Below the pieces are notes generated by a model that was not told where the DNA came from, searched no databases, and was given only the letters and a program-made list of their open reading frames with translations. A stretch of DNA of 60,484 bases, counting the filler, from Circinaria calcarea (lineage: Eukaryota): NCBI GenBank assembly GCA_051942165.1. It is 7 parts of 7 records of this genome, joined end to end, with 100 filler letters (N's around TTAATTAATTAA, not from the genome) between each part and the next. Parts side by side here need not be neighbours in the genome. Positions count along the whole stretch, not along the records: positions 17,331 to 25,891 come from JAVECS010001090.1; 6 more parts are not named here. One strand, written 5' to 3'. The position numbers and the translations under genes are program-made. Below, piece by piece: positions 1-60,484 of the stretch; within the stretch, counting starts at the first letter, position 1, and each line of letters opens with the position of its first letter.

Positions 1-541
1 CCCAACCCCCCGCTCACGAGTCCCAACACCAGCACCACGCGCCCCAGTCCCACGTGCACGAACCCCCACCACCCGACCCGCTTCCCGGCCCGCTGGAACA
101 GCGCATGGTGCACCACGCCCAGCGCGACCTGAATGGCCATGGCGGCCAGCAGGCCCATGCCGATGATCGTGTGCGCGTAGTCGAGGTACCGCACGTTGAG
201 GCCCAGCCAGATGCCCAAGCCCAATCCCACAATCGCCGTCATGTAGCCCGAGATCTGCACGACCGCGTGGATGAAGACCGTGTGGCGCGAGGGCAGCGTC
301 CGCAGCAGGATGGCGCCGAGCGGGAGGATCAGCACAAAAGAGATCGCCATGATGACGCCGTGGGCGATGCGGATGGCGCGACGGGTGGAGGGGTTGGTGG
401 GGGTGGTGCGCCGGCCACCGGACCCGCCTTCGAGGAAGGCGTTGGGCGCGGAGAAGTCAGTAGGGCGGAAGGGATTGCGCGAGGGAGCTGGAGGGACGGT
501 TTGGGGGGTGCGGGGGAGGAGGACGGCGGAGAAATGGTCAT
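1..541 (-). CDS. Cytochrome b561/DOMON-type membrane protein (3' end runs off window; start unresolved)
   Basis: Manual translation of a minus frame not in the ORF track: RRAIRIAHGVIMAISFVLILPLGAILLR...FIHAVVQISGY...YAHTIIGMGLLAAMAIQVALGVVHH...FVHVGLGRVVLVLG. It shows four TM helices with the spaced heme-ligand His residues of cyt b561. The ATG at 541 is not in this frame, so an intron or homopolymer error is likely. Confidence 0.75.
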
Positions 542-1552
542 GGTGAGGTGGGAGAGGGTATTCGATGGATGAGGGTGGGGTACAGGAGTCGAGGCATTCG
601 GAGACGGAGGTGAGAGGTTCGCTGGTTGTCGGGTGAAGGTGGGTGAAGGAGGCTGATGATATGTGGTGGTTAGTAACACACTAGGGTTTTGGAATGAGGG
701 GATGATGAGATTGAAATGGTACCTAGGACCGTGAATGCGGCGAGGATTAATGTCCTCATTGCGGTGGAAATAATCTCAGAGTCCTGTTAAGGGTTTGTTG
801 TTGATTTTCCCGGCGCAAAGTCGATTCCTGTTTCTCTTCAGGAGCAGCTGCGATTGAGAATGTGCTGCTGGGTAGGCGGCTGATATAGCAGCTGGAGTGC
901 CATTGTCACTGCCACAACCTCAACGTCGTAAGCCGTTCCGCTGGGCGACTTGGCGGCTGCGGTACAGCTCTGAAACGATTTGGATTTCTGATTCCAGATA
1001 AATGTAACCCTAAATGCTTGTAGCGCGCTTGGCGCACGAGGATGACGACGAACGTGTTGGGTGGAAGTTGGCGCTTGTCGACGTTTGCGCTTGCACGATG
1101 GGTACTGTAGGTATCGATCAGAGAACCAATGTCTACCATATCGGGTTTGATATGTGGCATAATCCTGACATTCTGGTTCCCTCAGCAAGCAAGGCCCAGC
1201 GTCTTTGTGTTGGTATCTACAGAGGACTTTAAAAGTACCTAGGGCAGAAAGCGCATCATAATGATTATTGGCGACGGTCAATAGTTCAAGACTTGTTCTT
1301 ACAATATGTGACATCGGCTGTGTGAAAGCTCACGCTAGGGTATATGAACGCCATGATCTTCCCAAAGATCACCCATGAATGTATCCCCCCAGCACATTGC
1401 TAGGAGCAGCACCGCCCCGCCAAATGCAATGTCCATCCAAGCTGCTGCAAATCACCCGCGGCTGCAGCAAAATGTACCTGCAAGCCGCAAGATTCCCGAG
1501 CTATTGGATAAAAACACCCTCCGGAGAAGCTGATCAAGTACCTTTGATTAAT

Positions 1553-4500
1553 TTAATCGAGGACGACAATCTCCCTGTTTGGTTCGCTCTTCACTTCCAC
1601 CTCCTCTTCCGCTTTTTCGTCAGTTTCAATGCTCTTCTCCACGTCGAGTCCTCGCATCATCTCGTCGATTCTGAGAATCAGGCTCTCCACATTGTCTAGC
1701 GCAGCCACAATTCCATCTTTCATTCCCCTCCAGCCTTGGCCTCCATCCTGGCAGAGTCTTTTCCATGCCGCCATCACTGTACTGGAGGGTCCCTCTCTAT
1801 CGTCGGTCTCTCCTACCTCCACTGCTAGTGTAAACCAGACCACCCTGTCTAATCTCTGCCTGAGTTTGATTTCGAATAGAGCTTGAGGTCGTTCGTACGA
1901 AATACGATACCAAACGGCCGATCGCGGGAGGATGCGCACGTTGTCGTTTGCGTCCGAATTTTCAGGAGACGACTCAATTGCTGCAAATGCGCGGAGTAAG
2001 GGCAGTGTGGTTCGCAAGAGAACCGCCACACTCTGAAGTCCAGCATTCGAATTTAACGCGGTGGTTAGGAAATCTTGGATGCGGAGATGTGGGTTGCCCT
2101 TGTTAAACAAGATTTGCATCGGCGAGTCAGGGGCAAAATGCACATCTGCCTTCAGAGATTGAGAGGGAGTGGAGGAATCATAGGTGAACAATAAGCGACT
2201 GAGAGATATAGTCTCACAATGTAGGTTATTCTGTTGGATCGTCGTGAGAAAGCGGACTAATCGCTCTATTCGCTGTAGTCGTTCAAGAAGAGGGGGAATC
2301 GAGGGTGTGCCGATCGGGGTCAGCAATCGAAAGGCAAACGTGCCACTTGTGGGATGAAAAGCAATCGACGAGTCCATCGTAGACGTAAGAGTTTCGATAT
2401 TTGGTATCGGAGTGAGGAGGCGGGCGTTGACGACATGAATAACAGACTTTCGAGAGCGCGCGACACCGGCAAAACTGTGTTTGATCATTTCGTAACACCA
2501 GGCTTTCTTGTGATCCCGAGGTGTTTGAAGGATTGGAGGTACAACATGCTGTGCGAATCGCATGTATAGGTCTGGGACTCGAGTCGATGCTTGAGATTTG
2601 CTCGACTGCTGTTGCTTCCAGGGGATTCTAAAGTCGTTAAGATATTGAATGTCGGTGAATTGCGATACCATGGCCGCCGCGGCATTCTCAACTTGACCGA
2701 GGACTAGATATGACGGTTCAACGACGATCGACTTGCTGAAAGGAATTTTGAAGGTTGCCTTGAGATTTTGACGATGACTAAATCCTGGTTCCGTAATTCT
2801 CACGGTAGTTGTCTCGTCGTGTAGATGAACAACCCACCATACGTCACCGGCCATGCTGGTTGTAGAAGCTATCACCCAGCGACTGTCCCAAGACTTGATC
2901 CTGTAAAAGGAGAGTCTCATGACGTCGGGAGAAAACATCCGTCTGACAGTCTCCTGTGTTGGACTCAGCGTCCTGACTTGTTCCCAACCAAGTACTTTGA
3001 CACGAGCATCGATCTGATCCTGGGCTGTAGCGCATCTTAGATGGATGATCCGAGAGGATGCTTCGGTAGCTGGATCTTTAAGACTGTTGAGTTCGCGCTC
3101 CAAACGAACATGCAGATTTGAAGGAGGGAGTATGGCAAAAGCTCCTGATATGGGCTCTTGAACAACAGTGACTGTGCTGGACAATGTCAGCTGTACGCGA
3201 AGACAGCAATCTACAGGCTCCTTTTTGGATGCTCTGTGTTTCACCCAAAGGATTTTCTTCGAGTAGATCAACCCTTCTCGTAATTTCTTCTTGGTCACCT
3301 TCAGGATGTGATTGGTATGGGCAGCGATAATCTGCCTTAGTATTACTTCAATTGATAGGTTCCCAAGGTCCATTTTGATTCCAGGGTCCGGGACTTCTTT
3401 GCCATGACGATGCCAGCGAAGAGAAATAAAAGGACTGGCATCGGCTTCGGTTGAAGATGTCTTTTTCCCCTGTTTCCCCCGCTTGATGCCAATTTCAATC
3501 CAGTTTTTGCCACCTGGCCGGTTGAGCCAATATTGTACTACTAGGGACCTATGCAAGACCTCTACACGGAGATTTTCCGACCACCGCCCTCGAACTAGGT
3601 CAAAAGCCTGTTGTCGTAGTATGCTTATTTTATGGGTAAGCACCAGGTCGTGTAGAAAATTGAAGCAGCCAGTCAAGCCTTCCCGCCTCAGAACGTCGTT
3701 GGTCTTTCCTTCAATTTCGTCCCTTAATCTTCCCTGGGGGATTTCAGCCAGGGAAGGAGAGAAGAGGAAGCGAAAGTCGATGAAATATAGCTGTGATGAA
3801 GGGTCCTCGTCGGCAATTGAAAGTTCGATTTCGAATTCCTTGTGCACTCGAAACGTTGCTCTACCTGAAGCTATGGAGAAGTTGCGTAACCGGGGGGGTA
3901 TGTCCTCGTGCAAATTCAGTCGAATTGAGAGTAGGGTATTTACTGTACGAAGGGCTTTCAGTAGCTGCTGCGCTGACAGAGGTTCTGGCGGTAAGTAGCC
4001 CAGCTATTGACCAGTAAGCTTCCCAACCACCGGGGCGTTTACCAGCCTAACGTTAACTCACATCAGGAAGCCAAGACGCCTTCCCGGTCGAAAGTGCCTC
4101 CACGGCAACCTTCAAATCGGGACTTGGCATCTTCGCTGCGCATAATTGTCTTTTGAGCTCCCCCATCCAGAGTGTGGCATCGTCGTAGAGCCGTTTTTGG
4201 CCCACCTGCCATGAATTGACGTCGATAACCTTACCCACAGCCTCCGCTTGGCGGCTCCATTGCGAAAGAACCAACAGCTTGATGAATTTCGCCCGGCGGT
4301 CCTGACAAAAATTCCAAAGGCGTTCTTTTTTCTGGACATTGGCCGGTGAGGCATGACTGGCGCCAGCTCCGTTCAGGTACGATGACGCATGATTCGACTG
4401 CGGTGCCTGCATGTCAGCCATCTCATTGATGACTTCACCCAAGCCATTGAACGTCTCCTGCGCCAGTCGGATCATCAGTTTCGAAAGCGGTTGGTACCCT

Positions 4501-4781
4501 TGCGTAATGTGTTCGATCTCCGGCGGCATCTGGTTGTGCATTTTCTCGGCAGTGCTTGCCAGCAGTTCGGACGACGATGGAGGATCTATGGTGGTACTTT
4601 TGGCGTGGAGTCCGTTGGTCAGAGTCCCGGTCCCATTTAGATGCGCCATGCCGTTCGGGCGCCCATCTGCTATTTCATTCTTCAGATCTCCGTCAGTCAT
4701 AGTGCCGCAGTTCCCCTCGGCACGGGACTTGCTGGGTTTAAGGTCGCTGCTGTTTTCCGCCCGTTTCAACACGCCCGGCAT
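1553..4781 (-). CDS. MED14: Mediator complex subunit 14 (Rgr1)
   Basis: MPGV start at 4781; PPEIEHITQGYQPLSKL...RAKFIKLLVLSQWSR...PDLKVAVEALSTG. GT-AG intron 4061-4004 joins to LGYLPPEPL...RLNLHEDIP...GRATFRV..EFEIELS. Confidence 0.93.
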
Positions 4782-6363
4782 GACGCCTTGGTCGTCCCTG
4801 GCTCCCTCCCCCGGCTGCCGGCCCTCACCGTCCGTCTTCTGCTTCGTCTTCCCCTCCACCGTTCCCTCCCCCAAGCGTTCTAGCGACTCTATTTTGCCTA
4901 TCCAGACGACATCCAAATGGGGTTCCTGGAATGTGCTTGGAAGAAGCTTTGCGACAGTGCGCAGAGCCGGGCCTTTGTCTCTAGCGCATGGATATGCTGG
5001 GGCTCACCGTTGGCAGCGGATCCGATCCGATGTTTGAATCGAGGTCCGTCCAACCGCTGCTACACCTGGGGCGAGGTTGGGTTCTGCTGTGGGCGGGTAT
5101 GACCGGTCGGTGTCATGGGATCTGAGGTGGACGAAAGTGACGACGTCAAGTGAGAGGTGACGGGGCTGGTCGATGGCGAAGAACGAGGGTGGAGGTCTAT
5201 GGGTACAAGGCGGTGGGGGATGAAGTGGATGTCGGATGGCTGACACCATTCAGCGCCGGGGAGGTGGAGGTGGAGGTGGAGTGCAGCGCGAAGCCAAAGG
5301 CAAATGGTCAGACCGAGAGGGACGCGGGTATGGAGACTTAGTGCGGAGCTAGTGGGAGCCCTCCGCAAGCAACCCAGAAAGTTCCCGCCAAGACCCGGGG
5401 GGCTGTTGTTGCCCTTTATCACCGAGTGAGTGAGTGAGCGAGTGAGCAAAGAATCACTTCCAAATGGAGGGAGACGACAGGCATCTTCTTGCACTCGCTA
5501 TTTCACCGTATTCCCCCATGAAGGTTTGCTACATGCAGTTCAGAGGACGGGGGAGACCAACGGTACCTTAATCATGCATACTGTCCACTATCATCATGCG
5601 GAGGATATTATCCCCCACACTTTGCTCGCTCGGAACCCAATAAATCCAAAGGCTGAAACGAAGCTACGGAGTACTGAAGACAGATTTCGTCTTATAAAAG
5701 GCCACGGCAGTTCCCTCGCACCGACAAGGCACCCGCGGTACGGTCCAAACAAAGGCGGGCGAGGAAGCTGATGCTCAAGTGTGAAGAAACCGGGGATAAT
5801 CGGGGGCTTTGTCGGCCCTAGCGTTAGTGCCCATGCGGCATGTGGTCTTCTTCTAGTCCCAGTGTCTAATTTCGAATCCGTCCATGCTCCTTCTTCTCCT
5901 CCACTGCGACATCTTCTCTCTCTCTCCCTCTCTCCGCTTCTGCATCACCCCCAGAAGGAATTGGGTCCGCCGTCCTGATGCGCCAGAGGATATTTCCCAA
6001 ATTCGTCATGGAGGACCCGGGATCAGGGCTGGAGGAGCAGAACTCAATCCTTAATTAAATCCTTCGTATGCAAAATCCGAGCCAATCGGGCTCCGTCAGC
6101 TAGTGAGGGAAAAACGTGGAAGAGCGGGAGTCATGGTTTGTCGCTTATTCATCCGCGTCGTCCCAACACACAAACCCAATAACGTGGTGACAAGCAGTCA
6201 GGCAAGCTTACCTCTATATTCGTGACACGAATAGGTCCCTCACGTCGCAGAGCCACGACCGTCGCCTCCACCGCGAGAACCGTCGCAATCCAAAGCCTCC
6301 TTTCCCTCCCCGACTCCCTCCTTCGAGGCCGACGATGAGGATTCGTCATCGGACCGGCAAGAC

Positions 6364-8283
6364 ATGGAATCCAATCAAGGCTCGGCCACTCACAGTCGAG
6401 CCCCGCGCTATCCGGGCGAGGACACACGATTGACGAGTCGGAAAGAAATCTCTGGTTGGTACAGCTATGGCTGGGCGGCAGAGGTCTTTGCGGTTTGCGG
6501 CGTTGGTACGGGCAAATGATTTCCCTACTATTGTCATGTCCGCCATCGAAAGCTGAGCTTTCCATTTTGTGGTTCAGGATCATTCATACCGATCACGTTG
6601 GAGCAGCTGGCGCGGGAACGCGGAGTCCTGCTGTCAGATCGGTCCACCCCCTGCACCGTGGGTCGTAACCGGCCGAAACAGCCCGGATACAGGGGGGCGG
6701 GTACTTTTTTGATCGGGGCCAGAGAAGACATTACGCTGCCAGACAAGGGTCAATGTATCATTAAACTCTTCGGGACCGAGATCAACACGGCCAGTTTTGC
6801 CATGTACACCTTTTCCATCAGTGTCCTTATCCAGGCGCTTTTGATCATTTCCATGTCCGGTGCTGCCGATCATGGAAATTACAGGAAGAGGCTGTTGCTA
6901 TCATTTGCATTTGTTGGTTCTCTATCGACGATGCTGTTTCTGCCCGTGGTTCCCAAGGTCTACCTGTTAGGTGCCTTCCTTGCTATAATTGCCAACACAT
7001 GCTTTGGCGCGTCCTTTGTCCTGCTAAACTCCTTTCTTCCGTTGATCGTCCGACATCATCCATCTATCCATCGCCCGAACTTGCACTCATCAGTGGAAGG
7101 TTTAGCTGACCAGGGCCACGAGTCATCCGAAGATTTCAGCGAGGGTGATATCGAAGGCTCAACGTCTGCTTTACTAAACTCGTCTGGCAGTCATATATCC
7201 AAAGTAGCGCCAGCCAGTCCATCACCGTCATCGTCTCCTGAGCTGCAGCTTTCCACGGAAATATCTTCCTATGGAATTGGCATCGGCTATGCAGCTGCTG
7301 TGCTCGTACAAGTCTTTGCTATCTTTGTCCTTATCCTTACCGGCTCCACCACCTTTTCCTTTCGCCTAGTCCTCTTCCTCATTGGCCTTTGGTGGTTTAT
7401 CTTCACGATCCCCGCTGCACTCTGGCTTCGTCCTCGACCAGGCCCTCCGATTCCTTCCCCGAGCAAGGGCGAGCCACAGCGCAGTTGGTTAGCCTATATT
7501 GCATATGCGTGGCGATCACTAGGCAAAACCGTTTTCCGCGCCCGTCATTTGAAAGATGTCCTGTTCTTCCTTGGCGCATGGTTTCTCCTGAGTGACGGCA
7601 TTGCCACCGTCAGTGGTACTGCGATCCTGTTTGCCAAGACAGAATTGAGAATGCCACCCGGCGCTCTTGCACTCATCAATGTAGTCGTTACCCTTTTCGG
7701 CATCACCGGTGCCTTTGCATGGAGTCGGCTCTCACGATTCTTCCACCTTCGTCCGTCCCAAACCATCTTCACTTGTATCTGCTTGTTTGAATTCATTCCT
7801 CTGTACGGTCTTGTGGGATACATCCCATTCATTGCTCAACTCGGCGTCTTCGGTCTGCAGCAACCGTGGGAAATGTACCCGCTCGCTGCCATTTACGGCT
7901 TCGTCCTCGGTGGACTGTCATCATATTGTCGAAGTCTGTTTGGAGAACTCATTCCTCCGGGCTCGGAGGCTGCCTTTTACGCCCTCTACGCGATTACCGA
8001 CAAAGGTTCCAGTATCTTTGGACCTGCGATTGTCGGCGCGATCACTGACCGGTACGGGGAGATTCGGCCGGCGTTTGTGTTCTTGGCGGTGTTGATCGCG
8101 CTCCCGTTACCGTTGATGGCGTTGGTGGATGTGGAGAGGGGAAAGCGAGATGGAAAGGATCTGGCTCGAGAGTTGGAAGGACTTACCGAGGAGGAACGGG
8201 AGTGGGAAGCCGAAGCCGAAGCCGAAGCCGAAGCCGAGGGCATGTCGGTTGTCATGGAGGAAGAGATTGAGGATGATGGTTGA
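6364..8283 (+). CDS. ATG22: Autophagy-related protein 22, vacuolar MFS amino-acid effluxer
   Basis: [28 protein letters not shown], intron ~6507-6577, then [13 protein letters not shown]...[15 protein letters not shown]...[23 protein letters not shown]. The frame is open upstream to 6235 (SFEADDE), so the true start may be ATG 6133 plus an intron. Confidence 0.93.
8206..8238 (+). repeat. (GAAGCC)n hexamer repeat encoding (EA)n in the ATG22 tail
   Basis: gaagccgaagccgaagccgaagccgaagccgag. Confidence 0.9.
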
Positions 8284-8569
8284 TTCGGCAGGAAAGTCCT
8301 TGCCTTGGTTACCTGGCGAAGGGGTTTCTTTTTTTTACTTTTCGATTAGCTGGATGCATGCATCCTTCCTGGGGGGGGGGGTTTTTTATTTATTTTTTTT
8401 GGTTAAAAAAGAGGCCCTGTGCAAAGATACCATTATGTTCGTAATTATTTCCTTGGCTTCTAGTCTCTATCACCATCATCATCACTCTCGTCTTTCAAAT
8501 CTCCCCCTTGGACCCTTTTAAATTAAAATCCTTACCATCGCCCAAAAAAAAACCCCCCCTCGCTCCCTC

Positions 8570-8669
8570 NNNNNNNNNNNNNNNNNNNNNNNNNNNNNNN
8601 NNNNNNNNNNNNNTTAATTAATTAANNNNNNNNNNNNNNNNNNNNNNNNNNNNNNNNNNNNNNNNNNNN
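8570..8669. other. Artificial contig spacer N44-TTAATTAATTAA-N44
   Basis: 100-nt spacer with stops in all six frames; identical copies at 17231, 25892, 34549, 43203 and 51856. Confidence 0.98.
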
Positions 8670-11620
8670 CGGTATTCAATTGAATCACCGAATGGTGTCG
8701 ACAAAGGTGGAGCGAGATCAGCAGTTAGTGGTTGAAACTCATCGCCTAGGCTATTCTGAAAGGCTTCAAGAGACTGTCTTATGTCTTGCCATTCCTGTTC
8801 GGCTTCGAGCATGGCGGCTTCGAGCATGGCGACTTCAAGTCCAATCTCCTCGGTCGGCGACGAAGCAAAATAAAGCTTGTCGCGTGGCGCTGAAAAGAAT
8901 GCAGTTGGCATAGAAGCATGTCCAACGTTGGGTACCATTCCGTACATCGGAGGCTGGTTTACAGTAGGTTGTGCGTTGCCCGCAGGATAACGTTTCTGAT
9001 GATGTAGGGTAGAACCAGTGGAGGGTCCGCCTGGTGGCGGGCCGGGAAACATTCCTGGTGGGGGCCGCCATTGACCACCATTGGCCTCTACGACTTTCTT
9101 TTTTCTCATTAGATCTCTGCTTGCGTAATCGGCAATACGGCCCATAAGTAGAATTAGATGGTCCATTGTTCCATAAATAGCACCCAACCTTCCAATACAA
9201 GCACGAGGTGGGCAGCTCGACCAATGACTGTAAGGTAACCTGTAGAGAATTAGTGAAACGTCGGTACCTTGGACTTTGTCACCTACAGAAGACGGTTCCC
9301 ACTGATAAGGCTTTGATACATGTCCTGCTTGCAATACCAGAAGAATAGGTCTCCGTAGATCTTGTATTCCTCGATATCCTTGGAGGTAATTGCGGCTTTT
9401 GGAACCTCAACTAGGGGATCCGTATCGATGATCCGACCATACTCATCGTAACGGACCTTCCGCCCCATGATCTGGTTGATCAAACTCTCGTCTAGCTCAT
9501 CCTGGTTTGGAAAGCCGTTGTAATTCGAAAAGCCAGAGTAAGGATTTTGCCAGCTGCTATAGAGATGTCCTGCTTTTGCTCGCGCGTTCTCTTCCTTGAT
9601 GCGTTTCGTCATACTCCTATAGTCTACTTCCATGAGAAGCTGCCTTGCGCCTGTAAGGTGTTTCATCCAGACGCTATGCTCCGAAGAGGATGCTTCATAG
9701 AAGCTCAAGATCAAAGTGGCAGCGATGGTGCTGATGTTTGTACGTTTCGACGGACTGGCAACTGCCTTGGCTATCCGACGGATAGCGTAGTGATAATGCT
9801 TCAAAGATGTATGGACAGAACTATGCTGGAGTCTCGCTATGTGTAGGCTAGCCAGAGCAAGCATTGCATGTAAAAGAGCTTGATTAGAAAGGGCCTTCAT
9901 TGGTAAGGTGTAAGTCCATAGTGCTTGAAGCGCACTGGGAACGGCCGCTCCAGTAAACATCATTGAGCTATTCTGAGGATGACGTTCATATATCGACATG
10001 CTGGGACCAGTGGCGGTGATGAAATGACAAAATATCCTGGCTGTCATGGAGTCCATAAGTGGGGACGCGGTGAATTGAGGCTGATAGGTTGACAATATGT
10101 TCGGCTCATTTAAGAAGGTAGTATATGATCGCAGAGACCGGTCGTCCCGACTTGCAGAAAGGGCAACCATTAGACCCAGATCGTTTTGAGGTGTGGATGC
10201 AATTTGATTGTTGCTACTGCTTTCTCCCTCGTCTGAGACAACATCAAAGTAGTCATCCTCTCCCTCTTCTATACCTAGCTCGGTTTGGAAGATGCGAGGG
10301 ATCTGAAGGTTCTGGACCTCCTCCAAATCGAAGACTGGGTACTCCGACTTGATCGCTCCGTATGATGTTTTATGACTGGGATAACCTTTGCGAAACGGAA
10401 CGAAATTAGTACCGCCACAAATATAATACAGCATTTGTGTAGGATGCTGTCCAACTCATCTCTAGACATCAATGAAAAGACTCGCATACCTAACACCTCG
10501 GTTTGTTGGCTCTGATGACCATCTCCAGCATCCCAATTGGTCCTTTGATTGCTGCCAGTTGTAAAGGGCAGGTTAGTGCTTGAGTGGAGGCTCGCGAATC
10601 CATACTCATTACTGCCTATATCGTACAAGGTGCTAGGAAGAGGGTTTAGGTTAGTGGCCATATCGAAGCCTTGTGGACGCATGGATTGTGAGGCTAGCTC
10701 CACATGATCACTCAAAGGTACCTGGCCAGCTAAAAGATCGAGGTGTCTATTTGGGGCCTCGGCAGAATCTTTAGGCACTGCGCTTGGTACGAGGTTCTGT
10801 GGCCATGCAGGAGAGACAATGGGATGAGTGACGTCGATACCGCCGGTAACCTCGCCAGGGTGTTGAGTTCGTAATGTAGGGGGAGGAGCGGATACCATAG
10901 CTTCACCTGTTGCGGGAACAGCAGCAATCGTGTCACGGCCGGCAGCGGACGAGCTGTCTTGTTGCTGATACATTTGCCTCATCCTGGGTGGCAGGTGATC
11001 GGACACCTGCACGGGACCGCCCAGACCATTTGCATATGAACTGTAGGAGTCTCCCGACCAATCCGCCGTGGTCGATTTGGCTGGGGAGTAGTAGTCACTC
11101 AGCGCCTGCTGAGGGGGCAGACGGGGTGCAATCATAGGCAATTGGCTCTGGGAGCCTGATCCGGACTGGGACCGCCCATACTGCCCGGCGGCCCCATTCT
11201 GGGCAGAGAGAGCCTGATAATGGACACCGGTCCCTTTGAACCATCCAGGGCGAAAGGCGCTCAGCGGGTCTTTGAAGGTCAGACGGGGAGCATAGCCCTC
11301 GCATCCCCGTTTCGACTTGATGCAATTGGCGCATGTCGGGCGCTCCTCTCCGCACTTGATGCGTCGCTTCCGACACGCTATCTCAACGTTAGAGAGTCCC
11401 AAGCCGTTGCATGTAATGACCTACTAAGACATCCCGTCTTCGTCCTCTTTCGGGCTTTCAGTGCATTTTGTACTTTGGCGACCTCGGCGCTGTTGGCGGC
11501 CTGCGACTTTGCCTGTTGATCCGATGAAGATGGCTCGTCGTTCTGCGACTCGACGTCCAGGCGCAAAGTGCCTTCGACGCCGCCGAGATTCGACACCAGG
11601 CCTTGTGCTGGATCATTCAT
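8670..11620 (-). CDS. Zn(II)2Cys6 transcription factor with fungal-specific TF domain (3' truncated at gap)
   Basis: RKRTKTGCL|TCRKRRIKCGEERPTCANCIKSKRGCEGY after splicing intron 11424-11378. Further introns at 10489-10386 and ~9286-9240. ALLHAMLALASLHIA..SLKHYHYAIRRI helix motif. Confidence 0.92.
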
Positions 11621-14600
11621 TACTCTGGTCGTGCCTTGATTATATATATGCCAGAAAAAACAAAGGGGACTTTTAGATTACTTTAATGTCCGGAAATCAT
11701 GGACAGAAGAGAGAAGGACGCGTGCTAAGGGGTGCCCGAGATTGAAGAGCAACAAGACTACTCGAGGAGATGGGATGAAACTGTTAGATATGAGAGCGGT
11801 CGACGAGGCCAAGAAGCCGGTGGGTGTGTGTGCCTTCGGGAACTTGTAGATCTGCAGCCTTTTTGCCTGGCGGTTGGTGTGGAGGAGGTGTGATTTGCTC
11901 TGTTCAACCTTATATGGGACAGCATCTGCAGGTAGGGGCCGAGGGAATTTCAGGTACGGGCGTAACGTCGGGGTTTCTAATAAAAGTCGAATGGTCGTTG
12001 CGGGGCAATTTGAACCGGCCGTCGTGTTGCTTGTGTACCTTAGTTCACGATGCATTGATTGACCGAGTACCATGTATCGTCGATTTGACCCATCTGCCAG
12101 CTCTGCCCCGCAAACTTGGCAGGCCGATGACAACCGGCCAAAGCAGCCCAAGGAACAAGGACAAGGGATCAGGGAAAGGGAAAGAGAAAGGGGTGCAAGG
12201 GCCAGCAAGTGATCCCGACTCTCGAGACTACTATAATACAGGCACGTACTCGTACTGTACCTCACAGAAAAATCACCTACCGTCTTCTGCCCATTGGCGG
12301 TGGACTGTCGCAACTCGCAATCAATCCTCCGCATCGAGGCACACACAGTATTCTGGCAACACCGGACTTTGACGATAATGCAAGGACCTTCCCTCTGAGG
12401 AACTCGAATCCCCCGTCCCCGTTCCTGCCTGAGCCTTAGCCCGACCAACCTGCTGAGACCGAATACGCCATCAAAGCCACCCAAAAACTGTGTACCTATA
12501 TGGATTAAACTCTGGCACTAAAGAGTTAGCCTCACGGTTAGCCTCGGGCTAAGGTGGCTAGCTGTGGCCTAAAGAGCTAGCCCGTCCGCCCTAGCCCTAG
12601 CGTTCCTCGGGCGATCCGAGTCTGTGGGGCCAAAGCATTGCAGAACTGGAAACGCTGCTCAAGAGCAAGCAGTCGTCCACGCTCGGACCGGATGCTGATG
12701 ACATACGGATGACCTGGTCTTGAAACGGTTGTGAAACGGTAACGTTAAGAAAGCCACAGATATTGATCGCCATGGATGGTTGTACAAGGGCAACGGCATC
12801 AGTCAACGAATAAACCAGCTGGGCCACCTCCTTACCTCCACGCAGATCCTTTGGACCGGCTCAATCGGACCACCGACCTCAGCAGCATGGCCCAAATCTT
12901 ACCGTCACACAATTAATAGGCTTTGGGTACTGACATGCAGCAAACGTGTAGGACGTTGTGCTCCGACTTGTCCAGCTTCGAAAGGCACACATTCGACCGA
13001 GTCGCGCTCCATGGGCTGTATCATCTGTTGGCACTCCTCGACGGCTACTCCCGGTCACCACGAGGACTACCTTCACACCAAGCACCCGCGTGGCTGTGCC
13101 CTACCAAAACTAGATTCAACTCCTGCTCTCGAGTTCTGCCTGCCTGACACATTTCGAGGAGCCCATGTTCGCAATATACGACTGCGGCGTAAGCTCGACG
13201 ATTACTGGATCTTACTGCATACCGAGACCCTCCAGAATATCAGCGTAATCGATTCCGTGTCGCAAGCGGTCGAATCGGTTGCAGCAGCAGTGCATGATGC
13301 ACGTTTCAGGAGATGGCAACCTTCGGGTCTTTAAGAGATTGCCACGTGCGCGAAAACGATACCTACACCTCCACCATGTATGATGCAGCGTGGCAGCCCT
13401 TCACAGCGTTACACCGTCTCATCTGTCTGCCACTTTCCATGGGAAACACCATCCATTTACGCCACTCTGATGTTTGGCATGATCTCGACCAGATGCTGCA
13501 TGAGCCTAGGTGAGCACGTTCGCTGTCGTATTTGCGCGCCATAAGATGAACAGACCACTCTTCAACAGCCCCCATGTTTGGACATGTCCTGCTTGCAGCT
13601 AGTCAGAGTAAGCTGGGTCGGCCTCATGGTCCGTATAGTTTATCTTAGGTACGTTTCCCCCAAGTAAATAAACTCTGACTTGCGTCCGTCCAGCCACCCC
13701 GATCTGGAGCACCACTTATGCCACAACGCCTACAACGGCCCGCACTCAGGTCAATTTCTCACCGCCATACTCACCCTAAGAAGCATCAGAAGGATCGCGC
13801 AGCATAGCGTGTCCAACCCAAACGACTGTCTGACCCCCACAGTGACTGACTTAGCCTAAGCACGGCCTAAGCACGGCAAAGCTACATGCTTGCCTGCCAT
13901 GAGGTGACCCATGTCAAGATGACGGTTTAGTTAAAACTTGACAGCACTTATGCAATAGAACCCTCATTCATCACTATGCCCTCACCTTTATTAGATTCTC
14001 GAAGAGTGGAGCTCGTATGCGGATAACGGAGGGGCTTTGAAACAGCAAGTTCACGGATCCACGAGAGTGCGTTGGGAAGATTGGATCCGAGACCAACGCT
14101 GCCCACCTGGCTTTATAGTGCAACCAGACTTCAAAGCTAGTCATATCCTCTAATAGCATACGATAATGGAATGACCAAGAAGACTCTATCAGAAGGAATC
14201 GTTCCAGTAAAGCCGGGCATTCCTATTCGATGCTGTCTATGGGCCATAATCGAGCATCAGAGTAGGGTATGTCTTCCCCTTCTACCCTTTCCTCTTTCCT
14301 TGTGTTTCATCCCATTTACCCAACCCCACCAATGGTACTGCAAAGCAGCGCAATGGACGGACTTTTATCCTATCGATCTCTGTTTAGTCTATGTTTGCAA
14401 CCCCAAGAACAACAGCCAAACCTTAGATGAAACAATCCATCCCCAGGCGGAGCTGCCTATTCAAAGAGAATGATAATGGTAGTATGCAGTTTTGGAGCAG
14501 TACCATTTGCTCCTGAATGCAGAGAACCCAGATAGGGTATAGGGTGGATGATCTCTGGAAATTCTCCCGCAACGATTGCAAGTCAAACCGGAATACTGCT

Positions 14601-15454
14601 GCCCCCAGTCGCTATAGTTGGCTATTGCTCGTCCACAGAGCCAGCTCGACACTAGCAATGCCGGTCGAAGGAACGAAGTTCTACGGGTCAGCCAAACCCG
14701 AGGACGTCACGCCCCCGCAGGTTAGGCCACAGAAGCTGCGGTTTTATTAGGAAGGGGGGGAGTTCCACTCCTCCGTCCTAGCTTCGCAAGCTGTGAATGG
14801 CTTCGAGGCTATCAGCTGGTCTTCTGTGATTTGATAACAAGAACCGGATCTCGGACTGGCGAGAAAATAGCCTTCATCTCCAGCTAGCCGCGTCTCGAGC
14901 TCTTCATTGGCTATTAGGAAAGCTTGGAAGAGAGGTGATTCGAAACGTTGTGCATTTCTAGTCTTGCTTGGCAGAGAGTCGTTCGACCCTGTGAATTTCA
15001 ACGGTCTATCTGAGGCCAGTAATACCTACACGTATTGTCCATCTGCTGAAAGATCATGAGGTCCCGAGGCACATGCGCAAAAGTCGTTGCCGATAATGAC
15101 AGTATGGCGCTGGAGGACCTCCCACACAGGAACTACACGACACCAAATGTCCTTCAAAAACCTTGATATAGGTAGTTAGAACAGAGCACCCTCGTACGCT
15201 GATCGTCTTTCATCGGCAATGACTTTGCACACCGGCTTTGATATGCTGGGGAGGTCTCGTTCTTGGGAGAGTTACCGAGGTAGTGCCCTGAAGCTTTCCC
15301 CGCAAAATCAGCCCTATGGAGTACTTCTGACCGAACTCAATCATGCACCACTTCTTCATACGGCACAATGGCCTCTTCCAAGGTCTGTACAGGTAAGATG
15401 ACAAGGACATCTCATCAATAACCTTACGACTTCCACAATAACCTCACACCGACA

Positions 15455-16435
15455 ATGTTCCCCTCCAGTTTCTCCACTCCTCCGCCGCCAACCTCCTTCA
15501 CCACAATCTCTTTCCCATCCCCTCACGTCCTCCTCGTCACCCTCTCGCGGCCCAAGTCCCTCAATTGCATCAACTCGGCCGGCAACGCCGAACTCGACAC
15601 CATCTGGAAGTGGTTCGATAATGAGCCTTCTCTCCGTGTGGGTATTATCACCGGTGAAGGCCGCGCTTTTTGCGCCGGTGCGGATTTGAAAGGTTCTCCT
15701 TTTTCCTACACTCTCCACCTTTCTTGCCTTACCCCCTGCTACTTCGTCATTCCTAACCTATTCCCCAGCCCACTAACATCCTAAACGCTAGAATGGAACA
15801 CTACCAACACCACCCCCTCCACACGCCCCCGTTCTCGCCCTTTCCTCCCCTCGGGCTTCGGCGCCCTCTCGACGCGCACCGGCAAGAAACCCATCATCGC
15901 CGCCGTCAACGGCGTCTGCTTCGGTGGCGGCTGCGAAATGATCATCAACACGGACCTGGTCCTGGCATCCTCGCGCGCCACCTTCGCCCTACCGGAGGTG
16001 AAGCGCGGCGTCGTTGCCCTTGCAGGGGCACTGCCGCGGTTGGTCCGGACGGTGGGCAAGCAGCGGGCCATGGAGATGGCGCTGACGGGACGGGTGCTCG
16101 GGGCTGAGGAGGCGAGGGCGTGGGGGCTGGTCAACAAGGTGGTTGATGATTCCGAGTCGGAGTCTCGGTCGGAGGGACAAGGAGATCAGAAGGGAAAAGG
16201 GGTGGTCGCGGAAGCGATCCGCTGGGCGCAGGAAATCGCGTCCAACAGCCCCGACAGCGTGATTGTGTCTCGGGTGGGCGTACGAATGGGCTGGGAGGGC
16301 ATGGGCGTGCAAGAGGGGACGGAGCAGCTGCGGCGTGAGTGGTGGGAGAGGATGGAGGGCGGCGAGAATATGATTGAGGGCGTCCGGGCGTTTGTGGAGA
16401 AGAGGCGGCCGAGGTGGGTGGACAGTAAGCTATGA
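15455..16435 (+). CDS. Enoyl-CoA hydratase/isomerase (crotonase) family protein, peroxisomal (C-terminal SKL)
   Basis: RAFCAGADLK, intron 15693-15791, KPIIAAVNGVCFGGGCEM...FALPEVKRG; ends WVDSKL*. Confidence 0.93.
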
Positions 16436-16741
16436 GATTTTGTTTCCCGGGGGGAGGGGCGAAAAGGGAAATGGCTGATGGGAGGAATCCTATGGCGAGT
16501 AGACTGGCACATGATTTTACAACACGCGTGTGTTCTTCCTTTTACTAGGAACCAGCTACGGAAAGCCAAAAAAAAAGGGCATACGTACCATTTCTCCAAC
16601 CCCCCTACTTTTACGCGTAGCGTAGCGAAAGAAACCACCTTCAATATATAAGAGAGAGAGAGCCCGATACGGATCCGGATCAATACCGATTCCCCCATTC
16701 CCCTCAAGGTTCCCCTCCAGGTCCCCATCGACGCCCAGGGC

Positions 16742-16888
16742 CCAATACAACACAATACAATACAATGCAATACAACACAATACAATACAAAAACCCAGCG
16801 GGTAGGTGGGTTGCATCTTTCCCTGACAGACGGACGGACGGACGGACGGACGGACGGGCTCACAGAGGGATAGGATAGGATAGGATAG
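16742..16888. repeat. Microsatellite cluster (CAATA/CAACA)n, (GACG)n, (GATAG)n
   Basis: caatacaacacaatacaatacaatgcaatac...; gacggacggacg...; gataggataggataggatag. Confidence 0.9.
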
Positions 16889-17230
16889 TTTTTTCGGACG
16901 ACGTTTCGAAACCCTCCCCCCCCCACGGACGTTTCTTTTTCTTGTAAAAAAAAAAAAAGGGGGGCGGGGGCTTTTACTTCGTCCTGGGAAAGTGGGGGGT
17001 TTTTGTTTTTGTTTGTTTTTGTTTGTTTTTTTGGTCTCCCGAGCCGGAGCTGGAGCCGGAGCTTCACTAGGACTCTGGCTTCTGGTGTTCAACTCGCTTG
17101 TACTCCGCTCCGCTTCTTTTCATCTCAACCCCCCCGGACCTCCAAATTTCCCACTCGCACTCATTTCAAACTCCTCCATACGCACAGTGCCTTACCTCGT
17201 CTTTACCATATCTTCCCCCTCCCCCTTAAA

Positions 17231-17330
17231 NNNNNNNNNNNNNNNNNNNNNNNNNNNNNNNNNNNNNNNNNNNNTTAATTAATTAANNNNNNNNNNNNNN
17301 NNNNNNNNNNNNNNNNNNNNNNNNNNNNNN
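17231..17330. other. Artificial contig spacer
   Basis: N44-TTAATTAATTAA-N44. Confidence 0.98.
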
Positions 17331-17332
17331 CG

Positions 17333-17695
17333 TCTAGGCTGGAAACTGCAATCGTCATCAACCATAGAATCTCCGATCCGCTGATGAAGAGGCAGTGCTC
17401 AGAAGACTTGGAGGAATGGCGTAGAGCAGACCACCTGTGGCGAATGAGTTGGGATGTTTCGAAAATCATGCAAGGTCATAAATTCTGGATGTCGTCTCCC
17501 CAGGGACGACTGAACACAATTCAGAGGCTATCATCCTCTCACCTGCTTCTGGAATGGGACACTGTGAAGCGGGATAAGATTCGGCGAATTGTTGGTCTTG
17601 ATTTTGGCGAACGCCCTGGCCACTGGGAATACACTGAAGATGGAGATCACCCGCCCGTACGACCAATTCCAGTGCACGTACAAGCTGGTTTTTGA
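17333..17695 (+). CDS. Possible 3' fragment of an unidentified gene
   Basis: Frame is open from the contig edge for 120 codons; no family recognised. Confidence 0.3.
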   Translation, partial: SRLETAIVINHRISDPLMKRQCSEDLEEWRRADHLWRMSWDVSKIMQGHKFWMSSPQGRLNTIQRLSSSHLLLEWDTVKRDKIRRIVGLDFGERPGHWEYTEDGDHPPVRPIPVHVQAGF

Positions 17696-18453
17696 TTCTA
17701 TCTACTCCAGCAGACTATCGCTACCTTGGGCTCACACTAATCATAACCGGGTAAAACTCCAAAACATACTACAAAAACGCAGCGCCGATTTAGCGCCGCC
17801 TCTGCTCCCTAAGGCGTAAGGTAGCAGGCGTGTCAAATCGGACGGTGAATCATGCATTAGCAGTTTGGTAGTATGTCGACGGCGGGGAAGGCGTCGGGGC
17901 AGCAGGCAGGGAGAAGGCATAAGATAGCAGATAAATACAACTTACTGCTTCCAAACACATATGTGATAGCAAGATCAAACTTGATGGGCTAGATTGCTAT
18001 AAGGGAGTGCAGACCTGTATCATGCATGCATGCAAATTCCCCTTATTTAATACAATCCCACAACATAATGTATGTAGCTCTATGCACCAGCAAATCAAAC
18101 CATGTTAACAAGGCATACCTACATCTGACGGATTTGGACGTGTGAGACTCAAAAAGTCGAACCACATATTATTGAGGGCATATGAACATCGCCTACTGCG
18201 GTGCCCCCCGGCATATTAGTTGCTTACTATTACGCGAGATCCCTATATATTAAATAGTTATGCAGATTACATAGGCACTTACGTGAATGCACATGACCAG
18301 TCTTACAATAGCCTCGCTTATTTATTGGCATTGCTGCCTTAATGGCACAGCTATGCTCTTGACCTCCTCAGAATGCTCAGTTCTAGGTGGCAAAGCCCTA
18401 AGTGATTATGAAGCCGCCTGTCAAAGAGCAAGAAGATTAAACCCCTTGCAGAA

Positions 18454-19971
18454 TTACTCCTTCTTACCTAGGATCTCCCGCATCCACCACGGCCGATATT
18501 CGTCATTCACCCACTGTGCCAATCGCTGCAAAGCTGCGAGAATTTGATACACACCAAGGTGACTCTGCGTGGATCCGATCGCTAACTCGCCATGGATCAA
18601 TATCAGATCCGTCTGTTTCTCGGCGATCAAGAGTTTCCAGTCATGCCCCTGAATTTTTACGAGAGGCAAGATGGGCATCGTTGCCTTGGCTTTTATCTCA
18701 GCCTTCGCCTTCTCGTTTGACGCGTAGCTACCTACTAAAGAGTCGAGCTTGGCAAAATGTGCAGAAACCCAAGTATTCAGCTGTAGTATAGCTTGGTCTT
18801 CTTCAATGGCCGCACGCTTGGTCTCCATACTAACCGCGATGGGCGTGAAGCGAACGTGGTTGGGATCTGTCTGGTTGACGCTGTCAAGTTGCTGTTCACG
18901 GCACAATCGCCTAATACTGGCCTCGAGGATAGAATTAACGGCTGGTTGGATAACAATTCCATAGTCAACCATTTTTGACTTGGGATTAAACCCAGGAATC
19001 TTAGGCAGCAGACGTTTTTCGCTAATTCTCGCTGAGGTCAGATCTTTGTACCACACTTCTATTGACCCTGAACTTTCCAAAGCAATTCTAAGCACTCTTG
19101 AGTGAACCTCACTATTCCAGGCTGATTCCGGGTAGTCCCCATCTTTGCATTCTCTAGCTGCACTTAGTACTCGAAGAATTCTTTGCCAGCGAGCGTGATG
19201 GATGTTTGAATCTTCTGTGTCATCGTTGCTGATATTGTAGTACATGTCTTCATCAAGGTCTTCCACCGTGTCCTTGATGATGCTGCGAATCGCGGATGGA
19301 AGTACGCGCCGATGCAGGTCAATTGATCTGATTGCCCGATATAAACCATTCGCGCTTGCTGGAAGCTCGCGACCAGGTGCGCCGAAGGTAGTGTTTATTA
19401 TGCAGACCTCAGCCAATTGCATGTCAAACCGAGCTTTACGTGGCGAACTTGAACGGTTTGAGGTCCTAGATTCCAAATCTCCCGTTGAGCTCTCTGATTG
19501 TGTAGACTCCCCCTTTTCTGAGCCGGCCCCATCAAGAATTGGTATTGCACCAAGATTTTTGGATGGCAAGGGTGCCTTTGGTGTAGGTTCCTCGTCTTCT
19601 TGGTCCGCACTGCGACCGCGACGGCTATGAACGGGGGTATAAAGCTTTGGATCGATACTATGTGGGCCTCGCAATCTGCTTCCAGCTTCTGCATGTGTTT
19701 TGCTTCTTGTTATGCGTTTGGTTGGTGATTCCCATCCTCCTGTCTTCTCCATGTCTTGCAGCCTAGGCGCCGCAGTGTTTGGCGACAGCTCGCCTAGCCT
19801 ACGACGGCTTAATTTATTAGCAGTCCGCTGAGGTTGTTGACGTTTCCTGCTGTGCACTGGGACCGAGTTCTCGTACTGAGCGGGGTGGTTGGGCTGATCA
19901 CTTAGCCACGAAATAATGCTGGATGGGGTGTCGGCGTCGGTATCGGAGTGCATACACCTCGAGGGGAGCAT
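18454..19971 (-). CDS. Fungal PD-(D/E)XK nuclease-like protein
   Basis: Intronless 505-aa ORF with a disordered N-terminus, then ESAWNSEVH, SKMVDYGI, SVNQT..RFTPIAVSMETKR (D...ExK), QLNTWVSAH, LPLVKIQGHDW, IGSTQS..GVYQI. Confidence 0.85.
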   Translation of the reverse strand: MLPSRCMHSDTDADTPSSIISWLSDQPNHPAQYENSVPVHSRKRQQPQRTANKLSRRRLGELSPNTAAPRLQDMEKTGGWESPTKRITRSKTHAEAGSRLRGPHSIDPKLYTPVHSRRGRSADQEDEEPTPKAPLPSKNLGAIPILDGAGSEKGESTQSESSTGDLESRTSNRSSSPRKARFDMQLAEVCIINTTFGAPGRELPASANGLYRAIRSIDLHRRVLPSAIRSIIKDTVEDLDEDMYYNISNDDTEDSNIHHARWQRILRVLSAARECKDGDYPESAWNSEVHSRVLRIALESSGSIEVWYKDLTSARISEKRLLPKIPGFNPKSKMVDYGIVIQPAVNSILEASIRRLCREQQLDSVNQTDPNHVRFTPIAVSMETKRAAIEEDQAILQLNTWVSAHFAKLDSLVGSYASNEKAKAEIKAKATMPILPLVKIQGHDWKLLIAEKQTDLILIHGELAIGSTQSHLGVYQILAALQRLAQWVNDEYRPWWMREILGKKE

Positions 19972-20189
19972 AGCGCTTTGAAAGCTAGGAGCTGCAGGTT
20001 ATCGATATCACAGCAGCTATCTCAGTAGAATAGAAGATGCATAGTAATCCATGATACATAGTTGACTTTAAAATGTAAACAAACTCCATGATTCGATTGC
20101 AGTTCGGGTGTGGATAAAGTGTGTTCCGGGCGGTTCAGAAATTTAAGCGACGGCATAACTTCGGCACTGATTAAGGGATAGCGCAATAA

Positions 20190-20861
20190 ATACGGAGATA
20201 TCCGTACATACCAATGGCTTCCTACCGACATTTCTGGGACCTATCCTCCAAGCCCGTCTCCAAGATACAGACGTGTCAGCACTGGGTTTTAAGTCTTCAA
20301 GCACTTAGTGGTCTATGGGCTCAGTGGTGTAACTCTTACAATCATTATAAGTATCATAACCAGTGCAGCTGTGTCAATAGTGACTATAACAGACAGTAAT
20401 GTAGTGAGCTCAGCTCGGTCAGCATCGGCAACAGAGGGTTCCACCATAACTAAATCAGAGATCTTGTCAATCTTATCATTATTACAGGAGCGACTGCTGA
20501 CCAGTCTAGAGGTCTCTCTAACCCCATACTAATTCTATCAACCTTGCCATTTACAACAGGAACAGTTGTTGATCAGCCTGGAGGTTTTTCTACCTCTGTC
20601 CAAATTGGTCTAAACGTTAGAGTATCGCTTGGTGGTCTAACACTCATAGCCCTAGTTTCAAACATCGCTTACCTGATTCTAATGCGGCGAAAACAAGGAA
20701 ATGACATGAAGAAGTTTGATGGTATGGTGGAGCCCACAAACAATTTCAATGGGACGGTGGAGCTCCAAGCTGCGTCAAGTTTGGGGGAATTTCAAAGTTC
20801 GCCACGTGTGGTGGAACTCCCAGCTACATTTTGTACGGTAGAGCTCCAAGCTCCACTTTAA
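20190..20861 (+). pseudogene. Degenerate Ser/Thr-rich single-pass membrane protein gene
   Basis: Broken frames: ILQARLQDTDVS, an S/T/I-rich stalk, STSVQIGLNVRVSLGGLTLIALVSNIAYLILMRRK (TM plus basic stop-transfer) and a VELQA/VELPA tail. In-frame stops and a frame change are present. Confidence 0.6.
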
Positions 20862-21658
20862 AACTAATGCACCTGGAGGACGTGCTTAAAAGTGAATCCA
20901 TCTCATTCTCCTCCCTATGGATTTGTCCTCACCTAAGTCGGCATCGTCAGATTACGCATCTATTCAGCAGTCAACTGAGTCACTCAAACTGGTGTCAATC
21001 ATACTAGTTCCAAGGACGATCGTAAAGGCCCGCACGGAAAAACTGACCATCGAAGGCAGAGATCTAGGCGGGGAGGCGTCCAACAATGGAGAAGAGGCGT
21101 CGCTGAGTTATTGCCGTTTGACTATCCAACAGAGAAGGTAAGGCGACGAAGCTTGGAGCTGGCAGAGCAGACGAGCAAGCTAAACATGATATTCGCAATG
21201 TACGCCTTTGTGGGCAATGTATCGAGCAACCTATCAACAATCCTTTGGCGCTTTAATCTTTTTAAGCGACATATTTAGGGACTGCCTTCCGTGTAGAAAA
21301 TGAAAGGATCTAGTATTGAAACCTCAAACAACGACCAAGCAGCAATCTTGTTCAAAACTAACCTGGCCAGCTGCAATCGATTCCAGACAGCAGGGTTTGA
21401 CTCCATTCCGCGACGCCCCACCTTGCTCAGGGAATGTTCAGGAAACGCTCAAGAATAGTTTGCCCCCCGACTCAGGGAAAGGCGGGCATCTACTCACTTT
21501 TAGGGCTAGAACGGAAAGAGAGCTGTGGACTGGGTGCATGGTCGTGTTACTGTTCAGAATGTTCTATGAGTATCTGTGTGCAGCCAGCGAGGGAATGTTT
21601 AAATTGAATACTAAAACATCTGATAACCCTGTTATACAGCTTGTCCTACTATTCCTCT

Positions 21659-22207
21659 CTACATTCCCTTCCTTACTCTCTCTCTCTCAACCTCTGATAA
21701 CCCAAAAAGCCAGCCGGGTGTCGTGACAATTTCATTTCTGTCCGTCAATTCAAGGCAAACACCTGTCGCCCCCTTATGATACACGTCGCTAGTACAGGTA
21801 CGCTGGTCTGCCTTGCACATGCTGCCGCACAGATTGCATTTCTTCAACTTTGGGTATTTCGGGGCTTTCGGGTCGACCTTGGAGCCGCCATTCGTTCCCC
21901 CGCCGGAAGGCTTGCTGTGGGATTGCCCGGGGCTTCGGGCATAGTGGAAGTGGTCATCCTGGGCCATGAGGACGTCGAGGAAATCATACTTGGGCTCCGC
22001 GTCGCGGGCGAAAAGGTCGTCGGCGTCGAATTCGGCAGCACGCGCGATGAGGGTGTCGTAATAGTTCACGTCGGCGGCGGCGTCACGGGCGCGCAGGGCG
22101 GCTTCGGCACGACGGGCGTAGACATGGTTGCCGGCAAAATCGGGTTGAGCAGCCACAAAGGTGGAGCAGGCGATGAAGAGGGCAACGAAGAGAGATTGGG
22201 AACGCAT
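21659..22207 (-). CDS. Small secreted pre-pro-protein with repeated xAR(D/A/R)A sites and a Cys-containing C-terminal domain
   Basis: Signal peptide MRSQSLFVALFIACSTFVAA; YARRAEA, LRARDAAA, LIARAAE, LFARDAEP, YARSP; CNLCGSMC-x6-C-x12-C. GC-rich codons; TATA-like element upstream at ~22365. Confidence 0.8.
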   Translation of the reverse strand: MRSQSLFVALFIACSTFVAAQPDFAGNHVYARRAEAALRARDAAADVNYYDTLIARAAEFDADDLFARDAEPKYDFLDVLMAQDDHFHYARSPGQSHSKPSGGGTNGGSKVDPKAPKYPKLKKCNLCGSMCKADQRTCTSDVYHKGATGVCLELTDRNEIVTTPGWLFGLSEVERERVRKGM

Positions 22208-24671
22208 GCTAAATAGGGTTGAAATTAGAGTTAAGGCTAGAAGACTACTAGAGAAAAGGATTCTAGAAATTCGTCTTTCAAAGACGTCGGTTAGAATCGA
22301 GGTTGATATTGGAGGGATTGCTGGAGAATCGGTTTGTAGCTATGAAAAGGGAAAGGGTATGTATTTTATATACATCTTCCTTGGAATGAATCCTAACAGA
22401 ATTGATAACAACAGAGTACCAACTTGAACATTATTGTGATCATGTTTGAGCACCTGCGGTTGGAGGCTTCGAAACGAGGCAATGTAGGTCAAGCTTATGA
22501 GGAATATAGCGTCAAAATGGGCGACCTGAAAAGCTGAAGGAATAAATTATTCAAGGCTTGGCCCTAAATGTTTCACCATCATCTTTGTTATGGAGAGTCA
22601 GATAGCGCTTGCGTGTCAGACCAGCTGCAAATTCGTCTCGGGCTTGTACCCGGCAAAATACAAAAGTATAATATCATCCACAACTCTCCAACGCCACGTC
22701 GCAAGCTGAAGAATGCTTTTGTTAGGAAGATAAGCAGAAGACGGCTACTTGGGGGTTATTAAAAAAAAGAAGCTGCCTTGAGCGAGTGTTTTCGACGACC
22801 TCCCGTTCCGTATATATTCAATCACGAGTGCCAGGAGCAGCTTTACATAGACGGTAAGAGATGATAAGTCCAACCTACGGGTTTATGACGGCTACTTGAA
22901 TGCTGGAAACAGGTTACCCCTATAGAGGAAGGAGCCATTACGTAAAAGGAGAAGGTATCTTCTCCGTCTTCGTGCCAACTTTTGAGGTCTGGTTACCAGT
23001 AGCGGAGTTTTCGGTGGGCCCATTCCTCGAGTTATAATCGAAAACTCCGGTTGCGGGAAACTACTCTCAAATCTTTCAGTCTTTCCGCGGTTATGATCTC
23101 CCCTGAAGTTTGAATAAGATTCAAGTCTGTAGGGCCTTGAATGATTGCTGTGGAACTTTGTGGAGTATATTTTCGTCGCGTAAGCCATTTTTATGTCCTC
23201 ATCATCGTCTTGTAATTCATGGTCCGATAAACTGGCTTTCCCACTGTCTTCCAGAGACCACCTTACGGCTTGGCAAGATTGGCATAATAGAATCCAAATA
23301 CCAACCAACCACGCTCTGGCCGGGTACAGAAAAGTCAAGACTTATGGAAAAATGCCAGCTGCGGTTGATCACTAACACCCGTGGCTTTATGCGCCTAGAC
23401 GGCTCTAACGTTGGGAGGGGGCAGCACTAACTTAGGGCTGCATCACAGTCTTGACTTTTTTTTGGTTTCCCATCAGCCATGATTGCCAGAAGCTGATTCG
23501 CTCGGCTGGTAGGTACTCAGAAGCGGAAAAAGAAAACGACCAAGAGCTCCTGTAGAGAGAGAATTATTCACAGAGATGTATTCACAGGAATAAATTGCTA
23601 CATGGAAATATCGGCGAATTTACTCCCATACCCCTTTCACTCACCGCAATACCAACCGCCATAGCAGAGCCTCTTACTCCCATACCTCCGTGCCCCGCAC
23701 TTTATTTCAACCGGGCGTCCATTTCTAACAGCCGAGCTTCACAGCCCAACCAATAGGCCTCAACCACATAAACAGGCCACAGTAGTTGCCGCCCCCAGGT
23801 GTGGCGACGGAAAATGCACGAGCGATATTAAAAGCTGTTACACATCACCCACGAGCAGCACCTAGTGCACAGTTAGTCAAGTCACCAATTAAAAAAAAAG
23901 AAAGGAAAAAAACTTAGCTATAATAAATTAAGCTATTTGAATCGATATTCTTTACGCAATGCAACTCATTGATTCCGCTGATTGCGTTACGCGTGTCAAA
24001 CTGTCTCATATATATAATTAGCATCGCCATGTTAGCATAGGGGGTTGTGGTAATAATATGCAACACAGCGGGGGGGATGGAGGAGGGGATGTTATGCGGG
24101 TGAACGGGGAAGTACGGGAGTAAGGAATGGCATGTCAAGGGGGTATGGAGTAATTCGCCATATAAGCTGTAGCGAGACACAGCCACAAAAGTAGATTGAT
24201 TTGGAGGAGTGTACCGTAAGTCTAAGTCGTAATATAGTCAATAAGTAATTCTGAATATTTATTTCACGACCGGTTAAATTACTTTAGAAAAGTCGGACGA
24301 TTTCCCCTCAAACAGATTGGTACTTCTACTGCCAATAGAATGAAAGTCGCTGAAAGGTCAAAGGCTCTGTATCAGCTGAAGTCGCCCGCCCAGCCTGGCG
24401 GCCCAGAAGTTCAGCAGTGAGCGACCAACTTACTGGCGACACCTTTTCTCTAACCCGCGCCGCAAGCTGAAGAAACCCCAGCTGACGTTCCTACCAACAT
24501 CCGGGGATGTGGAGAGAAAGCGGGTTAGTCAATTCAAGCTTCATTAGTCTCTCGCCTTCCATGTTATATCTCACTTGTTGCACCAAGCGGGCATTTCATC
24601 ATAAAAAGGACGTAAACCCACCATTCAAAAAAGCCAACACGTCAATCCACAAAACCCTCCCTGGTCTCACC

Positions 24672-25337
24672 ATGTCCTCACCCACCAATCCACTGCCGTC
24701 TTCCAAGGACCTCACCATCCTCGCCTTGGGCGAAACAGCCGAGGACAAAGCGCTCGTCCTGGACGGCCTCAAACTCGCCGGCTCGGTTCACATGCAGGAT
24801 ACAGCCACCGACGACTACCGCGAACTCCGATACACCGACAAAGACGGGCCCGCGTGGCGTATCCTTGATCCGGGCGACAGGGACCTCGTCCCCTCCGATA
24901 TGTCCGGCGTGACGGCCATCATGTTCGTCGTCAATCTAGCTCACTACGACCAACCCAGTGAATCCGCTTCGCTGTCTTCTCCGCCTATCGCCCAGCTGCA
25001 GAGTAGCCTCGAACGCTTCGCTACAGTCACCAACGCCTCGCCGTACGCTCGCACACCCGTTCTTCTCTTCTTCCGCGGTGCCGATACTATGGCCGCCCGG
25101 CTTCCCTCCTCGCCGCTGGAGAGGTTGTTTCCGGATTACGAGGCGGCAACGGACCCGGCGACGGGGAACTCGGCTGCCACGATGGGCGTGAGCTTCTTGG
25201 CCTCCAGGTTTGCGCGGGAGAGTCCAAGGCCAAAGGACCAGGTTTACGCGCATCCTGTAGCCGGGCCAAAGGGGGGAACGAGGGACTTGGAGTTCGTGAT
25301 GAAGGCGCTGGAGGATATTGTGGAAAAAAGAGAGTAA
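24672..25337 (+). CDS. Divergent G-protein alpha-like protein, Ras-like domain only
   Basis: CACCATGTC start context, intronless, 221 aa. GVTAIMFVVNLAHYDQ, LQSSLERFATVTN, TPVLLFF, SPLERLFPDY, VYAH and LEFVMKALEDIV are colinear with G-alpha beta4 to alpha5. Confidence 0.8.
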   Translation: MSSPTNPLPSSKDLTILALGETAEDKALVLDGLKLAGSVHMQDTATDDYRELRYTDKDGPAWRILDPGDRDLVPSDMSGVTAIMFVVNLAHYDQPSESASLSSPPIAQLQSSLERFATVTNASPYARTPVLLFFRGADTMAARLPSSPLERLFPDYEAATDPATGNSAATMGVSFLASRFARESPRPKDQVYAHPVAGPKGGTRDLEFVMKALEDIVEKRE

Positions 25338-25605
25338 AGCTTTTGAGGCCGATGAATTCTTGCTTCCACGATAAGTCGAACAAATTTACTTAATCACCGC
25401 GTAGCAGGTTTGAGCCCGGAGTAAAAGTAAGAGAGCCGTTTATGGCATTTAGAATAGATTTGGCATGAAAATGAATCTCTAGACTAAATTTCAACTAAAC
25501 ACCATCACTGTATCAAGTCTCCTTGATACTCCACAATTGTGCGCCGACACTTAAAGATCACCGCATCTAGCCCCGGATTCTTTGGTCTATTCTTTCATTA
25601 CTCCC

Positions 25606-25891
25606 TTACTCATATTCGCTAACGACACTTTCCACATCCGTCCAGCTCCCCGGCGTACTTATGCCTTCGGAGATGTTGCTCACAATGTCCAAATCGCTCT
25701 CACTCACAGGTTCATCTCCGTTTCTTGAGGCTGAATAAGTACTATCACTGCTATTAACATTAGGAGTGGTAAGGGCAGGACCTCTTCCCTCCGATTGCGG
25801 GGGCGAGTAGAATGGAGAGCTAGTGTTGTCGGCCCATTCATTCACGGACCAGTAGCTTGGTGGCTGGGGTGCTTCGTCTGCTAGGTCGGAG
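25606..25891 (-). CDS. C-terminal fragment of a gene truncated by the gap (acidic, Ser-rich tail)
   Basis: Frame is open from the contig edge and ends SEGISTPGSWTDVESVVSEYE*, resembling a conserved fungal TPxSW(T/S)(D/E)V tail. Family not assigned. Confidence 0.6.
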
Positions 25892-25991
25892 NNNNNNNNN
25901 NNNNNNNNNNNNNNNNNNNNNNNNNNNNNNNNNNNTTAATTAATTAANNNNNNNNNNNNNNNNNNNNNNNNNNNNNNNNNNNNNNNNNNNN
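25892..25991. other. Artificial contig spacer
   Basis: N44-TTAATTAATTAA-N44. Confidence 0.98.
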
Positions 25992-28900
25992 AGACAGCCT
26001 TCCCCCCTGTAACCTCCGCCTCCCACCACCCGTCGTCCTGCAGCCTCAGCACGGCCAGCACGTCCCCCTTGGCGAAACTCAGTTCTTGCGGGATGATGGC
26101 CTGGTACATGTACATTGCGCGTGCTGCAAGCCAAACACCGTCAGTCAGTAAGTCTCCCGGTCTAAAGAGCTTTCTGGTAAAAAAGGGGAGGAAAGGATGA
26201 GAGGGGGAAGGTTAGAAAGAAAAAGCCAAGACTTACCAAACTGCAGAATCGGCCGTCCGTCCCTGGTGTACTGCTGTCGCGCGTCCACGACGCTCTTGCT
26301 CCTCACCCGGTCTCCACCAGCACCCCCACCGCCGTTTCGCCCCTGTCCCTGATCGCCAGAGTAGTAACTCACCGGTCTACCCACACTCCCAGCTGCTGCG
26401 TTTCTACCACTATACATAGCTGCTTGTGCACCAGGGTCACCGTTGGAAAGTTGCAATGCCATGCCAGTTGCACCAGTACCGGCACTACTACCGGGTCTCT
26501 CTCTCCCTGGGCGTGCATACTGAGGTTGGGGTTGTGGTGAGGCGGCACGACGGATATCGTTTGGTGAGGTGTGGCGAGAGTACTGATTGACATTCCCGCT
26601 TGCAGAGCCATATCCTTGTTTCACAGGACTGTTGCCTACACTCTGACTCTGTCCTTGACCCGGGCCTTGGCGGATGGGTCGTCCTGCGTACGGGTTCGGA
26701 CTAGTTCCCCTCTGAACATGGCTATTCGGACGGCCAGCGTATGGGTTTGGACTGACACTCCTCTGAGCTTGAGAAGCCGGGCGTCCAGCATACGGGTTGG
26801 GACTAACGCTCCTCTGAGCTTGCGAAGCCGGCCGTACAGCATACGGATTGGGACTGACACTCCTTTGAGCTTGAGCAGTGGGGTGCCCAGTGTAAGGATT
26901 TGGGCTCGCACTTCTGTTATATCCATTTGGCGCTTGATTCCCGTTTGCCATACCAGGCCTTGGACTCGCACTCCTGTTGTAATTGTTCGATCCCTGGTTA
27001 GTGTTTCCTAATCCAGGTCTCGGACTTGTACTTCGCATTGGTAGAGGCGATGTAGCACGCGGTGGCACGTCTCCACCAGTACCACCACCCCTCGTGCCAG
27101 GTCTTGACGCTGAGCCATACATATCATTGTTTTGGCTGGTGTATTTCCTCGTTGTCTGTTGCATTTGCTTAGATGTGAACGCAGGCTGTGGTAGATCCAA
27201 TCTCTTGATTGGTTGCTGGTCATGATACGAGGGTGGAGGAGTACCACGCTGTGCGGCTATTGCATTACTATTGTTTTGTAGTGCCGCCGGGGTCCCTGGG
27301 GTTCCAGGGGGCGCAGGAGTGGCAATACCATGGTATCGATCTGCTGACATACGGACAGAAGACTGCTTACTGACGCCCTTTAGCTCTTCTAAAGCTTGAG
27401 CTATCGGGTCCAATTCGTAAGGGTGAGACTGGGTTGTAGAGGGTTGGGGTTTGCGATGAGAGTCTGGAGATGCTACATCAAACACGTTAGGACCGACATT
27501 GAGCTGGAAGTTTGCACGTGGGTCCACAGGTTCCGGGCTGTGGGAACCAGCACCCGCAAAATCTCCAGCCTGTATACCAGGGCGAGTGGGACTAGGATTG
27601 GTACTCGCAAAACCACGGCCACTAGACGGACCCCATGTATTCCGGGATGCAGGTGGTGCCATCGACAATGGTCTTTGTTCCTCGCGGCCATCCTTCTCAT
27701 GCTTACTTTTGCGGCGGAACGGACTATTGCTGAAGAAACCACTTCGCTTCTTTTGGACTTGCTTGTTTGGACTAATGGGAGGTGGCATGGATATCTGATC
27801 CTGTTTGGTTGGTGAGGCCTTTCCACTAGTAGGCTCTATGCTGGAAAACGAAGTGGGATTTGAGTAATCGCTTTGCGAGTCTCGGCTTGATGGCCTCACT
27901 GGACTATTGACAGAGCTTCGCTCCGACGGCGCGTCAGTACGACAAAACATGGTCATCCCATCAGCAGGATACTCATTGTGAGGGACTGGTGCAAAGTCAG
28001 GTTGGTTTTGCTGGAATTGCGCATGGGCTTGAGCTTGGGCTTGGGCTTGAGCTTGCCGCCGGTAGTCTAGCGGTGGAGGAGCCTGCTGTGGAGCTTTCTG
28101 AGGGACTATCGTTGGCTCGTCATCTGGAGATGCATTTAGATTTGCGTGTCCCATACGTGCTGCTAATTCCGATTGGGGATCATGGTGAGATTCATAGGTT
28201 GAAGGCTGAGGAGATGAGCTTCGGAACGCTGGATTAATGGTTCGTTGGAACTGAGCAACAGAGTAGTTGTCGTCCTCTGATGTCTCCGATGCTGTGTCAT
28301 TGACATCTCCGCGACAGAAATTGATATATTTTGGCGGATCTGGAATCTCTTGACCAGTGCCTCTCTCTTGGATGAACAGAGTGATGTCCTTTTCGACTTC
28401 ACAACTCTCCAAAGATAGTCGAATCTTTTCGCAGGACTGGAAAATATTAGCCAGATACCTTTCACATCTTCAAGGAACCTTACAGCATCATCACTAACAC
28501 AAACGGTTGATGCGATGTTTGCAAACGTCCATAAGCTGCTTTTCGTAAAGTCGAGTCTCTCTTCCTCCAGATCTTGAAATTTCTACCCGGATATTAGTCA
28601 ACATTTTCTTTTAGTAATCGTCCTTGGGAAATATACGTCGCAAGCCGCCTTCCAATCCCTATTCCACCGTCCTGTTGTCTCCTCCAACAGTTTCACTGCA
28701 GCCTCATACTCATTACTCGTCTGAGCCAATTGGACTTGCGTCTTCTCCAATTTAGCCTTGTTCTTCCGTTCTTCTTGGCCCATGACCATATGACCCTGCG
28801 CCAGGTAACCCTTTATCCGCAGACAATCCTGCTCGTATCGGTCTCGGGACTGATGTTTCCTTAGCCACCATTGCATATTCGCGTGTCCTTACTAGCCACC

Positions 28901-29442
28901 ATACCTTGTTCACTACTTGTGTCTGCTGCACCTTAACCTTCAGCAGCTTCTCAATCCCCGTCTGCACAATCTTCCTCCTTTCCTTCATCCCACCTGCAAA
29001 AGCCACCAGCGGCTCTTCTAGTTCGCTCTTCATCTGCGCCGCAATCCCTTGATGTGCCTTTCCCATTGATTCGACCTCTCCGCGCATGACATCTAACGAT
29101 GCCCGGAGAGAGCCAGCTTCGGAGGAGCCTAGGGGTTTGCGACATAGTGTAAGGAGTTTTCGAGAATACTCGTCTTCGATTGCAGATCGAGCTACAACCA
29201 ATCTTGTCAGTCATGAACCACCAAGTCCGACCTCATAACCAACCGTTGTAGAATGCCTTCAACTCATCCGATGTGACTTTTGCACTGTGCATGCGCTCTA
29301 GCAACGGTTGCACCCCAGCATCTTCCTTGCCCCAGAAGTTATTCGCAACTACCTTGATTAGCATACTCTCCTTGTAGCATGGTGTTGCGGAAGTCGTACA
29401 GGAAAGCGATACCGAAGGAGCATCCGAGACGGTGCCAGGCAT
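25992..29442 (-). CDS. F-BAR/SH3 cytokinesis protein, S. pombe Cdc15/Imp2 and S. cerevisiae Hof1 family (3' truncated)
   Basis: SFANNFWGKEDAG..LLERM, ARSAIEDEYSRKL, KFQDLEEERLDFTKSSLW (F-BAR); long Ser/Pro-rich linker; SH3 ARAMYMYQAIIPQELSFAKGDVLAVLRLQDDGWWEA; six GT-AG introns. Confidence 0.93.
26680..26915 (-). repeat. Coding tandem repeat, 51-nt unit (RSVSPNPYAGRPASQAQ) x~4.5
   Basis: Repeat is visible in both the DNA and the translation of the F-BAR protein linker. Confidence 0.9.
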
Positions 29443-30806
29443 ATTGCCTGATTCGATTGGAAAGCGCGTTCAGTTGTGACAATATGTTTGTATTCCAAGG
29501 ATATGAGATCTATTCGTAACACAACGCAAAATGGTATTGTGAGATTGTTGCAGTCGAAAGGTGTCACGCACTTCGGGAAATAGACATGATTTCGGTGTTT
29601 GCCAAAAATGGCGCTTGTTGTCATGACAACCGTTGATCGAAGGCCATAACGCCCTACAGGGCTGGTAGCTGAGAAGCTGACCACCCTACTCCTTTCACGC
29701 CCTTTTCTAAAGATCCGCAACTCACTAAATATGTATATAAAATAATGTTCCTAAGCTAGCACCCACACCCACCGATGAAAAGAATAAAAACCTCAACCTA
29801 GACCGTATATTTCCATTACGGAGCACCTCCAAAGAGAACCATCAAAAAGCCTTCCCATCCTAATGGCCCATTTCTACCTCCTACCAGACTCCCCGCCGTA
29901 TTCAAAAAATCTCCTACTCCAAAATCCCCAGTATCATCCTCGACTCTCTTTCCCACTCTCCCTTCGCTAACCTCTGTAAACCTGCTGCACCCCCAATCCA
30001 CCGCTGGCCATTTCGCCTTCCGGACTTCTTTCTGTACAAGTTGTGTTCGAGGCCCAGTCGCCTGGTTTTTCCAACTCAAGTAATCTGAAGCGAAAACGAA
30101 GCTTCAAAATGGCGAATATACGGAGTTACTACCAGCGCCCCTCCCTCCCCTTTTTACCTCTAATTTCTATCTAACATCTATATGTATTTTTCGTCTCGAC
30201 TGTCAAATGGCGCGAAATCAAAAACCTCCGGTTGAATTTGGAGTGGATCCTAAGGCTAAGCCCCTGCCCACGAAATACCCATGGTACGTAGACGGTTGTA
30301 TTATTACATGTTTTGGCCATGCGGAGGTCCCAATCACAGGATTCTAAAAACACGTTTCGTCTCACTCACTTATGCAACACACTGTGCTCGTCTCAATTTA
30401 CAGTCATTGTGGTTCATCTATCCCGTGCAATCATGTCTGATCGTGCCAAGTCTATCTCTAAAGCTCCTGTTTAAGCCATACGAGCAAATGTTATCGAAGC
30501 AATTAGCAAAGAGGCGAGCCGGCAAGGCCGCAAGGTCGAGTAAGCTAGTGTTTAAGAGTGCTCCTAAGTAATAGATGCTTCTCCTAGACTTCTCACCCCA
30601 TGTGCCCTCCCTGACGTCTCCACTCAAAACACCGATTCAAGACGAGCCGTGAGCGTCGACTCTGAGATGGCTCAGACGAGTACTGGTGTTCAATGATGCT
30701 AGCGGGAAAAATTACCTTATATGCAATGTCTTCTAATGCAAAATGTACCCAATAGTGGATGCCAATTAGAAAATGCTGAATAGGATTCATTTACAAGGTC
30801 TCGCCA

Positions 30807-33800
30807 CTAGGATTCGGGGGCGAAGCGGACTCCTCTGGTTGACACCGAGCCAGCCATCTCATTAGATGAAGTCATTTCCGTAACTGGGCTGGTGAAGGGA
30901 CCTGTGGCATAAGTGGCGTTGTGAGAATCCGTAGACCAATCTGTCGAAGTTGCTCTCGAGGGGTTCCCAGAGCCAGAGGACGCATCCCTGTTTTTCTGCT
31001 TCCAGTGACGACTACGACGGCGACGTTGGCTGTGGTTCATAAGTCTTGCGGTTGTGGGGCCCAATGGTGGATCACTTGGAGCGAATACACGTCGAGAAAC
31101 GAACGCCATTGGCTTTCCTTTCCCTGATTCTACTGGAGAGGCGTCAAATTCACTCGTCCCGTCGCCCTGGCTCAAGACAAGAGGTTGACTGAACGGCTCG
31201 CTCTTTGACTGGTTACGCCAATTGAATCTAGTCTTTTTGACCTTTGGCTCAGATTCCTTACCGGTTGTGGCATCGAGAGATTGCGCTGTGTCAGGTACCT
31301 GTTGGAGGTTTCTAGGATCTGCATTGCCACCGTCCTGCTCGCTTGAACCGGTCCTCAGAGTATCCTGCTTAGATTTTCTTTTGCGAGATCCGAATTTATT
31401 TTCCTTCTCAGGCCCTTTCGATGTGATGTTACTATACTCGTGCCTGTGAGTTGAATGGTCTTGTTGCTTGCCCGTATGACAACCCTTGGCAGCTGTGCCG
31501 CTCTGGTAATTAGGTACAAATTCAGGAGCATCAGGTCTGAATATTTTCGTGCCAACAGAACCGACAAGTGATGAGCTCTTCTTTGAACCTTTAGATGGTA
31601 GACTGGGTCGTATCTTGTCCGAGTTATTCTTTTTCGATTCATCAGGTTGACCTTCGCGTCCGCTTCTAGTTTCGTCACCAATTTCAGGATCAGATTGCTG
31701 ATCATCATCTTTATCGGACTTATTTGGTGTTTCCACCTCCTCCTCAATCGACACTCTGTTGCTAATTCCCATTTGCGTTGACCACAGATCATAGTACTTG
31801 CCTTTGGCCTTTAGTAGTTCAGCAGGCGGCCCTTTCTCTATAATCGTACCATCCTTGATGACCAGTATCAGATCGGCGTCCATGATGGTTGAGAGTCGAT
31901 GAGCGACAACGAATGTAGTTCGACCGTTCGCCAGCTTCTTCAGAGCCTCTTGTATTTTACCTTCCGTCTCACTATCAACAGCACTCGTGGCCTCATCGAG
32001 GAGTATGATTTTTGGATCCTTGAGGATCGCTCGGGCAATTGCGATTCTCTGTAACTCACCACCCGAAAGTTTTACGCCATGCTCACCGACTTTTGAGTGA
32101 TAGCCGTCGGTAAATGTAAGGATCTTGTCATGAACGGCAGCTGCTTTACACGCATCCGTTACCTCCTCATCTGAGGCATCGAGTTTCGCGTACCGGACGT
32201 TCTCCATGATCGTTTCGTTGAACAGAGACGGATCCTGAGGCACTACCCCTATCAACTCTCGCAAGCTTTCTACAGTCACATCTCGAATGTCTTGACCATC
32301 GATGCGAATGGAGCCTCCTGTAACGTCGTAGAAGCGGAAGACGAGCTTAAGAATAGTTGACTTCCCACCACCAGTTTCACCAATGAGCGCGATGGTCTGT
32401 CCAGGTGCAACATGAAAGCCCAAGTCATTGATGGTCTGCTTCTTGCCGTCATATCCAAATTTAACATGTTCGAAGTCGACTTGGCCTCCGTGACTAAGCT
32501 GTAGAGTTTTCGGCCCGTCTTTAATAGAAGACTTTGTTTGGAATAGCACGAGGAGCTGTTCCGCATCGATGAGATTACTCAACATTTCACGATGGGCGGT
32601 GCTTAGGAAGTCAAGAGGGCCTTCGCATCATAGTTAGCAAGGATCTCTTCAGGGCGAGGGAGCAAGATTACGAACCAGCCAAACCACTCCAGTAGGTCAG
32701 GAGTGTCACAAAGTTCCCAACAGTCTGGCCACCATAGAGCATTTGGTACACTGCATAGAAGCATGCTCCAAATAAACCGATATCGAGCACAAGTCCCTGA
32801 ATGCTTGCAGAAAAGTAATACAGAAGCCAGACAGTTTTCCGTGATTCAGTATACTTAGTGACAGCCGTACCATAACGTGTGGAAGCATGCTTTCTGCGAT
32901 TGAAGTACGATACTGTCTTCCAGCCACCCATGGTATCGTACAGGGTCTGATATTCTGCACGGGCGAGAGCAGTATTTTGTCGCCTAACTGAAGCTTGCTT
33001 GGTGGTGAAATATGTAGATGTCCAGAGATATGCAATCATCGTGGCTACAACAATGAGAAACATGTACGCGTCGAAAATGGAGTAGAGGAAGGCGCAGGCG
33101 ACTAGTAGATCGACCATCATTGGTACCAGGTTGAACAGGAGCATCTCAAGAAGATCCACGACAGAAGATCCTTGGTGCATTGCCGTATAGAGCTCACCAG
33201 ATTGCTTACTGTCGTGAAAGTCGCATGACAGCCCCATAATGTGATTGTAAGACGCCATTTTGATCGATTTGACAGCATTAAGCTCAATTGGAATATAAAG
33301 CCAGTTTTTCAGAGCCATAATACCGGCACCTGAACTTGCCCAGTATAGCCCAATGTAGAAACAAAGCTGGAGGAAAGCACTATTCCCATTGTCGTGGCCA
33401 AGAGAGTTGATCACAATACCGAGTTGACGCGGCACAAGCACATTGAGTGCACGAACGCATAGCAAACAGAATCCGATACCGACCATATTCAGATGGAGGT
33501 CCCATCTTTTCGAAGGCCAGATGTATGGAACAAAGATCTAAAGTTTCTATCAGTATAAGCATCGAATATTGAGCCACGAGGTTTATTCAGAGTTTTCCCC
33601 TTTGCCCACTTGGATAAAAAGGGGCACGTGTTGAAGAACCCACCAGGAATTCACGAGCATATGTTAACCAGTTGCCTTTCTCCCTCATTCGATCATGCAT
33701 GCGTCTAATCTTTTCCCTTTCCTTCTTGGTCTCTTTCGTTTCGTCATCATCATCATCATCATCGTCTCGAATGGTTCCGGATACGCTCTTGCTGGCGTTG

Positions 33801-34486
33801 TCGGCTGAGGCGGAGCCGTAGCCAGAGCTGCTCCCAGACTTTTGGGTATCCCCGGAATTTTCCTGAGCATGTCCCAGAAGCGGCGCCGCTTCTTCATCCT
33901 CCCTGCTGCTCCGGCTCTCGTTCCTACCTACAGCGATGTAGAGGATAAAATGGGCAAACAGCAAACAGAGGCGCAAGATTTGGAAACCAATCTGCGCATA
34001 TTCCAATTGGTTCGAGGGCCAGAAATTGCACATCGACAAGCCCAGTAGTATCAAATCCGTAGCCAGAGCAAAGAACCAGAAGCCACAAAAGGGCCACCAC
34101 TTAGGATGCTCCGAGCTCAGAAGGACTGCCAGGACCGCAAACCAAACGATGATCGAGGATAAAGCGTATATATTATGATCTTTGGTTGCCATCGGTCCAT
34201 CTCCGGTGAAGATCTGAGCTATGACGAGAACAGCTTCGCCGACCTGATGAACATTAGCGGCCGACCATAACGAGGAGTGCTTGAAGCTACTGACATATGT
34301 CAAGATCACCAACGCAGTCGTCAACAGTAGGGCATTGCGTGGAGCCACTTTCCTTTGTTTGACCTCCACCTTTGGTATAGCGGATAGGCTGACCGCAATT
34401 GCCAGGTAGAAGTAGACAAACTGGACACATGGTGCAAGGTAGTGTATTGCTTCCACAGCATGTTGAAGCTGTTCGGGCGAATACAT
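30807..34486 (-). CDS. ABCB6/HMT1-type ABC half-transporter (heavy-metal-tolerance family) with long C-terminal tail
   Basis: N-terminal TM extension, TMD (YNHIMGLSCDFHDSKQSGE), Walker A GETGGGKST, signature LSGGELQR, Walker B IILLDEATS, H-loop VAHRLST. Introns at 34294-34244, ~33643-33539 and 32675-32621. Confidence 0.92.
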
Positions 34487-34548
34487 GGTGACTGCAGCAA
34501 CTGTATCAACCAGCGGAGTTGCGACTTACATACGGGATGTGCTTTGTT

Positions 34549-34648
34549 NNNNNNNNNNNNNNNNNNNNNNNNNNNNNNNNNNNNNNNNNNNNTTAATTAA
34601 TTAANNNNNNNNNNNNNNNNNNNNNNNNNNNNNNNNNNNNNNNNNNNN
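34549..34648. other. Artificial contig spacer
   Basis: N44-TTAATTAATTAA-N44. Confidence 0.98.
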
Positions 34649-34651
34649 AAA

Positions 34652-34770
34652 ACATACAACAGCTGGTATTCGCTGGTGGTCACCCACCCAACTACTAATC
34701 AGCCGATCTCAAGCTTATGTATGGCAGAGCGGACGGGATACCCAGTGTTCTTGAGTCTGTGGTCGTATGT
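34652..34770 (-). rRNA. Dispersed 5S rRNA gene
   Basis: Reverse complement reads ACATACGACCACAG...ATCCCGTCCGCTCTGCC..TAAGC...TTAGTAGTTGGGTGGGTGACCACCAGCGAATACCAGCTGTTGTATGT, followed by a T-run Pol III terminator. About 119 nt with complementary ends. Confidence 0.96.
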
Positions 34771-34793
34771 GATAGTCAGTTAGCTTAAAGCGG

Positions 34794-34801
34794 TATATAT
34801 T
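34794..34801 (-). promoter_or_regulatory. TATA-like element ~25-30 nt upstream of the 5S gene
   Basis: ATATATA at -24 to -30, the position known for dispersed 5S genes in Neurospora. Confidence 0.6.
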
Positions 34802-35432
34802 AGTGTAGTATGATTTGACGGGGAATGTGCCGAGAGGAGTTTCAACTTCGCTGAGTCACAACTTTGGTCTCAGGGGAAACAGTTATTGATAGGATCTGCA
34901 AATACCAGGGATTGATTGGTCACTACATATAAAATCCCCCCTGGTTGGGATTCTATTTGCTAAGATAGCTATGGACTAGTTGGCATATCAACGTCGTTTG
35001 TAATTGCATGTTACAGGAGCTCTCTGGCCAGCCCAAGCAGCTACGAGATGCCCTCATGCAAAATCTCTATAGCTCTCAAATAGTATTTGGGTGTTGAAAT
35101 ATCTGATTGTCACCACTTATATTGTCTGATCTTCATTGCAGATGCTGGAGAAGACATCTAAAGCTAGAAAGTGGTGTTCATCTTCGCAATCCGAGTGAAG
35201 TCCTGACGCAAAAGAGAAGTGTGCGTAAGACGCAAAGAAGAATGCGTTTTGGGTTTGCACCTTAAATAGAGGCGTCTAGCCTTTTGGCAGCCACGAATAC
35301 ACTAAACCATGGTGTGCTAAAGTTAATGATCCGCTAGCATCGGTGTAGAAAACTAACACAGCACGTACTCGATAACTCGTTCGGTCGTTTCCTCCAGATC
35401 AACGAGCATGCCCGGGTAGATACGCTAGATCT

Positions 35433-35876
35433 TCATTGCTTGACATACTTTGTATGTGTACCGGTACAAACCATTGGGCCAGGACTATCGCCCTCACCAG
35501 CCTTGCGAATCTCAACGGTTGTAAACGCAAGAGTTGAGCCAACTTTGCTTGCGCGTCCTTCCACCTCCAGCCAGTCTCCTTCCTTTGCGGTAGAGATATA
35601 TGTAGTGTGGATGTCCGTTGATAGTCCAGTCTTTTTCAGACCGGTTGATGCAATTGCCATACCGCCAGCCCAATCGGTAAGGCATGCCGAAACGGTACCA
35701 TGCAGTGTCCCCTTGGAGTTAAGGTGGATTGGTTCTACCCGAAGGCGCGCGTTGACTACACCTTTGCTTGCGGAGACAATTTCGATGTCGCCAAGTAACA
35801 ATCGATAAATGGTACTTTTGGGCTTCATCTCATTCCACAATTCTTGCACGTTTGCAAGCTCTGGAGTAGTCGCCAT
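35433..35876 (-). CDS. Hotdog-fold acyl-CoA thioesterase (ACOT13/PaaI-like)
   Basis: HLNSKGTLHGTVSACLTDWAG, GLSTDIHTTY, KVGSTLAF, TGTHTKY; likely start MATTPE at 35876. Confidence 0.92.
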   Translation of the reverse strand: MATTPELANVQELWNEMKPKSTIYRLLLGDIEIVSASKGVVNARLRVEPIHLNSKGTLHGTVSACLTDWAGGMAIASTGLKKTGLSTDIHTTYISTAKEGDWLEVEGRASKVGSTLAFTTVEIRKAGEGDSPGPMVCTGTHTKYVKQ

Positions 35877-36277
35877 GATAGACCGGTGGGGTTTGTGGGA
35901 TGAGCGGACTGAAATGTGGGAGGTTACTTTGTAGATTTTCTCTGGGGCAAAAGGATTTTGGACCGCCGTAGCAGGTGACAAGGTCATGAGCTACCATACA
36001 GCTTCTGAGCACGTAACCCAGCTCTGACAGCTGATATTATTCTCTCATAGTATATGGTGATCCTTCGACGATGACAGCACGGAGGCTACCACCATAGAAA
36101 ATCATCGTTGAGCCTGTACTGGCCCTTGTTGTAACAGTCCGTCATGTAGAAGGACGAGGATTCCAGTTAGCATATCTTGCTATTAAGGTCCCTGACATGA
36201 GGCATCTGTTATATGCTTAGGTACCAATCTCCACATTGGCCCGTTTAAATCTTCCCTGGTTTCACCGGGGAGGCAGG

Positions 36278-39200
36278 ATGTCTGCTGCATTCCTGGACTC
36301 TATATCGCCATGGGCTTCGCGGTCTTCTACACCTAAACTTGGGCAGGCGAAAGCGGACAAGGTTGATGAGAAACTTTCTCCGAGTGGTATCAACAAACAG
36401 CAGCAGGGCGGTGACCATCGTATCAGCCATCGCCACCGGCTTAGTCTAAAGAAGTACCCGGAAGATTGCCCTCCTGTGAACATCAGATGGTTTTACGCGG
36501 TTGATGTACGGTTCTAAGTTTGCATGCACGACAATGCTATCCTAATGTTGATTTATACAGGTACCGAAACGAAAACCATCTTCGCTATACAAGCCCTCCG
36601 AGCCGGCCAAGCCTCTTCCCCCGCCAAAGAAATTCGTCGCCTTTTCTGCCCGTGACTCTCGCGCTATCGAATCAGCATTTCAGAGGCTTGCTGAAGAGGA
36701 AGAATCGGTAGGGAAAGAAGAGGATGTCACAGGCGACATAGCCGACGCTGAGCTTCGGGTCAAGGAAGCAATCGGTGATATTGGATCAAAGAAAAACACT
36801 AGTATCAACGATGCTGCAGAGGAAGAAAAAGGAGGCCTCGTGAAAGTACCTGTGAATGAGGACTTCTTGTTTGATGTCGATATCGACCACAGAGAGCTAG
36901 CACCAACTTACTGGCTCGGTCCCATCTACGATGTCCGTCGTGGTAGCTGGTTCTATCAGGAAGGTACCCTACTCCGCCCCTGCGATGAGAACCTGGCGAC
37001 ACAGCTAGAGGAAGGATATGTCAAAGCCAAGCCCTGGCGGTATGAACCCACTCCTCCTCAAAGATCTACATCACAGGCAAAGAGACCAACCTCACTGAAG
37101 CCTGGTGAGGATGTCGGAAAGCTTGGTGCTACCAGTATAAAGCCACCGAGGATGCTCTCAGCAGATGATGCCAAAAACAGAACCAAGGAAGACACCGCAG
37201 AGGCGGCCACCAGCCCACCGAAGTATCAACTTCAAACGCACCGGCTTTTCGGGACTTATATGAATTCAGTGGTAACATACCAGGATGCAACCGTGGCTTG
37301 GCTGCTTACAGACGATTTTCTCTCTCGGATGAGTAGCACCGTTTATCAGCGCTTCGCTGGTGGAGGTCATCTGGGCGGTGTAAAGGTTGTCCGGGGGTTT
37401 ATTGAGAACATTGGAGGTAAGGAAACCAAAGCAGAAAACGAGATTAACGCCGAGAAGAGAAATTCGGAAGAACGTGGAAGGTCACTGGATAACTCCAAGG
37501 AACGGTCCGCACCGCCAAGTGTGGAACATACAATGAGCAGTGGTGCGGAAGTCGCGCAGGAAAAAGAGACTGAGTTTGAATCTAAACGAAATGCGTTGGA
37601 GCGTCAAATGGCTACGATCGTCTCCTCTCCCGGGCCCGAAGATCCCGCCAGCCAAGAAGAGGAAGCTCGGAAACGCGATGAGCACGAGATCCAAGATGAC
37701 TATCGTGCCGATGGTGAGGATCAAGGAAGGGAGATAGAACATCTGATACTTGTGACGCATGGTATTGGCCAGAGGCTTGGGATGAAATTGGAAAGCGTCA
37801 ATTTCATCCATGATGTGAATGTGCTTCGCAAGACTCTGAAGAATGTCTATGAAAACTCCCCTGACCTGCAGGCCCTCAACTCCGAGGTCGACAAGCTGCC
37901 AAAGAATTGTCGTATTCAGGTACTTCCAGTAGTGTGGCGGCATTTGCTCGACTTTCCCAAACAAAGCCTCAAGCAGCAACGAAAGGAACAGGACGTCAGT
38001 GAGGCGGATGCTCTAGTGGACGATGAGGACTACCCCAGTCTTACTGATATCACCATTGAAGGCGTTCCTGCTGTTCGGAACCTGATTACCGACCTAGCAT
38101 TGGACATACTTTTATACCAAAGTGCCTATCGAGAGCATATCTCTGGCATTGTACAGCGAGAGTGTAATCGCATTTTCAAGCTCTTCGTACAACGAAATCC
38201 TAGCTTTAAGGGCAGGGTGAGTCTTGTTGGCCATTCTCTAGGCTCTGCCATTTTGTTTGATGTCCTTTGTCGACAGAAAGAGAAGATGGCAGGCTCCGCG
38301 CCAACTCAGAGCTGGCAACAGGCGAAGCGAGTCAATAGTATTGGGCAGCAGGAGGAGAGACCGGACTTGAGCTTAGATTTCGAGGTCCAGGATTTCTACT
38401 GCTTAGGGTCGCCAATTGGCCTCTTCCAAATGCTCAAAGGGCGCACCATTGCGGGCCGTGCTTCTCCTGATGGGATGCCCGCTGAAAGCCCGATGGATCC
38501 TGATTCGGTTGATAACCCTATCCTTCGATCATATTCTTCCCGCTCAACTGGTGCATCAGCAGCAAAGAACACCAACATTCTAACTATTGGTGTGTCCTCG
38601 CCCAAATGCGGTCAGATCTACAACATATTCCATCCGACAGATCCTATCGCGTATAGAATCGAGCCACTGATCTCGCCCGCGATGTCGTCCCTGAAGCCAC
38701 AACCTCTCCCATATACCAAACGAGGAATTTTTGGAGCACCGGGGCTCACAGGCATTGGCGCTCGAGTCGGTCAGAGCGTCTCTGGATTTTGGTCCAATAT
38801 CACAACTGGTGTTGCGAGCAGTCTCTTGAACCGTAGTCTTGGCTTGACACATGAAGGATATACCCCCGTTCAAACAAGGTCTCCACTATCGATGGGTGCA
38901 GGGACAAACATTGCTGGAGGCGGCGTAATCTCCGGGTTAGAGGCAATGAAGGAGGAGAAGAGGAAGATGCAAGCCAACGCCGCAGTCGGCATCGATTCCA
39001 GTGTGGACCATCCCATGACATTGATTGACACCGAGATTGAGACGCTATATTCCGGCTTCGAAAAGCGACGGAAGAGCCAACAGAGTGACGGGGGAAGAGA
39101 CCTGGGAGAAAGCGCGGAGTGGCAGGAGGCTGACGATCGAGCAAAACGGCTTAAGAGAGAGGAAGCCAAAATCCGCGCCTTGAACAGTAACGGCAGGGTG

Positions 39201-39399
39201 GACTTTAGCATTCAGGAGTAAGTCCCTAAATCAAGGGAGGCTTGGTCAGACGAACCGCTAACACGGCTTTGCCAGGGGCGTGTTTGACATCTCTTTGATA
39301 GCCAGCATCGCCAGCCACCTCTCGTACTGGGGCGATGAGGATGTCAGTCACTTTATGATTTCTCAACTTTTGTCTAGGCAGAGAACTGTACGACGCTGA
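36278..39399 (+). CDS. DDHD-domain intracellular phospholipase A1 (yeast Ddl1-like)
   Basis: RWFYAVD|VPKRKP, HLILVTHGIGQ, lipase motif GHSLG, YNIFHPTDPIAYRIEP, NGRVDF, ASHLSYWGDED. Introns at ~36506-36560 and 39218-39275. Confidence 0.93.
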
Positions 39400-40630
39400 A
39401 GCAGCATCTTATGGGCCTTGAATGAAAGCATAGCGATGGCGTTCCTGTGGATCAATACCCAGCGTATCACTGATAGAGAGATTTTGCCTGCGGAGCATTC
39501 TACAGTCACTCAAGCTTATAGATGATTCTCCTAGATGTATGAAACGAATGTCTGTTAGGACTGACCCGTACTGAATGTTCGATCTGCTAGAGTGTCACGA
39601 GTGTTTCGGTAGAGTAATTCGTTCTACTTGTTTGACCGGGATAACCGTCCGCCAAAAGGTCATCAAGCAAAATGTGTATATATGATTGATCCGATTCATC
39701 ATATACATTTGGAGAAAGGGCCTACCAACAGATCTAGAAATACATGCGTTAGGAAATGGAAGGCATTGAAAAAGGGTCAAAACATGCATTGTGATCACAA
39801 CCCGCCCTTTCGGCTCGAGAAGATAGCTGGTGCTATCAAACCAAAAGGGGTAAGAATATCTTCCTCTAAAGCCAAAGCGAAAGCAACCGTTCTTGAGAGC
39901 TGCAGTACGTATGCCGCAGATAAGGGATTTCGAGAAACAAGAGGAAGAAGAGGAAAGGGAGCAGGGGGAGGAAGAGGAGGAAGAGGAAGAAGACGGAGAA
40001 GACGAAGAAGAAGATACTCCACAAGCGAACGATTTATCCAAGGTTAATTATAATCTATAACTATTATATGACTGAATAGCTAATTATATTAATAGCTTCA
40101 TACCAAAGATAATTGGACGAAAGATGATAAAGTGGAGTGTCCCATAGAACACTGCTACACTTCGCTTTTGGCGAGCGCCCGTAACCTAGAAGAACACTTC
40201 GGCAGAATATATAAGGAAATAACAAAATATGATTAGCATATTCATATTTTGAGGTTCGGAAATAAGGGGCTGTTAGGGTGTTTGCATGGAAAGCGATTGG
40301 CATTTGAGTGCAAGTCCTGCTGGAAAATGCCCAAATATGTACAATAGAAACATAGTCGGGAGATTGTGCTTAATGCTCCGTGCAGGGGGGTCGACAACCA
40401 CCACGTAAGCCGCGGCGTAACGTCCTGATGGTAGGAGCGACGAACGAGCTGGCCTACCTGCGCCAAATCTACATATATCTTGTGCATGACGAATCTCATG
40501 TGAATGATCAGGCAGCCACCATTGTACTCGATCAACCGGCTGCTACATTCTGCCTTTCACAGTTCACCTCTCTGTAACCCCGTCATCCCTCTCCAAAGTC
40601 GATTTGCTTGAACGCGCTACTGTGGTAAAA

Positions 40631-42828
40631 ATGAATGTCCTTAAGCTCCAGAGGTAGGCATCGAGCAAGCATCGGAGACAGCAAATGAGACGGGACAGCT
40701 GAGACGAAATTGCGCCAGGAAATACCCTCAGTTCCAGCAGAACGAGATCTTCGGCCTCCAGGATGCCTTCCGCAAATTGGATGTGGACGACAAGGGTTAT
40801 ATCGATGAGGCTACGGTGATTAAGGCCACGCAAGCATCAGAACGACAACCATACGATGTGGTACGGCAGGCGTTGAAGGAGGTGGAGCTGGATAGCTCAA
40901 GGAGGGTGGAACTGGACGACTACGTGGACGTAGGTGACCAACAACCAGCATATGGCACAGGCAACGGGGAAGACAAAGCATTCAATAGCTAACTTTACCT
41001 TCCAGCTTATTTCAAAGATTAGAACTACTACGCCATCTCAACAACCACGTATGACAACGGGCCGGGCGCGGGGATCAAGTAACGCTGCGAGCAATGAGTC
41101 GCCTCAACCTTCACCAGGTCACAAGTCCAAAGGAAGCACATCAGGGAGGATCCAAGTACAAGGCTCCTCCGCTAACACAACGCATACAATCAATGAGGAT
41201 GAGCGGACAGAATTCACCAGGCACATCAATGCGGTACTTGCCGGAGACCCAGACATCGGATCTCGTCTTCCCTTTCCAACAGACACCTTTGAGATGTTCG
41301 ATGAATGTAAGGACGGATTAGTACTGGCGAAGCTCATAAACGATAGCGTTCCTGATACAATCGACGAACGAGTACTCAATCGGGCTGGAAAGAAGATAAA
41401 GACGCTCAATGCCTTCCACATGACGGAAAACAACAATATTGTTATCAACTCTGCAAAGGCCATTGGCTGCTCGGTGGTAAACATTGGCAGTGGAGACATA
41501 ATAGAGGTTCGGGAGCACTTGATTTTGGGTCTCATCTGGCAGATTATCCGAAGGGGATTGTTGGGAAAGATCGATATCAAATTACACCCAGAACTTTACA
41601 GGCTACTGGAAGACGACGAGACGTTGGAACAGTTCCTTAGACTACCACCTGAACAAATCCTGCTGCGGTGGTTCAATTACCACCTTAAAAATGCGAAATG
41701 GGAAAGGAGGTGAGTACTAATAATACGGCTGAAAACTCGACGCTAATATATTCATCAGGGTCTCGAATTTCTCGACGGATGTGAAAGATGGTGAAAACTA
41801 TACCGTCCTTCTCAACCAACTAGCGCCAGAGACCTGCAGTCGAGCGCCCCTGCAAACTAAGGATCTCCTACAGCGAGCCGAGCAGGTACTGCAAAATGCA
41901 GACAAGCTTGACTGTCGCAAATTCCTTTCTCCGACATCATTAGTTGCTGGCAATCCCAAACTAAACCTTGCCTTTGTTGCCAATCTCTTCAATACTCATC
42001 CCGGCCTCGACCCGATCACGGAAGAAGAAAAAATGGAGGTTGAAGATTTTGACGCTGAAGGAGAGCGGGAAGCTAGAGTCTTCACTTTGTGGCTCAACTC
42101 CCTGGATGTACAACCATCAGTCTATTCATTATTCGACAATCTCCGGGACGGAACCATCCTCCTTCAAGCATATGATAAAGTTATCCCTGGCAGCGTCAAC
42201 TGGAAACACGTCAACAAAGCTCCTGCGAGCGGTGGAGAGATTTCGAGATTCAAAGCGGTCGAGAACACGAATTACGCCATTGAGTTAGGAAAGCAGATGC
42301 GATTCTCTCTCGTTGGTGTTCAAGGCGCAGATATCACGGACGGGCAACGGACGCTCACCCTAGGGCTCGTGTGGCAACTGATGCGCAGGGATATCTCCGA
42401 GACACTATCAGCCTTGGCACAACGACTGGGTAAACGTGAGATTACGGACGCAGAGATGGTGAAGTGGGCCAACGAGCAATCGAAAAAGGGCGGAAAGAGC
42501 TCGGCGATCCGAAGTTTCAAGGATCAAGCTATCGGCACGGGAGTTTTCTTGCTGGATGTGCTGAACGGGATGAAGAGTTCGTATGTTGACTACGACCTGG
42601 TGACGAGCGGTAAGAATGACGAAGAGGCGTACGCGAACGCGAAACTGGCGATCTCGATAGCGAGGAAAATGGGTGCGACGATTTGGTTGGTGCCGGAGGA
42701 TATCTGCCAAGTACGGTCGAGACTGGTGGTTACTTTTATAGGTATGCTTACGTTCGAGTGGGGTTTTGGGACCATTACTGACTAGTGTCCTTTCAGGTTC
42801 ACTGATGGCTACGTATGAGAAGATGTAG
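40631..42828 (+). CDS. SAC6: Fimbrin (EF-hand plus two actin-binding CH pairs)
   Basis: MNVLKLQR|KYP, THTINEDERTEFTRHIN, LPPEQILLRWFNYHL, FDAEGEREARVFTLWLNSL, ARKMGATIWLVPEDI; four introns. Confidence 0.96.
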
Positions 42829-43121
42829 ATGAGCCTCTTGTATGCTATTACTAAGCCATCCTACCCACTTGTGATGGGTATATGCCCCTGTGCTATGTTG
42901 CTTCCAACCTTTGAACAGTCGTTCAAGCACAGCTGGATGATAAGTCTTCTCGCAGTGTATTTTTCTTACTAATCTCACTTGATAAAAGGTAAAACGCCAA
43001 GCGTTCTCGAGGATATCCCCACACTTTTTAGAAACTCCCGAATAGCTTGCTGCTATCAATTTGAAAAGGCACCGGAAAGAATAAGTCATCTCCCCCCCCC
43101 AAAAATCCCCCACGCACTCAT

Positions 43122-43124
<3 letters not shown>

Positions 43125-43157
<33 letters not shown>
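43125..43157. repeat. (CT)n microsatellite near contig end
   Basis: ctctctct... run. Confidence 0.9.
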
Positions 43158-43160
<3 letters not shown>

Positions 43161-43202
43161 CCCCAAGCCCCAACCCAACCCAATTTTTCCTGGCAAAACT
43201 AC

Positions 43203-43302
43203 NNNNNNNNNNNNNNNNNNNNNNNNNNNNNNNNNNNNNNNNNNNNTTAATTAATTAANNNNNNNNNNNNNNNNNNNNNNNNNNNNNNNNNNNNNNNNNN
43301 NN
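43203..43302. other. Artificial contig spacer
   Basis: N44-TTAATTAATTAA-N44. Confidence 0.98.
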
Positions 43303-43329
43303 ATATTTATTGGGCTGATGGGAATGCAG

Positions 43330-45481
43330 GTGGTGGCAGCTTTGGCAAGGTCTATAAAGGGTACGGTGCATGATAATCTAAGTGTCGATAGGATACTGAG
43401 CTGTCGCAGAGTTGATCGACGTACAGGCCAGGCTGTAGCGATAAAGGTTATAGACGTCGAGAATGCCGAGGATGAAGTTGAGGATATTATTCAGGAAATA
43501 TCCATCCTCTCGGAACTCCATTCTCCCTATGTGACGAAATATCATGGCTCCTTTCTCAAAGGTTCAGACTTGTGGATCATTATGGAATTCTGCTCTGGCG
43601 GAAGCTGTAGTGATTTAATGAAGCCAGGTTTGATTCCAGAAGAATATATAACTATCATAGTCAGAGAACTCCTGATGGGTCTGGATTATCTGCACGGAGA
43701 TAAGAAGTTGCACCGAGATATCAAAGGTGAGAAGGGTGGCTGTAAAGTATGGGTTTTCGCTGTGTGCTGGCACTGACTATCTGATAGCTGCCAACGTGCT
43801 GTTAGGGGCCAACGGACAAGTCAAACTGGCAGACTTTGGCGTTTCTGGACAGCTCTCGGCCACGATGACTAAGAAGAATACTTTTGTTGGTACACCTTTC
43901 TGGATGGCCCCTGAGGTTATCAAACAGTCAGGATACGACCATAAGGCAGACATATGGTCTCTAGGAATAACAGCCCTTGAACTTGCCAAAGGAGAGCCTC
44001 CGTACTCAGACATCCACCCTATGAAGGTTCTCTTTCTGATTCCAAAGAACCCACCTCCGACCTTGCAAGGTGACTTCAGTAGACCCTTCAAGGACTTTGT
44101 GGAGCTCTGTCTAAGGCGTGACCCCAAAGAACGACCTTCTGCCAAAGAACTGCTGAAGCACCCCTTTGTACGCCGTGCCAAAAAGACCACATATCTCACA
44201 GAGCTGATCGAGCGTTATGAACGTTGGCAAGCTGTGCATGGTGATCATGAATCTGATAGCGATGAGGAATCGCAAGGAGATTCCCCAGAGCACGATGTCG
44301 GAGACGAAGACCTCTGGGATTTCGGTACGGTCCGGCCTGTAGGGAGCAGGGGTCCTGGGCTCAGGGCGATGAACGACTCGGCGACCAACTCGAGGGCTTA
44401 TGGTCATAGTTCTGACACCGCGGGCAATCAGCCGGCAAATCCTAACAAGCCGAGGACTGTTATAGGCCACAACAAAGATAACATAGCGCATCTTAACCAG
44501 GACACTGTAAAGCCTAATCTACAGGCTAATGCTCAGTCTAGAGGCATCTCTCCCCAGCGACGACCACTTGAGCAGGTGAGCCCTGCGTCTCCGGGGGCGG
44601 CGGCTAAGATACCACTCCCACCTTCTCCAATGAAACCACCATTGAACGAGGCAAGACCTCAAGGGGTCGCTAGCCATGTTTCTAATACGCCTTTAGGATC
44701 ACGGCAAGCGAGTTCACCGGCCACTAAGATTGATGGGGTCCTCCAAAGTTCGTTGTCGAGTAAGATGAAGGGTCTAGGACTTGACCCCTGGCCAGCTTCG
44801 GGTGACAATTTTGCAGTCCACTCTGAGTCACCGATCTTAAGCATGCCACTAAACCAGCAGTTGATGAAGCCACGGGAACCAATCACGCTCCAAGAGATTC
44901 CGCCTTTTCAAGGTCATCCGAGAGTTGTACCACCCAGTCAACCGACACCATCCAAACCCCCACTTTCACCAGCATCACCCCCTATACAGCGGCAACTTTT
45001 ACCTGCGTTCTCACCCGCAGCAGTCCCCCAATCTCACCAGCCAATAGTGTCCTTGCAATCCATCCAAACAAGCGAATGTGCTCCACCCCGAAACTCCACC
45101 GACTCTGCACAGTCGGCAAGCTTCCCTGCCAGTGGTCCAAACGTTGAGATTACTGCGCTCAGTGGCGTTATCGTACCCGCACTCGAAGCAGCGCTTCAAC
45201 GTCGTACATACTGTCTGAACACGGCTGTGCGTAGTGCAAAATCTACAGATAACGTTAGCGCAGAGCAGAGTACGCAAAAGCGTCAGTACGCACACGAAAA
45301 GCTGAAGAAGCTCGTGATCAAGGTAGCTGGTGTGTTCAGCGAGATAGAGAAGTGGGACAACCAAGCGCCTGTAGGTATGGGAGGAGAGGTTAACGCCTTC
45401 TTGGAGGGATTCTTAGAGGAAGTGCTTGTGAGAGTGGAGGCTGAGGACGAAGAAGGGATGGGCAGTCCTACAAGGCGCTAA
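43330..45481 (+). CDS. STE20/GCK-III family Ser/Thr kinase (MST3/STK24-like; 5' exon lost in gap)
   Basis: [57 protein letters not shown]. Introns at 43361-43409 and 43727-43787. Confidence 0.94.
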
Positions 45482-48400
45482 AAATGATGCCCGACATGTG
45501 CAGAAATCAATGTCGGGTTACGGGCATGAGGCCCTTCTGAACTTACTGCTTCTTTATCGACCATGACGGCGGTAGCACAAGTATGCCGAGTACTGTACTT
45601 CTGTTTGGGTGTTTGGAGGCGGGGAGACATAGTCAATGCACGTCAGCCGGTCATAGTTCTTGATACCCTAAAGATTTTGGGCTGTGGCAATTTTCCCTTT
45701 GTACAGTGGAATTCAGTCCATGATCACATGGCAAGATCGAATTTTCACTATCGCGGGCTTTGATTCACGGCGAAAGGTGGTCTCGATTCCTCCCCCGTAC
45801 CTCCAAGGCACCACCTCGCTGCACGATTGCATCAGACGGCGAACAACTACCCACGCTCTAGCGAAAAGGTCTTCTATCCAAGGGTAGTCTTTATTCCTCT
45901 ATCCCCGTCGGACCTACACACACGTTCCTTATCCAACCGAGTATCCCCATCTCCTCACCTGCCTTCTCACCACATACGCAGCACCGATCTAGAATATTCT
46001 ATCCCCCAGCCGCATGGTGGAAGGGTCACCGGTCTTCCAGCACCTCATGGAAAGACCTGAACACCTCTGTACACACACTACGTTGTAGGAAGAGGAGGTC
46101 CAGCGTCTCCACGTATTCTGTAGCTCTTTTCACTTTAATCACGAAATAGGAAGGCCCAACTGCTTTCCATCTGGGCCCTTTGAGACCCGGAAACAATCTC
46201 GATGCGATCCATTACGCAAGCGACCATGGACCAATCAGTGGCCTGCGCAGCCATGTGGCGGTTGACGCAAGGATACTCGGTAGTAGCACGGCGGATCATC
46301 GTCGATTTACTAGCACCAGGCAGAAGTCGTCCAGTAATATCCTTTCAGTCCGTGCTACGGCACTCGAAATGTCTCGAATCTCATTGTCATGGATAGCATA
46401 GACCTGGATCTCCAAGATGCATGCAGAGATCAGTTGAGTGTGGCGGACTGGATATGGCATGGTTGGAAACGCCCTTCTTGCCTGATCGAGCCACCCAGTA
46501 GTACTATAGTAGACAACACCCCATCGGTGAGCGGGAGTAAGTTCCAATCTTGTCGGGGCTCCAGCGTTGTCGTCGAGCCAGCGACCGTACCACTGGGACT
46601 GAGCACCTGGTACCTGAACGGCGATCACGATCATCGCGACAGAGGGTCCATGGACCCAGCGTGCTGTTGCTAAGTAAAGCACGACGGGGTGGGAAAGAGC
46701 GGCAGCCGGATCGCAAGTCTTGATATTGTACTGGTAGAGGGTACTTTGCCAAATCTCCATTTAGGGGCCGTCTTCCTGCACGGTGGACCCTTTCAGGGTA
46801 TAGGCCAGCCTTGTGCGATGCTCGGAACTTCCGCAAACGGTGGGACGACCGAGGTCTACGTCATACCTAAGCCAATGCACAGCCACCCAGAGTTGACGTC
46901 CCAACGACCCACCGTCGATCACCAAGCAGGACCTCAATTCGGACGTCTACCTTCTTCTAGATACCGTGAACAGCCTCACCGAAGTAATAATAGGTGCTCG
47001 AGTCCGGGATCTTGGAATGAATAACTGCTTGTCAAGATGGGAGGAGATATCGTTGGATTGCGGAACTTCAAATTAAGCTCTTGGTGCTAAAGAGCGGTGA
47101 CGTAGGCGGCAAAGGATGGATGAAAACTGAAATGAGACCACACGAGCACGACCAAATGCAAGGCAGGAGAACTGCAACTCGAAGTACCAGCTCATATCTC
47201 GACTTGACGGGCGAAGCAGTGCCTGACTATGCCTCCCATGTATTCTCACCACTTGGTACTGAGTGGTCCACTTTTATACAATAGGAACTCTCCTGCAAGC
47301 TCATGCGGAGATACCTCCGGCAGACCATTCGTTCTTCTGATGGGGGACGATCGACTATTCTTAGGTCCTCCAAAATAGTGCTGCCCGCCCGAACTCCCGG
47401 GGTAGCCTTTTGCAGATCGCAATCCTTTACCAGTAAATTCACCCCAGCACTAGAGTAAGTATCCTCCCGTCGGGAACCAGATTCTGCACGGTTACTCCCA
47501 TCTATTCCTGAAGTTGCTTCGAGATTCTAAAATCGACTGAATACTCCAATACGACCACCACGACCACCGCGACCACCGCGACCTGTATGTGACCCTTTAT
47601 AATGTGACCCTTTATACCGTAGACTTGTCTGGGAATAGGGGATCGGGGTAGTGCCCCGGCGGGTCAGGAATCAGCAATGCTGCGTCTAGACTCGCCAACC
47701 ATTACGACTACGACCAGGCTCTGACGTTTTGGCGTCATCGTGAAAGGTCGATGCGGGCTAACGGCTCCCAAGGCCACCGGCGCTCCATGAGAGAACCTCA
47801 GTTCCATGTAGACATCTGCTCCTTCTGCCCGCGGTAGTCAGTACGGGAATGAGGTGGTGGTTGCGCTTATGAGCATATAGAGCGGTGCAGCGCCTACCAA
47901 TTGCAAGTCGACTGAAGCTAATTTTGATGCGATCTCTTGGGCCGTCAGAAGCCCTTTCCGGAGTCTGACACTTGCCCAGAAGCCAAGCATCAAGGTAGCT
48001 GGGGCGGAACCGACCACCTACCGGCAAGGACGCCAGCTAGCGACGACGAAGGCGCAACGGAAAAGGTCGAAGGATCCAAAGGACCCCAAAGGATCGAGGC
48101 AAGATCCTGCCCAGAATGTGGCTTATCCCATTACTGTTCCCGATCTTAATCTCGCCACCACTCCGACTAAGCCACTGGCCTTGCCAGGGGACCCGGCACT
48201 TGGGGTCTCTCAGTCACTTTAAGCTACCATAGTAAGCCCGTCAACACTAAACCGCACATCCACGCGGACAGCCAAAGCTTGTGTAAACTCTCGGACTCGA
48301 TCTTCCCCGCAGACCGTTCGCCCATCCATCACCAAGCACTGACTGTGCATCCACCGGCGACGCACTACCATTTCCTTAGCCTTGCCCTATTCCGTCCCTT

Positions 48401-49519
48401 TCCCTCCTTCTCTTTCCCCCCTTCCACTCCAACTCCACCAGCTCGTCGTTTTCCTTGCAGCTTGGTAGCTCGATGAGCGAGAGGGTCGTAGTGTTTCAGC
48501 CTCTGCTGTGCACTAGCTGCTGTAAAGCGTGATGATGATAGGAATAGTAATCAAAAGCAACAACCCTATCACGCTGCTGCTGGGCCCAATTCCCATTCCC
48601 ATCCTGGTCTTTTGCAGATCTCCTCGAGCTTGGCGGTCCCCTTCGTGGACCCGATTCCGCCACACCATCTTCTGTTCCGGAAAGATCCCCTTCCTTTCGG
48701 CTGATGCAAGTCTCGAGAAGATCAGTTCCAAGGGAAACTTAATGGCCCTTTAGATTAGGCTGCCCCCAGGGGGGCGCCATGCGTGGGAAGACGGCCCTGC
48801 AGTCTGGGGTCAGGTCGGGGCCTCAGCCAATGACTCGTGCTGCTTACCGTTCGCCCGCAATCAATCCAAGCACTCGTTCCGCCGGCTCTCCCTCCTGCAA
48901 CGGCCACCCCCATCACTTGACTTGCCCGCTATTGATGAGCCCATCTTCCTTTCATTCCCCTTCCCAGTTTCCCCCCCTCCCTTCTTCCGCAAGCGATAGT
49001 CTCCGTTCTCGCCTCTCATTCGTCTGCTAAACTTAACCTACCTGTCAAGCTGTTCGGGCGTCCTTTTCTTACTCCAGTCCGCTTCACCATCACCGTCGGG
49101 ACAAGCTGGCTCCTTGCGGACGATCAACGTCTGACAGTGTCATCGGCCGGCCGGGGCATGATGGAGAGCAGACCTGTGGTGTTAAATCTCCGTCCCCTTT
49201 GAGCCTCTCTCTTTGCATATCATTGCTTCACCAAGCTATCCTTTCTCAAAATACATTCGTCGGCTCTCTCACTTTCCGATCATTGCCACTTGCAGTCGTT
49301 GATATAGAGCGCACCGGTCGCTGCATCTGGTCGAGAAGTACAAGAGAGTCTCTTTGGCATAGCAGGTACGGCAGCGGACGCAAGTTTCCTGATGATATCC
49401 TTCCCCCGACCTCTAGGCATGGGCTGACAATGGCTTTCTTCTTGGCTCATCAGTGGTGGGCCCTTCCGATTATCCTCGAAGAGCCCCAGGAGGTGGGACG
49501 ACATGTTCAAGGCCGGTAT

Positions 49520-51719
49520 ATGCCCTTAGGAAGAATGTCAAGTAATCCCGGAGCCCTGGGCCGAACAGGCGAGAGCGATCCTTCTTCTTCTACAGCAGGT
49601 GTGTTCCAGCAATCTACGCTCCTCGTGGACCTGCACTAGTGAGGGAATAGAGTGGATGACTAACTAACCTTCTGGGTGGGTCTTGTAGCAGCTTCAAGCG
49701 CAGCGTACTACTTCAACCTTCAAGCCCCGACACCACAACAGCGACCTGGAAATGGCCAGCCATTCAACCTTCCGCCTCAGCGTAAGGCTCCTCAAAGTTT
49801 ATCCCAAGGCCAATCAGAGAATGCTCTAAGTATGGGTTCCATGGCAGGAGCGCTGCCTCCGTACCAGCCATCCGGCCCTATCCAGGTTGCGCCACCGAGT
49901 CAGCAGCGATTTCCTCCTAGCGCCTCCGTACATCAGCTCCAGGCTTCATCTCAGTTTGCTGGTCAAACTTTAATTAACAGCCCTGGATACAACCTCGCGT
50001 TCGCCTCTCAATTCGCCAGTCCCTTTTCATCGAGCCACCAGCTTACGACGGAACCCCAACCCTACTCACATCCACAGTCCAACCAGCATGTACAACCGGG
50101 AGGTCCCAGCCCGAGTCACACTTCATACTCTAATCCTTCTTACTTTCCGAATCCCCAGCAGCAACAATTTATGTTCTATCCTACACCCTACGGACACGTC
50201 GGTCAACCGCAGCCACAATTTCAAGGTCGGTCGAGCGCCTCTTCTCCTTACTACCGAAGACTGAGTCAGTCGTATGTACAAGGTTCTCAGCAACAACAGC
50301 AACATCAGCTAGAAATGATGGGTGGTATGAGCGGCAGTTTTCCACCGCAAGCGGCTTTCACACAAGGTCATTTTGCTTATAATCAGGGTGCAGGTGCCCC
50401 GTTCCTGGGTCCAGGCAATGTACCTGGTAAGCCTCGGAAGTCACCCCTTGAGTGATGTCCGCAATCAGCTAATGACTCTGCAATACCCAGCCGTCAGTAG
50501 ACAAAGTTCGGGTTCGAACGCGGGATCGATACCGGCAACCCCCAGGGGCCCACCTCGGAAACCTAAACAGTCGGGGCACGCTTTATGGGTCGGCAATCTC
50601 CCGCCGGGGACTTTGGTCACAGACCTTAAGGATCACTTTGCTCGAGACGCAACCAACGAGATTGAGAGTGTCTTTCTCATCTCCAAGAGTAACTGTGCTT
50701 TTGTCAACTACCGTACCGAAGCAGCTTGTACCGCGGCCATGGCGCGGTTCCACGATTCCCGATTCCAAGGGGTTCGTCTTGTCTGCCGACTGCGTCGCAG
50801 TGCTTCGGCACCAGCGCCAGGCGTCCCGACAGGCCCTGCTGCACTTGCCCCTGCTGCCACACAGGCGCAGTCTGCTACCGAAGCAATTGCACAAAATCGT
50901 GAGATTTCCTCTCAGGCGGAAAAAGCTGCACGCTTGGCCGATGGGAATAGCAAGGTCAACGAGAAGTTTTTCATTGTAAAGAGCCTGACGGTGGAAGATC
51001 TTGAACTGAGCGCAAGGAACGGGATTTGGGCAACTCAAGCGCATAACGAAGCCGCGTTGAACAAGGCGTTTGAGGTGGGTCAGTCTCTACTTTTGGAGTT
51101 TTCGCTAATCTCTGTCAAGACTACCGAGAATGTGTATCTCTTTTTTTCAGCAAACAAATCTGGCGAATATTTCGGTTATGCTCGCATGGCGTCTCCTATC
51201 AACGACGATGCATCGGCAAATTTGGAATGGACCCCGAGGGCAGAAGCGGTTGCGGACGATCCTGACCTCCCTAGGTCAATACCTACCGCAGCTACCGAGT
51301 TCGCACCCAAGGGACGAATTATCGATGACTCTGCGCGGGGGACTATTTTCTGGGAGGCCGATCCCGCAAGTCAGGATCCGCTGGTCACAGAAGAAGATGA
51401 GGATACAAGGAGTGAGAAAAGTGGCGACGATCGGGAAGGGCACGTCTCAGAAAATTCACCAGGTGTCCATGCTTTTGGGAAACCATTCAGAATCGAGTGG
51501 CTCTCTACCAATCGACTTCCATTCTACAGAACAAGAGGTTTGAGGAACCCATGGAACGCCAACAGGGAGGTCAAAATTGCTAGAGACGGTACTGAGTTAG
51601 AGACGAATGTGGGAAGGAGGCTCATGCAGATGTTTCATCGATCTATACCCGTTCCAAGTGCGCCGCAACCGCTGCCTGGTATGCCCCTCATGACATATCC
51701 GCCTGTGCGACCCTACTGA
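49520..51719 (+). CDS. RRM + YTH domain RNA-binding protein (start uncertain)
   Basis: Q/P/S-rich N-terminus; RRM ALWVGNLP...NCAFVNY; YTH KFFIVKSLT..GIWATQ..NVYLFFSANKSGEYFGYARM...NPWNANREVKIARDGTE. Introns at 49599-49688, 50427-50490 and 51075-51119. Confidence 0.9.
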
Positions 51720-51855
51720 GTTCCTTGTTCATACACGACCTATAGGATTTCTGATGTTTTTGAGTTTCAAGCCCGGTTATAGACCTGATACGAATCTTTG
51801 AAAGCTGGTAGCGGCTTAGACGATATCTTGGCCTCTTCTATCACTAATGTTGGGT

Positions 51856-51955
51856 NNNNNNNNNNNNNNNNNNNNNNNNNNNNNNNNNNNNNNNNNNNNT
51901 TAATTAATTAANNNNNNNNNNNNNNNNNNNNNNNNNNNNNNNNNNNNNNNNNNNN
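51856..51955. other. Artificial contig spacer
   Basis: N44-TTAATTAATTAA-N44. Confidence 0.98.
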
Positions 51956-52770
51956 CCAGGGGCGCTGTGGATTTTGCTCTCGTCGTAGCTGTCGAAGAGT
52001 TCTCCGATTGTGAGCTGGCTGCCTACGCTTTTGACTTGCGTTTCGAGGAATTCGAGGTTATAGTAGGTATAACGATCTATCACTGCGACACCAACATCCT
52101 GGTCGGCGTGGTGGCTGTAAGAACTTTGATCGATGGCACTCGAGCCGGTGGCGATAATGTTGGGGGAGTAGAAGCGACTGTACATGGTGTTGGCCTGACA
52201 GGTATCGATCATGAAGAGGATCTCGCGGTAGCGCTTCTTCTCCCACATTTGCTCAAAGGCGTCCGCGAGGTCCCAGGAGCCGATTTCCTCGCTGTCCTGA
52301 AACTTGAGGAACTCGTTACCGCCGTGGCCGGTCATGTAGACGAGGATGTTACTCCCCGCGTCGCTACCTAGTCTCTTCCCCCTGGGCACATCTTCGCCCA
52401 ACCGGTCGGTCAAGAGTCGGATAAAGTTCTCGACCGTGACTTCGTAGCCGCGGTAATCGACCTCGATGTTATCGCCGTAGAGATCGAGGGCGCGGTCGGC
52501 ATTGTTGTAAACGGTGCCGGGGAAGGCGTTGCGCGGGTTGCAGGCCATGTCGTCGGGCAGCATCAGGATGATTTGGGAATCCGGGATACCGAGGCGTTTG
52601 ACAGTGCGGTAGAGGGAGAGGACATTGGCGAGGTGGCGGTAGTTGAACCAGAAGCGGGAGGTGGAGACTAGGACGGCCCAGTTGGAGGTGTGGGTTGAGA
52701 GGGCGTGGGGGAGGAGGCAGAGGAGGAGGAGGAGGAGGAGGAGGAGGGGAAGGAAGAAGGGGATGAACAT
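51956..52770 (-). CDS. GPI8: GPI-anchor transamidase catalytic subunit (3' truncated)
   Basis: HTSNWAVLVSTSRFWFNYRH; catalytic YMTGHGG and IDTCQA; poly-Leu signal peptide encoded by (CTC)n. Confidence 0.96.
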
Positions 52771-53383
52771 GATTGAGGAGACGCTGTTTGGAGAAGTGAT
52801 TGCAGCATCTCGCGAGTACGGCGAGAGTGCTTCAAGGCAAAGCGTTGCTACTGTACTTGGATGCGATGTATCCCGACAGACTCGTACATATGATATGATG
52901 GCGGTGATCTCCTGTCAAGGTACTCGCAGTCAGAGCACTTGTACCAATGTAACTTAGTTCCAACCGGAGAAGAGTGGCAGGAATGATGGCGGACATACAC
53001 CCTGTCGAATAGCGTGCCATATAATACCAGTAAATAGGGCTGGAGGTTAAACGGCTGAACACTCCGTTACTGCTGAAGGATTAGGGATGACTACGTCAGT
53101 CATCTTCCAACCACCTCAGTAGGGCGAAAGTACCCGTCGGTGGCTGTGGCGGCTCGGATACTGTAGACGCCCTTGGAATGGTTGTGATGTCAGAATTGTT
53201 ACATACGGTAACGACAAGACCAAACCTTCGGGGCTGCCAGTCCAAGATGATGGTAATATCTTCATTTCACAACTACCATGTATCCCACTCAAATACCCAA
53301 CACCTCTATGCTATCGGTACCCTACCGTCCTTGCAATTGATTCCGCCCCGTACCGTCTAGATCCACCACTCAGCGTAGACCTA

Positions 53384-55524
53384 ATGTCATCGCACCATCG
53401 CCGTACCTCTAATAGCCTGGGCGATTCACCTCCTGATCAAAGTACCTCGGGGACCAATGATTCCAGCGGCAACGGTTTGAGCGAGAACAAGCGCCGGCGA
53501 GTCCCCAGTTCGGTCACTCCCAACGCTTGTACCAACTGCAAGAAAGCAAAGACCAAGGTTGCTATTCCTTCCGATGCACTTGACTCCGCTATCCTAACAG
53601 TACTCGATGACAGTGTAATGGGCGGAAGCCGGCGTGCGGCCGATGCGTCAGTCGGAATCAGGAGGAGAGCTGCCACTATGAGACCCATGTTATGACCGCC
53701 AAGCAAGACATGGTCCAAAAGATCAAGGACTTGCAACAGAAAAACGACTTCATCGAATCCATTTTCCGAGCTCTGACGTCGGGGGGAATTGGCCCACAGG
53801 TTCTGGATCGCCTGCGGAATGGTGAATCCTATCAGTCAATCGCCGACTCGTTGGGAGAAGCGCCCTTGTCAGACATCCCTTCCCTGTCCCCGAGCAGTGA
53901 GCGGGCCTTGTCGAAGGCTCTCAAAGACTACGATCTCGATGTAGCGAGAGAGCGCGATCCAGACTCGGGGATAATCGAGAGGAAGTACTGGACTAACGTA
54001 ACCTTCGATAAGACCGTCATCGAGCATTTGCTCACCTTATACTTCACATGGGTCCACCCGGTCCATATGCTTTTTAGCAGACCCCATTTCTGGGCAAGCT
54101 TCAAGAACCGGTCCGATGTCTACTGCACGTCGGCGCTGGTCAATGCGCTCTGTGCGATGGGATGCCTCTATCTTGATACCGCTGGAGAATACCAGGGCGC
54201 GCCCCATACCGACCCCGAAGCCTTGCGGGATAAGTTCATGGAGGAGGCCCGCTCTCAAATAAAACCGAGTCAATATCAGAAGACTATTACGGTACAAACT
54301 TTTGCTGTCATGTTTCTGGTCGAGATGAGCTCTGGTCGAGGATCAAAGGCGGGTTCCTATATCAGACTCGCTGCAGAGACACTGAGCAAGAAACCCCCTT
54401 CCGAGTATAACACCGAGGCAATGGAAGTCACCAGATTAGGGGTTTATGCACTCAATGTGTTTGTAACCCCCGTTTCCCCTTTTAGGCGATTGCTGAAAAT
54501 CACAGCGCTTGGGCAGAATTCACCTATTTGATTCCCCCAAAGTCTCAAACGCCGCCGGCCCTAGAGATCCCGATAGCGCTCTATGATGAGGATAGCATCC
54601 CCTGGCAGGCCTATCGATATCTAGGTGGTGAGCCCAAAGACGAGGAGCCGGGTCTCGTCATGACGTGTTCAGCACATTACGCAATGCTCGTTCGTATCAT
54701 TCACGAAACTTGCCACCTCTACTATGACTCTCATAGAGAGAATATCTCAGCTCGAGATATACTGGGGCTGTATGAAAAATACTTGAATTGGAAAGAAGAT
54801 CTGCCGCCGGATATCCGAGATGCTGATGAGGATACGCAGACACTTCCTCATGTCATGACTTTACAGTACATCTTTCCTGACCATAACCAATCAGACATTT
54901 GCTGACCTCTTTAGCATTCAATACCATACCGCTCTCCTCCTCCTTTTCCAGCCACTTTTACAGGTACCTGATTTTCCTTGGCAAACCCGACAACATATAA
55001 AAACACTCGCCATTGGTAATGCCTGGAGTGGAGTTGAACTAGTTAGACGATTTAGGGTTCTCTGGACTTGTCGATATGCACCGCCTTTGCAGTCCTTCTG
55101 CCTCCTGCATCTTTGCGATGCTCTTGTCCGGTACGGCGATTCTACTGAAGCTTCTCTGGAGGTGACAAAATTCTGCATGGAGAATCTTCAAGAGACAGCG
55201 GATGGGAAAGGTGGCTTTTCAGTATGTGGACCACTGCAGAAAGCTTTCTTCCAAAGTGCCAAAGATTGCGGCATGCCGATTACCGAAAATTTCCCGAATC
55301 TAATAAGCACGTCACCACCACTCAGCACAGACAACATACTGGATGCCTGCACCCGCCTGTCGTATACTCAACCCGTCGAGCAGGTAATCGCAAATCTGAA
55401 TCCTGCAATTAAGCAGGATTTCGAGAAGGGCTGGCGAGATCTGATTGAGAACCATGGTTCCCAGGTAGACAAGCCAAGCAGCGGTAAAGAGTACATGCAG
55501 ATAAGCTCCCTTTTGAATGACTGA
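53384..55524 (+). CDS. Zn(II)2Cys6 transcription factor (NirA-like architecture)
   Basis: NACTNCKKAKTK|CNGRKPACGRC..CHY; WTNVT..IEHLLTLYFTWVHP..YCTSALVNALCA. Introns at ~53558-53613, ~54459-54505 and ~54866-54914. Confidence 0.92.
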
Positions 55525-55769
55525 ACAGATACCCCTGTTGGAGGCGTTGCATAAGGTAGGCGTGTCTATGGCTTCAGAAGCAAACAAATTTGTAAGATAG
55601 CCTAGCTCCATAGCCTCCGTCAAGTTTCGACACCTAATAACGTTGAAGCCGAACTTCTTGCACACCGTCTCTCTTTCATGACTTTCCGTACTTAGGTTCC
55701 CTTCGTAACCTTTATCTACTCGCCAACCCATCCTTTGCAACGGCTTCCTAGATACTCACCCGCGTCAAG

Positions 55770-56513
55770 ATGGCTCCACCATCGCTCTCAGACATGCCAT
55801 CGGAAATCATCCTCAGTATCTTCAAGGTTACGGATGATCTCAGCACTGTTACCTCTTTGGCCGGCACCGTACGCATCTTCTACGACATCTGGGGTCAGAA
55901 CACAACCGCCATCACCGATTCCGTTCTCCAGCGTTCTTTCGAGTGCTATGATGACGCGCAGAAATTGATTGAAATTCAAGATGAAGTCAAAGGGGTGAAG
56001 AAGAGTGGACAAGACCATCATGTAGCGATTGAACGGATTAAGCGTTTCCGCTCGAATGCATCAACAGTGGATGCAGTCTTCGACGTATACAACGCTCATG
56101 TGTATTACCTACGTAAACAATATATGAGTCCAGCAGAGGGCATCCGCTTCAAACAAAGCTTCTACCGCCTTTGGGCCTTTACTTGGCTTTTCCATATTCT
56201 CTACACGATGGAGGAAGTATTTTCTGCTTGCGCTGCCACACCTCTGAGAGATCTTTACGCTATCGTCCAAACCGCTTTGTGGCAATTTCGCAGTATCCAA
56301 GCTCTACAACGATCGGGTATTAGCCGCAACTCTGAACCCACGACAGCGCCTGATACTTGGATGATGTTGTCTTGTAGCCTGAATTGGAGGGTTAATGGGT
56401 CCGAATATCTCCCTGTACACTTTCCAGACATCTATCAAGGTGAATACTTGGTTCTGGACGAGTGTCAGGGCTTCCTGGATGAGGTGGAAAGGCAGCATAG
56501 CTCCTCGGCATAG
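55770..56513 (+). CDS. F-box-like hypothetical protein
   Basis: Intronless 247 aa; N-terminal SLSDMPSEIILSIF..DLSTVTSLA..RIFYDIW and an RFKQSFYRLW motif. Confidence 0.7.
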   Translation: MAPPSLSDMPSEIILSIFKVTDDLSTVTSLAGTVRIFYDIWGQNTTAITDSVLQRSFECYDDAQKLIEIQDEVKGVKKSGQDHHVAIERIKRFRSNASTVDAVFDVYNAHVYYLRKQYMSPAEGIRFKQSFYRLWAFTWLFHILYTMEEVFSACAATPLRDLYAIVQTALWQFRSIQALQRSGISRNSEPTTAPDTWMMLSCSLNWRVNGSEYLPVHFPDIYQGEYLVLDECQGFLDEVERQHSSSA

Positions 56514-56939
56514 ATTTGGATGCTCTCTGTTCTCGGAAGTCAGATCCATTTTTCATGATGGTTTGTGTTCATTCGTCTTCTTCGGCATCAGACAAGAAAT
56601 GTAAGCAAGCGGAGCTTTGGAACTTCATTGACCATTGCTGATCGGAAGCTGCAGTTCCTCCATGACGATGCAGGAACTAGGTGGGACAGATGGCTGAAGG
56701 ATAACAATACACGGAGCTTTGGTCACACTAGCAATGGGAAATCAATCACACTCGGCAGATTATTTGGATGCCATACCGAGAACAACTTCTACGTATGTGG
56801 TTCGAAGTCGAAGCTTTGGGTACTGGGGCATCAGATCAAACGATTGGTGTATGATGAACTAGAAAAAGCCAGGCGTACTGTTTTCTTCTACCCCAACTAA
56901 GCGTGTACCTACATAATACTTGCTTTGAAAACTCAATCG

Positions 56940-58400
56940 CTTGGCTTTTTTCTCCCCGCTCCCGCTTTTTCTTACCCGTCTGACTCCGGGATCCTATGTT
57001 TGTCATCTTTCCCTCCTCTTCCCAGTGCCCGCACTTCCTTCTAATTCTAGCTACCCTCCTTGCTCCCGCCCTCACACTAACCCTAGGAAGATTAGATTTC
57101 ATTTAGAGCTTGATGGGACGTTTTTGAAAAATTAGAAAAGAGCGGTCTCTCTGATGGAAAACCCCTTAGAAGGCGCGCTGGATCTAATGCATTGACGTAA
57201 ATTCTTGAGCAGCCTTGAACGTGAGAGCTACACGAATGGAGACGGTTATCCCCTTTACCTAAGGGATAGACTTGAATGTCCATGGGGCTCTTTTATGTAG
57301 GATAACCGTATTTTGGTAGATTGCAACTAGGTCACAGATGACAGATTGTCCCTGGGTTGCGAAACCCAAGGCCCTTTTCTCTTTTTACTGTTAGCGAGAG
57401 GGGAGGGGAGTTGGTCTTCTTTCCCTCACCACTTTTTTTCCCCCCCTTCAACTCCAACTTGAAACCCCCCTTATGAAGCTCAGTCTGGCAACTTTTAAGG
57501 CCCGTACCGTACCTTGCTCCTACGATTTGTAGGTTCTGGATCGAACGGCATGCCCAGTTACACCGGGCATACTGTCCGTTTTTGATGGGGTTGATTCACT
57601 TCCGTCCACTAGGCTGGCTGGTGAAGTCGGTTTATGTAATCTTACGATTACTTTAGGTGATAGCTAGGGGTTCGGTAGGCTGTCTATGTGAAGTCTTTCA
57701 TCCTATCTAGATTACATGTTTTGAGGCTATCGATCTTGCTGGAAGGATTGAAGAAGATCTCAACAAATGTTGTCGGCCAGGGTTACAAGAAACGAAAGTC
57801 GCGCTTTATAGTTTTTTCCCAGAAGGGCCCATGGTTCGAATCTAACATCTTTCTCTCTTCGTGTATTGGGGCCGTGGGTGCTGGCGTTGCGAATGTTGAC
57901 GTTATAAGGAGGTTAAGTTGGGATGGGATTAGCCATAGTACAAATGGTCAGGCTGGACGGGTTTTCGAGCCATGTATTTATATTTTGCACCCATGTGGAA
58001 GGCGTTTGTTATTGTTGTCTCTCCCTATAGGAGCTTAATGGTAATTTAACGATACAAAACTTCGATGATGGTTTACAAATGTATTTTCCTAGCGTACGGG
58101 ATACTGTGGTCGCACGCATAACAAATGCTAGCGCAGGTTTCGACCAACTCCGGTATACTTAGCAAAGGCTGCATAAATTCCTATGAAAAGGAGGTGTAAT
58201 ATGGAGGGCATCTTCCGGTGTATATTCTATCTTTCTGTATACAATCAACTGTCATCTGGGCCTTCTATAATTATTGCAAGAGAACCACGCTTACATCTGT
58301 TGTGCCTGCGTGCAAACCATCCGTGAGTGGTTAGATATTTCCCCGAGGAGTTAGGGCGCACACTAAGATCTGGATCGAGATCTTAACATGATAAGCTAGT
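56940..58400 (+). ncRNA. Candidate structured non-coding RNA (possible telomerase RNA); boundaries approximate
   Basis: No credible ORF; many local stems, nested long-range helices, and CTAACCCTA at 57077-57085 (see findings). Confidence 0.35.
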
Positions 58401-58683
58401 GCTGAAGTAGCCTAGCCTCCGCCATGTCACATCTCTCGAATAAAGAGGATTGGTCCACCAAAATACGTCATGACCTCATCGACACTCTTTGGGCAGTTGA
58501 TGGCGTGCAAGATGGCATCACCATCATGGCGTGGATGCAAGGCGTCGCGTGCCTTTGACATCTATAACGCGGATAACCCCTGATAGATATTTGATCTCCC
58601 GGTGAAAAGACATTATGAGCGACTCTCAACCTCTCTTGAAAAGTCGGCAAAAATCACAGACATCCGTTCGAACGCGGTCAAAG

Positions 58684-60484
58684 ATGCCCAAGCAACAGGA
58701 TGCCGAGAATCCTCAGAAGAAAAAGGTCTTGGTGGTGGGAGCGGGTGCTGCTGGTAAGCCGAAAACACATATCATCTGGGCTTGGTACTGATCAGCTTGT
58801 CGTAGGAATGTCCTGCGCCCATCATCTATCGGAGCATCCAGAGAAGTTCGATGTCACCTTGATCGATGCTGTCGACTATTGTGGTGGTCAAGCCTTTTCC
58901 ATCCCGCTTGATAAAGAAAAGCATGGGGCGAGTTGGTTGAATCAGGGTGTTCAAGGGGGAAGCAATATCTTTCATCATACTATGACAATGTTTGCGCGGC
59001 AGGGGCATCATGCAGACCCGGTCAAGTTGCAGGTTAGAGATGACTCGGACATCTTGGAAATAGAGCTGAACAAAACCATAGGTATCTTTTGGCAAAGACG
59101 ACACTTTCTGGACGAACGTCTTTCCAACCCAGCTTCTCGCAAGACACGCCAAAGAGATCAAACGTTTCCATACGATGTTGAAAATCATCCGTTGGTTTGA
59201 AGTCATCTTTGCAATAATACCTATCAAGGTCATGATGAAGCTATTCTTCTTCTCCGAGGAATTTTCAAATACCGTCGCTCTCCCCATGATCGCGCTTTTC
59301 CTGGGAACTGGTAATGCAACTCCGGAAGTACCTAGTATCATCTTGGAAAGACTGGTAACAAGCCCAACTTATGGTATGTGGTATCCGGGAGATAAACTCA
59401 GTGTGGCAAGTAATTTACCACCGATGGTGGTTTTTCCGAATTTCAGCGTTTTCTACGATGATTGGCGGAAGAACTTGATTGGAAGGGGGGTGCACGTGAG
59501 ACTATCTACAGAGCTTACTCGGGTTGTGAAGAGGGATAAACTTGGCGTTGTGGTAAAGATGATTAAGAGGACGAAATCAGAAGACGAACATAACCCGATT
59601 AGTGCCTGGGTTACCGAGAATGGGAGTGAGCCGAATGCCGAAGAATGGGAGGAAGAATTTGATGAAATAGTCTTATGCGTTTTGTACGGAATATTCCAAC
59701 TATATACGGAGTGCTGGCATCGCTAATTCAGTAAATAGAACCGATACTGCCAACAGACTACTCAAACCTACCGCCAGCTACCGCGAAAAGAAGATTCTTG
59801 GCAGCGCCAAATTCTCCAACGACATCACAGTCACCCATACCGACAGCGAATACATGAAGAAAAACTACGAAAACTTCTACAACCCTTCCCAAGCCGTCAC
59901 CTCTCTCTCCGGGGTTGACCAAACCGTCCGCCTCGAAATGGCCAAGAAATCCTTCAAGCCAATGTATTACATCAAAATGTACCCCTCGGACCGGTCGAAA
60001 CTCGAAATGTGCTTCGACTGCACAAACTACCAGTCCCAATTCCCGCCCGAAGTCCCCTTTGAAAACCACGTCTTCCAAACTATTTTCCTCAACAAAGAAC
60101 GCGATGGCCACCTCTGGTCCATTGACGACATCGACCCGGCCAAGATCATCCGGAAGGACTGGTGGCACCAGCTCTGTCACTCGTTTACCCACTACCTCTT
60201 CGTCGTGCCCTGGATCTGGCTGCTGCAAGGACACAAGCATACCCGCTACGCCGCCGCCTGGACCCTCATCAACGCGCACGAGATCGCCGTCATGTCCGGC
60301 ATCGCGGCCGCCGTGGACTTGGGCGCGCAGTACCCGGAAGATCTGGAGAGAGATCGCTTCGCACTGCTGAGTTTCCGCCTGTATTATCTCCTAGCGTACG
60401 GGCGGTGGTATCGAAGGAAGGCGAAGAGTAGGGAGGGAGAGGGGAAGGAGTGGGCGGGCGGGTTGTATGGGAGTGTTTATCAGG
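58684..60484 (+). CDS. FAD-dependent oxidoreductase, flavin amine-oxidase-like (runs off window end)
   Basis: KKVLVVGAGAA|GMSCAHHL Rossmann motif, YCGGQAFS, NQGVQGGS, WTLINAHEIAVMSGIAAA; three GT-AG introns. Confidence 0.88.

Follow-up and report, generated by a model that had tools for sequence, protein, structure and literature searches.

The question raised by this locus is whether a G-alpha protein can exist in nature as its Ras-like domain alone and, if so, what such a protein might do. To our knowledge, G-alpha is set apart from every other Ras-superfamily GTPase by its helical domain, which gates nucleotide exchange. An earlier note on DNA of Circinaria calcarea had pointed to an ORF whose product, here called P0001, seemed to be a G-alpha homolog from which that domain is missing.

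The locus and its homology to G-alpha

The window, meaning the whole 60,484-nt stretch of DNA that was analyzed, is not a single locus but a series of ~8.56-kb contigs with N44-TTAATTAATTAA-N44 linkers between them, and the sequence past the linkers that bound the contig of interest (Table 1) represents other contigs and not the surroundings of the P0001 gene. The ORF had been described as uninterrupted, 221 aa long, GC3-rich, and accompanied by a CACCATG context and a CATAAAA element ~70 nt upstream, and all of these features were found. Translation showed a reading frame open throughout and free of introns, its GC3 is 0.73, both flanks have a GC content of 0.47, and the CATAAAA element lies 72 nt 5' of the ATG. 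An upstream in-frame ATG at position 24507 is an unlikely start since the 55-codon extension it would add has a GC3 of 0.53 versus 0.73 in the ORF, and since Met-Ser-Ser is the N-terminus in three of the four close orthologs and lies inside the longer gene call of the fourth. A PDDEXK_12 protein was the sole Pfam-recognizable neighbor on the contig, and the context gave no hint of function. No second G-alpha-like locus was identified in the whole window.

Table 1. Features of the P0001 locus, numbered along the window.
Feature	Position	Strand	Residues	Remarks
Contig bearing the P0001 gene	17331..25891	.		8561 b; from linker positions
Putative core promoter and start context	24600..24674	+		CATAAAA at 24600, CACCATG at 24668; positions only
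Single-exon CDS of the helical-domain-less G-alpha homolog P0001	24672..25337	+	221 aa + stop	ORF, Pfam, mini-Go colinearity, fold
Degenerate P-loop (G1), GETAEDKA	24729..24752	+	20-27	Asp for Gly before Lys; Ala for Mg-binding Ser/Thr
Eight-residue junction, AGSVHMQD	24777..24800	+	36-43	In place of the ~120-aa helical domain
G3 / switch II remnant, DPGDRDLVPSDMS	24867..24905	+	66-78	No catalytic Gln; loop shortened
G4 remnant, RGAD for NKxD	25074..25085	+	135-138	Motif comparison
G5 remnant, PVA for TCA	25254..25262	+	195-197	Alignment
Alpha5 helix, ending ...DIVEKRE	25275..25334	+	202-221	Predicted helix 202-220, pLDDT ~92; no receptor-coupling tail

Colinearity with G-alpha, as claimed in the earlier note, was borne out at the level of profiles and of solved structures. 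The Pfam G-alpha family (PF00503) was the only one to match P0001 at E<=10, with a score of 59.3 bits (gathering cut-off 48.8; E 4.6e-16), and the Arf profile (PF00025) produced no match at that level in the Pfam search. The G-alpha match is confined to the C-terminal 140 residues (77-216), which correspond to profile positions 204-332 of 333. A phmmer search of PDB sequences aligned residues 8-217 to Go constructs of 236-250 aa (E 2.9e-9 to 3.5e-9); engineered mini-Go constructs were the only full-length matches among solved structures, as expected from the resemblance to mini-G proteins that had been proposed, and natural full-length G-alpha chains aligned from residue 77/78 onward only. The octapeptide AGSVHMQD of P0001 coincides exactly with the GGSGGSGG linker that replaces the helical domain in the mini-Go constructs. 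The all-helical insert between alpha1 and beta2 is, as had been stated, missing from P0001.

Both ends of the protein are likewise reduced, in agreement with the reported lack of an MG lipidation site and of a C-terminal tail. The N-terminus, MSSPTNPLPSSKD, begins with MSS and leads directly into beta1, with no alphaN helix, no Gly2 and no Cys, and the myristoyl/palmitoyl site (MG, MGC) is absent. At the other end, the rows of the protein family to which P0001 belongs (see below) stop where canonical G-alpha rows run ~8-10 residues further. The helical region, ~120 canonical residues spread over ~200 alignment columns, is empty in 19/19 family rows except for scattered residues in six of them. 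Comparison by hhalign of a profile of the four orthologs with 15 canonical G-alphas gave a probability of 99.3% (E 8e-21). A protein atlas search provided leads only, its best matches scoring 0.84 (level 0.9) and all being G-alpha clusters. Taken with the canonical proteins (PF00503; in fungi GPA-1 to GPA-4, also MagA, MagB and MagC), to which its homology extends from beta3 to alpha5, P0001 shares VTAIxFVxxLxxYDQ, PLxxxFPDY, the alpha5 core and the Ras-like fold as best structural match; unlike them, it has no alphaN, helical domain, lipidation site, catalytic Gln or C-terminal tail, its switch II is short, and its G1, G4 and G5 motifs are degenerate. These analyses confirmed that P0001 represents a naturally occurring Ras-like domain of G-alpha from which the helical domain is missing.

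An AlphaFold2 model of P0001 had a pLDDT of 85.7 and a pTM of 0.84 when built from a 39-row alignment that includes canonical G-alpha; an earlier model from the four orthologs alone was poor (pLDDT 58.5). Among the Foldseek matches listed, all 50 were chains of 209-235 residues from GPCR-G-protein complexes (E 3.6e-14 to 9.4e-13). A VIA-align comparison with 48,161 chains placed G-alpha chains or G-alpha-containing entries at ranks 1-9 (Z 15.7-20.2), with the first non-G-alpha match at Z 14.2 and Arf/Arl chains at Z 13.9 or less. In both the profile and the structure searches proposed in the earlier note, G-alpha was the best match, with no Arf match in the former and Arf/Arl ranked lower in the latter, and the model predicts the G-alpha-specific fold for the Ras-like GTPase domain of P0001.

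Distribution and maintenance of the family

Orthologs with the same deletion, which had been suggested as a further check, do exist. Three were found at 69-81% identity, every deletion being common to all, and more widely there are 23 distinct proteins of P0001-like architecture, 206-253 aa in length (one called at 275 aa), and none has an alphaN helix, a helical domain or a C-terminal tail. They represent 10 named species and further records. The named Lecanoromycetes sources are Xylographa, Trapelia and Lambiella, and the named Magnaporthales sources number seven, among them Pyricularia oryzae with MGG_09447. The family has a patchy distribution and has evolved quickly. Proteins of 190-320 aa that match residues 77-210 only were also considered as members and were rejected, being mostly canonical G-alpha fragments or truncated models that begin within the helical domain or at FDVGGQ. 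Related loci were sought in metagenome contigs as well, where none of 535 pattern matches was confirmed.

This distribution bears on whether the helical domain was removed by an assembly or gene-calling artefact. The P0001 gene does come from a fragmented assembly, in which its contig is short (8.5 kb); however, its ORF is continuous over the junction and the same junction recurs in independent assemblies (NCBI, ENA, Logan, JGI). An error common to all of them is not credible given that the proteins share only 22-81% identity, and the recurrence of this architecture across 23 distinct proteins and many assemblies excludes the mis-assembly that the earlier note had raised. We consider the chance of such an artefact to be negligible.

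In a tree of the Ras-domain columns, all 23 family proteins lie on one side of a branch with 99/99 support, and their grouping was recovered in 98% of 200 bootstrap trees. Two subclades can be distinguished. Members of the Trapelia/Lambiella type keep a GxxxSGK[S/A] P-loop together with NxxD and are the less derived form of the family, and the other subclade includes P0001 and the Magnaporthales proteins; in it the P-loop Gly has become a conserved Asp and G4 and G5 have drifted. Two further observations concern how such proteins appear in profile searches. The Magnaporthales members fall below the Pfam G-alpha threshold (16 and 12 bits) and are labeled "hypothetical protein," and hhalign comparison of their clade with canonical G-alpha gave a probability of 98.2%. 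The P-loop-intact relatives P0010, P0185 and P0186 match the Arf profile at 14-17 bits, below its cut-off of 22.3.

A different view of these proteins would be that they are non-functional relics, derived from a retrocopy or an internally deleted G-alpha duplicate and drifting to loss. The intronless gene, the degenerate motifs, the patchy distribution and the fast evolution, with as little as 69-81% identity among nearest relatives, are what might be seen in that case. Against it, start, end and deletions are the same in all 23 proteins, down to 22-24% identity, and the indels among the four close orthologs are all frame-preserving. When neutral substitution was simulated, the P0001 ORF seldom stayed open (89/1000 runs at 70% identity, 12/1000 at 43% and 2/1000 at 30%), although the argument from ORF retention is biased upward because databases contain called ORFs only and broken copies are invisible. 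Per-column entropy in the family correlated with that in canonical G-alpha (Spearman 0.39, p 3e-8, 189 columns); the core of the Ras-like fold is kept, and constraint falls on the positions that are constrained in canonical G-alpha. Together with the GC3 of the ORF, this site-specific conservation makes a decaying relic very improbable. Invariant columns among the four close orthologs showed no significant enrichment in predicted secondary-structure elements (76/128 in helices and strands versus 44/93 elsewhere, Fisher p 0.10).

Nucleotide-binding motifs

The degenerate motifs reported for G1, G3, G4 and G5 (GETAEDKA, DPGDR, RGAD and PVA) were all found, as was the shortening of switch II, which is four residues shorter than that of mini-Go and follows a G3 motif at residues 66-70. 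Switch I is degenerate too; no catalytic Arg or Gln could be aligned and no switch-I Arg/Thr is recognizable. At the P-loop position before Lys, where 19 of 20 canonical rows have Gly, 14 of the 19 family rows have Asp. In the four close orthologs G4 reads RGAD, RGAG, HGAN and RGAD, and because of this variation its guanine-specificity Asp is considered unconstrained. Judged by these sequence comparisons, P0001 would be classed as a pseudoGTPase, with the G-domain fold kept and the nucleotide- and Mg-binding residues lost.

Potentially, not all affinity has disappeared, as Lys26 of the P-loop, Asp66-x-Gly68 of G3 (DxG) and Asp138 are still present, and given Lys26 and the G3 DxG some phosphate or nucleotide binding by P0001 is possible. 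An unusual nucleotide switch could be built on those residues, in which binding is weak or non-canonical and the lidless domain exchanges nucleotide rapidly and independently of receptors. The P-loop-intact sister subclade lends itself to that proposal, with GxxxSGK[S/A] in six of eight members, the Lys in seven of eight and N..D of G4 in all eight. However, the Asp that precedes the P-loop Lys in most family rows, the Ala in place of the Mg-binding Ser/Thr, the variable G4 and the complete loss of the P-loop Lys from the Magnaporthales members of P0001's own clade speak against it, and we regard a switch of this kind as quite unlikely for P0001.

Known systems and the possible role of P0001

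The closest architectural counterparts of P0001 were made in the laboratory. Mini-G proteins (Carpenter and Tate 2016, PMC5181381) have a trimmed N-terminus and carry ~8 residues where the helical domain was, with boundaries as in P0001. Before stabilizing changes were made, the GTPase domain by itself was reported to be "very unstable" (PMC5181381). Two of the stabilizing sites have parallels in the fungal proteins: the A249D site is occupied by Asp/Asn in 18/19 family rows and by Ala in 12/20 canonical rows, and the E50N site by Asn or Asp in six of eight P-loop-intact members. Mini-G proteins were, however, built to bind active receptors, and their nucleotide pocket is intact, as are switch II and the complete alpha5 tail. 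P0001 has none of these and is for that reason mini-G-like in its architecture and probably not in its mode of action.

We favor the explanation that the P0001 ORF is a genuine gene, maintained by selection, whose product is a conserved G-alpha-derived pseudoGTPase that serves as a nucleotide-independent binding module, and consider this to be probably correct. The ancestor of the family would have lost the alphaN helix, the entire helical domain and the C-terminal tail. From its motifs, the protein would no longer bind guanine nucleotide in the canonical manner, and the lack of a lipidation site suggests that it is soluble. It may act as a scaffold or adaptor of the class-I pseudoGTPase kind, binding other proteins independently of nucleotide. 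In G-alpha, the alphaN helix, switches I and II and the end of alpha5 form the surfaces for G-beta-gamma, RGS, GoLoco, Ric8 and receptors. As these are deleted or degenerate in P0001, the protein is not expected to work by way of the surfaces that canonically serve G-beta-gamma, RGS, GoLoco or receptors. The role of scaffold is reached by elimination, as no partner or conserved novel surface has been identified. CENP-M is one example of a pseudoGTPase. The N-terminal domain of AAGAB (PMC12490416) is another, and such proteins keep the G-domain fold, have lost the nucleotide motifs and function as protein-protein interaction modules. These pseudoGTPases descend from other GTPase families, unlike P0001 with its G-alpha ancestry.

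Plant extra-large G proteins (XLG) offer a further comparison. They keep the helical domain and interactions with G-beta-gamma and RGS and have a long N-terminal extension, unlike the fungal family, which is a bare Ras-like domain. XLG2 has been proposed (bioRxiv 10.1101/795088) to be a "decoy" G-alpha that acts nucleotide-independently, and it resembles P0001 in being a natural G-alpha homolog without the residues for nucleotide binding and hydrolysis. With that nucleotide-poor precedent, P0001 might be a decoy, one of the roles suggested in the earlier note, that does not cycle nucleotide and sequesters G-beta-gamma, RGS, Ric8, a GPCR or adenylate cyclase, and its alpha3 helix and PLxxxFPDY / alphaG-alpha4 region do remain G-alpha-like. 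However, P0001 lacks alphaN and the final ~8-10 residues of alpha5, its switch II is a short loop without canonical residues, and its switch I is degenerate. Because the regions concerned are deleted or degenerate, a decoy of the canonical partners seems less likely than a re-purposed scaffold and is, overall, an unlikely role for P0001.

A broader reading, possible if rather doubtful as a whole, is that the family is a natural counterpart of mini-G and an unrecognized branch of fungal G-protein signaling. In this scenario, a fungal G-alpha would have lost alphaN, the helical domain and the tail in one ancestral deletion, and the remaining domain would have been stabilized much as engineers have done, via Asp/Asn at the A249D site and Asn at the E50N site, before a two-way split. 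The P-loop-intact, lidless form might then bind guanine nucleotide and exchange it very rapidly, independently of receptors, and the other form would be a nucleotide-free pseudoGTPase whose conserved P-loop Asp fills the phosphate site. If true, such a branch would persist both in fungi that form lichens and in the order of the rice-blast fungus.

The earlier note had known of no described fungal class of this kind. In agreement, no natural helical-less G-alpha is described in the literature searched; nor did the searchable literature contain a G-alpha-derived, helical-less pseudoGTPase. Neither a fungal G-protein review (PMC13267034) nor de Mendoza 2014 (PMC3971589) mentions a helical-less G-alpha, and "MGG_09447" occurred in none of the papers searched. 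However, public databases already contain the proteins, under names assigned automatically, and Armaleo et al. 2019 had flagged divergent G-alpha paralogs in lichen fungi.

The existence of a helical-less G-alpha lineage across two Ascomycota classes shows that the Ras-like domain can be viable in evolution by itself, and the family provides natural sequences for studying how the bare domain is stabilized. Its graded series from intact P-loop to fully degenerate motifs offers a model for the transition from GTPase to pseudoGTPase. The Magnaporthales members fall below the Pfam threshold and carry an uninformative label, and recognizing them as G-alpha derivatives adds a component that had gone unnoticed to a well-studied plant-pathogen signaling system. 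For lichens, Armaleo et al. 2019 (PMC6652019) reported extra "divergent MAG C-like G-alpha paralogs" in Cladonia grayi and Endocarpon pusillum and proposed them as symbiosis-related signaling components. The main text and the 12 of 13 supplement files searched contain no occurrence of "helical domain," and PMC6652019 gives no domain architecture for the five paralogs. The lichen members of the family may correspond to these unexplained divergent G-alpha paralogs of lichen genomics.

The window gene and its protein

The G-alpha-like protein of the window, P0001, is encoded by an uninterrupted ORF with a CACCATG start context, a CATAAAA element 72 nt upstream and a high GC3 (0.73, with a GC of 0.47 in each flank), and every sequence detail quoted in the earlier note was found again. 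Position 24672 was taken as the putative translation start because the possible 55-codon extension from an in-frame upstream ATG has a GC3 of 0.53, and because three of four close orthologues begin with Met-Ser-Ser, which the longer call of the fourth contains internally. Six linkers divide the window into seven contigs of ~8.55–8.57 kb each, and since the window is a concatenation of contigs of similar length, genes flanking a linker are not neighbours. The length of the ORF's own contig agrees with the longest contig recorded for P0001 (8561). On this contig no Pfam-recognisable neighbour was present besides a PDDEXK_12 protein, and no second G-alpha-like locus was found within the whole window. 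A locus on the next contig, unlinked to the G-alpha gene, comprises a long Pro/Ser/Gln-rich ORF and, after it, a short exon-like ORF that may be an SH3 domain, judged by eye.

Coordinates of the features discussed, along the joined stretch
Feature	Position	Strand	Basis
Helical-domain-less G-alpha ORF (P0001), 221 codons + stop	24672-25337	+	translation
In-frame ATG of possible extension	24507		
CATAAAA element	24600		
CACCATG context	24668		
Contig carrying the ORF, 8561 nt	17331-25891		linker positions
PDDEXK_12 protein (nuclease superfamily), 514-aa ORF	18457-19998	-	Pfam, E 2.1e-65
Linkers N44-TTAATTAATTAA-N44, n = 6	8570-8669, 17231-17330, 25892-25991, 34549-34648, 43203-43302, 51856-51955		linker positions
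Locus of the Pro/Ser/Gln-rich ORF (669 aa counted from the ATG) and the short ORF after it	25992-28469	-	

G-alpha (PF00503) was the sole Pfam family matched by P0001 at E ≤ 10 (E 4.6e-16; 59.3 bits, the gathering score being 48.8), and the match covers only residues 77–216, corresponding to profile positions 204–332 of 333. Alignments to natural full-length G-alpha chains in the PDB also begin at residue 77/78, and the only PDB sequences aligning over residues 8–217 were engineered Go constructs of 224–250 aa (mini-Go, in which a linker replaces the helical domain; best E 2.9e-9). In the printed alignments AGSVHMQD of P0001 falls exactly over their GGSGGSGG linker, and the proposed colinearity with a G-alpha missing its helical domain was thereby borne out. 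The nucleotide motifs are degenerate, as first claimed: G1 reads GETAEDKA, G3 DPGDR (with a switch II four residues shorter than that of mini-Go), G4 RGAD and G5 PVA. The protein starts with MSS, has no lipidation signal and ends in DIVEKRE.

The AlphaFold2 model obtained from four orthologues alone was poor (pLDDT 58.5). With 39 rows (19 family members, 20 canonical G-alphas) pLDDT was 85.7 and pTM 0.84, and the predicted fold has the Ras-like order of strands and helices and a long C-terminal helix (202–220). Among the 50 matches listed by Foldseek against the PDB, all were chains of GPCR-G-protein complexes (209–235 residues, E 3.6e-14 to 9.4e-13, TM 0.63–0.74). VIA-align, which is independent of Foldseek, placed G-alpha at ranks 1–9 of 48,161 representative chains (Z 15.7–20.2, 172–196 residues aligned), the best other chain reaching Z 14.2 and Arf/Arl chains at most 13.9. 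The best structural match was thus neither an Arf-like protein nor a non-GTPase, G-alpha heading both searches, a result qualified by the canonical G-alphas in the alignment from which the model was made.

Distribution, phylogeny and motif decay of the family

Three orthologues with 80, 69 and 69% identity to P0001, one annotated as from Xylographa bjoerkii, were identified in a word-indexed search in which 675 candidates yielded four proteins at E ≤ 1e-3, the query included. The close orthologues all lack the N-terminal helix and the helical domain, have a short C-terminus and carry their indels in frame, so that relatives with the same deletion, which the earlier note had proposed to seek, exist at these identities and beyond. 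When 1.84 billion representatives were searched with a profile, 764 proteins reached E ≤ 1e-3, and the best 150 of the 764 included 11 short-type cluster representatives: nine are colinear from end to end (P0004, P0005, P0007–P0010, P0013, P0044 and P0122), P0006 is an 85-aa fragment, and the match of P0018 starts at residue 79. Two more word-indexed searches (8000 candidates scored in each) added P0164–P0169 and P0185–P0188, giving a family of at least 23 distinct proteins of 206–253 aa, one being called at 275 aa. Named sources, with the lineages of four species checked, are the Lecanoromycetes X. bjoerkii, Trapelia coarctata and Lambiella insularis and the Magnaporthales Pyricularia oryzae (MGG_09447), P. 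grisea, P. pennisetigena, Pyricularia sp., Gaeumannomyces hyphopodioides, G. tritici and Magnaporthiopsis poae. Database entries for the Magnaporthales proteins read 'hypothetical', and their Pfam G-alpha scores are low (16 and 12.4 bits). Compared with a profile of 15 canonical G-alphas, their own profile matched at 98.2% probability (E 5e-14) and that of the window clade (P0001 and its close orthologues) at 99.3% (E 8e-21). P0001 is a member of a family, not an accident; it is very probably a real, conserved G-alpha derivative without a helical domain, and an artefact of assembly or gene calling is scarcely credible.

Selective maintenance is suggested indirectly by the coding-like GC3, by retention of the ORF and by column entropy. 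Out of 1000 runs of simulated neutral substitution at each of 80, 70, 43 and 30% amino acid identity, 214, 89, 12 and 2 kept the ORF free of premature stops. Family members with the same start and end occur at all of these distances; the argument is biased towards selection, as the databases contain called ORFs only and broken copies are invisible. Column entropies of the family and of canonical G-alphas correlate (Spearman 0.39, p 3e-8, 189 columns), the same core positions being constrained in both. Against selection, the invariant columns of the four close orthologues showed no significant excess in the helices and strands of the prediction (76/128 vs 44/93, p 0.10). We consider a non-functional relic very improbable.

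An IQ-TREE tree was built from the 211 columns filled by P0001, which leaves out the helical-domain columns, for 44 rows: the 23 family members, 20 canonical-length G-alphas matched by the profile search, and the basidiomycete protein P0062. The family forms one side of a 99/99 branch of this unrooted tree, found in 98% of 200 bootstrap trees, and a quick 39-row tree gave the same split. Fourteen family rows make up a starred clade (96/92) of the window clade, P0005, P0013 and all Magnaporthales; the other nine (Trapelia, Lambiella, P0007, P0009, P0010 and P0185–P0188) lie between it and the canonical proteins.

Motif composition tracks the tree. Among the eight rows of the P-loop-retaining Trapelia type, GxxxSGK[S/A] is kept in six and its Lys in seven, G4 N..D in all eight and G3 DxG in six; the catalytic Gln is missing, and the Mg-binding Thr of switch I is not alignable. 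In the P-loop of the window clade, Asp replaces the Gly before the Lys (14 of the 19 family rows have Asp here, and 19 of the 20 canonical rows have Gly) and Ala replaces Ser/Thr; in the Magnaporthales rows the Lys is gone as well (GHTDADT). Since G4 reads RGAD, RGAG, HGAN and RGAD across the four close orthologues, the guanine-specificity Asp is no longer constrained in the window clade. A residual, non-canonical nucleotide switch would find its best footing in the motifs kept by the Trapelia type, for which it is likelier; set against the degenerate motifs of the window clade and its free G4 Asp, this explanation is improbable. Because the Xylographaceae contain both Lambiella, with a Trapelia-type protein, and Xylographa, with a window-type protein, we take the two types to be old paralogues, not orthologues. 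Judged from sequence, the family appears to be G-alpha-derived and of one origin, lacking the defining helical domain, with graded motif decay inside it and its members at several stages of becoming pseudo-GTPases.

The nearest branches to the family on the tree are P0033, P0034, P0047, P0143 and P0060 (342–369 aa; Pterulicium, two from Coprinopsis, Serpula and Cosmosporella), fungal G-alpha paralogues of canonical length which have a helical domain but a degenerate P-loop and switch II (e.g., GTEDSGKDE, DMGTQ). They may represent the kind of ancestor from which the family arose.

Mini-G proteins and the proposed function

In architecture, the man-made mini-G proteins are closest to P0001. The sections of Carpenter and Tate (2016, PMC5181381) used here report that the isolated GTPase domain of G-alpha-s, fitted with a glycine linker, was 'very unstable' and 'expressed poorly', that stabilising changes (G49D, E50N, A249D, S252D, deletion of switch III and others) were required, and that partial deletion of the N-terminus was tolerated. 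The natural family parallels some of these changes. At the A249D site, 13 of its 19 rows carry Asp and 5 carry Asn; of the 20 canonical rows, 12 carry Ala, 4 Ser and 4 Asp, the last being divergent fungal paralogues of canonical length (two of Coprinopsis, Serpula and Cosmosporella), so that the Asp may predate the deletion of the helical domain. At the E50N site Asn or Asp occurs in six of the eight Trapelia-type proteins. Unlike mini-G proteins, P0001 has no nucleotide pocket, switch II or tail, and it shares their build yet probably does not work like one.

The first interpretation holds in part: the conserved Ras-like core without a helical domain and with degenerate motifs was supported, and the suggested decoy of canonical partners was not. 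Binding of G-beta-gamma needs alphaN and switch II, RGS binding requires all three switches and GoLoco binding switch II/alpha3 together with the helical domain, and receptors and Ric8 depend on the end of alpha5. P0001 has neither alphaN nor a helical domain, and it lacks the alpha5 tail and most of switch II. With required surfaces thus missing or degenerate, it could hardly mimic G-alpha towards any of these partners, and a decoy role is unlikely. We therefore lean towards reading P0001 as a pseudo-GTPase that would act in soluble form as a binding module, engaging a partner independently of nucleotide. It keeps the Ras-like core, and the nucleotide motifs of the window clade are degenerate and in part unconstrained. 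More speculatively, the phosphate site may be taken up by the conserved Asp of the P-loop.

Other natural G-alpha derivatives

Plant XLG2, which retains its helical domain, is the nearest natural concept to P0001. The portion of the preprint used here presents it as a G-alpha homologue with reduced nucleotide binding and calls it a decoy (bioRxiv 10.1101/795088). Five 'divergent MAG C-like' G-alpha paralogs are reported from Cladonia grayi and Endocarpon pusillum, their architecture not being described in the parts of that article considered (Armaleo et al. 2019, PMC6652019). The literature searched describes no natural helical-domain-less G-alpha, in line with the earlier note's remark that such a fungal class was new to it.

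Three further proteins share the missing domain. P0012 (2766 aa, ENA; rank 9 in the profile search) is built of ~12 G-alpha-like repeats of ~200 aa in tandem, all with a P-loop and without a helical domain; its Pfam G-alpha score of 600.8 bits comes from 12 stretches, all of which match the C-terminal portion of the profile. It is a second, unrelated-looking natural case of helical-domain-less G-alpha modules. P0133 (211 aa, G-alpha-i-like) has an intact MGC N-terminus and P-loop joined straight to FDVGGQ, with no helical domain or switch I in between; it lies outside the fungal family and probably reflects exon skipping or a faulty join in the gene model. P0062 (249 aa, Flagelloscypha sp. PMI_526, KAH8827899.1), whose switch II is of full length and whose P-loop is degenerate, sits on the tree beside the divergent basidiomycete G-alpha P0033, not with the ascomycete family, and represents either an independent loss of the helical domain or a gene-model error.
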